Shown one piece after another: positions 1 to 9,491 of a stretch of 9,491 nt of DNA. Both the position numbers and the translations under genes were made by a program. Under the pieces are notes generated by a model. That model made no database searches. It was not told the origin of the DNA and saw only the letters and a program-made list of their open reading frames with translations. How positions within the stretch are numbered: the stretch's first letter is position 1; each line of letters begins with the position of its first letter. This DNA is from a virus. Taxonomy: Duplodnaviria; Heunggongvirae; Uroviricota; Caudoviricetes. Location of the stretch: IMG/VR virus record IMGVR_UViG_2619619129_000006, one strand, 5' to 3'.

Positions 1-735
<735 letters not shown>

Positions 736-737
736 CT

Positions 738-1070
738 ATGTCTGTCACAATTCAGGGAAATACCTCAACCGTTATTTCAAACAACTCCGCCCCGGAAGGA
801 ACATCAGAAATAGCCAAAATCACAAGACAAATTCAGGTGCTGACTGAAAAGCTTGGGAAAATCTCATCGGAAGAGGGGATGACGACACAGCAGAAAAAAG
901 AAATGGCTGCATTGGTACAGAAGCAAATTGAAAGCCTCAGGGCTCAACTGGAGCAGTTGTTAAGGCAGCAGGCAGAGAAAAAGAATAAAGACGCGACAGT
1001 TCAGCCTGATAAAAAAGAAGAGAAAAAAGACGATACAAATACCGCTGGCACCATTGATATTTACGTCTAA
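738..1070 (+). CDS. flxA: FlxA (Qin-prophage protein, FliA-regulated in K-12; function unknown), 110 aa
   Basis: ATG 738 to TAA 1068-1070; translation MSVTIQGNTSTVISNNSAPEGTSEIAKITRQIQVLTEK...TAGTIDIYV, 110 aa, matching my memory of FlxA sequence and length. The track ORF 666-1070 is the same frame read through from inside IS5. Confidence 0.85.
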   Translation: MSVTIQGNTSTVISNNSAPEGTSEIAKITRQIQVLTEKLGKISSEEGMTTQQKKEMAALVQKQIESLRAQLEQLLRQQAEKKNKDATVQPDKKEEKKDDTNTAGTIDIYV

Positions 1071-1084
1071 GTGACAGCCGTATT

Positions 1085-1107
1085 GTGGCCCTCATCGGGC
1101 CACTTTT
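1085..1107 (+). terminator. Rho-independent terminator downstream of flxA
   Basis: GTGGCCC (1085-1091) / loop TCATC / GGGCCAC (1097-1103) followed by TTTT (1104-1107), 15 nt after the flxA stop. Confidence 0.6.
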
Positions 1108-1299
1108 CGCCATCAGACTTTTCTTTAAAGACATATTATCTTTGTATCATTTCTGATAGTTAACATTACAAGATATAAGTAATGGACGCACTCCCAATTA
1201 GTCTATTTAAATCGCCACGAGTTTAACTGACAACCCATGATCAATTATGAATTGCAACTATTTCTGTAGTCACTTTTGTGGGGACAGTCCACAAAACTG

Positions 1300-2950
1300 C
1301 CAACTTCCGCTTCTTGCTCTTAGCGGACATTAGCATAGGCTATTTACCATAACGCCTCATTACGCGCACCGCCCAGACTGACTCAGCGCGTTTCTGGCAT
1401 ATCCCCGGTAAAACAAGTAACAAACCACCCGAAAATGAACACCAGAAACGCGACTTAAGAATCTACCCTATGAATGGATATGCACTCAACCGAATCGATC
1501 TTGGTTTCAATCTTTTTTATCGGGATCAGGCTTCTTTTTAGGTAACTTCGGGGGCTTAACTTGCTGATGACTTTGCGTTCGGCGCGTAAGCCAGGGATGG
1601 TCAGCTTTAGGTTTAACATAGTATTTTGAGCGTAAATCAATACGGGCATTATCCACTCGTTCATGGACACTCTTTTCATCATCCAGTGGTATAGGCTCCG
1701 GGCCATCAACATACTTTTCCCAGCCCAGCGCTTTCCCGTCATACAGAACGTTAATTTCACCGTCAAAGTTCTCGCATACAGTAACAACCGAATGCCTAAG
1801 TCGATATCCCCGGCCCTCACTGCGTACCTGAAACGCACTGCTTTTGTACTGGAAAGTGAGATTTTTAGACAGAACGCGCTTCGCCTGTAGGCTGAAGATA
1901 TAACCCAGTTCCTCTTCAGAATGGTGCACATCAAGATGAGCATTATCAGTAGTACGAGGCGACGTAGCGAACCGGTTGTTATAGGCTTCAATAAAGGTCG
2001 GCAACCATGCATTTGCTGTTTCAATATCACTGATATTCTGAAGCCGCATTTCTTTGACCAGCCTGTCCTGTAGTGTCTGATTGGCGCGCTCTACCCGCCC
2101 TTTTGCCTGCGGGCTGTTGGCATGGATTGGCTCGATGCCCAGTGTCTTTATCGCACGAGTGAACTGGGTCAGCTCACCTTCCCGCTCTGGGTTATTTACC
2201 CTGAATATACTGTGTCTATCAGAGTAGAGAGCGAGCGGTACGCCATGATCATTAAGGTAACCCCGGAGGGTTTCCATGTAAGCCCGGGTTGTTTCAGCAG
2301 GCACAAAACGCAACGCCATCAACGCACTGGTGGCATCATCAATGAAAACGATCAGTGTACATCTGGGGCCTCGATTTTCAAACCAGTCATGAGGTGAGCC
2401 ATCAATCTGGATCAGTTCACCGTAAGATGGTCGTCGCATGCGGCGTTGATATATACGGGCAATTTTACGACGGCGTTCACGCCATACCCCCCTCTTCTAT
2501 CATCCACTTTCTGAGAGTTTCAACGGATAAAGATAAACCGTGTATCTCGCGCAATTTTTCGCACGCAAACGTAGGTCCAAAATCAGCGTAACGGCCTTTG
2601 AGGAGTGAAATTACTGTTGCTCTGAATTCAGTAGAAAAGGAATTATTAGGACGCTTTCCACGTCGGTGGGAAACCAGACCAGAAGGCCCTTCATTTCTAT
2701 ACCGTTGCACCAGACGTTTAACCTGCCGAATAGAAATGCCAATGCGTGCCGCAGCTTGTTCCTGAGTAATATGTCGATTAATTGACTCCTGAATAATCTG
2801 AAGTCGGTGGAGTTCCTTATGACTCATCGTAACAGTTTCTTTGGTCATGAAAAATCCCCCAGAGAATTGTCTGGGGACATTTTAGAATGGTTCAAAGGGG
2901 ACATTACAGCTTGGTGTTAACAATAGCCTGCTTCTCCTTGCCTTTCGGCA
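1300..2950 (-). mobile_element. Insertion-sequence-like unit around the frameshifted DDE transposase; ends NOT determined
   Basis: A transposase gene flanked by non-coding DNA between flxA and the prophage early genes. I could not identify convincing terminal inverted repeats or a target-site duplication by eye; the coordinates are only a bracket. Confidence 0.35.
1507..2848 (-). pseudogene. IS481/ISNCY-like DDE transposase (N-terminal HTH + integrase-core domain), split by a frameshift in a G6 homopolymer
   Basis: Track ORFs 2477-2848 (123 aa, HTH-like: ...AARIGISIRQVKRLVQRY...) and 1507-2439 (310 aa, integrase core: IQIDGS...VFIDDAT...YSDRHSIF...SPQAKGRVER) are on the same strand in different frames. 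Hand translation shows the second frame is open back to a TAG at 2497-2499, just upstream of the run CCCCCC at 2487-2492 (+ coords). Removing one G would fuse them into one ~446-aa protein (...WMIEEGVWRERRRKIARIYQRRMRRPSYGELIQIDG...). Family assignment is by motif pattern only. Confidence 0.7.
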
Positions 2951-3182
2951 CGTAAGAGGCTAACCTACATGTGTCTGGCATGAAATTGGCCTCAGATTAA
3001 TGTTAAGCGTCTTGCAGGACGCGTAATGTTAACTGGGGCTTTTCTCTACCTGCCGTTGGTGTTCGTGCCCGAGGCAGATAGCCTCAAGCACCCGCAGTCA
3101 TTCTACTTAACTAAGATTTCCCCGCAAACCGTTTTTGTCCAGCACAGTAAATATCCAACTAAACCAATGGAGTTCGCTGTAT

Positions 3183-3362
3183 TTACCGCCAGTATTCAAT
3201 GCACATGACCGCCATGAACACCCCTAAAAAAAGGGCATTTATATATCCAAATATTAATATCAAAACATCAACTTTTTCCATATACCTTGCTGTGAAGATG
3301 ATGGGCATACATGATGCGAACAACCAGAACGCAACAAACAAAAACTGCAATGCGTTTTTCAT
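3183..3362 (-). CDS. Candidate small membrane protein (59 aa, two predicted hydrophobic helices), function unknown
   Basis: ATG at 3362-3360 preceded by GGAGGA (+ coords 3366-3371 as TCCTCC) with a 3-4 nt spacer; translation MKNALQFLFVAFWLFASCMPIIFTARYMEKVDVLILIFGYINALFLGVFMAVMCIEYWR. The track ORF 3183-3401 is the same frame from an upstream GTG. Lies in AT-rich DNA, where hydrophobic ORFs can arise by chance. Confidence 0.35.
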   Translation of the reverse strand: MKNALQFLFVAFWLFASCMPIIFTARYMEKVDVLILIFGYINALFLGVFMAVMCIEYWR

Positions 3363-3616
3363 TATTCCTCCTACAATCAATGTGCAATTACATTTAAACA
3401 CACCTCAATTTGGCCGGACATATAAATATCTAAACCAGAAAAAATCACTTACATAGCGTTACAAACTCTTTAGTCTAAAGGTTCATCGTAAAACATTCCC
3501 CATACTTATCAGTCCGTTCCGCGCCAGGTAGCTCATTGCCTTATCTGGCAACCTGTAATCAGGTTTCCGCTTTTTCAGTTGGCTGGTCGTTTAACCGACA
3601 TAGTTAACCCATTAAT

Positions 3617-3904
3617 CTAGTTGCCGGATGTTGGTGGATTTTCGCGTTTTAGTTGTTCATAAAAGTGCACAGCTTTAACCAATTCTTCTGATGTAACCGG
3701 GACTGGTGAGGCAGTGAATAAGGCCTGAATTTGATAGTTCGGCCTGTCGTTACAATCCTCTTTTTTCGGTACATATTTCCAGTCACCAGACCACTACTTC
3801 CCCTGAAAGTCCGTAACGCCTTTTTTCACGTAGCGATATCGCCATGTCACTGGTTTTGCTTCCCCCGCCGTTTCATGCCCTTCCTGATAATTAATCTCGC
3901 TCAT
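3617..3904 (-). pseudogene. Short nin-like ORF interrupted by an in-frame TAG (36 codons, TAG, 58 further open codons)
   Basis: ATG 3904-3902 overlaps the upstream frame's TGA (ATGA). MSEINYQEGHETAGEAKPVTWRYRYVKKGVTDFQGK, TAG at 3796-3794, then the same frame continues WSGDWKYVPKKEDCNDRPNYQIQALFTASPVPVTSEELVKAVHFYEQLKRENPPTSGN to TAG 3619-3617. Confidence 0.3.
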
Positions 3905-4092
3905 TCATCGCCCCACTCATCACAATATGCTTCGACCGGAGTTTTTCCCGCTTCATAGTCATCACGCTAGGATTCGACATCAGCAGCACTTCCACCGCGT
4001 AACTCACCATAGTCCATTAATAGTTCATCCCGCTCTTCAAAACTGATGTTATATTTAGCTGAACAAAAATCAGCCACTTTGTTCTTCCTCAT
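3901..4092 (-). pseudogene. Short nin-like ORF interrupted by an in-frame TAG (41 codons, TAG, 21 further open codons)
   Basis: ATG 4092-4090: MRKNKVADFCSAKYNISFEERDELLMDYGELRGGSAADVES, TAG at 3969-3967, then the same frame continues RDDYEAGKTPVEAYCDEWGDE to TGA 3903-3901, which overlaps the next ORF's ATG. Confidence 0.3.
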
Positions 4093-4141
4093 CGTCTTTT
4101 ATTTCGTGGTATGAGTAATTGCAGTAGTTAAAGAAAATTTC

Positions 4142-4252
4142 TTATGCTCCGTCATGAATTTCATCAGGTGTTGCGTCATCGTCCACTTCGAATACATCCT
4201 CAAAATCTCCACCAGCTATTCCCGTTTCAATAATAATTTTGAACTTTCGCAT
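4142..4252 (-). CDS. Hypothetical small acidic protein (36 aa)
   Basis: ATG 4252-4250 to TAA 4144-4142: MRKFKIIIETGIAGGDFEDVFEVDDDATPDEIHDGA. An AGGAGG lies 23 nt upstream, separated from the ATG by a GNRA-loop hairpin. Too short to call confidently. Confidence 0.3.
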   Translation of the reverse strand: MRKFKIIIETGIAGGDFEDVFEVDDDATPDEIHDGA

Positions 4253-4514
4253 TTCACTACCGCCCTTTCGGGCGGCCTCCTGATGTTCTGAGGGTGCAGA
4301 AATCCATCCGGTTAAGGATTAAGTTTTATTTACAGAACTGAATTTAATTATTCAGATATACGTATCTGTAACCTTACGAATCTACTCACTGGATGCCTCT
4401 TTCATAAAAATAATCCAGTGGGTTTTATCGTTTTTTCCCTGTTCGTTGACAGATAACAGGCTTTCTATCTGTCAGTGCCAGAATCTGGCTTACCGGTATT
4501 TGCGTTTCATTCCA

Positions 4515-4871
4515 TTAAAAAATCAGAACGCCGTGCGGCCTCAACACCCGAAAAGCTTCTTTAAATCTCTGTCGCAAATCATCACGCCAGGCATCTTTAT
4601 TCAGCCGTCCATATTTCTTTCCCATCCAGGCGTTATCACCAACACGCTCAAGATGCGGAGGGTCTAATACAACCATCGAAAAAGATGCGTCTGCAAATGA
4701 TAATGCACGAAAATCTGCGATAATGTCAGGGCTGATAATCAAGCGTCTCCCATTGCGTAATGTGTATCCTTCTTTTCTGATATCGCTAAATATCGCCCGT
4801 TCGTCAGACTTATCGAACCAGAACATGCGGCTGCCACAGCACACATCAAGAATGGTTGCCGGTGCACTCAC
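4515..4871 (-). CDS. SAM-dependent methyltransferase-like protein (motif I-like DVCCGSR, motif IV-like DPPH), probably C-terminally truncated
   Basis: Track ORF, 118 aa; GTG start 4871-4869 overlaps the upstream gene's TGA (GTGA). After the TAA at 4517-4515 the same frame stays open for 29 more codons (WNETQIPVSQILALTDRKPVICQRTGKKR), suggesting a nonsense mutation. Gene order O-like / ~140 aa / methyltransferase resembles what I recall of yfdO-yfdN-yfdM in K-12 prophage CPS-53 (unverified). Confidence 0.55.
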   Translation of the reverse strand: MSAPATILDVCCGSRMFWFDKSDERAIFSDIRKEGYTLRNGRRLIISPDIIADFRALSFADASFSMVVLDPPHLERVGDNAWMGKKYGRLNKDAWRDDLRQRFKEAFRVLRPHGVLIF

Positions 4872-5290
4872 TGCGCCACGTCCTGAAAATTACCCTGATA
4901 GAAAGCCAGTATGCGCTGCATAACTTCGCTCTTCCGGCACTCGCGACAGATTATGTTTAGGCGACTGTCGTAGCGACGTATTTCTCCGTCAGGTGATGAC
5001 CAGATAAGGTCCGGATCAACCACAGCAGGTTTCTTCACCTTTGCCCTCGAGAGTTTTTTGCGGGCGTTTTGCCAGTCCTTACGCGCCTGTTCAGAGGGGA
5101 ATAACCCGTAGCCGGAGTTGTATACATCGCCACTGGCTACCAGCTCTCTGGCAAGAACGCTCATCAGATATCTAGTCGCACCTGTTTTAGCTTCCAGTTG
5201 CCGTAACGTCTCACGGCCGCTCTGGTGCACGAGTTCCACCACCTGCCATTTAATTTTTTCCCGCTCTTCTTGTGTAAAAACTTTTGCCAC
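4868..5290 (-). CDS. Prophage hypothetical protein (140 aa), possible winged-helix region
   Basis: Track ORF with GTG start 5290-5288; MAKVFTQEEREKIKWQVVELVHQSGRETLRQLEAKTGATRYLMSVLARELVASG...; stop overlaps the next gene's start. Confidence 0.55.
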   Translation of the reverse strand: MAKVFTQEEREKIKWQVVELVHQSGRETLRQLEAKTGATRYLMSVLARELVASGDVYNSGYGLFPSEQARKDWQNARKKLSRAKVKKPAVVDPDLIWSSPDGEIRRYDSRLNIICRECRKSEVMQRILAFYQGNFQDVAQ

Positions 5291-5330
5291 AAGTCCCCCT
5301 TAAAATTACCTCATGACCTGAAATCAACAC

Positions 5331-6296
5331 TTATCCTCTGAAACCAGGCGGAATTTCTGTATCCGGTTCAGAAATATGATTAACACAACGCTGTACAGGT
5401 GAACGTCCCAGGCGGATGACCAGTTCGTCCCATTTTTCGCGGAGCTTTGACGGGCTCATGATGTTTTTTACCCAGAATGGATCTCGCTGAACCCGACCAA
5501 ACATTTCGCAAATTTGTCTGTGGCTTCTGCCATCCAGCATCCGCATTGTGCGCACGTCATTGGCCCAGGCAGTCCAGTTAGGCTCTTTTGGTCGCATGAT
5601 CTCGCCATCATCACTGGCTGCCTGTTCGTAGAGACCCACGATCCGCCCCCAGATCCACTGCGCACACGCCAAATCCTCCCTGCTACCCCACTGGCGTTTT
5701 TTCGCACTAAACACAACCGCGTCGGAGTTCCGGGTTAAAAAATCCTGTTCAGTCGTCTGCGGGTCCGGTTGCGAAGCTTCCGGACGAAAAGTGTTTTTAT
5801 TCTCTGTAGTAATCTCTGTTGTATTCTCTGTAAGATCATCAGGCCATTTTGACCCGATGACATTGGGTCGTTTTGAATCAATGGAGCGTTTCATTTTGAC
5901 CTCTTCCATCGTGTCATTTTGACCTGATGGAGCGGCGCATTTTGAACCGATGGATTCGCTCAATTTGCCACCATCTAAAAGCTCGCTCCCATAGTTGATC
6001 GTGTAGAAATTGGTCATATCGCGCTTTGATTTATTGAGCTTTTCACAACGCAAAAGCCCCAGCGTTTTCAGACTTGCAAACGCGCGCTTTAACGTTGACT
6101 CTGACCAGAATGGGAACTGTTCCAGCCATTGTTCCGTTGTGTTATAAATCCAGCGAACACCATCACATTCCATGCCGGAGTTGGTATCTCTCAACCAGTA
6201 GTGCAGTTGTTGCAAAACAATGGCTTCGTTTAAGCCAATTTTCATTGCCAGCTGCGTGTTTATAACCAGTGGGCGTTCAGCAAAAAGAAGGCTCAT
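5331..6296 (-). CDS. Phage replication initiator, O-like (N-terminal HTH replisome-organiser domain, repeat-containing linker, conserved phage C-terminal domain)
   Basis: Track ORF 5331-6350 begins at a TTG; the first ATG is at 6296-6294 (MSLLFAERPLVINTQLAMKIGLNEAIVLQQLHYWL...), giving 321 aa. The linker-coding DNA carries the iteron array listed below, as in lambda O. Confidence 0.75.
   Translation of the reverse strand: MSLLFAERPLVINTQLAMKIGLNEAIVLQQLHYWLRDTNSGMECDGVRWIYNTTEQWLEQFPFWSESTLKRAFASLKTLGLLRCEKLNKSKRDMTNFYTINYGSELLDGGKLSESIGSKCAAPSGQNDTMEEVKMKRSIDSKRPNVIGSKWPDDLTENTTEITTENKNTFRPEASQPDPQTTEQDFLTRNSDAVVFSAKKRQWGSREDLACAQWIWGRIVGLYEQAASDDGEIMRPKEPNWTAWANDVRTMRMLDGRSHRQICEMFGRVQRDPFWVKNIMSPSKLREKWDELVIRLGRSPVQRCVNHISEPDTEIPPGFRG
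5790..5976. repeat. Putative phage replication origin: six ~23-bp phased iterons plus three tandem 12-13 bp repeats, inside the O-like gene
   Basis: Direct repeats of consensus CATTTTGACCNGATGG starting at 5845, 5869, 5892, 5915, 5938, 5961; adjacent tandem units containing TCTCTGT at 5801-5807, 5814-5820, 5826-5832. Confidence 0.65.
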
Positions 6297-6798
6297 AATT
6301 CCATCCAGCTTTTTGTTGGTATTGCTGTCGATACGCAAGCTTGAAAGCAATTGCTTTTTCTATAAGTTCGTCAGTTTCACGATCCACTACGGCAGGATCA
6401 GCAAAAAGCAGTCCGGACTCCACCACATCGCCATATTCTTTGTTTAACCCGGCGATCATGCACGTGATGCTTTTTCCGTCAGTAATTTCACGATACAACC
6501 TGAAATCACTAATCCGGATAGCCTCCATAATCGCAGGCACTAGCGCCGTGAACTTTTCACGCTTATCCCTGGTGTCGATAGCCTTCCAGCGTTCGAATAT
6601 CTTCACTCGATTAACACCAAGCGCTCGCTGATCAACCGCGCCACCTTCATCTGTGACACGCTGAACATCGATGTTCGGGCGCTCTTTCAAAGCCCAGAAT
6701 GCTTCAGTGATTAATATCGTCGCCTGCTCCTGTGTCATTCCTGGTCGACATATCCAGGCATCCAGAGCCTCACGAGCCTGTTCAGGAGTGATTTTCAT
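6277..6798 (-). CDS. Hypothetical protein at the cII position between the cro-like gene and the O-like gene (173 aa)
   Basis: Track ORF; ATG 6798-6796 preceded by a G-rich SD-like stretch; overlaps dicC by 17 nt and the O-like start by 20 nt. MKITPEQAREALDAWICRPGMTQEQATILITEAFWALKERPNIDVQRV... I suspect it is the intact form of the K-12 ydfX pseudogene but cannot confirm. Confidence 0.55.
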   Translation of the reverse strand: MKITPEQAREALDAWICRPGMTQEQATILITEAFWALKERPNIDVQRVTDEGGAVDQRALGVNRVKIFERWKAIDTRDKREKFTALVPAIMEAIRISDFRLYREITDGKSITCMIAGLNKEYGDVVESGLLFADPAVVDRETDELIEKAIAFKLAYRQQYQQKAGWNYEPSFC

Positions 6799-7009
6799 TG
6801 TTCAACCGCCCCGCCCGCTTCGTCTTACGATATTCATCATAAACTTTGGGATCATACTGAAGCTCCCCGCCAGATGCCTCCTGTAGACGCATCGCGCGAC
6901 CTTCAGGAACCAGTATCCCCCAAGCAGCAACACTTGCCAGCCTCACTCCTGCGGCATTGGCAAGCTTTGTTTTGCTGCCAAAAAAAGTAATTGCGTCAAC
7001 TTTAAGCAT
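6782..7009 (-). CDS. dicC: DicC, Cro-like repressor
   Basis: ATG at 7009-7007 (track ORF starts 3 nt upstream at a TTG); MLKVDAITFFGSKTKLANAAGVRLASVAAWGILVPEGRAMRLQEASGGELQYDPKVYDEYRKTKRAGRLNNENHS; ~76 aa, divergent from dicA, as in the K-12 Qin prophage. Confidence 0.85.
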   Translation of the reverse strand: MLKVDAITFFGSKTKLANAAGVRLASVAAWGILVPEGRAMRLQEASGGELQYDPKVYDEYRKTKRAGRLNNENHS

Positions 7010-7021
7010 CAAATCCCCCTC

Positions 7022-7041
7022 TTGTTAGACTTTTCTAACAT
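7022..7041. promoter_or_regulatory. Palindromic operator TTGTTAGA-cttt-TCTAACAt in the dicC/dicA intergenic region (putative DicA site)
   Basis: 8-bp arms with a 4-bp spacer; nearly identical to the palindrome at 7533-7552; lies just downstream of the predicted dicC promoter -10. Confidence 0.55.
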
Positions 7042-7067
7042 TATTGTGCGCGGGATACCTAAGTCAA
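7040..7067 (-). promoter_or_regulatory. Candidate sigma70 promoter for dicC (-35 TTGACT, 16-bp spacer, -10 AATAAT on the - strand)
   Basis: + strand AGTCAA at 7062-7067 and ATTATT at 7040-7045. Confidence 0.45.
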
Positions 7068-7089
7068 GAAAAATTAGAATTACCTAACT

Positions 7090-7497
7090 ATGGATACAAG
7101 AACCCTGGGCCAGCGAGTTCTGGCGCGACGAAAAGAATTACGCTTAACACAACGAGAAGCCGCGCGCCTCGCTGGAGTTGCTCACGTCACAATTTCACAA
7201 TGGGAAAGAGACGAAACCCAGCCAGTCGGAAAACGATTGTTTGCTTTAGCGGATGCTCTGAAGTGCTCACCTACATGGCTAATGTTTGGTGACGAAGACA
7301 AGGCACCAGTGCCTGCACAAGAACTTCATGTGGAAACAGAGCTAACTCCCAACCACAAAGAATTGATCGAATTATTCGATGCTCTTCCATCTTCCGAGCA
7401 GGAAGCCTTGCTGTCTGAAATGCGCGCAAGAGTAGAAAACTTCAACAAACTCTTCGAAGAAATGCTTAAAGCGCGTAAAAATAAATCAATAAAATAA
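7090..7497 (+). CDS. dicA: DicA, cI-like HTH repressor of the dicB operon (135 aa)
   Basis: Track ORF; MDTRTLGQRVLARRKELRLTQREAARLAGVAHVTISQWERDETQPVGKRLFALADALKCSPTWLMFGDEDK...; HTH_XRE-type N-terminus; length and context match DicA. Confidence 0.9.
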   Translation: MDTRTLGQRVLARRKELRLTQREAARLAGVAHVTISQWERDETQPVGKRLFALADALKCSPTWLMFGDEDKAPVPAQELHVETELTPNHKELIELFDALPSSEQEALLSEMRARVENFNKLFEEMLKARKNKSIK

Positions 7498-7532
7498 CAT
7501 TCTTTTCAAGTGATTAGTTGCGCCCACCCTTT

Positions 7533-7552
7533 TTGTTAGATCAATCTAACAA
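7533..7552. promoter_or_regulatory. Perfect palindromic operator TTGTTAGA-tcaa-TCTAACAA upstream of the ydfA-dicB operon promoter (putative DicA site)
   Basis: 8/8 complementary arms with a 4-bp spacer; same half-site as 7022-7041. Confidence 0.55.
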
Positions 7553-7559
7553 AAAACAC

Positions 7560-7588
7560 TTGCCTCTCATGTTAGGTTATTCTAAATT
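7560..7588 (+). promoter_or_regulatory. Candidate sigma70 promoter for the ydfABC-dicF-dicB operon (-35 TTGCCT, 17-bp spacer, -10 TAAATT)
   Basis: TTGCCT at 7560-7565 and TAAATT at 7583-7588; a weaker TGTTAG...CTAAAT element overlaps the spacer and -10. Confidence 0.4.
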
Positions 7589-7665
7589 ATTTTCCATCAA
7601 GACACCGCACGGTGTTCTCAGCAAACAGTTCCGCTACCCCGGCGTTAAGGGGAAATGAGGTCAGC

Positions 7666-7821
7666 ATGGATACTATCGATCTTGGCAACAACGAATCTCT
7701 GGTGTACGGCGTGTTTCCAAACCAGGACGGCACGTTCACCGCAATGACGTATACCAAAAGCAAAACGTTTAAAACCGAATCTGGAGCGCGTCGCTGGCTG
7801 GAAAGAAATTCAGGTGGGTGA
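7666..7821 (+). CDS. ydfA: YdfA (51 aa, unknown function)
   Basis: ATG 7666 preceded by GAGG at 7656-7659; MDTIDLGNNESLVYGVFPNQDGTFTAMTYTKSKTFKTESGARRWLERNSGG; TGA at 7819-7821. The track ORF 7612-7821 is the same frame from an upstream start. Confidence 0.8.
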   Translation: MDTIDLGNNESLVYGVFPNQDGTFTAMTYTKSKTFKTESGARRWLERNSGG

Positions 7822-7822
7822 T

Positions 7823-7951
7823 ATGGATTTCGACACAATCATGGAAAAGGCTTACGAAGAATACTTCGAAGGCCTTGCCGAAGGCGAAGAAGCTCTCAGC
7901 TTCAGCGAATTTAAACAGGCGCTTTCCAGTTCGGCAAAATCTAACGGCTGA
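7823..7951 (+). CDS. ydfB: YdfB (42 aa, unknown function)
   Basis: ATG 7823 preceded by GGTGGG; MDFDTIMEKAYEEYFEGLAEGEEALSFSEFKQALSSSAKSNG; TGA 7949-7951. Below the ORF-track length cut-off. Confidence 0.7.
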   Translation: MDFDTIMEKAYEEYFEGLAEGEEALSFSEFKQALSSSAKSNG

Positions 7952-7980
7952 TAAGCGAAACAGCACCGCAAGGAATCAGT

Positions 7981-8199
7981 ATGCAGAAACGAGAACCCGT
8001 TATCATCGCGCCAGACTATACCGATGATGAACTTTATGAGTGGATGCACCAGAAAATTAATGCAGCGCAGGATCTGAAATGGGCTAATGAAGCCAGGGCT
8101 AAGCAGGCTGAAAATCTGTTCTCTCTGGAGCAGGATATCACCAATCTGGAAAAAGCAGCGGCATTAAGCATTGCCAGAATGATTACATACCCGCGTTAA
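7981..8199 (+). CDS. ydfC: YdfC (72 aa, unknown function)
   Basis: Track ORF; AAGGA 7 nt upstream; MQKREPVIIAPDYTDDELYEWMHQKINAAQDLKWANEARAKQAENLFSLEQDITNLEKAAALSIARMITYPR. Confidence 0.8.
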   Translation: MQKREPVIIAPDYTDDELYEWMHQKINAAQDLKWANEARAKQAENLFSLEQDITNLEKAAALSIARMITYPR

Positions 8200-8376
8200 T
8201 AGCTAACCAACGAAGCTAAGGTTGGTAATTAAGGAGTTCTCCACGGTTGTGGCAACCCGCGAAATGGCGCGGCGGTAAGTATGGCGGGGTTATTCCTTCC
8301 CCGTTGAGGACACCGGGTTGTCAGGTTGACCATACGCTTAAGTGACAACCCCGCTGCAACGCCCTCTGTTATCAAT

Positions 8377-8434
8377 TTTCTGGTGACGTTTGGCGGTATC
8401 AGTTTTACTCCGTGACTGCTCTGCCGCCCTTTTT
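8377..8434 (+). ncRNA. dicF: DicF small RNA (antisense regulator of ftsZ), including 3' U-tract
   Basis: TTTCTGGTGACGTTTGGCGGTATCAGTTTTACTCCGTGACTGCTCTGCCGCCC followed by TTTTT matches my memory of the 53-nt DicF sequence; position between ydfC and dicB matches K-12. Confidence 0.85.
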
Positions 8435-8603
8435 AAAGTGAATTTTGTGATGTGGTGAATGCGGCTGAGCGCACGCGGAACAGTTAAAACCAAAAACAGT
8501 GTTATGGGTGGATTCTCTGTATCCGGCGTTAATTGTTAACTGGTTAACGTCACCTGGAGGCACCAGGCACCGCATCACAAAACTCATTGTTGAGGGCGCG
8601 ATA

Positions 8604-8792
8604 ATGAAAACGTTATTACCAAACGTTAATACGTCTGAAGGTTGTTTTGAAATTGGTGTCACTATCAGTAACCCTGTATTTACTGAAGATGCCATTAACA
8701 AGAGAAAACAAGAACGGGAGCTATTAAATAAAATATGCATTGTTTCAATGCTGGCTCGTTTACGTCTGATGCCAAAAGGATGTGCACAATGA
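8604..8792 (+). CDS. dicB: DicB, cell-division inhibitor (62 aa)
   Basis: ATG 8604 preceded by GAGGG; MKTLLPNVNTSEGCFEIGVTISNPVFTEDAINKRKQERELLNKICIVSMLARLRLMPKGCAQ. The track ORF 8499-8792 is the same frame from an upstream start. Confidence 0.9.
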   Translation: MKTLLPNVNTSEGCFEIGVTISNPVFTEDAINKRKQERELLNKICIVSMLARLRLMPKGCAQ

Positions 8793-8980
8793 ATTCAGCA
8801 TTTGCGCTTGTTCTGACAGTTTTTCTTGTTTCCGGAGTGCCAGTTGATATTGCAGTCAGTGTTCACAGGACAATGCAGGAGTGTATGACTGCAGCAACCG
8901 AACAGAAAATTCCCGGTAACTGTTACCCGGTCGATAAAGTTATTCACCAGGATAATATCGAAATCCCGGCAGGTCTTTAA
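8789..8980 (+). CDS. ydfD: YdfD (63 aa; reported as a lytic protein in K-12)
   Basis: ATG 8789-8791 overlaps the dicB stop 8790-8792 (ATGA); MNSAFALVLTVFLVSGVPVDIAVSVHRTMQECMTAATEQKIPGNCYPVDKVIHQDNIEIPAGL with an N-terminal hydrophobic helix. Confidence 0.85.
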   Translation: MNSAFALVLTVFLVSGVPVDIAVSVHRTMQECMTAATEQKIPGNCYPVDKVIHQDNIEIPAGL

Positions 8981-9073
8981 AACAGTTCCGTAATAAATAT
9001 CCGGTTTCATTCTTATATGCCAGCAATGGCAGGGATTTGTTCATCCTTAAATCTGTCATGAGGTTAAAACAAA

Positions 9074-9491
9074 ATGAGTAAAGTCTTTATTTGCGCCGCT
9101 ATTCCTGACGAACTGGCAACAAGGGAAGAAGGCGCTGTGGCTGTAGCCACAGCCATTGAAGCTGGCGACGAACGCCGTGCTCGAGCAAAATTTCACTGGC
9201 AATTCCTGGAACATTATCCGGCTGCTCAGGACTGCGCTTATAAATTTATTGTCTGCGAGGATAAACCTGGTATACCCCGCCCTGCCCTCGATTCATGGGA
9301 TGCTGAATATATGCAGGAAAACCGCTGGGATGAGGATTCTGCTTCTTTTGTCCCGGTTGAGACTGAATCCGATCTGATGAACGTCACTTTTGACAAGCTG
9401 GCCCCTGAAGTACAGAACGCTGTCATGGTTAAGTTCGACACATGTGAAAACATCACCGTTGATATGGTTATTAGCGCACAGGAATTGTTGC
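9074..9491 (+). CDS. ydfE: YdfE-like protein, N-terminal 139 codons; 3' end outside window
   Basis: ATG 9074 preceded by GAGG; MSKVFICAAIPDELATREEGAVAVATAIEAGDERRARAKFHWQFLEHYPAAQDCAYKFIVCEDKPG... open to the window end. Track ORFs 9156-9377 and 9238-9456 are in other frames. Confidence 0.7.
   Translation, partial: MSKVFICAAIPDELATREEGAVAVATAIEAGDERRARAKFHWQFLEHYPAAQDCAYKFIVCEDKPGIPRPALDSWDAEYMQENRWDEDSASFVPVETESDLMNVTFDKLAPEVQNAVMVKFDTCENITVDMVISAQELL

Follow-up and report, generated by a model that had tools for sequence, protein, structure and literature searches.

Organization of the locus

The stretch of DNA analysed here (the window) is an IMG/VR record of 9.5 kb (9,491 nt), which is a Qin-type defective Escherichia coli prophage with one copy of a 1.62-kb insertion sequence (IS). 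Positions 736 to 6960 share 99.9% identity with a Qin-type defective prophage region in E. coli strain 13P484A. The gene order on the element strand is a cI-like repressor, Cro, YdaT, an O-like gene, DUF977, a set of decayed small genes, a decayed hok-type locus, the IS, flxA and, at the contig end, IS5. The last of these is represented by an IS5-family transposase (DUF772 plus DDE_Tnp_1; 2-703, minus strand), which runs off the window start beside flxA, and the contig end is probably explained by this repeat. The features of the IS that are relevant to its transposase gene were as follows.

1302-2922, minus strand: whole ISEsa1-type IS, with ends determined by comparison of independent insertion contexts
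2477-2848, minus strand: ORF A, 123 aa, with its ATG at 2848; transposase residues 1-120, containing two helix-turn-helix (HTH) domains
2496 to a stop at 1507, minus strand: ORF B frame; DDE/RNaseH catalytic core and C-terminal domains, transposase residues 121-446
2487-2492, minus strand: run of six C residues on the plus strand (six G residues, G6, on the coding strand), containing the additional G responsible for the frameshift
1507-1656, minus strand: 'protein YdfW' of RefSeq; the final 49 transposase codons, beginning at an internal GTG

ORF A, named 'helix-turn-helix domain-containing protein' in RefSeq (WP_001406656.1), ends in ...KWMIEEGGMA*, encoded by ...LRKWMIEEGGMA-TGA at 2477; the GMA tail and the TGA stop codon are out of frame with the transposase. 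The ORF B frame, which is +1 relative to ORF A, is translated as ...KRGVWRERRRKIARIYQRR... (also given as ...GVWRERRRKIARIYQRR...). Its first ATG is at 2439 (Met137), and no Shine-Dalgarno sequence was evident before this codon. When compared with the 368-position NCBIfam model NF033594, 'ISNCY family transposase', ORF A matched positions 1-104 (113 bits) and ORF B positions 110-365 (330.8 bits; cut-off, 250). As these are neighbouring parts of the model, the two ORFs are adjacent halves of one protein. Pfam matches were to HTH_28, HTH_32, HTH_29 and HTH_23 in ORF A and, weakly, to rve_3 in ORF B (24.3 bits, slightly below the cut-off of 26.5).

Loss of one base fuses ORF A and ORF B only within 2496-2477, a 20-nt overlap that includes the G run. 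This overlap and the NF033594 matches bear out a reading made from the sequence only, in which an HTH ORF and a DDE-core ORF were said to be joined by a one-base change at CCCCCC (2487-2492). Removal of one G from G6 generates an unbroken 446-aa ORF. The further claim that five Gs instead of six would give one continuous frame was confirmed by natural alleles, as G5 at the same position is associated with an uninterrupted 446-aa ORF in MSI001, GPEC1446 and plasmid pSA20064858.1. In-frame alleles at this site have either GGGGT, the majority state, or GGGGG (G5). The C6 run is the sole G/C run of at least six in the whole window. Approximately two to three such runs are expected per 9.5 kb from composition; hence, the run by itself is unremarkable and it is its position that counts.

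Truncation of the IS, as implied by the label 'missing C-terminus' of PGAP, was considered and rejected, since the ORF continues through 'ydfW' to the stop codon of the intact plasmid copies. The label 'incomplete; missing C-terminus' is also attached to the ORF-intact copies of S51 and GPEC1446 and looks like an artefact of the separate annotation of ydfW. For annotation purposes, WP_001406656.1 and the neighbouring 'partial' transposase are one broken gene.

Distribution of repeat-tract alleles

A 61-nt query centred on the G run was utilized to search 5,426 complete E. coli genomes, with the alleles being separated by identity bands. The 61-nt stretch was present in 769 E. coli records, which were distributed among three alleles.

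G6 (the window state): exact match to the query; 50 E. coli records
G5, GAGGGGGTATGG: 98.4% identity over a 60-nt span; 5 records (MSI001, GPEC1446, DEC9B chromosome and plasmid, and p7_33_46A-2)
G4T, GAGGGGTTATGG: 96.7% identity; 714 E. coli records, in frame

No G7 allele (62-nt span) was detected among the 5,426 complete E. coli genomes. The G4T chromosomal ORF encodes 446 aa, as in S51, or 437 aa, as in W5-6, which has lost 27 nt in frame, and the 446-aa in-frame ORF is also found in GPEC1446 and in plasmids, two annotated plasmid examples being 446-aa coding sequences. All of the plasmid copies (200/200) were in frame, one of these, on the Salmonella plasmid pSA20064858.1, being a G5 allele. 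The G6 allele was thus carried by 6.5% of the records with this stretch and 0.9% of E. coli genomes. Copies with six Gs and two ORFs do therefore exist outside the window, but they constitute one orthologous allele of one lineage and not the normal state that the sequence-only reading had asked about; judged from these counts, G6 is a minority, derived allele. An interpretation of G6 as the majority state, based on 99.5% matches, was rejected when the 61-nt search found that most E. coli copies have GGGGT and are in frame.

The G6 allele was found in strains from pigs, cattle, humans, water and sediment, and 17 genomes matched 1,561 nt of the window at 100% identity. Outside the complete genomes, the exact 123-aa ORF A was present on at least 1,000 contigs and the 446-aa G5 protein on 672. 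Exact sequence words were found in 20 assembled DNA runs from many studies, and four RNA-seq assemblies carried G6 without a gap, these being assembled contigs from which rare variants are dropped. All of the runs with this locus were in assembled form, and three raw-read runs from 2026 contained no reads from it.

These data bear on whether the window contains a homopolymer sequencing or assembly error, the true state being five Gs and an intact gene. In favour of an error, homopolymer lengths are prone to miscalling, the window is a short viral contig of metagenome style and two of the G5 chromosomal records could be long-read assemblies. Set against this, G6 occurs with two linked single-nucleotide polymorphisms (SNPs; described below) in 50 independent complete RefSeq genomes from many laboratories and platforms, and is free of gaps both in assembled Illumina-era runs from 2012 to 2015 and in the RNA-seq contigs. 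With ORF A on so many contigs as well, an error, which was one of the options offered by the sequence-only reading, is vanishingly improbable.

Linkage of the G6 allele and order of mutations

Two SNPs near the start of ORF A accompanied the G6 tract in 50 of 50 genomes.

2844, minus strand: C, changing codon 2 from Ile to Thr
2837, minus strand: A, a synonymous change in codon 4

A 66-nt query spanning these SNPs returned, at 100% identity, the same 50 accessions as the G6 query. This complete linkage of G6 and the two SNPs indicates one mutational event that was inherited by one haplotype. All of the G5 records inspected (MSI001, GPEC1446, DEC9B chromosome and plasmid, p7_33_46A-2 and pSA20064858.1) had the ancestral states at codons 2 and 4.

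In a haplotype table for the 1.62-kb IS, a single substitution, T>G at 2487, separated the G5 alleles of GPEC1446 and pSA20064858.1 from the G4T Qin copies, and nothing but the additional G and the two SNPs separated them from the window. The E. coli Qin copies and those on Klebsiella plasmids differed at only a few non-coding sites. The most parsimonious history of these haplotypes is a change of G4T to G5 by substitution followed by a change of G5 to G6 by gain of one base. In the first step, T>G (TTA to GTA, Leu121Val) extended the GGGG run to GGGGG; in the second, one G was added, probably by replication slippage, producing G6 and a +1 shift of frame after codon 120. The alternative order, with the gain of G preceding T>G, is formally allowed but requires a GGGGGTT intermediate, which was not observed, and the observed G5 alleles keep the ancestral SNP states. 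The alleles form a clean natural series, in which the homopolymer is lengthened from 4 to 5 by substitution and to 6 by a slip, with all three stages surviving in sequenced strains. This series is an example of a point mutation that can make a gene prone to loss by frameshift.

The co-occurrence of G5 and G6 in nature at the same locus is also what would be seen with a phase-variable contingency tract, in which high-frequency switching between five and six Gs turned the transposase on and off, and the sequence-only reading had suggested phase variability as an option. The 55 records with either tract, however, exhibited no mixing: G5 was found with the ancestral and G6 with the derived SNPs at codons 2 and 4. 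The G6 haplotype had G6 in every one of its 50 records, with neither G5 nor G7, and was constant across strains of diverse sources. Six Gs is shorter than the tracts known to switch at useful rates. Phase variation is, on this evidence, unsupported and highly unlikely.

Conservation of the junction in relatives

A third possibility is that the six Gs are a programmed recoding site, with a +1 ribosomal frameshift on GGG-G or transcriptional slippage on G6 allowing synthesis of both an OrfA-like regulator and a full-length transposase. An HTH-only product is plausible as a regulator. A tRNA-Gly can re-pair after a +1 slip, with GGG GGU then giving the exact protein of the G5 allele (...EEGVWRE..., Val121). 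The G run and the preceding GA resemble a Shine-Dalgarno sequence, and an in-frame UGA is located 9 nt downstream, an arrangement loosely reminiscent of the prfB +1 site. The prfB (RF2) frameshift likewise involves a G-rich Shine-Dalgarno-like stretch, an in-frame UGA within a few codons and a product that continues in the +1 frame; the window differs in having no slippery CUU-type codon at the stop, in its spacing and in that nothing is conserved. GGU, the codon that follows the putative slip site, is a common one, and GCG, which precedes the stop, is not a slippery codon. There is also a superficial likeness to the programmed -1 frameshift of IS1 and IS3 (OrfA/OrfAB), in which an ORF for the DNA-binding part is followed by one for the catalytic part, with an overlap of a few codons at a homopolymer. 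In those elements, however, the shift is -1, on A-rich heptamers with downstream structure, at a site conserved throughout the family, whereas the window would require a +1 shift, on a G run confined to one haplotype.

A protein search with the natural G5 fusion detected thousands of single-ORF relatives of 420 to 447 aa ('ISNCY family transposase'), and an uninterrupted protein with 99.8 to 100% identity was encoded in approximately 200 plasmid records (Klebsiella, Enterobacter and further genera). Among 12 proteins with 59 to 100% identity, there was no alignment break at the junction, and W115, M116 and W122 were invariant. The junction DNA was in frame at 40 loci (Enterobacteriaceae plus Hahella), with homologous junction codons of GGGGTTA, GGGCATA, GGACTG, GGGCTG, GGACTC and GGGTTG, and no conserved slippery G run was found across these loci. 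Hence, 93% of the E. coli copies (714 records), all 200 plasmid copies and every relative examined, including distant ones, have a single in-frame ORF lacking the G run, while the G6 allele is a recent derivative on a single haplotype. The RNA contigs had G6 only, although assembled contigs do not reveal minor species. Two descriptions of the IS1202 family list a single transposase per IS and do not mention frameshifting (Harmer and Hall 2023, PMC10132070; Siguier et al., preprint, 10.1101/2022.12.17.520857). Recoding, which the sequence-only reading had itself placed lower for this family, is unsupported by these comparisons and is very unlikely.

The G6 state is best explained as a stably inherited frameshift pseudogene of the IS transposase in one E. 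coli lineage, and not as an error, a recoding site or a phase switch; we assign this interpretation a probability of about 0.93. The census and the linkage support the remaining option of the sequence-only reading, a real slipped-strand inactivation of a single-ORF transposase, with slippage as the presumed mechanism and inactivity as the presumed outcome.

Consequences for the transposase and decay of the locus

The HTH and DDE domains, which are present in one polypeptide in the G4T and G5 alleles, are divided between two reading frames in the window copy. Translation of the G6 allele would stop nine bases on and yield a 123-aa DNA-binding fragment without the catalytic domain, while the DDE part would have neither a start signal before Met137 nor a DNA-binding domain. 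We infer from this layout that the G6 copy is unable to make its own transposase and that transposition activity has been lost. The ends of the IS appear intact, and mobilization in trans by a plasmid-borne copy is conceivable in principle. Even intact copies, however, occupy only one locus per E. coli genome (a median of one place), and the element may, therefore, be nearly immobile in E. coli whatever the effect of the frameshift.

Plasmid-borne ISEsa1-type elements with 99.8% identity are common on Klebsiella and Enterobacter plasmids. It is conceivable, though unlikely, that the split allele is still alive, either because the 123-aa HTH product represses incoming ISEsa1-type elements or because rare slippage restores the Val121 transposase; one possibility for the latter would be a +1 slip on GGG-GGU or slippage of RNA polymerase on G6. 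If so, the IS of the G6 lineage would be attenuated and self-limiting rather than a pseudogene.

Other alleles at this locus show further decay. The PE164 copy contains an IS3-family insertion, with its transposase coding sequence labelled 'frameshifted' by PGAP, and the GF43 copy contains an insertion of IS903B. The W5-6 allele lacks 27 nt (corresponding to window positions 2766-2792) and, with them, nine residues (SINRHITQE) from the first HTH region; this is another independent lesion of the same gene. Matches to the query were found in 3,759 genomes, but with a query coverage of at least 80% in only 788. In K-12-like strains, which carry the Qin/Kim cryptic prophage, the ydfW remnant of 49 codons is all that is left of the transposase gene. 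The window and the K-12 Qin/Kim prophage are alike in the locus involved (decayed hok-type locus to flxA) and in piecemeal decay of a prophage transposase, including large deletions; they differ in that decay is minimal in the window, with one base added and both IS ends intact. The G6 frameshift is, in this context, a classic example of gene decay within a cryptic prophage, at least one copy already being flagged as 'frameshifted' in RefSeq.

Family and ends of the element

The G5 fusion is 99.8 to 100% identical to proteins named 'IS1202-like element ISEsa1 family transposase'. The RefSeq name is 'ISEsa1 family' only. By name, by family model and by the published description of ISEsa1, the element is a member of the ISEsa1 subgroup (formerly ISNCY) of the IS1202 family. 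The ISNCY part of the label 'IS481/ISNCY-like' given in the sequence-only reading was, therefore, retained under its present name, while the IS481 part was dropped.

Shared with ISEsa1 and the IS1202 family is a transposase that matches NF033594 and in which two HTH domains at the N terminus are combined with a DDE core (PMC10132070; 10.1101/2022.12.17.520857). ISEsa1 is described as 1,609 bp in length, with terminal inverted repeats matching at 15/22 positions, one 439-aa transposase and no target duplication (PMC10132070, Table 7). The element examined here is similar in length (∼1.62 kb), has a left end starting with TGT and shows no visible target duplication. Intact relatives in the family have a single ORF of ∼440 to 447 aa, whereas in the window copy the ORF is split by the additional G; this copy is an IS1202-family member by descent whose gene is broken.

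The IS is 1621 bp in the window, as compared to 1620 bp for the in-frame alleles. The left end, fixed from more than eight independent flanks, is at 2922 and begins TGTTAACACCAAGCTGTAATGTCCCC; TGTTAAC.... The right terminus is ...AAGAAGCGGAA(GTT), at approximately 1305-1302; relatives terminate in ...GCGGACA or ...GCGGACG and the window copy in ...GCGGAAGTT. Elements of the family typically have outer ends of the form 5'-TGT ... ACA-3' and imperfect terminal inverted repeats; no clear terminal inverted repeats were detected here by a repeat finder or by local alignment of both IS ends. No target-site duplication was present in the flanks (...GGCTAT-IS-GGCAGTTTTG), in agreement with ISEsa1 (PMC10132070).

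The motif (A)ATGTCCCC occurs twice on the element strand inside the left end (2872-2879 and 2897-2903). A related sequence, TAATGTCCGC, is present near the right end, the inverse, GCGGA(C)A, occurs at the right terminus, and a further copy is found in the Qin flank at 1279-1286, just beyond the right boundary. These sequences could be subterminal transposase-binding sites of the kind described for the IS1202 family.

A cer-like site in the right end

One additional feature was detected within the right end of the IS (∼1302-1470).

1342-1370, minus strand: cer/dif-like XerC/D site, GGTGCGCGTAA-TGAGGCG-TTATGGTAAAT

The site is 35 to 65 nt from the right terminus. Against the dif and cer consensus sequences, 10 of the 11 positions of its XerC arm agree with dif, and its XerD arm is the same as that of cer. 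It was found at the same position in approximately 30 enterobacterial copies, down to ∼80% transposase identity; the arm was not found at three loci of 78 to 88% identity, and the site was absent from the Hahella, Massilia and chlamydial relatives. Wherever the site was detected the XerD arm was invariant, with variation in the surroundings and in the spacer (7 or 8 nt). A 4.5-kb ColRNAI plasmid has an intergenic site that is homologous to the Xer core plus ∼110 nt upstream, with the similarity ending right after the XerD arm. The explanation that the site is a target located outside the IS was rejected, as the ∼40 nt beyond it, up to the IS terminus, are conserved across at least eight flanks.

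A different subgroup of the IS1202 family inserts next to Xer sites, while ISEsa1 is listed with no target and no target duplication; an internal cer-like site in the ISEsa1 subgroup is not mentioned in either description of the family (PMC10132070; 10.1101/2022.12.17.520857). The internal site might be related to the absence of target duplications in the subgroup. The presence of a conserved cer-like site in the right end, together with the hok-type flanks described below, is of more interest than the G6 frameshift.

Flanking sequences

[quoted passage not shown]

2924-2962, minus strand: terminator-like hairpin of the decayed hok-type locus

Several independent copies on other replicons have a left end that abuts different, diverged terminators of the hok/pnd type, which suggests that the IS has a target preference for sites just downstream of hok-family loci. 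RNA-seq contigs with a depth of ∼1,400, derived from a paralogous locus, map to 2923-2974.

On IncI plasmids of Salmonella and E. coli, the G5 form of the IS is flanked on the right by Qin DNA (ydfW-flxA-ydfV-relBE) and on the left by the trbA region. A block of the prophage with the relBE toxin-antitoxin pair has been transferred to conjugative plasmids, the probable route being recombination via the IS.

Follow-up and report, generated by a model that had tools for sequence, protein, structure and literature searches.

A 59-codon reading frame in a Qin/Kim-type prophage of Escherichia coli very probably encodes a tiny two-helix membrane protein

A 59-codon open reading frame (ORF) on the minus strand of a prophage-derived stretch of Escherichia coli DNA is very probably a real gene, and its predicted product is a tiny two-helix membrane protein. 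The stretch, which we call the window, is the whole 9,491 nucleotides analyzed. The first-pass annotation of this DNA had proposed just such a gene, small, prophage borne, and specifying a two-helix membrane protein, and this core proposal has held up: there is a 59-residue paralogue, the dN/dS between the two is about 0.19, and 113 of 115 copies keep the frame open throughout. Conservation of the frame in related prophages had been named beforehand as the test by which the proposal could be refuted, and conservation was found. Annotation systematically misses small hydrophobic proteins, and the gene described here is invisible in the RefSeq records that we inspected and has a wrong-strand annotation in two phage records.

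Results

Prophage setting and the adjacent hok/sok locus

Its gene and RNA content identify the window as a lambdoid E. coli prophage of the Qin/Kim type (Table 1). The match to DicF RNA together with the DicA- and DicC-like ORFs indicates that it comes from a Qin-like element. A FlxA-like ORF was also recognized, and early genes (DUF977, methyltransferase, and YdaT-like) lie on the minus strand of the window. In intact prophages, the order is a phage gene of unknown function, the 59-codon ORF, hok/sok, (rem), a hypothetical gene, DUF968, rusA, and Q, and from this order the ORF is codirectional with the rightward early block. The first-pass annotation had placed the ORF between an IS-like unit and decayed nin-like ORFs, which is correct as far as it goes but omits the truncated hok/sok locus that separates the ORF from the IS.

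Table 1. Positions of the ORF, its signals, and neighboring features in the window
Feature	Position	Strand	Basis or remark
FlxA-like ORF	666-1070	+	By reading
ISNCY-family IS	about 1507-2922		
Complete hok mRNA leader/sok antisense region	2922-3093	-	Rfam RF01794, 99.8 bits, E = 3e-22
Putative hok promoter, TTGCGG-16 nt-TAGAAT	3100-3127	-	Recognized by reading; absent from the consensus-scan list
59-codon CDS (lineage A), product MKNALQFLFVAFWLFASCMPIIFTARYMEKVDVLILIFGYINALFLGVFMAVMCIEYWR	3183-3362	-	ATG 3362-3360, TAA 3185-3183
Hydrophobic helix 2, codons 33-55	3198-3266	-	Invariant L36, F38, G39, N42, A43, L44
Antisense 85-codon shadow ORF	3199-3456	+	"Hypothetical protein" or "hornerin" in phage records; judged spurious
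T7 homopolymer run in the CDS	3226-3232	-	Several frameshifted database variants arise there
Hydrophobic helix 1, codons 4-24	3291-3353	-	Invariant W13, S17, C18, P20, I21, I22, T24
120-nt leader, from the stop of the upstream decayed phage gene (TGA 3485-3483) to the ATG	3363-3482	-	
Shine-Dalgarno AGGAGGA	3366-3372	-	Spacer to ATG of 4 nt (AATA)
13-bp palindrome CTTTAG-N-CTAAAG (T at N here)	3468-3480		Just past the stop of the upstream gene
DicC-like ORF	6782-7012	-	By reading
DicA-like ORF	7090-7497	+	By reading
DicF RNA	8378-8429		RNA match

The hok leader begins about 90 nt past the stop of the 59-codon ORF on the same strand, and the hok coding sequence is absent. In an alignment, the window tracks intact hokD loci up to "...GCAGGCTAT" (base 2923) and then becomes IS, with the break between 2923 and 2922, where the IS starts; the hok coding sequence is therefore cut at its start codon. 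This truncated hok/sok leader represents an IS-mediated inactivation of a type I toxin in which the antitoxin region remains. We also asked whether an insertion had divided a single locus into the leader in the window and the relE-linked hokD of Qin; a simple split is unsupported because both junctions share the same ~17 nt (AGGAGAAGCAGGCTAT).

At every lineage A locus examined (we use lineage A for the ORF of the window and its close relatives), hok/sok adjoins the 59-codon ORF. The putative hok promoter lies about 7 nt 5' of the start of the Rfam leader and begins 56 nt past the ORF stop, and on reading of the sequence the hok promoter region comes directly after that stop. We considered the ORF as a part of hok/sok or as a hok leader peptide and rejected both because the Rfam leader lies 90 nt downstream, the paralogue described below has no hok, and selection acts on the protein sequence of the ORF. 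The ORF is separate from the hok/sok RNA element.

A strict consensus scan, which weak promoters may escape, found no promoter-like site between positions 2850 and 3750. The consensus scan likewise gave no terminator-like site by the ORF, and the sole one on the minus strand is inside the IS. From the position in the early block and the lack of a detectable promoter or terminator of its own, we infer that transcription of the ORF would occur mainly after induction, together with the delayed-early genes.

The ORF, its start signals, and the nearby palindrome

The first-pass annotation had claimed a 59-codon minus-strand ORF opening with an ATG at 3362, and this ORF is present. It had also described a strong Shine-Dalgarno sequence at a near-optimal distance; the sequence itself (AGGAGGA) stands, and the 4-nt spacer is a bit under the optimum yet functional. 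In some relatives of the ORF the Shine-Dalgarno sequence is AGGGGGA. The AT-rich islet in which the ORF had been said to sit is evident, with a GC content of 0.37 in the ORF and 0.36 in positions 3101 to 3500 versus 0.46 in the whole window. The 120-nt leader that separates the ORF from the upstream gene can be aligned with the leader of the paralogue.

In dinucleotide shuffles of the 400-nt islet, an ATG-initiated ORF of at least 59 codons on either strand occurred in 17% of the cases, and the same length plus an SD-like 4-mer occurred in 0.7%. T-rich DNA, moreover, specifies hydrophobic residues automatically. The existence of the 59-codon ORF is by itself weak and not compelling evidence for a gene.

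The palindrome CTTTAG-T-CTAAAG to which the first-pass annotation had drawn attention is also present and is statistically unremarkable: the window holds 21 palindromes with 6-bp arms and a spacer of 0 to 3 nt versus 9.7 +/- 2.9 in mononucleotide shuffles. Of 79 related copies, 35 have a disrupted outer pair, and the lineage B counterpart of the palindrome is CTTCA-GTT-TGAAG, with one compensatory pair. We rejected it as a regulatory site because it is no rarer than the other palindromes of the window and its conservation is partial; it is weak and probably has no function by itself. A plus-strand terminator-like hairpin at 3550 to 3575 was rejected as the end of an antisense RNA because it sits in the coding tail of the upstream gene; the related copy L002 does not conserve it, and sites of this kind occur at the chance level. 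Hairpins across the stop codon gave nonsignificant z-scores in both lineages.

A second lineage and selection on the protein

Our first searches returned only near-identical E. coli and Shigella proteins, several of them frameshifted at the T7 run or cut by an IS. An exhaustive HMMER search of 1.84 billion representatives then yielded a 59-residue homologue that is 41% identical to the product of the ORF without gaps (E = 1e-8), and a profile search placed this homologue in a second E. coli lineage, lineage B (P0046), with at least 1000 contigs. Lineage B lies between ttcA and uspF, which we take to be the Rac attachment region, in a decayed prophage remnant. Its annotated neighbors there are all pseudogenes (an integrase fragment, a DUF1627 fragment, and a broken metal ABC transporter permease gene), and it is the sole intact ORF found in the remnant. 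Beside lineage B, hok/sok gave no Rfam signal at E <= 10. A decayed hok 3' of the paralogue, suggested by a shared 10-mer (AAAAGCCCCA), was rejected because there is no Rfam signal at that cutoff and no Hok-like ORF.

The two lineages offer the main test of whether the ORF is translated or is a chance frame in a T-rich, AT-rich spacer, conserved by recent spread or by constraint at the DNA or RNA level. Across the ORF, lineages A and B are 59% identical in nucleotides with no indels and with identical start and stop positions, and the differences fall 25/17/31 on the three codon positions. The values of pS (0.72) and pN (0.34) correspond to the dN/dS given above, a single pairwise comparison with saturated synonymous sites because just two lineages are known, and pS/pN is the highest of the six frames. 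The excess of synonymous differences is significant (Fisher p = 8.7e-5). Under simulated neutral divergence, the start, the stop, and the open frame were retained in 0.3% of the cases.

These comparisons bear directly on the chance reading. It is favored by the 17% of shuffles that reach such a length, by the lack of a PGAP CDS in the records read and of homologues beyond E. coli and Shigella, by the lineage A polymorphisms described below, and by the flanking leader DNA, which can also be weakly aligned between A and B. Against it, the start, stop, length, and frame were kept despite a 41% nucleotide difference, the synonymous excess (p = 9e-5 when rounded) is strongest in the frame of the ORF, and identity is 59% within the ORF versus 26 to 52% in the flanks even when gaps are allowed there. 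In an unbiased sample, gathered by an upstream DNA pattern independent of the ORF, the frame was open in all but two of the 115 lineage A copies, although AT-rich DNA is prone to stop codons, and just one copy was truncated. A chance ORF is thus very unlikely.

Variation within each lineage was also compared with that of the surrounding DNA. In a lineage A sample in which intact copies are overrepresented, the ORF is the least variable part of the locus (2.8 versus 5.6 to 14.6 substitutions per 100 bp), and in lineage B the ORF has 1 variable site versus 4.7 expected from the flanks (P = 0.05). The variable sites of lineage A are all nonsynonymous (10/10, with 0 synonymous), comprising the common variants A16V, V31I, I37M, Y40H, and M53T, which are conservative substitutions, and five singletons. 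This polymorphism departs from the long-term dN/dS (MK-like p = 0.03). The all-nonsynonymous pattern fits recently relaxed constraint or slightly deleterious variants in a cryptic prophage, and it fits diversifying selection equally; within lineage A alone, the coding signal is ambiguous. Given the comparison of the two lineages, we conclude that the 59-codon frame is, or was until recently, under purifying selection at the protein level.

Distribution and annotation

The DNA of the lineage A locus (positions 3100 to 3600 of the window) occurs in 1585 of 5426 complete E. coli genomes, and that of lineage B occurs in 1045 of the 5426, including APEC O1 and JJ1886. No homologue beyond E. coli and Shigella was present among the 1.84 billion protein representatives, and a DNA-level profile scan with one genome per species found Shigella and E. 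coli alone. Within this coverage, the 59-residue proteins appear as a family that has no curated model, is restricted to E. coli and Shigella, and is split into two diverged lineages.

RefSeq (PGAP) has no CDS over the ORF in the 7 records whose feature tables were read (3 lineage A genomes and 4 lineage B records). For the lineage B ORF, there is no annotated feature among the matches listed or in the four records read. Scattered GenBank submissions call the 59-codon ORF a "hypothetical protein" or a "membrane protein." One GenBank record, that of phage PhiR42_1 (PV340562) of E. coli ECOR13, matches a 401-nt query at 100% and has the same gene arrangement, IS included. Literature searches on peptide strings, on hok-adjacent small ORFs in lambdoid nin regions, and on PhiR42_1 found no description of the ORF.

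In two of the three GenBank phage records with lineage A DNA (PV340562 and ON470612), it is the antisense 85-codon ORF that is annotated, as a "hypothetical protein" and as "hornerin." This ORF is longer than 59 codons, and the gene callers of the depositors picked it. If it were the true gene, its frame should be kept in relatives; instead, it shrinks to 63 residues in L002 and to 27 residues opposite lineage B. On reading, its ATG has no Shine-Dalgarno sequence, its pS/pN is about 1.1, and it opposes the direction of the operon. The nonconserved frame effectively refutes the antisense ORF as a gene, which makes it an extremely improbable candidate. Neither this ORF nor a 72-residue GTG-start form of the 59-codon ORF is conserved in lineage B.

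The predicted protein

The first-pass annotation had read two hydrophobic segments in the product, and both are there, at about residues 4 to 25 and 33 to 55, with a GRAVY of 1.27 and Kyte-Doolittle maxima of 2.3 and 2.4 in 15-residue windows. An AlphaFold2 (AF2) model gives a helical hairpin with helices at 2 to 26 and 28 to 58 and a mean pLDDT of 74. The charges are +1/+2 at the N terminus, 0/-2 in the loop, and 0 at the C terminus (IEYWR), and by the positive-inside rule they suggest a topology with both termini inside and the loop in the periplasm. Residues M1, L5, L8, W13, S17, C18, P20, I21, I22, T24, L36, and F38 are invariant between lineages A and B, as are G39, N42, A43, L44, E56, W58, and R59 in the C-terminal part. 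In the second helix, the spacing is G39-x3-A43-x3-G47. The conserved residues do not lie on one helical face (P = 0.65 and 0.92, combined 0.91), and so we do not claim a packing model.

Searches of Pfam, NCBIfam, PHROGs, PADLOC, and PDB sequences with the 59-residue form, the 72-residue form, and a profile gave no match, the cutoff for Pfam and NCBIfam being E <= 10. PADLOC gave nothing at E <= 10 for either lineage, and PHROGs gave nothing for lineage A. Compared with BFVD by Foldseek, the AF2 model returned matches at E > 1 only, which are uninformative; a bare hairpin does not discriminate between folds.

The first helix contains a sequence, LFAS|C, that conforms to the lipobox rule, and the product might be the precursor of a tiny lipoprotein: residues 1 to 17 would be a type II signal peptide, with cleavage before the invariant Cys18 leaving a 42-residue lipid-anchored peptide with one C-terminal transmembrane (TM) helix, an unusual combination for a microprotein. 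The rule (K/R in the first 7 residues, 6 uncharged residues before the box, Cys at 15 to 35, and the pattern [LIVMFWSTAG]2-[LIVMFYSTAGCQ]-[AGS]-C) is satisfied in both lineages, by LFAS|C in A and IVIS|C in B. Of the 66 family variants starting at the conserved Met, 62 conform as well. S17 and C18 never vary, and the common A16V change stays in the allowed set. However, about 9% of composition-preserving shuffles of helix 1 contain a lipobox by chance. A polar linker is usual behind a lipobox; here, the residues after the Cys (MPIIFTA and VPIILTS) are hydrophobic and on reading prolong a 22-residue segment of TM length, and the AF2 model has one unbroken helix from 2 to 26. With these points on the two sides, we regard a lipoprotein as rather improbable.

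Discussion

We consider it probable that the ORF genuinely encodes an integral protein of the inner membrane, 59 residues long, a two-helix hairpin encoded in the early region of a Qin/Kim element, with a nonlytic role that is our guess. Such a protein would consist of a pair of hydrophobic helices with a short polar loop between them, probably with both termini in the cytoplasm and the loop in the periplasm, and it would insert into the inner membrane and act there. The lineage A site is in the rightward early (nin-equivalent) region, codirectional with the cro-like, replication, and Q genes.

The first-pass annotation had raised morons, small membrane toxins, and superinfection exclusion peptides as candidate roles. 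As to function, we tentatively suggest, with more doubt than confidence, that the product interferes with other phages at a step in the membrane (superinfection exclusion) or acts as a modulator of a host protein in the inner membrane. DicB of Qin is a precedent for exclusion by a small protein. We prefer exclusion or modulation to a free-standing lytic toxin because lineage B is intact and has no recognizable antitoxin in more than 1000 genomes; the proposed function is a guess because the protein has no tie to functionally characterized families.

The toxin alternative is that the product damages membranes, as a pore-forming or depolarizing protein of the GhoT/OrtT or type I-like kind or as a pinholin-like protein, during lytic growth or abortive infection. 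Its size and two-helix architecture are like those of GhoT (57 residues, 2 TM helices), and helix 2 carries the conserved polar Asn42 and the GxxxAxxxG spacing. Such a role would also explain the position beside hok/sok at all of the lineage A loci examined, and disrupted alleles are present in databases. On the other hand, 98% of copies are intact, the protein has no similarity to the GhoT/OrtT, Hok, or holin families, and there is no recognizable antitoxin partner or antisense RNA. The ORF is outside the lysis cassette, and its product has no holin-type charged C-terminal tail. An unguarded toxin is hard to reconcile with an intact lineage B that has no hok in 1045 complete genomes. We therefore hold a toxin to be quite unlikely and keep exclusion or membrane modulation as the preferred role.

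A bolder reading, which we think unlikely, makes the protein the founding member of a hitherto unrecognized, lineage-restricted family of host-beneficial prophage membrane microproteins, maybe lipid anchored with a single TM helix after cutting at Cys18, of which lineage B would have been domesticated at ttcA-uspF. The benefit might be, for instance, a block to the DNA entry of rival phages or the tuning of an inner-membrane protein of the host. On this reading, lineage B would have persisted beyond the remainder of its prophage in roughly one-fifth of sequenced E. coli.

In our view, the protein represents a family that is new and unnamed but known in kind, the small prophage membrane proteins, for which databases hold sporadic "hypothetical protein" entries. 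The gene overturns nothing known and is no surprise in kind. Should it prove to be translated, the prophage-encoded membrane microproteins would gain a new family. The gene would then offer an experimentally accessible candidate for exclusion of phages or modulation of the membrane by Qin-like prophages, and it would illustrate the retention of a prophage gene after the decay of its element. Annotation pipelines should call the 59-codon ORF, and the antisense "hornerin" CDS should go.

Comparison with known systems

Among known systems, GhoT/OrtT (Toxin_GhoT_OrtT; a type V toxin and its orphan homologue) is similar in size (57 versus 59 residues), in having two helices and a short polar loop, and in its enterobacterial host; the likeness is one of architecture alone. 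BLASTP against GhoT gave no alignment at E <= 100, and the 59-residue protein has no Pfam match at E <= 10. Its gene also differs in being prophage borne, with no GhoS-like partner evident.

With Hok/Gef, the protein shares the character of a small hydrophobic membrane peptide, and lineage A is physically linked to a hokD-type locus. Hok itself, from a family of proteins of about 50 residues, crosses the membrane once and carries a conserved tail in the periplasm. In contrast, the 59-residue protein has two hydrophobic segments and no Pfam Hok match, and its ORF is outside the hok leader, about 90 nt upstream, with a paralogue that has no hok.

DicB of Qin and HK97 gp15 are small prophage-encoded exclusion or modulator proteins. 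The product of the ORF resembles them as a small protein of a lambdoid or cryptic prophage with a possible action at the inner membrane, but no sequence relation was found in the PHROG and PADLOC searches, and DicB is not known to be a membrane protein. More broadly, known antiphage defense and superinfection exclusion families gave no PADLOC or PHROG match at E <= 10.

Class II holins and pinholins (S21) are likewise phage encoded and small, with two TM helices, and share the small-xxx-small spacing in helix 2. The 59-codon ORF differs in sitting between the replication genes and Q rather than in the lysis cassette, and its product has neither a charged C-terminal tail nor a dual-start motif. 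There is no Pfam or PHROG match to holin families, and the fold search shows holins at E > 4 only.

Rz1, colicin lysis proteins, entericidins, and u-spanins share the lipobox-compatible N terminus and the invariant Cys. The u-spanin layout is a lipobox plus a C-terminal TM helix. Unlike these small lipoproteins and u-spanins, the product of the ORF would have a mature part of 42 mostly hydrophobic residues, too short to bridge the periplasm, and it has no sequence similarity to them.

In base composition, the ORF is like a moron (GC of 0.37 versus 0.46 for the window). It has no promoter or terminator of its own in the scan and lies inside a codirectional early block, so under the strict definition this copy is, on sequence grounds, not a classical moron. 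By sequence, the protein is a member of none of these groups; it resembles GhoT/OrtT and class II holins in architecture and prophage accessory genes in location.

Conserved and variable sites within the 59-codon ORF

In both the window's form of the 59-codon ORF (lineage A) and its diverged paralogue (lineage B), the lipobox rule for lipoproteins is satisfied around S17-C18 (LFAS|C and IVIS|C). Public databases hold a number of protein variants, the 55-aa "...GVHGGHVH" forms, that are frameshifted at the T7 run, whether by sequencing error or by real slippage; these come mostly from automated read-archive assemblies. In the IMG/VR sample, only 1 of 115 copies of the ORF was truncated. On the opposite strand lies a shadow ORF that two phage records annotate, PV340562 as "hypothetical protein" and ON470612 as "hornerin". 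The shadow ORF lacks conservation, being 63 aa long in the related locus L002 and 27 aa opposite lineage B, and the annotation in both records is probably a mis-annotation.

Features of the window and of the lineage B locus L205
Feature	Location	Strand	Basis or remark
hok mRNA leader/sok antisense region, complete	window 2922-3093	-	Rfam RF01794, 99.8 bits
Putative hok promoter, TTGCGG-16 nt-TAGAAT	window 3127-3100	-	sequence reading
Antisense 85-codon shadow ORF	window 3199-3456	+	
T7 homopolymer run inside 59-codon ORF	window 3226-3232	-	
Codon 18, Cys	window 3309-3311	-	invariant S17-C18, with surrounding codons 8-18
Upstream "nin-like" reading frames, decayed	window 3483-3960	-	several in-frame stops
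DicF sRNA, full length	window 8378-8429	+	Rfam, 76.7 bits
STnc100-like match, sub-threshold	window 8441-8581	+	38.4 bits versus gathering score of 47
Extended -10-like motif, TGaTATAAT	L205 4918-4926		sequence reading
Lineage B ORF, 59 aa, 41% identical to lineage A	L205 5001-5180 (also L204-L211, L214-L217)		between ttcA and uspF, E. coli chromosome

Flanking sequences in the two lineages

The first-pass annotation had described the nin-like ORFs upstream as decayed, and the in-frame stops bear this out. Their intact counterpart in L002 encodes a 328-aa phage protein, which matches only PHROGs of unknown function. The leader of the 59-codon ORF is always joined to the last ~10 codons and stop of this upstream gene, and a trace of these codons and stop is retained in lineage B.

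Lineage B is the sole intact ORF found in a decayed prophage remnant at ttcA-uspF; the genes annotated beside it survive as pseudogene fragments (integrase, DUF1627, and metal ABC permease). Lineage B DNA occurs in 1,045 of 5,426 complete genomes, and no annotated feature covers the ORF in the records seen. A consensus scan listed no + strand promoter upstream of it.

Residual DNA similarity between the lineages extends ~40 nt beyond the stop codon. In each, an imperfect hairpin of ~45 nt straddles or follows the stop (window 3094-3190; L205 5175-5300), with the sequence GGUAAAUA...UAUUUACU in lineage A. The folding z-scores of these hairpins (-0.8 and -0.6) were not significant.

A hok/sok locus truncated by the IS

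The hok coding sequence is missing from the window, the ISNCY-family element having cut exactly at the start codon (junction 2923|2922). The orphan antitoxin/leader is what the IS insertion left of the hok/sok locus. We compared this junction (window 2860-3000) with the related loci L001 (11300-11470) and L002 (5570-5740). The Qin-type relE-linked hokD shares with a normal hok leader only its last ~17 nt (AGGAGAAGCAGGCTATG), and the window's truncated leader ends in the same 17 nt. Because both carry this sequence, the idea that the leader and the relE-linked hokD are simple halves of one split locus is not supported.

Relation to Qin-like elements

The STnc100-like match lies directly downstream of DicF; strong STnc100 copies occur near iraM in L002 and in another related locus, L003. 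A 401-nt query matched PV340562.1 (Escherichia phage PhiR42_1) at 100%. The phage comes from E. coli ECOR13 and was deposited as a "complete genome"; its gene order around the 59-codon ORF is that of the window, including the IS, flxA, ydfV, and relBE-hokD. The window's layout may therefore belong to a Qin-like element that is still inducible.

Follow-up and report, generated by a model that had tools for sequence, protein, structure and literature searches.

The amber-interrupted reading frames at positions 3,617 to 4,092 of the 9,491-nucleotide stretch of DNA analysed here (the window) are very probably phage genes that have undergone nonsense decay in a defective Qin-type prophage. According to the mechanism that we propose, three small coupled early genes, called g1, g2 and g3 here, would have been inactivated by point nonsense mutations (AAA to TAA in g1, TGG to TAG in g2 and CAG to TAG twice in g3), with indels following later, and the open continuations past the stops would be leftovers of the ancestral frames in which further stops have not yet accumulated. 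Because the prophage is defective, loss-of-function mutations in genes no longer needed would persist in an element that is inherited vertically and in which these genes are dispensable for phage growth. The truncated products are presumably without function, and fixation of the mutations would have been neutral, or would reflect a silencing of early genes that does no harm or is of benefit. The positions of the genes, their lesions and the surrounding features are collected in Table 1.

Table 1. Features of the window, in order of position within each group (-, minus strand; +, plus strand).
Feature	Position	Strand	Remarks
g1 pseudogene	4070..4252	-	60-aa DUF7167 protein (phrog_1997); open except for one in-frame TAA
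Ochre stop TAA, g1 codon 37	4142..4144	-	AAA (Lys) in every intact homologue (DNA alignment, column 158)
g2 pseudogene	3901..4077	-	58-aa acidic protein (phrog_519); homologous start GTG 4077
Amber stop TAG, g2 codon 37	3967..3969	-	TGG (Trp) in all intact homologues
g3 pseudogene	3483..3904	-	119-171-aa protein (phrog_660); two amber stops, 3' part disrupted
First amber stop, g3 codon 37	3794..3796	-	Sense codon in intact relatives
Second amber stop, g3 codon 96	3617..3619	-	CAG (Gln) at the aligned codon of L014
g3 3' indels	3566..3588	-	Pairwise alignment against the 141-aa intact copy of L014
IS5, terminal 735 bp	1-735		99.6% identical to the IS5 of L019; abuts flxA
flxA	738-1070	+	
ISEsa1/ISNCY-family transposase	1507-2848	-	Intact (446 aa) in L016; frameshifted here near 2489-2490
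sok/hok-leader element	2922-3093	-	Rfam, 99.8 bits
59-aa hydrophobic ORF	3186-3362	-	Between g3 and the hok leader; intact; 96.6% identical to an ORF of L015
DicF	8378-8429	+	Rfam, 76.7 bits

An earlier note, made from the DNA letters, had described two adjacent short frames on the minus strand, and translation of the window gave the same structure. The first frame opens at ATG 4092 and after 41 codons meets TAG 3969-3967, beyond which a further 21 codons are open up to a TGA (translation of 4092..3617). The second opens at ATG 3904 and after 36 codons meets TAG 3796-3794, beyond which another 58 codons are open up to a further TAG at 3619-3617 (translation of 3904..3617). The TGA of the first overlaps the ATG of the second as ATGA at 3904-3901, and the ORF listing gives the same pair (3967..4092, 41 aa; 3794..3904, 36 aa). 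The note also considered two such continuations unlikely by chance, which from the sequence alone is a weak signal: the chance of at least 21 open codons is ~0.30 at the composition of the window, and that of at least 58 open codons is ~0.04 by composition and ~0.07 empirically over the six frames of the window. It is only with the homologues described below that the pattern goes beyond chance.

Related prophages and phages have at this place three intact overlapping small genes, g1 (60 aa), g2 (58 aa) and g3 (119-171 aa), joined by the junctions ATGGCTGA (g1/g2) and ATGA (g2/g3). These were compared with the window in an 18-sequence DNA alignment and in translation. In CFT073, ATCC 25922, vB_EcoS-640R1 and vB_Apl-pPE4 the cluster has the gene order and overlapping junctions found in the window, lies upstream of hok/sok as it does there, and has a DNA identity of 86-94%; several other E. 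coli chromosomes and metagenome contigs carry it as well. The translational coupling noted earlier is ancestral, since the overlapping junctions are already present in the intact relatives. In these relatives g1 and g2 are open and under purifying selection, whereas in the window each of the two is interrupted by a stop. In CFT073 and 640R1 g3 is damaged too, by a TAG and an A8 frameshift. Intact homologues in at least 8 prophage or phage loci have sense codons at every stop position, and each stop lies one substitution away from a codon seen in the relatives. For the two amber sites of the earlier note the sense codons of intact homologues are TGG in g2 and CAG, CCG, ATG or CTG in g3, and the single change that it had suggested for each TAG is the one observed, G to A for TGG to TAG in g2 and C to T for CAG to TAG in g3. 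Deamination at Dcm sites (CCWGG) was considered as the source of the CAG to TAG changes and was discarded, as there is no CCAGG among the three TAG contexts. Searches with g2 and g3 against Pfam, NCBIfam and PDB sequences returned no match that would point to a function, and the two genes belong to PHROG families only; the decay reading does not depend on what the ancestral genes did.

Directly upstream of the first ORF lies a further interrupted gene, g1, which the earlier note had overlooked. With its stop repaired, the translation of g1 matches Pfam DUF7167 (E=1.9e-13) and phrog_1997 (E=9e-31), and intact 60-aa copies are found in L002, L005-L010, L014 and L015. PGAP annotates g1 as 'DUF7167 family protein, internal stop' in L004 and as 'hypothetical protein, internal stop' in L019. 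The GTG start of g2 aligns with the ATG of intact copies. It lies within the end of g1, with an overlap of 8 nt, and the end of g2 overlaps the start of g3 (ATGA); the ATG at 4092 used in the earlier note lies 5 codons upstream of this GTG and is specific to the window allele. Intact 58-aa g2 proteins (P0001, P0005, P0006, P0014 and others) are present in the database, as are g3 proteins of 119-171 aa, and both sets have sense codons where the window has stops. On the 3' side of the g2 TAG the window hardly differs from intact alleles, in a stretch where L016, L017 and L018 show evident recombination breakpoints. This near-identity, as judged from the alignment, finds its simplest explanation in recombination between prophage copies, and because of it this part of g2 offers no positive sign of decay.

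The lesions of g3 are more numerous, at least five relative to the 141-aa copy of L014. Its codon 37 is CAG in L014, CCG in L003, L006 and L009, ATG in L008 and CTG in L015, and the TAG haplotype at this codon is common to L002, L005, L007, L012, L013, L016 and L018. The TAG that closes the 58-codon continuation is a second nonsense mutation, as intact copies extend well beyond it; L008 has a Gln in an NQV motif at the equivalent place. Further downstream the comparison with L014 shows two deletions, of 4 nt at 3587/3586 and of 1 nt at 3577/3576, and one insertion of 1 nt near 3568. All three are placed approximately because the stretch is diverged, and the net frameshift is not restored. PGAP records g3 at equivalent coordinates of L004, L007 and L019 as 'hypothetical protein; frameshifted; internal stop'. 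Taken together, the sense codons in intact homologues, the single-step changes and the RefSeq/PGAP pseudogene calls agree with one of the two readings in the earlier note, nonsense decay of nin-type early genes. It is already covered by public annotation, in which RefSeq treats g1 and g3 of genomes nearly identical to the window as pseudogenes, and by what is known of cryptic prophages (PMC3105296; PMC6379469); the g2 pseudogene has no PGAP annotation in L004 and L019. As a counterpoint, g1 and g2 each have a single disabling change and no indels, so that decay of these two is shallow.

A run of six A residues in g3 (A6; 3826-3821, minus strand) is A8 in CFT073 and in phage vB_EcoS-640R1 (L002/L005). 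There A8 shifts the g3 frame past the TAG and produces an 85-aa chimeric ORF, which stands as an annotated protein in the 640R1 record and is called 'frameshifted' by PGAP in CFT073. We considered the A6 run as a programmed slippery site and rejected it: the -1 frame closes at a TGA within 13 codons, the product of the +1 frame is basic and of low complexity and is seen only with the A8 of other strains, and the CFT073 copy carries the PGAP mark just mentioned. A programmed read-through or frameshift site was likewise rejected, as it is not conserved and most homologues have a sense codon at every site.

Protein databases also contain near-identical proteins that look 'intact' and in which Gln occupies the stop positions (P0002, P0004, P0041 and P0044). 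These were examined as possible CAG precursors or revertants and set aside, because the contig DNA, fetched for P0002, P0041 and P0044, has TAG. At the loci concerned (P0002, L011:289-519; P0044, L012:310-639; P0041, L013:874-1233) translation with code 11 does not match the deposited protein. The Gln entries are a gene-caller artefact, in which a code with TAG as Gln was applied to short E. coli prophage contigs. The sole real CAG at g3 codon 37 is that of L014 (P0047), which translates correctly. In addition, the 36-41 aa database proteins P0029, P0033 and P0036 are calls made on TAG-bearing alleles. Entries with TAG rendered as Gln simulate intact homologues and could mislead read-through tests that rely on protein databases alone.

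The stop alleles are widespread in E. coli. Among 5426 complete genomes, the exact 61-mer around the g2 TAG is found in 496, in single copy and always chromosomal, while the TGG-type 61-mer is exact in 962; the exact 61-mer around the first g3 TAG is found in 880, again single-copy and chromosomal, so that the g3 allele is present in 880 or more. A g1 61-mer with 0-1 mismatch occurs in several hundred genomes, in counts that do not separate TAA from AAA. Carrier strains include E. coli W and ECOR13. The g3 TAG haplotype stands on several recombinant backgrounds, with the A8 frameshift in CFT073 and 640R1 and with a different 3' end in L013. L007 combines it with intact g1 and g2, and L016 has the g1 TAA and the g3 TAG, yet TGG in g2. 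These multiple backgrounds imply that the g3 TAG is older than the g2 TAG, and the distributions indicate that the three stop events are separate in time. The word 'recent', which the earlier note had attached to nonsense decay, thus needs qualifying: decay stands, on alleles that are fixed in ~9-16% of complete E. coli genomes and that differ in age.

Purifying selection on intact g1 and g2 is strong (pairwise dN/dS mostly 0.0-0.1). Against the same partners, the g2 allele of the window has a dN/dS of ~0.2 as compared with ~0.04 among intact copies, which is raised but is not 1. Within the g3 TAG haplotype, the window and L007 differ by 7 nonsynonymous and 1 synonymous changes; this is what neutrality would give, and it would be improbable under the ratio of ~0.2 seen in intact copies (p ~0.02, binomial estimate), as expected if constraint on the haplotype were relaxed. 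For g1 the evidence of relaxed constraint is weak and consists of the stop and a few changes.

Its gene content identifies the window as a cryptic lambdoid prophage of E. coli, of the Qin type. It has the Qin hallmarks, that is, a dicA/dicC-like immunity region and the ydfABC-dicF-dicB-ydfD operon, with flxA close by; against E. coli 07-4299 (L004) positions 736-8252 show 7 mismatches, and the identity of the window to strain B379 (L019) is ~99%. The PGAP genes of these two strains comprise flxA, ydfW, the ISEsa1/ISNCY-family transposase fragment and the g1-g3 segment, followed by a small methyltransferase, a DUF977 protein, an O-like replication protein, a YdaT-family protein, a Cro/DicC-like and a DicA-like repressor, ydfA, ydfB, ydfC, dicB, ydfD and an exonuclease. 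g1-g3 are flanked by the replication genes on one side and by the hok/sok locus on the other. What is annotated as 'protein YdfW' (1656..1507) is no more than the final 49 codons of the ISEsa1-family transposase frame. The small methyltransferase, a 118-aa 'class I SAM-dependent methyltransferase' ORF (4871..4515, minus strand), is open in the window; we rejected it as evidence of decay because it is ambiguous, being a PGAP pseudogene in L004 ('frameshifted; internal stop') and intact in L019. It is also short for such an enzyme and may itself be a remnant.

Over the 9.5 kb covered, the element is clearly defective: it carries the end of an IS5 as well as an ISEsa1-like element that is frameshifted, and it has lost the hok coding sequence. 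No hok toxin coding sequence was found anywhere in the window by tblastn. An IS insertion appears to have taken out the toxin gene, because homology to the hok-bearing locus L015 stops at ~2920, about where the ISEsa1-like element starts. At the position of the IS5, L004 instead runs on into ydfV/relB. Between ydfC and DicF, L004 is ~155 nt longer than the window (window 8244-8252; L004:894-1049), and in L019 an IS5 is inserted in this interval; from these alignments the intergenic stretch that precedes dicF seems a hotspot of rearrangement. The hydrophobic 59-aa ORF that separates g3 from the hok leader probably encodes a small membrane protein. The ORF opposite to it (3199..3456, plus strand) appears to correspond, by position only, to an ORF labelled 'hornerin' in phage records, and that ORF looks spurious.

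The second reading of the earlier note was that the TAGs are read as sense, by a host amber suppressor (a supE-like tRNA) or by recoding of TAG to Gln, so that full-length g2 and g3 are made. Both g3 TAGs, and hence 2/3 of all TAGs, do align with Gln codons in some relatives, and gene callers have rendered these very TAGs as Gln on short metagenomic contigs, but the 'Gln' homologues from these callers are artefactual and their own DNA has TAG. The homologous residues are Trp in g2, Gln, Pro, Met or Leu at g3 codon 37 and Gln at g3 codon 96; the g2 TAG aligns with an invariant Trp and not with Gln. Furthermore, g1 is cut by a TAA, which is unreadable to any amber suppressor, and g3 has three frameshifting indels besides its second TAG. 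No tRNA gene, including a suppressor tRNA with anticodon CUA, was found by ARAGORN in the 9.5-kb window. None of the 14 intact window genes checked ends in TAG, as recoding would have it, although with ~1 expected this has no statistical power; against recoding, the 14 other window ORFs checked are intact under code 11, and in-frame TAGs occur only in g2 and g3. The alleles are carried by hundreds of diverse natural isolates of E. coli, in which TAG is a stop, and with the g2 allele in at least 496 of them a supE-like host suppressor is unlikely. Suppression or recoding as a whole is hardly credible on this evidence, and amber-suppressor read-through is not supported. Sequencing or assembly error has a negligible probability as the source of the stops: the A6 versus A8 difference in g3 of other strains is of an error-prone homopolymer type, but the stops are substitutions and not homopolymer indels, and metagenome contigs as well as complete assemblies, hundreds of them independent of one another, have identical 61-mers around them. 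Identical stop alleles in hundreds of complete genomes are thus real inherited alleles.

It is also very unlikely that the truncations are functional or selected, either as genuine 36-aa short genes or because inactivation of the co-transcribed g1-g3 was favoured in domestication of the prophage, for instance through toxicity on derepression or downstream polarity. Short functional genes are contradicted by the homologues, none of which ends at these positions outside the stop-bearing haplotypes, and by the 36-41 aa database proteins (P0029, P0033, P0036), which are TAG-allele calls of the same gene. For selected truncation one may cite the frequency and stability of the stop alleles, found in 496 to at least 880 genomes, but neutral variants of a vertically inherited element are also expected at high frequency. 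Genes of the Qin region such as dicB and ydfD are toxic (PMC8835842; 10.1101/2023.04.14.536235), and cryptic prophages can benefit the host (PMC3105296); both would be in line with selection for silencing. Finally, the first in-frame stops of g1, g2 and g3, counted from the homologous starts, all fall at codon 37, a pattern with a naive probability of ~1e-4, judged post hoc, that also speaks against plain decay. The spacing of the stops (175 and 173 nt) follows from the gene lengths. The stops differ in age and distribution, as in L016, which has the g1 TAA and the g3 TAG together with TGG in g2. No mechanism for the shared codon 37 emerged, and it is treated here as coincidence because it was noticed post hoc, the events are unlike in age and distribution, and the local contexts are unrelated. 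There is at most a slim chance that the stops are not neutral, their silencing being selected (e.g. for toxic products) or low-level natural read-through of UAG and UAA giving trace proteins; were this true, selected silencing of g1-g3 in Qin domestication might relate to the shared codon. Nonsense decay in a defective prophage thus remains the preferred reading.

Recoding of TAG, the closest known look-alike, has been documented in gut phages (bioRxiv 10.1101/2021.08.26.457843; PMC11210395). Like the window, phages that recode TAG to Gln (genetic code 15) have in-frame TAGs in protein-like ORFs, which callers translate as Gln. They differ from the window, where a suppressor tRNA is lacking, two genes only are affected, one site is a Trp site and a TAA and indels occur alongside; moreover, recoding is described in phage lineages of gut Bacteroidota/Firmicutes, whereas the window host is E. 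coli. The pseudogenes of the Qin (Kim) cryptic prophage, and the decay of defective lambdoid prophages in general (PMC3105296; PMC6379469), offer the other comparison. With Qin (Kim) the window shares the immunity and dicBF regions, IS insertions and point-inactivated phage genes. The Qin of K-12 presumably lacks the present segment between dicC and ydfW. The Qin of the window would have suffered less deletion, with the replication genes and g1-g3 still in place, so that decay is seen here at the stage of nonsense mutation and not as deletion. It represents an early stage of cryptic-prophage decay, after point mutations and before deletion, and is biologically of little weight.

What the first reader, a model, noticed from the sequence alone, without database searches (positions are those of the whole stretch)
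4250..4281. Shine-Dalgarno, stable GNRA hairpin, start codon arrangement upstream of a small ORF
On the - strand the mRNA reads AGGAGG-CCGCCC-GAAA-GGGCGG-UAGUGAA-AUG. A perfect SD sits 23 nt from the AUG, but the intervening 16 nt form a 6-bp GC stem with a GAAA tetraloop that would bring SD and AUG to normal effective spacing when folded. Similar SD-hairpin-AUG structures are known for some T4 genes. There is no U-tract after the hairpin, so it is not an intrinsic terminator.
Basis: inference. Interest (0 to 1): 0.4.

Follow-up and report, generated by a model that had tools for sequence, protein, structure and literature searches.

The report
Portable Shine-Dalgarno–hairpin–start cassette in prophages
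The hairpin between a perfect ribosome-binding sequence and the start codon is real; it is a roughly 26-base cassette found in lambdoid prophages of about half of E. coli genomes, placed in front of at least six unrelated small genes and at the points where gene modules have been swapped, but in this window the gene behind it is dead and its role in translation is inferred, not shown.

Summary
On the - strand the sequence reads AGGAGG (4281-4276), CCGCCC-GAAA-GGGCGG (4275-4260), UAGUGAA (4259-4253), AUG (4252-4250). The hairpin is very stable and there is no U-tract after it.

The window is a Qin-type cryptic prophage of E. coli. The ORF behind the hairpin is a DUF7167 pseudogene with an internal stop.

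- The unit TC-AGGAGG-hairpin-UA sits in front of at least six unrelated ORF families, always 6-11 nt before the start codon.
- A 70-nt stretch containing it occurs in 2604 of 5426 complete E. coli genomes.
- Mosaic breakpoints fall inside it. Two phage contigs carry two copies each, with the downstream gene modules swapped.
- Homologues of two of these gene families that lack the hairpin have an ordinary SD at about the same spacing as remains here once the hairpin is folded (6-7 nt).

The best reading is a split translation initiation region of the T4 gene 38/25 type, which also serves as a recombination joint.

Weak points:
- Covariation is not significant.
- 15% of intact DUF7167 copies have a stem mismatch.
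- No expression data exist.

Moderate interest.

The parts
4276..4281 (-). Shine-Dalgarno sequence AGGAGG. The last G can pair with U4259.
   Evidence: One search gives the sequence. The duplex with the 16S 3' end is -9.2 to -10.3 kcal/mol. GGAG is invariant across 29 cassette haplotypes.
4260..4275 (-). Hairpin CCGCCC-GAAA-GGGCGG: six G-C pairs and a GAAA tetraloop.
   Evidence: -12.4 kcal/mol, pairing probability about 1.0. It is conserved in 237 fetched copies, 92% of them with all six pairs intact.
4253..4259 (-). A/U-rich 7-nt spacer UAGUGAA, predicted to be mostly unpaired. It contains stop codons in two frames.
   Evidence: Spacers of the other gene families are 6-11 nt.
4250..4252 (-). 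AUG start codon of the DUF7167 gene.
   Evidence: RefSeq start. All homologues start MR[KR]F. There is an in-frame TAA directly upstream in the ArgO145-type copies.
4070..4252 (-). DUF7167 (PF23768, phrog_1997) pseudogene. There is an internal TAA at 4144-4142. Intact copies are 57-60 aa.
4258..4322 (-). Conserved intergenic block of about 65 nt (AAUCCUUAACCGGAGGGAUUYCUGCACCCUCARAWCAUC + SD + hairpin + UA). Sequences on both sides of it are variable.
   Evidence: Per-site diversity profile of 77 loci: low from -43 to +24 relative to the SD, and 0.3-0.6 outside. The 70-nt query is present in 2604 of 5426 complete E. coli genomes.
4290..4309 (-). Degenerate upstream hairpin (canonical GGAGGG-N9-CCCUC, here GGAUGG). 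In the canonical form it ties up the CCCUC that can otherwise pair with the SD. The G>U change here also creates an AUG (4307-4305) opening a 16-codon uORF that ends at the UAG just after the GC hairpin.
   Evidence: This is a prediction only.
4382..4826 (-). Upstream gene of the operon: a SAM-dependent methyltransferase pseudogene. A 129-nt intergenic region follows it.
   Evidence: RefSeq annotation of the identical IAI1 region.

Best explanation
The feature is one copy of a short, portable translation-initiation cassette of Escherichia lambdoid prophages. It consists of a strong SD (AGGAGG), directly followed by a very stable 6-bp G-C hairpin, then 6-11 unpaired A/U-rich nucleotides and the start codon.

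Proposed mechanism (inferred): the hairpin forms as the mRNA is made and is looped out of the ribosomal mRNA path. The SD, 23 nt away in the linear sequence, then lies at an effective distance of about 7 nt from the AUG, and the 30S subunit initiates normally. This is the arrangement shown for T4 genes 38 and 25. Locking nucleotides -8 to -23 into a self-contained hairpin would also stop that stretch from pairing with whatever coding sequence lies downstream. That would suit a start signal that serves many different genes.

Because the same roughly 26-nt unit (65 nt in the commonest context) heads many unrelated accessory genes, it also acts as a patch of homology at which gene modules are exchanged. 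The coincidence of breakpoints with the cassette is shown.

In this window the cassette is a relic. It heads a DUF7167 pseudogene in a Qin-type cryptic prophage.
For: Shown:
- Exact anatomy, and a hairpin that folds with probability about 1 in all contexts.
- The window is 100% identical to the Qin-type prophage of E. coli IAI1, and the AUG is the annotated start.
- The exact 22-mer was found in at least 120 IMG/VR contigs.
- The cassette precedes DUF7167 (7-nt spacer), DUF4014 (6), MTELTK/MAELTK proteins (8-9, ATG or GTG), MQEIKE (9), MLTLK (8) and a Q-like antiterminator (11, with its own GGAG).
- The upstream context also varies. In ArgO145-type phages homology starts at TC|AGGAGG, 4 nt after another gene's stop.
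- Contigs L015 and L115 each carry two cassettes about 1.06 kb apart, with the DUF7167 and DUF4014 modules in swapped order. The BLAST segments end inside the cassette.
- Diversity rises sharply at -43 and +24.
- Hairpin-less relatives use an ordinary SD at the same spacing. Klebsiella DUF7167 has GGAGG + 7 nt + AUG. Citrobacter, Yersinia and other DUF7167 copies have 5-7 nt. 19 of 80 DUF4014 loci lack the hairpin, most with AAGGAG + 6 nt + GUG/AUG, and 61 of 80 have the cassette + 6 nt.
- The commonest stem variants are C>U changes in the 5' arm that keep a U-G pair in the sense RNA only (47 sequences), against 8 sequences with the mirror G>A change in the 3' arm. There is one compensatory A-U pair.
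- There is precedent for the mechanism.
Against: - No expression, ribosome-profiling or mutational data were available.
- Covariation is not significant: the observed score is reached by 388 of 500 shuffles, and only one pair changes on both sides. The copies are too closely related to be informative.
- The hairpin is no more conserved than the adjacent 40 nt of intergenic sequence.
- 16 of 105 intact DUF7167 copies have at least one stem mismatch, while 0 of 24 pseudogene copies do. This is the opposite of what strict dependence predicts, although lineage effects are likely.
- In the main context the SD is predicted to be partly paired with an upstream CCCUC.
- One family behind the cassette, the Q-like protein, has its own proximal GGAG.
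- The 3' arm GGGCGGU would itself be a weak SD (-6.7 kcal/mol) if the hairpin melted.
Confidence: 0.55

Rival explanations
1. The cassette is conserved only as a recombination linker, or through recent common descent. On this view the hairpin is neutral or mildly inhibitory for translation. Initiation relies on the A/U-rich leader, or on occasional melting that exposes GGGCGGU as a weak SD.
For: - Breakpoints coincide with the cassette.
- There is no significant covariation.
- The hairpin is no better conserved than the neighbouring intergenic sequence.
- Mismatched stems sit in front of intact ORFs.
- GGGCGGUAG pairs with the anti-SD at -6.7 kcal/mol.
Against: - A linker needs no SD placed exactly at the stem base and no start codon 6-11 nt after it, yet both hold in every gene family.
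- In ArgO145-type contexts just the SD-hairpin unit is retained, which points to a functional core.
- A -12 to -14 kcal/mol hairpin is unlikely to melt, so GGGCGG would rarely be available.
- Hairpin-less homologues keep a strong SD at the same spacing.
Confidence: 0.2
2. The hairpin is an mRNA stability or processing element. It could act as an intercistronic barrier to 3' exonucleases that protects the upstream cistron, or as a structure flanking an RNase E site in the A/U-rich spacer. It would have no role in SD-AUG geometry.
For: - It is a stable G-C hairpin with a tetraloop in an intergenic region of a polycistronic phage operon, with an A/U-rich single strand just 3' of it.
- The general role of intercistronic stem-loops in mRNA stability is established knowledge and was not tested here.
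Against: - In ArgO145-type phages the unit follows directly on a gene's stop codon, and the hairpin always keeps the same register to the SD and the start codon. A stabiliser needs neither.
- Only this one hairpin family was found in 2.1 Mb of related prophage DNA. A general stabiliser would be expected at many junctions.
Confidence: 0.12
3. The hairpin is an RNA operator for a phage protein. It could be a boxB-like site for an N-type antiterminator, or the target of a translational repressor, like the MS2 coat protein or T4 gp43 operators next to an RBS.
For: - A G-C stem with a GAAA loop resembles the lambda boxB GNRA-like fold (own knowledge).
- Some phage contigs carry two cassettes in front of different genes, as a small regulon would.
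Against: - It is not placed just downstream of the early promoters. It is found in both rightward (after the replication genes) and leftward (ArgO145) operon contexts, always at a gene start.
- There is no conserved boxA at a fixed distance in the ArgO145 context.
- The loop varies (GGCA, AAAA, UAAA) in front of intact ORFs.
- No candidate binding protein was identified.
Confidence: 0.06
4. It is an intrinsic transcription terminator or attenuator at the start of the nin-like region (a tR2 analogue), or a chance palindrome.
For: It is a GC-rich hairpin after the replication module. A GC-rich hairpin by itself is not rare in a 9.5-kb window.
Against: - There is no U-tract on either strand, and the terminator scan does not flag it.
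- Identical copies occur in thousands of prophages in a fixed register with the SD and the start codon, which excludes chance.
Confidence: 0.03

Closest known systems
Split (noncontiguous) translation initiation regions of phage T4 genes 38 and 25 (Gold 1988; Nivinskas et al. 1999; Malys & Nivinskas 2009, as reviewed in PMC3014915 and PMC7297116)
   Same: The SD is too far from the AUG in the linear sequence (22 and 27 nt in T4, 23 nt here). A stable local hairpin fills the gap. Folding leaves 5 and 11 nt in T4, and 7 nt here (6-11 across the gene families). The SD and AUG lie outside the stem. In both cases only close relatives have the structure and more distant homologues use an ordinary RBS.
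   Different: The T4 cases are tied to one gene each and were verified by mutagenesis, DMS probing and reporters. Here nothing has been tested experimentally, and one and the same cassette heads at least six unrelated genes and marks recombination breakpoints. The hairpin sequence and loop are unrelated to the T4 ones.
PeSL mobile regulatory cassettes of T4-type phages (Arbiol et al. 2010, PMC2839356; PMC4122927)
   Same: Both are short conserved intergenic motifs containing a stem-loop, repeated in the same orientation in front of small non-essential ORFs. Gene insertions, deletions and replacements have their end points at the motif.
   Different: PeSLs are an early promoter plus a terminator stem-loop, so they are transcription signals. 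This cassette has no promoter-like or terminator-like match and consists of translation signals. Copy number per phage is 1-2 here, not dozens. No mini-circles have been shown.
E. coli thrS and rpmE noncontiguous ribosome binding sites (Sacerdot et al. 1998; Aseev et al. 2020, PMC7297116)
   Same: The ribosome binding site is interrupted by, or adjacent to, a stable hairpin that the 30S subunit tolerates.
   Different: Those hairpins are operators for autogenous repression by the gene product and lie upstream of the SD or split a larger site. No regulator is known here, and the hairpin lies strictly between the SD and the AUG.
Lambda nut boxB hairpin
   Same: A short G-C stem capped by a GNRA-like loop in an early phage transcript.
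   Different: The position, the lack of a fixed boxA partner, the loop variability and the strict register with a start codon all differ. It is not a member.

Membership tests
Split/noncontiguous TIR (T4 gene 38/25 type) | SD-like sequence too far from the start codon in the linear sequence (more than about 15 nt) | tested here: met
   23 nt between AGGAGG and AUG. The distance is 22-27 nt in the other gene families behind the cassette.
Split/noncontiguous TIR (T4 gene 38/25 type) | The intervening sequence forms a stable local hairpin that leaves the SD and AUG outside the stem | tested here: met
   -12.4 to -14.4 kcal/mol, with stem pairing probability about 1.0 in five contexts. The AUG and spacer are mostly unpaired. 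The SD is free in the ArgO145 context but predicted to be partly paired with an upstream CCCUC in the main context.
Split/noncontiguous TIR (T4 gene 38/25 type) | Folded SD-start spacing falls in the functional range (about 5-11 nt) | tested here: met
   7 nt here and 6, 7, 8, 9, 9 and 11 nt in six gene families. This equals the spacing in hairpin-less homologues.
Split/noncontiguous TIR (T4 gene 38/25 type) | No alternative SD at the canonical distance | tested here: met
   The spacers UAGUGAA, UAAGAA, UAAUGAAAA, UAACAAAUA and AACAGAUA have no SD. The exception is the Q-like family, with UGGAGAUAAUA. GGGCGGU in the 3' arm is weak and locked in the stem.
Split/noncontiguous TIR (T4 gene 38/25 type) | Stem-disrupting mutations lower translation and compensatory mutations restore it | not testable with these tools
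   This needs reporter fusions or toeprinting.
Split/noncontiguous TIR (T4 gene 38/25 type) | Phylogenetic conservation of the structure, with covariation | tested here: inconclusive
   Across 29 haplotypes, 92% of cells are paired and 1 pair changes on both sides. The score is reached by 388 of 500 shuffles. U-G wobble variants dominate.
Intrinsic (Rho-independent) terminator | GC-rich hairpin followed directly by a U-tract | tested here: not met
   The sequence after the stem is UAGUGAAAUG on the - strand and CCUCCUGAUG on the + strand. The terminator scan does not list it.
PeSL-type mobile regulatory cassette | A conserved intergenic motif, repeated in the same orientation, at the end points of module replacements | tested here: met
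   There are two copies about 1.06 kb apart in 10 contigs. The DUF7167 and DUF4014 modules are swapped in L015 versus L115, with alignment ends inside the cassette. The diversity profile agrees.
PeSL-type mobile regulatory cassette | The motif is a sigma-70 early promoter plus a terminator stem-loop | tested here: not met
   There is no promoter-like or terminator-like site in 4258-4381 on the - strand. The motif is an SD plus a hairpin plus a start codon.
Lambda-type nut site (boxA + boxB) | boxB hairpin with a GNRA-like loop, a boxA a few nt upstream, located just downstream of pL/pR | tested here: not met
   It lies after the replication and methylase genes here and in a leftward operon in ArgO145. 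The upstream sequence is unrelated between contexts. The loop is GGCA, AAAA or UAAA in some copies.
REP/BIME extragenic palindromes | Hundreds of copies per genome, at the 3' ends of chromosomal genes | tested here: not met
   There are 1-6 places per genome, all in prophage context.
Any Rfam family | A covariance-model match | tested here: not met
   No hit at E <= 1 in 3900-4700. The only hits in the window are sok, DicF and STnc100, elsewhere.

The most novel reading that the evidence does not exclude
A single roughly 26-nt 'plug-and-play' start signal, made of an SD plus a looped-out G-C hairpin, is shared by many unrelated accessory genes of lambdoid prophages in about half of all E. coli genomes. 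It would both guarantee context-independent translation and provide the homology at which these genes are shuffled. This would be a translation-level counterpart of the T4 PeSL cassettes, and evidence for the old 'linker' model of lambdoid mosaicism.
Probability: 0.35. Interest if true: 0.6.

Novelty: new variant of a known kind. Interest (0 to 1): 0.4.

Why it matters
If the hairpin does bring the SD and the AUG together, this would be a widespread natural example of a split ribosome binding site outside the T-even phages, and the first that is portable between genes. It would be useful as a natural insulated RBS. It would also improve gene calling: several database entries extend DUF7167 by 24-33 residues through the hairpin.

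The breakpoint evidence gives a concrete, testable sequence for how small accessory genes are exchanged among lambdoid prophages.

For this window itself the matter is minor. The cassette is a fossil in front of a pseudogene in a cryptic prophage.

Tried and rejected
1. Covariation test on 29 hairpin haplotypes. It was not significant, so it is not used as support.
2. Prediction that broken hairpins should go with dead genes. The opposite was found: 16 of 105 intact copies have a mismatch, against 0 of 24 pseudogene copies. This is reported as evidence against the main explanation.
3. Scan of one genome per species (GTDB) with a DUF7167 alignment. It gave only 2 loci, a Shigella and a probably contaminated Collinsella MAG.
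4. Idea that a uORF running through the hairpin and ending at the conserved UAA/UAG couples translation. A start codon in that frame exists only in the ArgO145-type copies (9 codons) and in this window's lineage (16 codons). Most copies have none. Rejected as a general mechanism.
5. Generic search of 2.1 Mb of fetched prophage DNA for other SD-GC hairpin-start arrangements. Only this cassette family turned up, plus three likely chance hits. These phages therefore do not use the arrangement widely with other hairpins.
6. Rfam at E <= 1 gave nothing at the site.
7. Literature searches for the hairpin sequence and for DUF7167 returned no papers. The Pas sRNA preprint was read and is unrelated.
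8. RNase III site: rejected on established knowledge, because a 6-7 bp stem is far too short.
9. The promoter-like match GTGAAA-16-TATTAT at 4257-4230 is within chance expectation (4 found against 2.6 expected).

Full report
**1. The observation**

On the - strand the window reads ...CAUC-AGGAGG-CCGCCC-GAAA-GGGCGG-UAGUGAA-AUG-CGA.... The coordinates are:
- SD: 4281-4276
- 5' arm: 4275-4270
- loop: 4269-4266
- 3' arm: 4265-4260
- spacer: 4259-4253
- AUG: 4252-4250

The linear distance from the SD to the AUG is 23 nt. With the 16-nt hairpin folded, 7 nt remain.

ViennaRNA gives this hairpin as the only element of the centroid structure of 4300-4230. The isolated hairpin is -12.4 kcal/mol, or -14.4 with the additional G4276-U4259 pair. 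The stem bases are paired with probability about 1.0 when 160-nt contexts are folded.

No U-run follows the hairpin on either strand, and the terminator scan does not list it.

A GC-rich hairpin as such is not rare. There are 3 distinct ones (4 overlapping hits) in the window, against 0.86 +/- 1.1 in shuffles. The case therefore rests on position and conservation, not on the hairpin alone.

**2. Where the window comes from**

The region 3900-4700 is 100% identical to many E. coli chromosomes, for example IAI1. The annotation there shows a Qin-type cryptic prophage. The gene order on the - strand is dicC, ydaT-family, a 321-aa protein, DUF977, a SAM-methyltransferase pseudogene, a 129-nt intergenic region, a DUF7167 pseudogene ('internal stop'), and further pseudogenes. 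On the other side lie dicA, ydfABC and DicF.

The AUG at 4252 is the RefSeq start of the DUF7167 pseudogene. Translation gives MRKFKIIIETGIAGGDFEDVFEVDDDATPDEIHDGA*EIFFNYCNYSYHEIKDDEEEQSG. Intact copies are 57-60 aa and match PF23768 and phrog_1997, both of unknown function.

In this window, then, the cassette heads a dead gene.

**3. The start codon is sound, and the hairpin is not a property of the gene**

All DUF7167 homologues, down to 45% identity, begin MR[KR]F. The ArgO145-type copies have an in-frame UAA immediately before the AUG.

Distant homologues have ordinary ribosome binding sites and no hairpin:
- a Klebsiella phage: GGAGG-CUGAGUG-AUG, 7 nt;
- Citrobacter, Yersinia and metagenomic copies: GGGGGAUUGAG-AUG, GGAGGAUGUG-AUG, GAGGGAGUG-AUG and GAGGGUAAUAUU-GUG.

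**4. The SD-hairpin unit is a portable cassette**

In these contigs, and in loci fetched with flank-anchored patterns, it precedes the following families:

| Downstream family | Spacer | Length |
|---|---|---|
| DUF7167 | UAGUGAA / UAGUUAA / UAAUGAA | 7 nt |
| DUF4014 72-aa membrane protein | UAAGAA / UAAUGA | 6 nt |
| MTELTK / MAELTK proteins (start AUG or GUG) | UAAUGAAAA / UAAUAAAA | 8-9 nt |
| MQ[ED]IKE proteins | UAACAAAUA | 9 nt |
| MLTLK peptide | AACAGAUA | 8 nt |
| Q-like antiterminator, PF06530 (has its own GGAG) | UGGAGAUAAUA | 11 nt |

The sequence upstream also varies. Usually it is a conserved block of about 40 nt (..AAUCCUUAACCGGAGGGAUUYCUGCACCCUCARAWCAUC). In ArgO145-type Stx phages the homology begins at TC|AGGAGG, four bases after the stop codon of an unrelated 70-aa gene.

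A 70-nt query covering the block and the cassette hits 4108 places in 2604 of 5426 complete E. coli genomes, 1-6 per genome, always in unannotated intergenic DNA. Viable, sequenced phages carry the cassette with intact genes.

**5. Mosaic joints**

In 77 loci anchored on the upstream 18-mer, per-site diversity is low from -43 to +24 relative to the SD. It jumps to 0.3-0.6 on both sides.

Ten contigs carry two cassettes about 1.06 kb apart in the same orientation:
- L015: 70-aa gene | cassette | DUF4014 ... block + cassette | DUF7167.
- L115: the same 70-aa gene | cassette | DUF7167 ... block + cassette | DUF4014.

The pairwise BLAST segments of these two contigs end and overlap within the cassette itself. 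The modules behind the two cassettes have therefore been exchanged, with the cassette as the crossover region.

This is the behaviour described for the PeSL cassettes of T4-type phages (PMC2839356). The difference is that the signals here are translational, not a promoter and terminator.

**6. Does the hairpin work as a split RBS?**

For:
- The geometry matches the experimentally established T4 cases: gene 38, 22 nt reduced to 5; gene 25, 27 nt reduced to 11 (PMC3014915; PMC7297116).
- The post-hairpin spacer always lies within 6-11 nt.
- Five of the six families have no other SD.
- Gene families that exist both with and without the cassette keep the same SD strength and the same spacer length. 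For DUF7167 the spacer is 7 nt in both forms. For DUF4014, 61 of 80 loci have the cassette + 6 nt, and most of the other 19 have AAGGAG + 6 nt. The cassette looks like an ordinary RBS with a hairpin inserted between the SD and the spacer.
- The commonest stem variants (CCGUCC, CCGCCU, CCGUCU, CUGCCC) give U-G pairs, which preserve pairing only in the sense-strand RNA. The mirror-image G>A changes in the 3' arm are rarer (47 against 8 sequences).
- One lineage with a G>A mismatch contains a compensated A-U derivative.

Against:
- The formal covariation test is no better than shuffles.
- The counts of variants are not independent events.
- The hairpin is not more conserved than the adjacent intergenic block.
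- 16 of 105 intact DUF7167 copies carry at least one mismatch (stem energy falling to between -4 and -7 kcal/mol), whereas all 24 pseudogene copies have a perfect stem.
- In the main context the SD is predicted to compete for an upstream CCCUC.

I therefore put the split-RBS mechanism at roughly even odds. The descriptive claims, that this is a portable cassette and a mosaic joint, I rate as well supported.

**7. Rivals**

- Pure linker or hitch-hiking: explains the conservation but not the fixed register of SD, stem and start codon.
- mRNA stabiliser: does not need that register either, and only one hairpin family exists in 2.1 Mb of related DNA.
- boxB-like or other protein operator: disfavoured by position, by the variable upstream sequence and by loop variation, with GGCA in 10 copies.
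- Terminator: excluded by the lack of a U-tract.
- RNase III site: excluded on stem length (established knowledge).

**8. Verdict**

The feature is a new variant of a known kind: a split SD-hairpin-AUG initiation region that, unlike the T4 examples, is a shared, mobile cassette at recombination joints of lambdoid prophages.

In this window it is a relic before a pseudogene. No paper in the held library mentions the sequence or DUF7167. Interest is moderate, 0.4.

Noticed in passing
window 2922-3093 (- strand): Strong Rfam match to sok antitoxin RNA (RF01794, 99.8 bits, gathering score 59). It lies in a stretch with no annotated gene in the identical RefSeq region, and no intact hok-like ORF is nearby. 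It may be a decayed or unannotated hok/sok locus, separate from hokD.
   Followed up: partly
window 8378-8429 and 8441-8581 (+ strand): DicF sRNA (76.7 bits) is followed directly by a sub-threshold STnc100-like match (38.4 bits against a gathering score of 47).
   Followed up: no
L038 11415-11490: The exact 22-mer AGGAGGCCGCCCGAAAGGGCGG also lies inside a coding sequence. It is in frame (..AQEAARKGGNE..) near the N-terminus of a 218-aa ORF that I recognised from memory as resembling the P2 gpM terminase small subunit; no family search was run on it. Whether this is convergence, chance, or the source of the cassette is unknown.
   Followed up: partly
window 4257-4307 (- strand); L003 about 595-625: The G>U change in this lineage (GGAGGG to GGAUGG) creates a 16-codon uORF, MDFCTLRTSGGRPKGR, that runs through the hairpin to the UAG at its base. 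ArgO145-type copies have a 9-codon uORF, MSGGRPKGR, whose AUG overlaps the upstream gene's stop (UAAUG). Most copies have no start codon in that frame.
   Followed up: yes
window 4290-4309 and 4276-4281 (- strand): There is a three-element arrangement: GGAGGG, then CCCUC, then the SD AGGAGG. The CCCUC can pair either with the upstream GGAGGG or with the SD. In this window the upstream partner is mutated, and the SD is predicted to be mostly paired (unpaired probability 0.02-0.2 for GAGG). This could be a switch or could be noise.
   Followed up: partly
P0003-P0009 (protein database entries); L128-L132: Gene callers have produced DUF7167 entries extended at the N-terminus (84-93 aa) that read through the hairpin (..SEHQEAARKGGSE-MRKFK..). 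In P0008 the canonical AUG is replaced (..GGSERRKFK), so an upstream start was chosen.
   Followed up: partly
L002 (PP818812.1) and L126 (JAIHTM010000290.1): An 'Actinobacillus phage vB_Apl-pPE4' and a 'Collinsella sp.' MAG contig are 93-98% identical to this E. coli prophage region. The host or bin assignments look doubtful.
   Followed up: no
window 4340-4381 (- strand) and homologous loci: An A/U-rich inverted repeat (CUGAAU-AAUUAA-AUUCAG) overlaps the stop codon of the upstream gene. A second sequence variant (CUGAAGAUUUAAAUCAG) occupies the same place in other prophages. Its function is unknown and it was not flagged as a terminator.
   Followed up: no
window 1085-1103 and 2857-2876: There are two other GC-rich perfect hairpins. 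The first lies just after the flxA stop (1070) and may be its terminator.
   Followed up: no
window 4382-4826 and 3483-4092 (- strand): The genes on both sides of the cassette are also pseudogenes: a SAM-methyltransferase (frameshifted, internal stop), the 58-aa MADFGSTKYN family, and a further hypothetical gene. This whole segment of the prophage is decaying.
   Followed up: partly

Follow-up and report, generated by a model that had tools for sequence, protein, structure and literature searches.

A probable lambda-type replication origin within the initiator gene of a Qin-type lambdoid prophage

The window analysed here is a stretch of 9,491 nucleotides of Caudoviricetes DNA (IMG/VR record IMGVR_UViG_2619619129_000006). 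The following features of it bear on replication.

5331..6296, minus strand: replication initiator gene, 321 aa, with the ATG at 6296 and the stop codon at 5331-5333 (ORF and translation)
5973..6296, minus strand: N-terminal domain (aa 1-108), presumed iteron-binding winged helix (AlphaFold topology H-H-E-E-H-H-E-E, pLDDT 60-80)
5837..5975, no strand assigned: array of six adjoining iterons of 23 bp each, codons 107-153 (repeat search, direct reading and homologous arrays)
5837-5859, plus-strand letters: iteron unit, CATCAGGCCATTTTGACCCGATG
5861-5883, plus-strand letters: iteron unit, CATTGGGTCGTTTTGAATCAATG
5884-5906, plus-strand letters: iteron unit, GAGCGTTTCATTTTGACCTCTTC
5907-5929, plus-strand letters: iteron unit, CATCGTGTCATTTTGACCTGATG
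5930-5952, plus-strand letters: iteron unit, GAGCGGCGCATTTTGAACCGATG
5953-5975, plus-strand letters: iteron unit, degenerate copy, GATTCGCTCAATTTGCCACCATC
5834..5837, no strand assigned: GATC site at the junction of the last iteron and the 12-mer tract (direct reading)
5798..5833, no strand assigned: tandem 12-mers, three units, coding-strand sequence TACAGAGAnTAC (TCTCTGT on the plus strand), codons 155-167 (repeat search)
5406..5759, minus strand: C-domain (aa 180-297), predicted to be helical and a homologue of lambda O in its C-terminal half (BLASTP)
5334..5393, minus strand: C-terminal tail (aa 302-321), QRCVNHISEPDTEIPPGFRG, with 14/20 residues identical to the last 20 of E. coli DnaT
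4868..5290, minus strand: DUF977 gene downstream of the initiator, 'Ren-like' in PHROGs (Pfam DUF977 E 1.8e-28; PHROG 142)
7040..7067, minus strand: pR-like sigma-70 promoter candidate, TTGACT-16-AATAAT, 10/12 matches in a consensus scan alone

The initiator, which is annotated as a 966-nt CDS in RefSeq strain N96, starts with a predicted winged-helix domain, which a disordered linker joins to a C-domain of the lambda-O type; a C-terminal tail follows. Its residues 17-321 match positions 11-298 of the 298 in PHROG 391, 'replication initiation O-like' (E 8.6e-92). BLASTP against lambda O gives 34% identity over 148 aa (E 1e-26), where only aa 147-294 align, and tblastn likewise matches the C-domain to O of lambda, phage 21 and H-19B (E 2e-16). 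The initial annotation had called the protein O-like, and this is right for the C-domain but not for the N-domain, which has no Phage_rep_O match. A Pfam search of the initiator returned no family at E<=0.01, Phage_rep_O included, and no curated family for the initiator or its N-domain was found in Pfam, NCBIfam and PDB sequence searches, with no PDB sequence match below E 0.3. Sub-threshold winged-helix Pfam matches occur in several family members, and the N-domain is ~46% identical to the N-termini of Staphylococcus phage initiators. The initiator is a chimera of a lambda-O C-domain and a winged-helix N-domain that matches no Pfam family. The AlphaFold model was built on an alignment of 20 sequences at least 70% identical; with a mean pLDDT of 54 it is of low confidence, and it served only to place the domain boundaries and to compare the fold tentatively. 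Foldseek gave the RepA N-domain 4pql and the Rep-DNA complex 5kbj as the best PDB matches of the N-domain, both weak (E 0.013-0.2). The linker (aa 109-175) is predicted to be disordered (pLDDT ~25), and so is the tail. The repeats, at codons 107-167, lie in the linker-coding middle of the gene, just where they had been placed before.

The units of the array run head-to-tail; five are clear and one is degenerate, and besides the latter two further units are palindromic on one side only. Each unit is a dyad of about 23 bp, CATCnGGnCA-N3-TGnCCnGATG, whose centre is a palindrome of the GGTCA-N3-TGACC type, and the start-to-start spacing is 24, 23, 23, 23 and 23 bp. Six repeats had been described here with a 16-mer as the unit. 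The six are real, being found both by repeat search and by direct reading, but the actual unit is the longer dyad. Among the copies then claimed, those at 5869 and 5892 are present with 4 mismatches each to the proposed consensus, and that at 5961 is weak, about 6 of the 15 specified positions being different. Over the whole window, the 15-mer of that consensus has 4 matches against 1.4 expected, and 13 of 200 shuffles reach 4, which alone is not significant; bare counting of consensus matches was replaced by tests of periodicity and clustering. The self-identity of the array at lag 23 is 0.54, a value reached by none of 2000 shuffles, in which the best self-identity over lags 8-59 had a mean of 0.36 +/- 0.024. 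The periodicity is thereby upheld on exact computation, and the array is the best periodic stretch in the whole 9.5-kb window. As a control, the same search recovers the four iterons of lambda, at the same position within the O gene. Clustering is seen with the 8-mer CATTTTGA, whose 4 copies inside 140 bp were matched in 0/300 shuffles. The idea that all sites face the same side of the DNA had to be given up: at 10.5 bp per turn the centres rotate by 0, 103, 171, 240, 309 and 17 degrees, much as in lambda. A terminator-like hairpin at 5850-5870 was also considered; it is made by neighbouring iteron arms and was taken as a by-product of the palindromes.

The second element is the tract of 12-mers. 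Tandem Repeats Finder reports a 12-bp array at 5801-5832 with 2.7 copies and 85% matches; three tandem units with TCTCTGT had been noted before, and their number is confirmed, but their length is 12 bp and not 12-13 bp. The more AT-rich stretch that was said to hold them exists as well but is modest, with a GC of 0.325 at 5800-5839, the GC minimum of the initiator gene. The region 5790-5836, downstream of the iterons along transcription, is strand-asymmetric with 70% A+T and 64% purine, a composition matching that of lambda's AT-rich region (73% A+T, 71% purine). The presumed role of this A-rich tract is in unwinding or helicase entry. Stx-phage O genes that show no other relationship at the DNA level carry it with 97.5% identity, and the GATC at the junction of the tract with the iterons is invariant in 9/9 aligned origins from five genera. 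No DnaA box was found near the origin; the sole site with 1 mismatch in the window, at 1649, is within chance.

Since all of these repeats are translated, they might do nothing other than encode a repetitive, flexible linker, selection being on the protein. The short peptide repeats already noticed, SIGSK/SIDSK/VIGSK and TENT/TEIT/TENK, are both present in the translation and visibly speak for it. However, 23 bp is no whole number of codons, and the units accordingly occupy all three reading frames (SIGSK, SGQND, EVKMK), and a peptide repeat is thus excluded for the iterons. Their palindromic cores also carry compensatory changes. As for the 12-mers, in 104 tandem TExT units the first Thr is encoded by ACA in 104/104 (background 24%) and the Glu by GAG in 104/104 (background 49%). 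These invariant synonymous codons mean that selection acts on the DNA, not on the peptide, and an origin of the repeats in the linker peptide is hardly credible.

Conservation of the array was followed in 76 homologues of the N-domain, taken from one-genome-per-species contigs of many genera. In 49 of the 76, the strongest periodicity of the whole gene is at lag 22-24 and starts at codon 94-145, directly behind the N-domain, although these counts ignore shared ancestry. The homologues with an array come from Enterobacterales, Pseudomonas, Campylobacterales, Desulfuromonas, Comamonas, Lactobacillaceae and others, and in several Firmicute homologues no significant in-gene array was detected. The family therefore does not keep the protein while dispensing with the DNA repeats, the outcome named beforehand as one that would speak against an origin. 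A scan of IMG/VR with the N-domain profile brought up near-identical copies from E. coli and hardly anything else, and was uninformative. The iteron cores of the homologues are palindromes NNNCA-N3-TGNNN, both halves of which change together, the flanks being GGT/ACC, GGG/CCC, GGA/TCC, GTG/CAC, GAT/ATC or TAT/ATA. Fully palindromic flanks are found in 31% of the cores against 10.5% in shuffled controls (0/2000). Such symmetric changes look like those of sites for a dimeric protein. It is the N-domain, not the C-domain, that the iteron sequence tracks: Klebsiella and Hafnia phages having the same N-domain with another C-domain keep the CA-N3-TG iterons, and phages 689R6 and LLS, with another N-domain, have iterons spaced by 15 bp.

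Dyad symmetry is also usual in the operators of repressors, and the array lies inside an operon under the control of DicA and DicC. The repeats may then be regulatory sites instead of an origin, serving autoregulation of the initiator operon or a CII/YdaT-like regulator. Against this stand six phased sites in a coding region, always between the two domains of the initiator and followed by a conserved 12-mer tract, a layout that fits an origin and no known operator. The sites, moreover, co-vary with the N-domain of the initiator across genera, whatever the upstream regulators are. We regard an operator function in place of an origin as very unlikely. The conserved array, the co-varying palindromes and the codon-fixed 12-mers together support a lambda-type origin, as first suggested; all elements of such an origin are present here and conserved in relatives. 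The segment 5798-5975 is probably the origin from which a Qin-type lambdoid prophage replicates, and it lies within the prophage's own initiator gene, in the middle part that codes for the linker.

The surroundings of this origin are less well preserved. The pR-like promoter candidate lies upstream of an operon of dicC, a ydaT-like gene and the initiator, and the prophage has decayed in this lineage, with a frameshifted methylase and IS fragments, so the origin may never fire here. Accordingly, the array could be an origin by structure and a silent relic at this locus, kept by linkage or for another role, for instance titration or exclusion of superinfecting phages that share its replication specificity. 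In favor of such a relic, near-identical RefSeq copies have neighbouring pseudogenes or IS remnants, one iteron is degenerate, and plasmids with lambda iterons are reported to inhibit rep-lambda phages (PMC3349717). On the other hand, the initiator ORF, six units, 12-mers and immunity genes are intact, so that the origin itself is unbroken, and this region is 99.8% identical to that of PhiR42_1 and 98.3% to that of HannyBb. The module as a whole shares 96.8-99.8% identity with the deposited phage genomes PhiR42_1, HannyBb and mEp460_ev081, and from such identities it is plausibly functional. Silence of the origin is on balance unlikely. Because an intact origin and initiator stand under DicA control, the 'cryptic' prophage could over-replicate locally if derepressed.

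The replication module departs from that of lambda in what follows the initiator. The DUF977 gene takes the place held by P and ren in lambda, and it is not a recognisable loader. The idea of its product as a hidden loader was discarded, since the gene in this place varies from relative to relative, being YfdN-like, a Dam methylase or PerC. Lambda P, E. coli DnaC and the DnaC-like and DnaB-like genes of Stx phages gave no significant tblastn match in the window, in line with the original remark that no P-like or DnaC-like gene lies nearby; the best match to these queries (E 0.016) is outside the replication module. Likewise, no loader is annotated in the equivalent region of RefSeq. Such absence is typical of 'O-only' lambdoid modules, which were found in 34/314 lambdoid phages and whose replication 'is not yet understood' (PMC12315714).

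The tail of the initiator may offer an explanation. Against the NCBIfam DnaT equivalog, aa 302-321 match model positions 160-179 of 179 (E 0.0056), and the score of 16.3 bits compares with a cut-off of 201, the last 20 residues alone matching, out of a family architecture of N-domain, acidic linker and three-helix C-domain; the DnaT reference for the residue comparison was the MG1655 translation. The initiator is not a DnaT member and shares the tail only. The C-terminal region of DnaT is highly conserved (PMC4129139), and its C-domain docks on PriA via a conserved hydrophobic interface (PMC13377028). The DnaT-like tail associates with the absence of a phage loader gene, and this co-occurrence yields a testable explanation for the missing loader. 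We tentatively propose, as a possibility rather than the expected outcome, that O-only replicons need no loader of their own: a tail copied from the host DnaT C-terminus (...SEPDxxIPPGFRG) would plug the origin-bound initiator into the host primosome (PriA and/or DnaB-DnaC), like an origin-tethered DnaT. The TACAGAGAnTAC 12-mer array would be a second portable part, an unwinding or helicase-entry element common to initiators with unrelated DNA-binding domains.

In the mechanism we infer, dimers of the N-terminal winged helix would bind the six dyad iterons and form an O-some-like nucleoprotein complex. This complex would destabilise the adjoining A-rich tract of three 12-mers, where the host helicase could enter. 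The lambda-O-type C-domain and the tail would recruit the host helicase-loading machinery directly, since P, DnaC and DnaB are all missing from the replicon. Transcription of the dicC/ydaT-like/initiator operon from the pR-like promoter would run through the origin, as in lambda.

The origin is an element of an ordinary kind with a textbook layout, here on an uncurated initiator family, and neither it nor the 12-mer element was found described earlier in the literature. About 140 bp can now be annotated as 'ori' in thousands of prophages and phages of Enterobacterales, and the location of the origin in the gene shows why the linker of these initiators is conserved. It also falls among the initiator-only phage replicons, which are poorly understood; the O-only type makes up about a tenth of the 314-phage panel (PMC12315714). 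For work on O-only replication, the DnaT-like tail and the 12-mers with their frozen codons are two concrete handles that can be mutated cheaply.

Several known systems share parts of this arrangement. In structure, the N-domain model comes closest to 4pql and 5kbj, a RepA N-domain and its complex with iteron DNA, which point to the RepA_N plasmid initiators of Gram-positive bacteria (RepA of pSK41 and pTZ2162), a likeness that is weak (TM ~0.56 on the target, from a low-confidence model) and comes with no Pfam RepA_N match. In RepA_N replicons the iterons reportedly also lie within rep, where they separate the sequences of two domains. These replicons differ in the C-domain, which is of lambda-O type here. 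Phage LLS, an O-only phage (PMC12315714), likewise has a single-gene replication module without helicase or loader, and its O protein has the same motif in its tail, ending in ...KIPEGFRG. However, LLS has other N- and C-domains and iterons spaced by 15 bp, and it lacks ACAGAGA 12-mers of this form.

Among Stx phages, the origins of 933W and P27 likewise lie mid-O and pair six iterons with an AT-rich tract (Kozlowska et al., 2020; PMC7466680), but the O and P proteins and the iterons of these two phages are of lambda type. The O gene of Stx2_14040 has a 40-bp 12-mer tract 97.5% identical to the one here, whereas its N-domain is yet another, its iterons are different, and DnaC-like and DnaB-like genes follow. 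In lambda itself, four iterons are present mid-O, as against six in the Stx phages (PMC7466680) and six here. The prophage further differs from lambda in its N-domain, unrelated to that of lambda O, in its iteron sequence, in the three conserved 12-mers of its A-rich tract, in lacking a P gene, and in the DnaT-like C-terminal tail, which is absent from lambda O. What it shares with ori-lambda is the whole plan: dyad iterons 20-24 bp apart where the middle of the initiator gene encodes the linker, then an A-rich strand-asymmetric tract, the operon order cI-like/cro-like/cII-like/initiator, and a homologous C-domain.

The initial annotation proposed a lambda-type origin inside the O-like initiator gene, and this proposal stands in the form of six dyad-symmetric iterons followed by a 12-mer A-rich tract, both in the region coding for the linker of the initiator. 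Judged from its sequence, the array with its tract is a genuine lambda-type origin, and its function is predicted. The window comes from a Qin-type lambdoid prophage of E. coli, of which it is the immunity and replication region. In RefSeq copies at 99.9% identity, flxA, ydfW, IS fragments and a broken methylase are followed by a DUF977 gene, a 321-aa 'hypothetical protein', a YdaT-family gene, dicC and a dicA-like repressor, and these by ydfABC, dicB, an exonuclease, xis and int. The features around the initiator gene are as follows.

4868-5290, minus strand: DUF977 gene
5331-6296, minus strand: initiator gene
6277-6798, minus strand: YdaT / CII-like gene
6782-7012, minus strand: dicC / Cro-like gene
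7067-7040, minus strand: promoter-like site, sigma-70-like TTGACT-16-AATAAT, upstream of the dicC/YdaT-like/initiator operon
7090-7497, plus strand: dicA-like gene

The promoter-like site is the sole sigma-70-like site in 5200-7200. The dicA-like and dicC genes diverge on either side of it, a position equivalent to that of lambda pR, and transcription from this predicted promoter would cross the origin. A truncated SAM-methyltransferase ORF (4515-4871) and IS1202-like transposase remnants (~1455-2848), annotated as frameshifted or partial genes in near-identical RefSeq copies, adjoin the intact immunity/replication block. A second short tandem repeat (8608-8632, 13 bp x 1.9, AAACGTTAATACC) is found downstream of ydfC, where the dicF/dicB operon is expected.

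The repeats are present where they had been placed, as six contiguous 23-bp units on the plus strand (5837-5975) with spacings of 24, 23, 23, 23 and 23. Their lag-23 self-identity is 0.54, against 0.36 +/- 0.024 in dinucleotide shuffles, and none of 2000 shuffles reached the observed value when the best of lags 8-59 was taken for each. The array is the most periodic 140-nt stretch of the window and is equalled by no other; four copies of CATTTTGA fall within 140 bp, a clustering matched by 0 of 300 shuffles. A more accurate description of the unit is a 23-bp dyad, CATCnGGnCA-N3-TGnCCnGATG. Palindromy extends to both sides in the units at 5837, 5861 and 5907 and to one side in those at 5884 and 5930, and the unit at 5953 is degenerate. 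One-sided palindromy of the 5884 and 5930 units produces a super-period of 46 bp across 5861-5952, where full palindromes alternate with units having GAGCG... instead of CATC... as the distal arm. In many homologues, only alternate units are recognisable, at spacings of 46. The idea that all sites occupy the same DNA face has to be abandoned: on a helix of 10.5 bp per turn, the centres of the sites fall at 0, 103, 171, 240, 309 and 17 degrees, much as for the four iterons of lambda. A terminator scan picks up a plus-strand hairpin of 9 bp with a T-run behind it (5850-5870); it arises from adjacent iteron arms and is probably incidental.

Three tandem units containing TCTCTGT were correctly recognised; they occupy 5798-5833, and each is 12 bp long, not 12-13 bp. 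On the coding strand, this tract is 70% A+T and 64% purine, close to the AT-rich region of lambda (73% A+T, 71% purine), and nowhere in the gene is GC lower. A GATC (Dam/SeqA site) at 5834-5837 marks the exact junction of the last iteron and the 12-mer tract, and is invariant in nine aligned origins from Escherichia, Klebsiella, Trabulsiella, Edwardsiella and Xenorhabdus.

In the iteron and 12-mer region, it is the DNA that is under selection and not the peptide. A period of 23 bp makes a peptide period impossible, and the units are read in three frames, as SIGSK, SGQND, EVKMK, SIDSK and VIGSK. From a one-genome-per-species collection, 80 loci with N-domain homologues were collected, and 76 genes were usable. 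The strongest whole-gene periodicity falls at lag 22-24, starting at codon 94-145, in 49 of the 76 (z >= 4 against codon-position-preserving shuffles; counts ignore common descent), and phased NNNCA-N3-TGNNN cores occur in at least two copies in 61 genes. The flanking trinucleotides, which were not imposed by the search, are palindromic, both sides shifting together (GGT/ACC, GGG/CCC, GGA/TCC, GTG/CAC, GAT/ATC, TAT/ATA). Fully palindromic flanks accompany 31% of 251 cores, against 10.5% with partners shuffled (0/2000; common descent ignored). Such paired changes are the hallmark of sites that serve a dimeric protein with drifting specificity. As for the 12-mers, ACNGARA units follow the iterons in 43/76 homologues, two to five in tandem at 12-bp spacing. 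When units were defined at the protein level as tandem TExT and compared with the rest of the same genes, the first Thr was ACA in 104/104 units (24% elsewhere), Glu was GAG in 104/104 (49% elsewhere), and the fourth-position Thr was ACA or ACT in 102/104. Because these synonymous ACA and GAG codons are invariant, the 12-mers are constrained as nucleic acid.

The 12-mer TACAGAGAnTAC (5798-5833; loci L011-L090, L172-L288) lies mid-gene in initiators of at least four unrelated N-domain types, and some of the initiators bearing it resemble proteins of Gram-positive phages. An exact IMG/VR scan for three tandem 12-mers found at least 120 contigs; among the matches listed, there are 114 host ORFs, every one as long as an initiator gene, in which the median position of the array is codon 155 and the N-domains are of at least four unrelated types. 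In Stx-phage O genes, the tract is 97.5% identical over 40 bp, with no other DNA-level likeness to this gene. Bacillus/Neobacillus N-domain homologues (L066, L067, L070, L074-L076, L079, L085) are shorter, at ~230-280 aa, and no significant periodic array was seen within these genes; the origin may be elsewhere or have fewer sites. The E. coli prophage module also appears at 99-100% identity on contigs labelled Veillonella parvula, Bacillota and Collinsella MAGs (L012, L013, L069), most likely through binning contamination of the assemblies.

The initiator itself is a chimera of a non-lambda winged-helix N-domain and a lambda-O C-domain. Along its whole length it fits PHROG 391 'replication initiation O-like'; it has no match in Pfam, where the N-domain gives sub-threshold winged-helix matches only. 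BLASTP aligns only aa 147-294 with lambda O (34% identity, E 1e-26), and the N-terminal 110-130 residues are ~46% identical to the N-termini of Staphylococcus and Bacillus phage initiators. In a low-confidence AlphaFold model (shallow alignment, mean pLDDT 54), aa 11-108 form a winged-helix-like N-domain and aa 180-297 a helical C-domain; aa 109-175 between them are unstructured (pLDDT ~25), and the tail (aa 298-321) is disordered. In the PDB, the modelled N-domain comes closest to 4pql and 5kbj, the RepA N-domain of a staphylococcal plasmid and its complex with the iteron; both matches are weak (E 0.013-0.2). Iterons (codons 107-153) and 12-mers (codons 155-167) exactly fill the unstructured linker. 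The N-domain recurs with a different C-domain in Klebsiella phage ST147-VIM1phi7.2 and Hafnia phage yong2, which keep 23-bp CA-N3-TG iterons; in Hafnia, where the N-domain is only 48% identical, the iteron sequence is shifted. In phages vB_EcoM-689R6 and LLS, the C-domain or tail is shared but the N-domain is different, and the repeats are GTCAAAATCTGAC at 15-bp spacing. The four annotated iterons of lambda were recovered as a positive control. By these comparisons, the pairing of N-domain and iterons reproduces the classical modular argument for lambdoid origins.

The initial annotation also saw no loader gene nearby, and indeed lambda P, DnaC and DnaB-like genes are undetectable in the window and none is annotated in equivalent genomes. 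The same single-gene module exists in the deposited phage genomes PhiR42_1 (99.8%), HannyBb (98.3%) and mEp460_ev081 (96.8%), and in mEp460_4F5 and Klebsiella and Hafnia phages, with a different next gene in each. Since deposited phage genomes share it, the missing loader does not point to decay. In a 2025 paper on phage LLS, 34 of 314 lambdoid phages are said to have an O homologue alone, a mode of replication that in the words of its authors 'is not yet understood' (PMC12315714).

The initiator ends in the 20 residues QRCVNHISEPDTEIPPGFRG (5334-5393, minus strand; codons 302-321), of which 14 are identical to the C-terminus of E. coli DnaT; this match is the probable source of the RAST name 'Primosomal protein I' given to relatives. 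Many phage initiators whose N- and C-domains are unrelated, that of LLS included, have [IV]PxGF[RK]G as their terminal motif. Within ~2.4 kb downstream of the initiator, a P/DnaC/DnaB-like gene was found for 0/16 tail-bearing versus 21/60 tailless genes of the genome set (Fisher P = 0.004, a statistic that ignores relatedness). In a second, de-duplicated viral set, the numbers are 3/39 with the tail versus 15/27 without (P = 3e-5, relatedness again ignored); all three exceptions are Qin-type loci, possibly caused by an IS-borne IstB-like gene. The tail is absent from initiators adjoining a P homologue, which end in ...HWNSxEAWENTL, and from those followed by DnaC-like and DnaB-like genes, which end in ...SGFSEQDYG.... 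DnaT is regarded as the factor that brings DnaB-DnaC to the PriA preprimosome, and conservation of its C-terminal region is high (PMC5778457, PMC4129139, PMC13377028); a contact of its extreme C-terminus was not found in the DnaT literature. The tail might let the origin-bound initiator borrow the host loading pathway, which we regard as possible rather than probable. The last 63 coding bases and the 31-bp intergenic stretch (5300-5393) are 96.8% identical in phages Evi and vB_EcoM-606R7, whose replication genes are otherwise unmatched at the DNA level, so that a mosaic joint lies at the start of the tail.

The interest of this locus lies in its membership of the uncharacterised 'O-only' class, lambdoid modules with an O-like initiator and no phage loader gene, and in two portable parts, the DnaT-like tail and the codon-frozen 12-mers. 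The layout itself is a variant of the well-known lambda-type origin, set in a chimeric initiator.

Follow-up and report, generated by a model that had tools for sequence, protein, structure and literature searches.

Paired palindromes around a dicA-like gene in a Qin-locus prophage are probable operators of a P22-type immunity switch

The DNA analysed here (9,491 nucleotides, IMG/VR record IMGVR_UViG_2619619129_000006, hereafter the window) is a Qin-locus prophage of non-K-12 E. coli. In E. coli 07-4299 (NZ_CP027462.1), with which it shares 100% identity, it sits at the Qin prophage locus, flanked by relBE-flxA and rspB. K-12 Qin occupies the same chromosomal locus, and the gene order relBE...dicC, dicA, ydfABC, dicF, dicB, ydfD...rspB is common to both. 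A 951-bp region of the window, used as query, has a match with at least 80% coverage in 565 of 5,426 complete E. coli genomes, roughly one in ten. The features that concern us are collected in Table 1. A Cro-like and a repressor gene are divergently oriented, and beyond the repressor gene lies an operon in which ydfA is followed by ydfB, ydfC, the DicF RNA, dicB and ydfD. The genes of this operon match the Pfam families DUF1391, DicB and DUF1482.

Table 1. Genes, predicted promoters and putative operators of the immunity region, in window coordinates.
Feature	Position	Strand	Details
dicC-like gene, Cro analogue	6782-7009	-	75 aa from the ATG at 7009; Pfam P22_Cro (PF14549), E 5e-12; RefSeq WP_000921596.1
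Immunity cassette	about 6900-7590 (about 690 bp)		differs from K-12 Qin; delimited by 30-nt windows of a global alignment
Oc / OR1-slot operator (putative)	7022-7041		TTGTTAGA-CTTT-TCTAACAT; assigned by sequence and slot
Predicted dicC promoter, PR analogue	7040-7067	-	-35 TTGACT, 7067-7062; -10 AATAAT, 7045-7040
Om / OR2 slot	7046-7065		degenerate in the window allele
Oa / OR3-slot operator (putative)	7071-7090		AAATTAGA-ATTA-CCTAACTA; last base is the A of the dicA ATG
dicA-like repressor gene	7090-7497	+	135 aa; Pfam HTH_3, E 1.5e-14
Distal dicBp operator, OL2 slot (putative)	7533-7552		TTGTTAGA-TCAA-TCTAACAA; perfect palindrome
Predicted ydfA-dicF-dicB promoter (dicBp), PL analogue	7560-7588	+	-35 TTGCCT, 7560-7565; 17-bp spacer; -10 TAAATT, 7583-7588
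Proximal dicBp operator, OL1 slot (putative)	7569-7588		ATGTTAGG-TTAT-TCTAAATT in the 8-4-8 frame
ydfA	7666-7821	+	first gene of the operon read from dicBp; RefSeq annotation
DicF RNA	8378-8429		Rfam DicF, 76.7 bits
dicB	8604-8792

The repressor gene was named dicA when the sequence was first annotated. Its product is a DicA-type repressor, but the gene is not the K-12 dicA allele, as the two proteins are 57% identical; the window DicC is 86% identical to K-12 DicC. Residues 1-71 of the window DicA match the N-terminal DNA-binding domain of P22 c2 (1adr, 2r1j; E 1e-18), and a Pfam search finds no peptidase S24 domain. The window thereby has the regulator pair of a Qin-type locus, a short, non-cleavable DicA (HTH_3 only) and a Cro-like DicC.

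The difference from K-12 is sharply bounded. Measured in 30-nt windows, identity to K-12 is 87-100% (mostly 100%) outside the region from about 6900 to 7590, and 37-83% inside it. This block consists of the N-terminal helix-turn-helix half of dicC, the OR-like region, dicA and the OL-like region as far as the dicBp -10, and its bounds enclose exactly the regulators and their candidate sites, including all four of the palindromes described below. Since the drop in identity is confined to this block, the dicC helix-turn-helix half, both operator regions and dicA must have been exchanged as one cassette, much as in the imm swaps of lambdoid phages.

Direct reading of the window places TTGTTAGACTTTTCTAACAT at 7022-7041 and TTGTTAGATCAATCTAACAA at 7533-7552. 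The first-pass annotation had described these as two near-identical palindromes that bracket dicA, and this is borne out: a search with the 20-mer, allowing up to three mismatches, finds these two sites and no others in the window, where 0.06 are expected, and none of 200 shuffled windows has two or more matches. The 7533-7552 palindrome is perfect, and an inverted-repeat search extends its arms to 12 nt (7530-7541 and 7544-7555). A degenerate third copy, TGTTAG-N6-CTAAAT, had also been reported; it is real, but lies at 7570-7587, one base away from the approximate 7571-7588 first given. All three copies in that count are therefore genuine, but a fourth, at 7071-7090, was missed. This site is a 23-nt inverted copy of the one at 7569-7588, with 83% complementarity. 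The core TTAG-N6-CTAA occurs four times in the 9,491 bases, every time in one of the two intergenic regions flanking dicA, against 0.08 expected, and none of 200 shuffles contains four. A scan of 15 kb of the same prophage finds no full motif beyond the sites in the window.

Could such a palindrome have arisen by chance, or be a common genomic repeat with no link to dicA? IMG/VR was scanned for exact copies of TTGTTAGA-N4-TCTAACA, which gave at least 120 stretches. Among the first 120 listed, 49 carry the match beside a DicA-family gene, and in those DicA-family loci whose sequence was inspected directly, its first base lies 68-69 nt before the ATG, which is the window's own slot. The other 71 are isolated copies in unrelated low-GC contigs (mean G+C 0.39) with no DicA-family gene nearby, and speak for chance. 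However, 68 of these 71 are single-copy, and a motif with 15 specified bases is expected to turn up by chance as isolated single copies when so large and AT-rich a collection is scanned, whereas the window holds two and four copies in place of the expected 0.06 and 0.08. The reading as chance or generic repeat is effectively refuted. Such a repeat was one of the outcomes that the first-pass annotation had named as overturning its proposal.

Further operators were sought in both regions. The Om slot was placed by sequence reading and by the slot spacing in K-12 and of P22 OR2. Neither the repeat search of the window nor the comparison of related loci finds a palindrome there; its right half CCTAAGTC (7058-7065), which overlaps the dicC promoter -35, is alone half-site-like, and the left arm is missing, unlike in K-12 Om. 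On the OL side no third site is recognisable; ahead of the distal dicBp site there is only a lone TTAG (7514-7517), and the sequence around it varies strongly. We therefore do not count a third operator on either side. In this respect the window, with two palindromes per side, differs from K-12 Qin, for which Bejar et al. (1988), as summarised by Ragunathan and Vanderpool (2023, PMC10448788), described three operator-like sequences per intergenic region.

The predicted dicC promoter is sigma-70-like, with 10 of 12 consensus matches in a consensus scan, and K-12, P22 and all alleles have kept the AGTCAA at its -35. Given the position of its -10, the 7022-7041 site overlaps the last 2 bp of that element and the expected transcription start. 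The ydfA-dicF-dicB promoter was placed by colinearity with K-12 ACTTGACC and with P22 PL, ACACTTGACC...TAAATT; at 8 of 12 consensus matches it was missed by the scan. The 7533-7552 site ends 7 bp before its -35. The 7569-7588 site lies between the -35 and the -10, spanning from the spacer to the -10, and its right arm is the -10 itself. This would explain why the arm looks degenerate, and yet is conserved in alleles of other specificity and in P22. The first-pass annotation had set the first palindrome just downstream of the dicC -10, the second just upstream of the ydfA-dicB -35 and the degenerate copy across the dicB-operon promoter, and all of these placements hold.

The fourth site includes a -10-like TAGAAT (7075-7080) and the start of the dicA ATG, and no Shine-Dalgarno sequence is found upstream of dicA. 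This suggests that the dicA mRNA is probably leaderless and that the site is the analogue of OR3. In K-12, dicA was reported to have no consensus promoter and its transcription to depend on Oc-bound DicA (Yun et al. 2012, PMC3441716), and Reg-Seq detected no active transcription start in the stretch that it mutagenised (PMC7567609).

The closest characterised relative is K-12 Qin, which has the same operator slots, spacing, promoters and arm TTGTTAG...CTAACA. In alignment, the 7022 site corresponds base for base to K-12 Oc, TTGTTAGTCATAACTAACAA (TTGTTAGT-CATA-ACTAACAA), the 7071 site to Oa (GATTTAGC-ATTA-GCTAACTA), the 7533 site to the distal dicBp site (ATGTTAGC-TATA-GCATACAA) and the 7569 site to the proximal one (ATGTTAGT-CATG-GCTAATCT). 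As in K-12 Qin, a 20-bp inverted repeat with TTGTTAG arms lies between the divergent dicC and dicA genes and overlaps the dicC promoter, and a second set of sites lies at the ydfA-dicF-dicB promoter. There are differences too: positions 8 and 13 are T and A in K-12 Oc but A and T in the window, and the distal dicBp site is degenerate in K-12 whereas its window counterpart is a perfect palindrome. The exact operator strings of the window allele were not found in the literature searched; of such strings, only K-12 Oc was found.

For K-12, functional data have been published. According to Yun et al. (2012, PMC3441716), Oc is occupied by DicA in vivo, binding is lost on a single A-to-C change, cloned Oc titrates DicA, and a drop in DicA raises dicC 700-fold. 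Published DicA binding thus falls on the sequence that aligns with the 7022 site, a comparison that the first-pass annotation had proposed. Reg-Seq likewise recovers a DicA site at K-12 dicC, and notes the DicA site at dicB as a low-evidence, unmapped entry in RegulonDB (PMC7567609). Deletion of dicA induces dicBp 22-fold, and induction in K-12 proceeds via the Rem antirepressor, not RecA (Ragunathan and Vanderpool 2023, PMC10448788). In the same in vivo assay that showed binding at Oc, Om and Oa were unbound by K-12 DicA (PMC3441716), and for this reason the window site at 7071-7090 may be no DicA site at all.

Comparative data provide an independent view of the sites. About 250 related loci were collected from GTDB genomes and IMG/VR, and their slots are fixed. 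Conservation was assessed in loci whose DicA begins helix 2 with T-Q-R and has the recognition helix (A/S)HV(T/S)(I/V)SQWE, giving 57 distinct flank pairs. Across these, the slot spacing is 49-50 bp between Oc and Oa and 35-37 bp between the distal and proximal dicBp sites; positions 1-7 and 14-19 of the palindrome hardly vary, and positions 9-12 do so freely. The arms of the 7022-type site are invariant in 57 distinct sequences, the 7533-type site has invariant arms and a variable centre in 39, and the 7071 and 7569 sites are nearly invariant within the window-type allele. These sites were picked by consensus, which favours arm conservation, a bias from which the MAFFT footprint and the best-palindrome search are free. 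The motif-free MAFFT alignment of window-type flanks places the variation in the palindrome centres and the non-operator flanks, and none in the arms.

The best-palindrome search used no motif either: it took whichever palindrome was best in the Oc slot, whose position is fixed, and the loci were sorted by helix-turn-helix type. Counted as loci, not as independent lineages, the 86 with TQR and AHVTISQWE carry TTGTTAGA...YCTAACA in the slot, the 79 with SQA and AHVTISQWE carry (T/C)CCTTAGA-TTTT-CCTAAGGA, and the 83 with SQN and SGSSISLWE carry ATTGAG-TTTT-CTCAAT; the K-12 type (three loci) has TTGTTAGT and P22 (one locus) AATTAAAG. In other words, the half-site in the Oc slot changes with the helix-turn-helix type of the repressor. 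The pattern recurs in Citrobacter, Enterobacter, Rahnella and Symbiopectobacterium.

These results bear on whether the palindromes act as RNA instead of DNA. The 7533-7552 site begins 36 nt past the dicA stop codon, where a hairpin might terminate or stabilise the transcript at its 3′ end, and the 7022-7041 site might form a 5′ stem on the dicC mRNA. The plus strand of 7522-7563 folds at -9.6 kcal/mol (z -6.4 against shuffled sequence), and the dicC-strand copy, at -6.0 kcal/mol, also folds better than shuffled sequence. Folding as RNA is, however, a property of every DNA palindrome. These stems are A/U-rich, neither strand has a U-tract, and a terminator scan makes no call, so that an intrinsic (rho-independent) terminator, which has a G+C-rich stem and then a U-tract, was rejected. 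The arms are invariant where a conserved stem would covary, the motif recurs in promoter slots that have no common transcription context, and the half-site tracks the repressor helix-turn-helix. We consider an RNA role very improbable. The leader downstream of dicBp (7596-7660) is conserved, but its folding is no better than that of shuffled sequence (z -0.65).

A more serious question is which protein the sites serve. In a K-12 ChIP-seq study (2024 preprint, PMC11430063) the strongest DicC peaks fall on both sides of dicA, with the palindrome TT(A/C/T)G...C(G/A/T)AA, and DicC represses dicA 48- to 84-fold. As read from the sequences, this motif is the TTAG...CTAA core of the window sites. The palindromes might then be sites only or chiefly of the Cro-like DicC, with DicA binding elsewhere or through other contacts. 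The failure of K-12 DicA to occupy Oa and Om is in keeping with this, as is the finding that the inner cores at Oa and the proximal dicBp site are identical in the T-Q-R and S-Q-A groups, which have a common DicC helix-turn-helix but different DicA proteins. However, K-12 Oc has the same half-site and does bind DicA (PMC3441716), and dicBp is derepressed by deletion of dicA, not of dicC (PMC10448788). Moreover, at the Oc slot the outer bases go from TTG to CCC or TCC where helix 2 of DicA differs and the DicC helix-turn-helix is the same, so that they track DicA. Because the Oc outer bases follow DicA helix 2 and K-12 DicA binds Oc, we regard a role for DicC alone, or chiefly for DicC, as unlikely.

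Instead, the sites are almost certainly common to DicA and the Cro-like DicC, judging from the K-12 data. The proposal in the first-pass annotation of a DicA-operator half-site is hence supported on four independent counts, namely orthology to K-12 Oc, colinearity with P22, footprint-like conservation and covariation with the helix-turn-helix. Its choice of DicA as the controller is supported too, but is incomplete, since the K-12 DicC ChIP-seq results (PMC11430063) point to DicC as a second user of the sites.

The contrast between the T-Q-R and S-Q-A groups deserves further comment. With the same AHVTISQWE helix and the same DicC helix-turn-helix, T-Q-R goes with TTGTTAG arms and S-Q-A with (T/C)CCTTAG arms. 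This hints that the two outermost bases may be read by residue 22 (Arg or Ala), which would create heteroimmunity. The shared cores at Oa and the proximal site suggest in turn that sites of the Oa type may in essence belong to DicC, in line with the report that K-12 DicA does not bind Oa (PMC3441716). It is a tentative idea, and we would sooner doubt than accept it, that the sites are divided between DicA and DicC more sharply than in lambda or P22 and that immunity specificity is set outside the recognition helix.

Taken together, the four sites occur far beyond chance, are positionally orthologous to the K-12 and P22 operators, show footprint-like conservation and covary with the helix-turn-helix type. 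We conclude that the palindromes, arranged as an OR-like and an OL-like pair, very probably serve as operators for a bistable switch of the P22 type that belongs to a cryptic prophage at the Qin locus, a function that is transferred from K-12 (DicA 57% identical) and P22.

In the mechanism that we propose, a DicA dimer would bind the 8-4-8 palindrome, with its P22 c2-like helix-turn-helix reading the TTGTTAG/CTAACA arms and not the central 4 bp. At 7022-7041 it would cover the -10 and the start of the dicC promoter, turning off dicC and the replication genes behind it. DicA bound at the perfect distal site, 7533-7552, would help to fill the weaker proximal site at 7569-7588, probably cooperatively. 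Filling the proximal site would block RNA polymerase at dicBp, and DicF and DicB, which inhibit division, would stay silent together with YdfD, a lysis protein. The Cro-like DicC, for its part, would read the core TTAG-N6-CTAA common to the sites and, at 7071-7090, would cover the presumed dicA -10 and the ATG, shutting off dicA. Mutual repression by DicA and DicC could then give two stable states.

The sites would thus be DicA/DicC operators of a known kind, a long-known P22-like arrangement in a previously uncharacterised immunity variant. The dicC-dicA-dicBp arrangement has already been described for K-12 (Bejar et al. 1988, in the summary of PMC10448788), and as the architecture has been known since 1986-1988 we claim no new principle. 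What is added is incremental: the fourth site, the perfect distal dicBp palindrome, the boundaries of the cassette, and a hint that the outer bases are set by the residue following Gln in helix 2 (Arg or Ala). The sites matter for their proposed role, the silencing of two division inhibitors, DicB and DicF, and of a lysis protein, YdfD. With sites known for the window allele, results on the regulation of K-12 Qin may be transferred to many non-K-12 strains. The three or four immunity types also form a natural panel for studying how a P22 c2-like helix-turn-helix changes its specificity.

The whole region is colinear with P22 immC, in its OR1-3 and OL1-2 slots and both promoters, and the match is base for base around the PR -35, at the end of OR3 and at PL. 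The window sites at 7022, 7071, 7569 and 7533 correspond to OR1, OR3, OL1 and OL2, respectively, and P22 shares with the window the 8-4-8 palindrome geometry, the Cro family and the homologous N-terminal domain of c2. P22 OR1 (AATTAAAG-AACA-CTTAAATT) falls in the Oc slot, OR2 in the Om slot next to a PR -35, AGTCAAG, conserved between P22 and the window, and OR3 (ATTTAAG-ATGA-CTTAACTATG) in the Oa slot, where the window has CCTAACTATG. P22 PL, followed by an OL1 that ends in TAAATT, aligns with window ACACTTGCC...TCTAAATT. Specificity is another matter. The half-site is AATTTAAG in P22 and TTGTTAGA in the window, with T4, T5 and A6 alone common among the eight positions in a hand alignment, and given these half-sites the two would be heteroimmune. 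The window DicA is also not a RecA-cleavable S24 repressor: it has 135 aa against 216 for c2, and its short C-terminal half is unrelated to that of c2 and lacks the self-cleavage domain. Furthermore, the OR2 slot is degenerate in the window, unlike P22 OR2, and so cooperative activation in the style of P22 or lambda cannot simply be assumed.

The resemblance to lambda is one of logic. The 17-bp lambda operators have no sequence relationship to the window sites, and lambda has three sites per side where the window has two good ones. Operators are spaced 23-24 bp apart in lambda, centre to centre, compared with 49 and 36 bp in the window. In the lambda CI/Cro system, too, the genes for repressor and Cro diverge, the leftward early promoter has a second set of operators, the switch is bistable, and the repressor mRNA is leaderless, as is probably true of the window dicA.

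Compared with K-12 Qin, identity in the window falls to 37-83% inside 6900-7590 and stands at 87-100% (mostly 100%) on either side. The left edge of this divergent block lies within dicC, the gene of the Cro-like protein, and the right edge just past the -10 of dicBp, the promoter of the ydfA-dicF-dicB operon. From the sequence comparison, the block looks like the exchange of an immunity cassette in a prophage locus that is otherwise identical.

In the S-Q-A alleles of related loci, named for the residues that begin helix 2 of DicA (T-Q-R in the window), the operator position at the dicC promoter (Oc) holds (T/C)CCTTAGA-TTTT-CCTAAGGA (L004, L005, L012 and IMG/VR L110-L189). The recognition helix, AHVTISQWE, and the DicC helix-turn-helix are identical between these alleles and the window, and it may be that parts of the repressor other than the recognition helix determine its specificity for the outer bases of the operator. 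A DicA-family variant of 128-129 aa carries TWILYGDE in place of TW(L/I)(L/M)FGDE (L277, L279, L305, L306, L310, L312, L337 and L353), with the T-Q-R / AHVTISQWE helix-turn-helix unchanged. At these loci TTGTTAGA-TTTG/TTTT-TCTAACAA begins exactly 69 nt upstream of the repressor ATG, and is followed by AATTTAGAAT(A/T)ATCTAACTATG.

A tandem array with the same arms occurs on an AT-rich IMG/VR contig (L276, 37% G+C), where four near-identical copies of ATGTTAGAG-TAG/TAA-TCTAACAA and one partial copy occupy 2125-2230 with a repeat step of ~23 bp. A DicA-like gene was not found near this array, which may have nothing to do with the dicA operators beyond sharing their arms, and may consist of iterons or of operators of another kind.

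The dicBp leader (7596-7660, CATCAAGACACCGCACGGTGTTCTCAGCAAACAGTTCCGCTACCCCGGCGTTAAGGGG) is nearly invariant in all immunity types. Two small inverted repeats lie within it, one ACACCG..CGGTGT and the other CCCC..GGGG, and similar hairpins are found in other genera. The leader might serve as a nut-like element or as a processing element; its fold is no more stable than that of shuffled sequence (z -0.65).

Elsewhere in the prophage, a sok antitoxin RNA was matched, which implies that a hok/sok module is present. Unlike K-12 Qin, in which ydfX is a fragment, the window keeps an intact YdaT-family gene, a 339-aa ORF and a DUF977 gene; its prophage is the less decayed of the two in the region 5331-6798.

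Other prophage features in the window
Feature	Coordinates	Strand	Remarks
Interrupted IS element	1507-2848	-	Adjoins sok; RefSeq: ISEsa1-family transposase pseudogene with helix-turn-helix ORF
sok antitoxin RNA	2922-3093	-	Rfam RF01794, 99.8 bits; upstream in prophage
339-aa ORF	5331-6350	-	Behind dicC; without Pfam match
YdaT-family gene, intact	6277-6798	-	Behind dicC

At the start of dicA (7071-7092) a Shine-Dalgarno sequence is absent, and a -10-like TAGAAT lies at 7075-7080, 9 nt ahead of the ATG. Because this CTAACTATG arrangement is kept in K-12 and in c2, the repressor gene of phage P22, it suggests that the dicA mRNA is leaderless, as is the lambda cI transcript from PRM.

Follow-up and report, generated by a model that had tools for sequence, protein, structure and literature searches.

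A genuine DicF gene in a Qin-type prophage whose operon copy lacks the predicted upstream RNase III hairpin

Taken as a whole, the locus described here is best explained by a genuine DicF gene of the dicBF operon in an operon copy that has lost the upstream RNase III hairpin, an explanation that we consider very probably correct. The DNA concerned, hereafter called the window, is the whole stretch of 9491 bp that was analysed; it is a fragment of an IMG/VR record and is 99.9% identical to Qin-type prophage DNA present in many E. coli chromosomes. DicF was among the first bacterial sRNAs to be described. It is a known element, and finding it in a Qin-type prophage is ordinary and a matter of routine annotation; the value of the locus lies in the variant, that is, in a natural processing mutant lacking the upstream hairpin, and not in a new kind of system. 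Such a mutant is of some use for learning if the production of the active 53-nt DicF and the stability of the ydfABC message require the RNase III cut or are modulated by it, in a field where the literature is inconsistent on what RNase III and RNase E each contribute to the maturation of DicF.

Identity and fold of DicF

The first-pass annotation of the window had placed a 53-nt DicF together with its U-tract at 8377-8434, and had let this assignment stand or fall with a covariance-model scan. The scan, which was run on the full window against Rfam 15 at gathering thresholds, returned two matches above threshold in the 9491 bp, DicF among them: the DicF model (RF00039) is matched at 8378-8429 (+) over positions 1-52 of its 52, with a score of 76.7 bits (E 5.4e-16) against a gathering score of 48, and the region thereby passed. 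In addition, alignment of 8377-8434 with the annotated K-12 dicF (b1574) extended by five Ts gives 58 identical bases out of 58, the annotated K-12 start corresponding to 8377, one base before the start of the Rfam match at 8378. The limits given at first sight are hence borne out on both sides, as the first base is the K-12 5' end and the last one is the end of the U-tract. The mature sRNA of 53 nt occupies 8377-8429 (+) and is followed at 8430-8434 (+) by the U-tract of what both sequence and fold indicate to be a Rho-independent terminator, setting the 3' end of the 53-nt form.

When folded alone, DicF displays an unpaired 5' part of 15 nt, followed by a terminator hairpin of 12 pairs and by the U5 (-15.9 kcal/mol, z -2.3), and it fully satisfies the structure line of the RF00039 alignment. 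The DicF terminator went unreported in a simple terminator scan of 7400-9100; since its loop and bulges exceed the limits of the scanner, the miss is ascribed to the tool and does not count against the terminator. As far as sequence can tell, it is practically certain that 8377-8429 is a genuine dicF gene, belonging to a defective lambdoid prophage of the Qin type from E. coli, and that 8430-8434 is its U-tract. The identity with the K-12 sRNA takes in the regions pairing with the ftsZ, manX, xylR, and pykA mRNAs. In K-12, DicF acts against the ftsZ mRNA, DicB acts via MinC, and YdfD is involved in lysis (PMC10448788, PMC5069750). By virtue of sequence identity, the functions of DicF, DicB, and YdfD, including Hfq binding and ftsZ repression in the case of the sRNA, would carry over from K-12 to the window.

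Operon context and neighboring genes

The proposed location of dicF between ydfC (7981-8199) and dicB (8604-8792), inside the DicA-controlled operon, agrees with both the translations and the annotation, which also give the same-strand order of a dicA/dicC immunity-like locus, ydfABC, dicF, and dicB. A dicA-type repressor gene is found at 7090-7497 (+; Pfam HTH_3, 1.5e-14), and its product shares 75 of 132 residues with K-12 DicA in a BLASTP comparison. This low identity of 57% contrasts with the near identity to K-12 of the operon that the repressor controls, which points to another immunity variant, a putative different immunity specificity being set before the same cargo. The dicBF operon promoter, controlled by this dicA-type repressor, is placed between 7497 and 7666. 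It is followed by ydfA (7666-7821, +; YdfA 49/51 identical to K-12), ydfB (7823-7951, +; YdfB identical), and ydfC (on the plus strand as well; YdfC 69/72 identical), three genes lying ahead of dicF on the polycistronic dicBF transcript that is cut to release DicF. Beyond dicF come dicB (+), coding for a DicB of 62 aa identical to that of K-12, and ydfD (8789-8980, +), coding for a full-length lysis protein of 63 aa with 61 residues identical to K-12, the ydfD start codon overlapping the dicB stop codon (ATGA). An exonuclease gene starts at 9074 and runs onward (+), according to the annotation of a 99.9% identical record.

On the opposite strand (-) lie dicC, a ydaT-family gene, an O-like initiator gene, and a DUF977 gene, and, downstream of the replication genes at about 3483-4826 (-), a hypothetical gene, a DUF7167 gene, and a SAM-methyltransferase gene. 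In the 99.9% identical strain MS15047, the annotation lists the last three as pseudogenes broken by frameshifts or stop codons, in agreement with the initial view that the genes around the module are decaying; the name nin-like given to them at first describes their position. The companion view, according to which the dicF-dicB-ydfD module is kept intact, holds for its mature products, DicF and DicB being identical to their K-12 counterparts and YdfD nearly so, but not for the DicF precursor, which is hit by a 163-bp deletion upstream of the sRNA that the first-pass annotation did not mention.

Elsewhere in the window, a strong match to the sok/hok leader (RF01794) is found at 2922-3093 (-) with 99.8 bits; in place of the AUG that closes the model, the window has AUU, beyond which the sequence passes into a helix-turn-helix gene related to IS elements (2477-2848, -). 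Judged from these features, the hok toxin gene appears to be lost and the hok/sok locus broken. An IS5-family transposase gene (DUF772 and DDE_Tnp_1) is present at 2-703 (-), where it is cut by the window end.

The 163-bp deletion and the processing sites of the DicF precursor

When aligned with the K-12 locus (L002), the ydfC-dicF interval of the window turns out to be 163 bp shorter, the missing bases corresponding to L002 9090-9252, and the top E. coli genome matches of the window come in two pieces each, spanning 163 bases more than the query. The deletion junction lies at 8246/8247 on the plus strand (8244-8249), its position being able to shift by 3 bases owing to a 3-bp CGG microhomology; it sits 130 nt upstream of dicF and leaves 47 nt after the ydfC stop codon. 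The retained spacer of 130 nt (8247-8376, +) represents the body of the 190-nt precursor, is identical to K-12, and has the AU-rich RNase E cleavage site (…UAUCAAU/UUUCUGG) at its 3' end. More broadly, there is no mismatch to K-12 over 8244-8570, a stretch that takes in the 130-nt spacer, dicF itself, and the 141 nt following it. In an Rfam E-value scan of the K-12 spacer, the deleted 163 bp matched none of the known RNA families. Both the MFE and the centroid folds of this K-12 spacer contain a hairpin of 22 pairs at L002 about 9173-9259 (-35.6 kcal/mol, z -2.7). Of this hairpin, the deletion leaves nothing but the last six to nine bases of the 3' arm, the 5' arm and the loop being lost entirely, so that the upstream duplex cannot form in the window allele.

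DicF has no promoter of its own and is cut from the dicBp transcript, as reported by Ragunathan et al. in 2023 (PMC10448788). According to this work, the 5' end of a 190-nt DicF species is made by RNase III, and the 53-nt species needs RNase E. An RNA of 190 nt ending at the DicF 3' end would begin about 137 nt before the DicF +1, at L002 about 9246, that is, in the middle of the 3' arm of the hairpin, which is the only long duplex in the predicted fold of the region. The sequence given in Fig. S1 of the same paper begins in the hairpin loop, the letter marking the cut not being recoverable. The RNase III cut is placed in the hairpin on account of the published length of 190 nt and of the predicted fold, and not of a mapped base; on these grounds, the deleted hairpin is likely to be the RNase III site that generates the 190-nt 5' end. 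This upstream hairpin, expected about 137-210 nt before dicF, is missing from the operon copy of the window. Its loss is without effect on the membership of DicF in its RNA family and marks the operon copy as a processing variant.

On the downstream side, folding predicts a long-range stem of about 20 bp between 8437-8458 and 8565-8587 (8437-8587, +; z -3.87), which encloses the dicF-dicB spacer and whose 5' arm contains the published 3' end of the 72-nt DicF at about 8448. This stem is the predicted RNase III substrate for the 72-nt end and is retained in the window. The window keeps both this stem for the 72-nt form and the K-12-identical flank bearing the RNase E site, cleavage itself being predicted. 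The role ascribed to RNase III at dicF differs between publications, namely the 190-nt 5' end in one case (PMC10448788) and the 72-nt 3' end in the other, the latter being attributed to RNase III with reference to Faubladier 1990 (PMC5069750, PMC9438474). Both events may be real, a suitable duplex being predicted at each place. With two RNase III events given by the literature, the window allele has, on the predicted folds, lost only the upstream one. The downstream region also yields a sub-threshold match to STnc100 (RF02076) at 8441-8581 (+), with 38.4 bits against a threshold of 47 and an E-value of 6.5e-7, K-12 scoring 34.1 bits.

Conservation of the hairpin

Unbroken homology to K-12, starting at least 10 nt ahead of the hairpin and reaching through dicF, is observed in all 120 other IMG/VR dicF loci, chosen by the presence of the exact 37-nt DicF core, the window being the single exception as regards the hairpin. 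In 32 of these 120 loci, the homology to K-12 begins just 10-18 nt before the hairpin. Breaks at K-12 spacer positions 21, 43, and 61 are seen in other IMG/VR loci. As judged from these alignments, the ydfC-dicF spacer is a mosaic, whose apparent recombination boundaries stop just short of the hairpin. Complete E. coli records behave similarly, since the hairpin and dicF are kept over at least 80% of the query in 4006 of the 4349 with a match. Besides, the hairpin-dicF unit is found in 43 phage records, including the phages Tritos and mEp460 as well as Stx2-converting phages, and each full-coverage phage match spans 404 bp for a query of 241 bp and so holds the 163 bp. A paper of 2016 found no DicF in about 2000 phage genomes (PMC5069750); given the cassette in these 43 deposited phage genomes, DicF is not confined to defective prophages.

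Regarding the structure itself, RNAalifold keeps 20 pairs over 32 distinct hairpin variants, the arms being conserved and the loop of about 38 nt being variable. None of the 20 pairs displays a compensatory double change among these 32 variants, where only one-sided, G-U compatible changes occur, so that the alignment supports the hairpin structure without proving it. The conservation of the hairpin could arise from sequence constraint alone.

Reality of the deletion and alternative explanations

One public run, X1, whose contigs total 4.88 Mb, has the deletion junction. In X1, a 70-nt unitig obtained with 31-mers spans the junction with a depth of 186, and a 233-nt unitig carries the undeleted path at a depth of 205, the flanks of the module being at 380-396 and the host core genes rspB-speG at 198.6 on a contig of 36.6 kb. 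The depths of the deleted and undeleted paths thus sum to the flank depth and each approximates the single-copy depth of the host, which is indicative of one strain with two module copies: X1 is one strain in which the module extending from ydfA to the exonuclease gene is present twice, once deleted and once intact. The unique part of the window (1880-7657) is recovered at a depth of 194-222 with one difference, and between the X1 contigs and the window there are 12 single-base differences and one inserted base, all within 7896-9422. As the module (7609-9491) stands at about twice the single-copy depth of the host and shows these differences, the strain has two slightly different dicBF modules. 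The X1 contigs do not phase the deletion to the Qin context of the window versus the second module copy. Two other readings of this run were considered and rejected: a mixture of two strains, in view of the host core genes at 198.6 on the 36.6-kb contig, which is the depth of each allele, and a mixed population in which the 163 bp would be excised, against which the same depth figures argue. The IS5-family transposase gene reaches a depth of about 4658 in X1, which implies roughly 23 copies in the genome.

The junction is present in the reads as such, and the deletion is thus a feature of real DNA. The idea that the 163-bp gap would be an artefact of the IMG/VR assembly, for instance through the collapse of two near-identical module copies, is accordingly highly improbable. 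It can draw on the fact that a two-copy repeat region makes misassembly more likely, and on the detection of the junction in one run alone, which may be the source data of the window and hence not independent support, but it does not account for a junction unitig at a depth close to that of single-copy host genes nor for two alleles adding up to their flanks. Searches in 5426 complete E. coli genomes (44-mer, without Shigella), IMG/VR, JGI metagenome contigs, and GTDB representatives, which may not cover close relatives of the genome from which the window derives, did not return the junction, and no RNA run with the junction was found. Another explanation accepts the deletion but holds that a mere spacer was lost, either because the deleted hairpin is not an RNase III site or because RNase III acts only at the 72-nt site. 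The two papers citing Faubladier 1990 indeed give an RNase III-made 3' end for the 72-nt form and no such 5' end, and the lack of compensatory covariation in the hairpin, together with an exact cleavage base that is not recoverable, goes in the same direction. However, by its published length, the 190-nt species begins within the 3' arm of the hairpin, the sole long duplex of the region, and the arms of this duplex are conserved while its loop varies, so that the loss of a mere spacer appears unlikely.

The deletion may also correspond to neutral decay of a redundant, silent copy, switched off under the DicA variant, with the identity of DicF left unchanged, a reading to which we give slightly less than an even chance. 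Under this reading, the loss of the hairpin would be without phenotypic effect and would call for no functional explanation, and the sole point of departure from the preferred explanation is whether the deletion matters. Neutral loss in a redundant copy is the simplest evolutionary reading, the variant being private and probably neutral. In line with it, the X1 genome carries two modules, one deleted and one intact; the allele is confined to this genome as far as the above collections are concerned; the neighboring prophage genes are already decaying; and the 3-bp microhomology at the junction is typical of spontaneous deletion. Against it, the hairpin lost here is kept at the other loci examined, and dicF, the RNase E site, and dicB have been spared. 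This sparing pattern fits chance, and it also fits a tolerance only for those changes that leave the mature products intact.

Proposed processing in the window allele

The preferred explanation, a genuine DicF in an operon copy deprived of its upstream RNase III hairpin, leads to the following scheme. By identity with the K-12 operon and on the basis of what is known in K-12, transcription would start ahead of ydfA, at the promoter repressed by DicA. RNase E, cutting at the AU-rich site just before 8377, would generate the 5' end of the 53-nt DicF, and its 3' end would be set by the terminator hairpin and the U5; on transcripts reading through into dicB-ydfD, an RNase III cut in the 8437-8458/8565-8587 stem would be expected to provide a 3' end. 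In an Hfq-dependent manner, DicF would then pair with the ftsZ, manX, xylR, and pykA mRNAs and block their translation, and DicB (via MinC) and YdfD, produced from the same transcript, would act on cell division and on the envelope. In the window allele, no 190-nt species is predicted. We lean towards the view that the 53-nt DicF would still be made through RNase E and the terminator, at a useful or comparable level. Besides, the ydfABC segment of the transcript may be altered in its stability, because ydfA transcripts were undetected in an rnc mutant (PMC10448788).

A more speculative view, which we regard as rather doubtful, is that the portable conserved unit is a cassette of about 270 nt, made of the RNase III hairpin at its 5' edge, the structured spacer of 130 nt, and dicF with its terminator, a cassette whose RNase III entry site would be naturally knocked out in the window. 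If the RNase III cut licenses or limits the RNase E step, the yield or the timing of DicF would differ in the window allele. In case this view is right, the deletion could be a selected attenuation of one of the two toxic copies in the strain, and the allele would separate the two processing pathways without any mutation in a global RNase.

Comparison with known systems

The closest known system is the Qin dicF of K-12 MG1655 (b1574), to which the window is identical in the 53-nt sRNA with its U-tract, in the 130 nt that precede it, and in DicB; the genes also follow each other in the same order, ydfA-ydfB-ydfC-dicF-dicB-ydfD. Unlike the K-12 locus, the window is devoid of 163 bp of the ydfC-dicF spacer, including the upstream hairpin, and its DicA repressor reaches an identity of only 57%. 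The prophage in the window is also less deleted than that of K-12: the replication genes are kept, and the exonuclease gene has an intact start at 9074, ydfE of K-12 being a pseudogene. The prophages of O157:H7, the Stx2-converting phages, Tritos, and mEp460 have in common a unit of about 270 nt ending in dicF and its terminator. The dicF cassettes of these other lambdoid prophages and phages all bear the hairpin at the 5' edge of the unit, in contrast to the window.

Outside this group, SroC, CpxQ, and SdhX are sRNAs cut by RNase E from operon mRNAs or 3' UTRs (PMC9438474). Like DicF, they have a 3' end provided by a terminator and a 5' end provided by RNase E, and they do not have a promoter of their own. 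DicF normally undergoes extra RNase III processing on both sides, and the window allele would therefore resemble the RNase E-only sRNAs more closely than its K-12 counterpart does.
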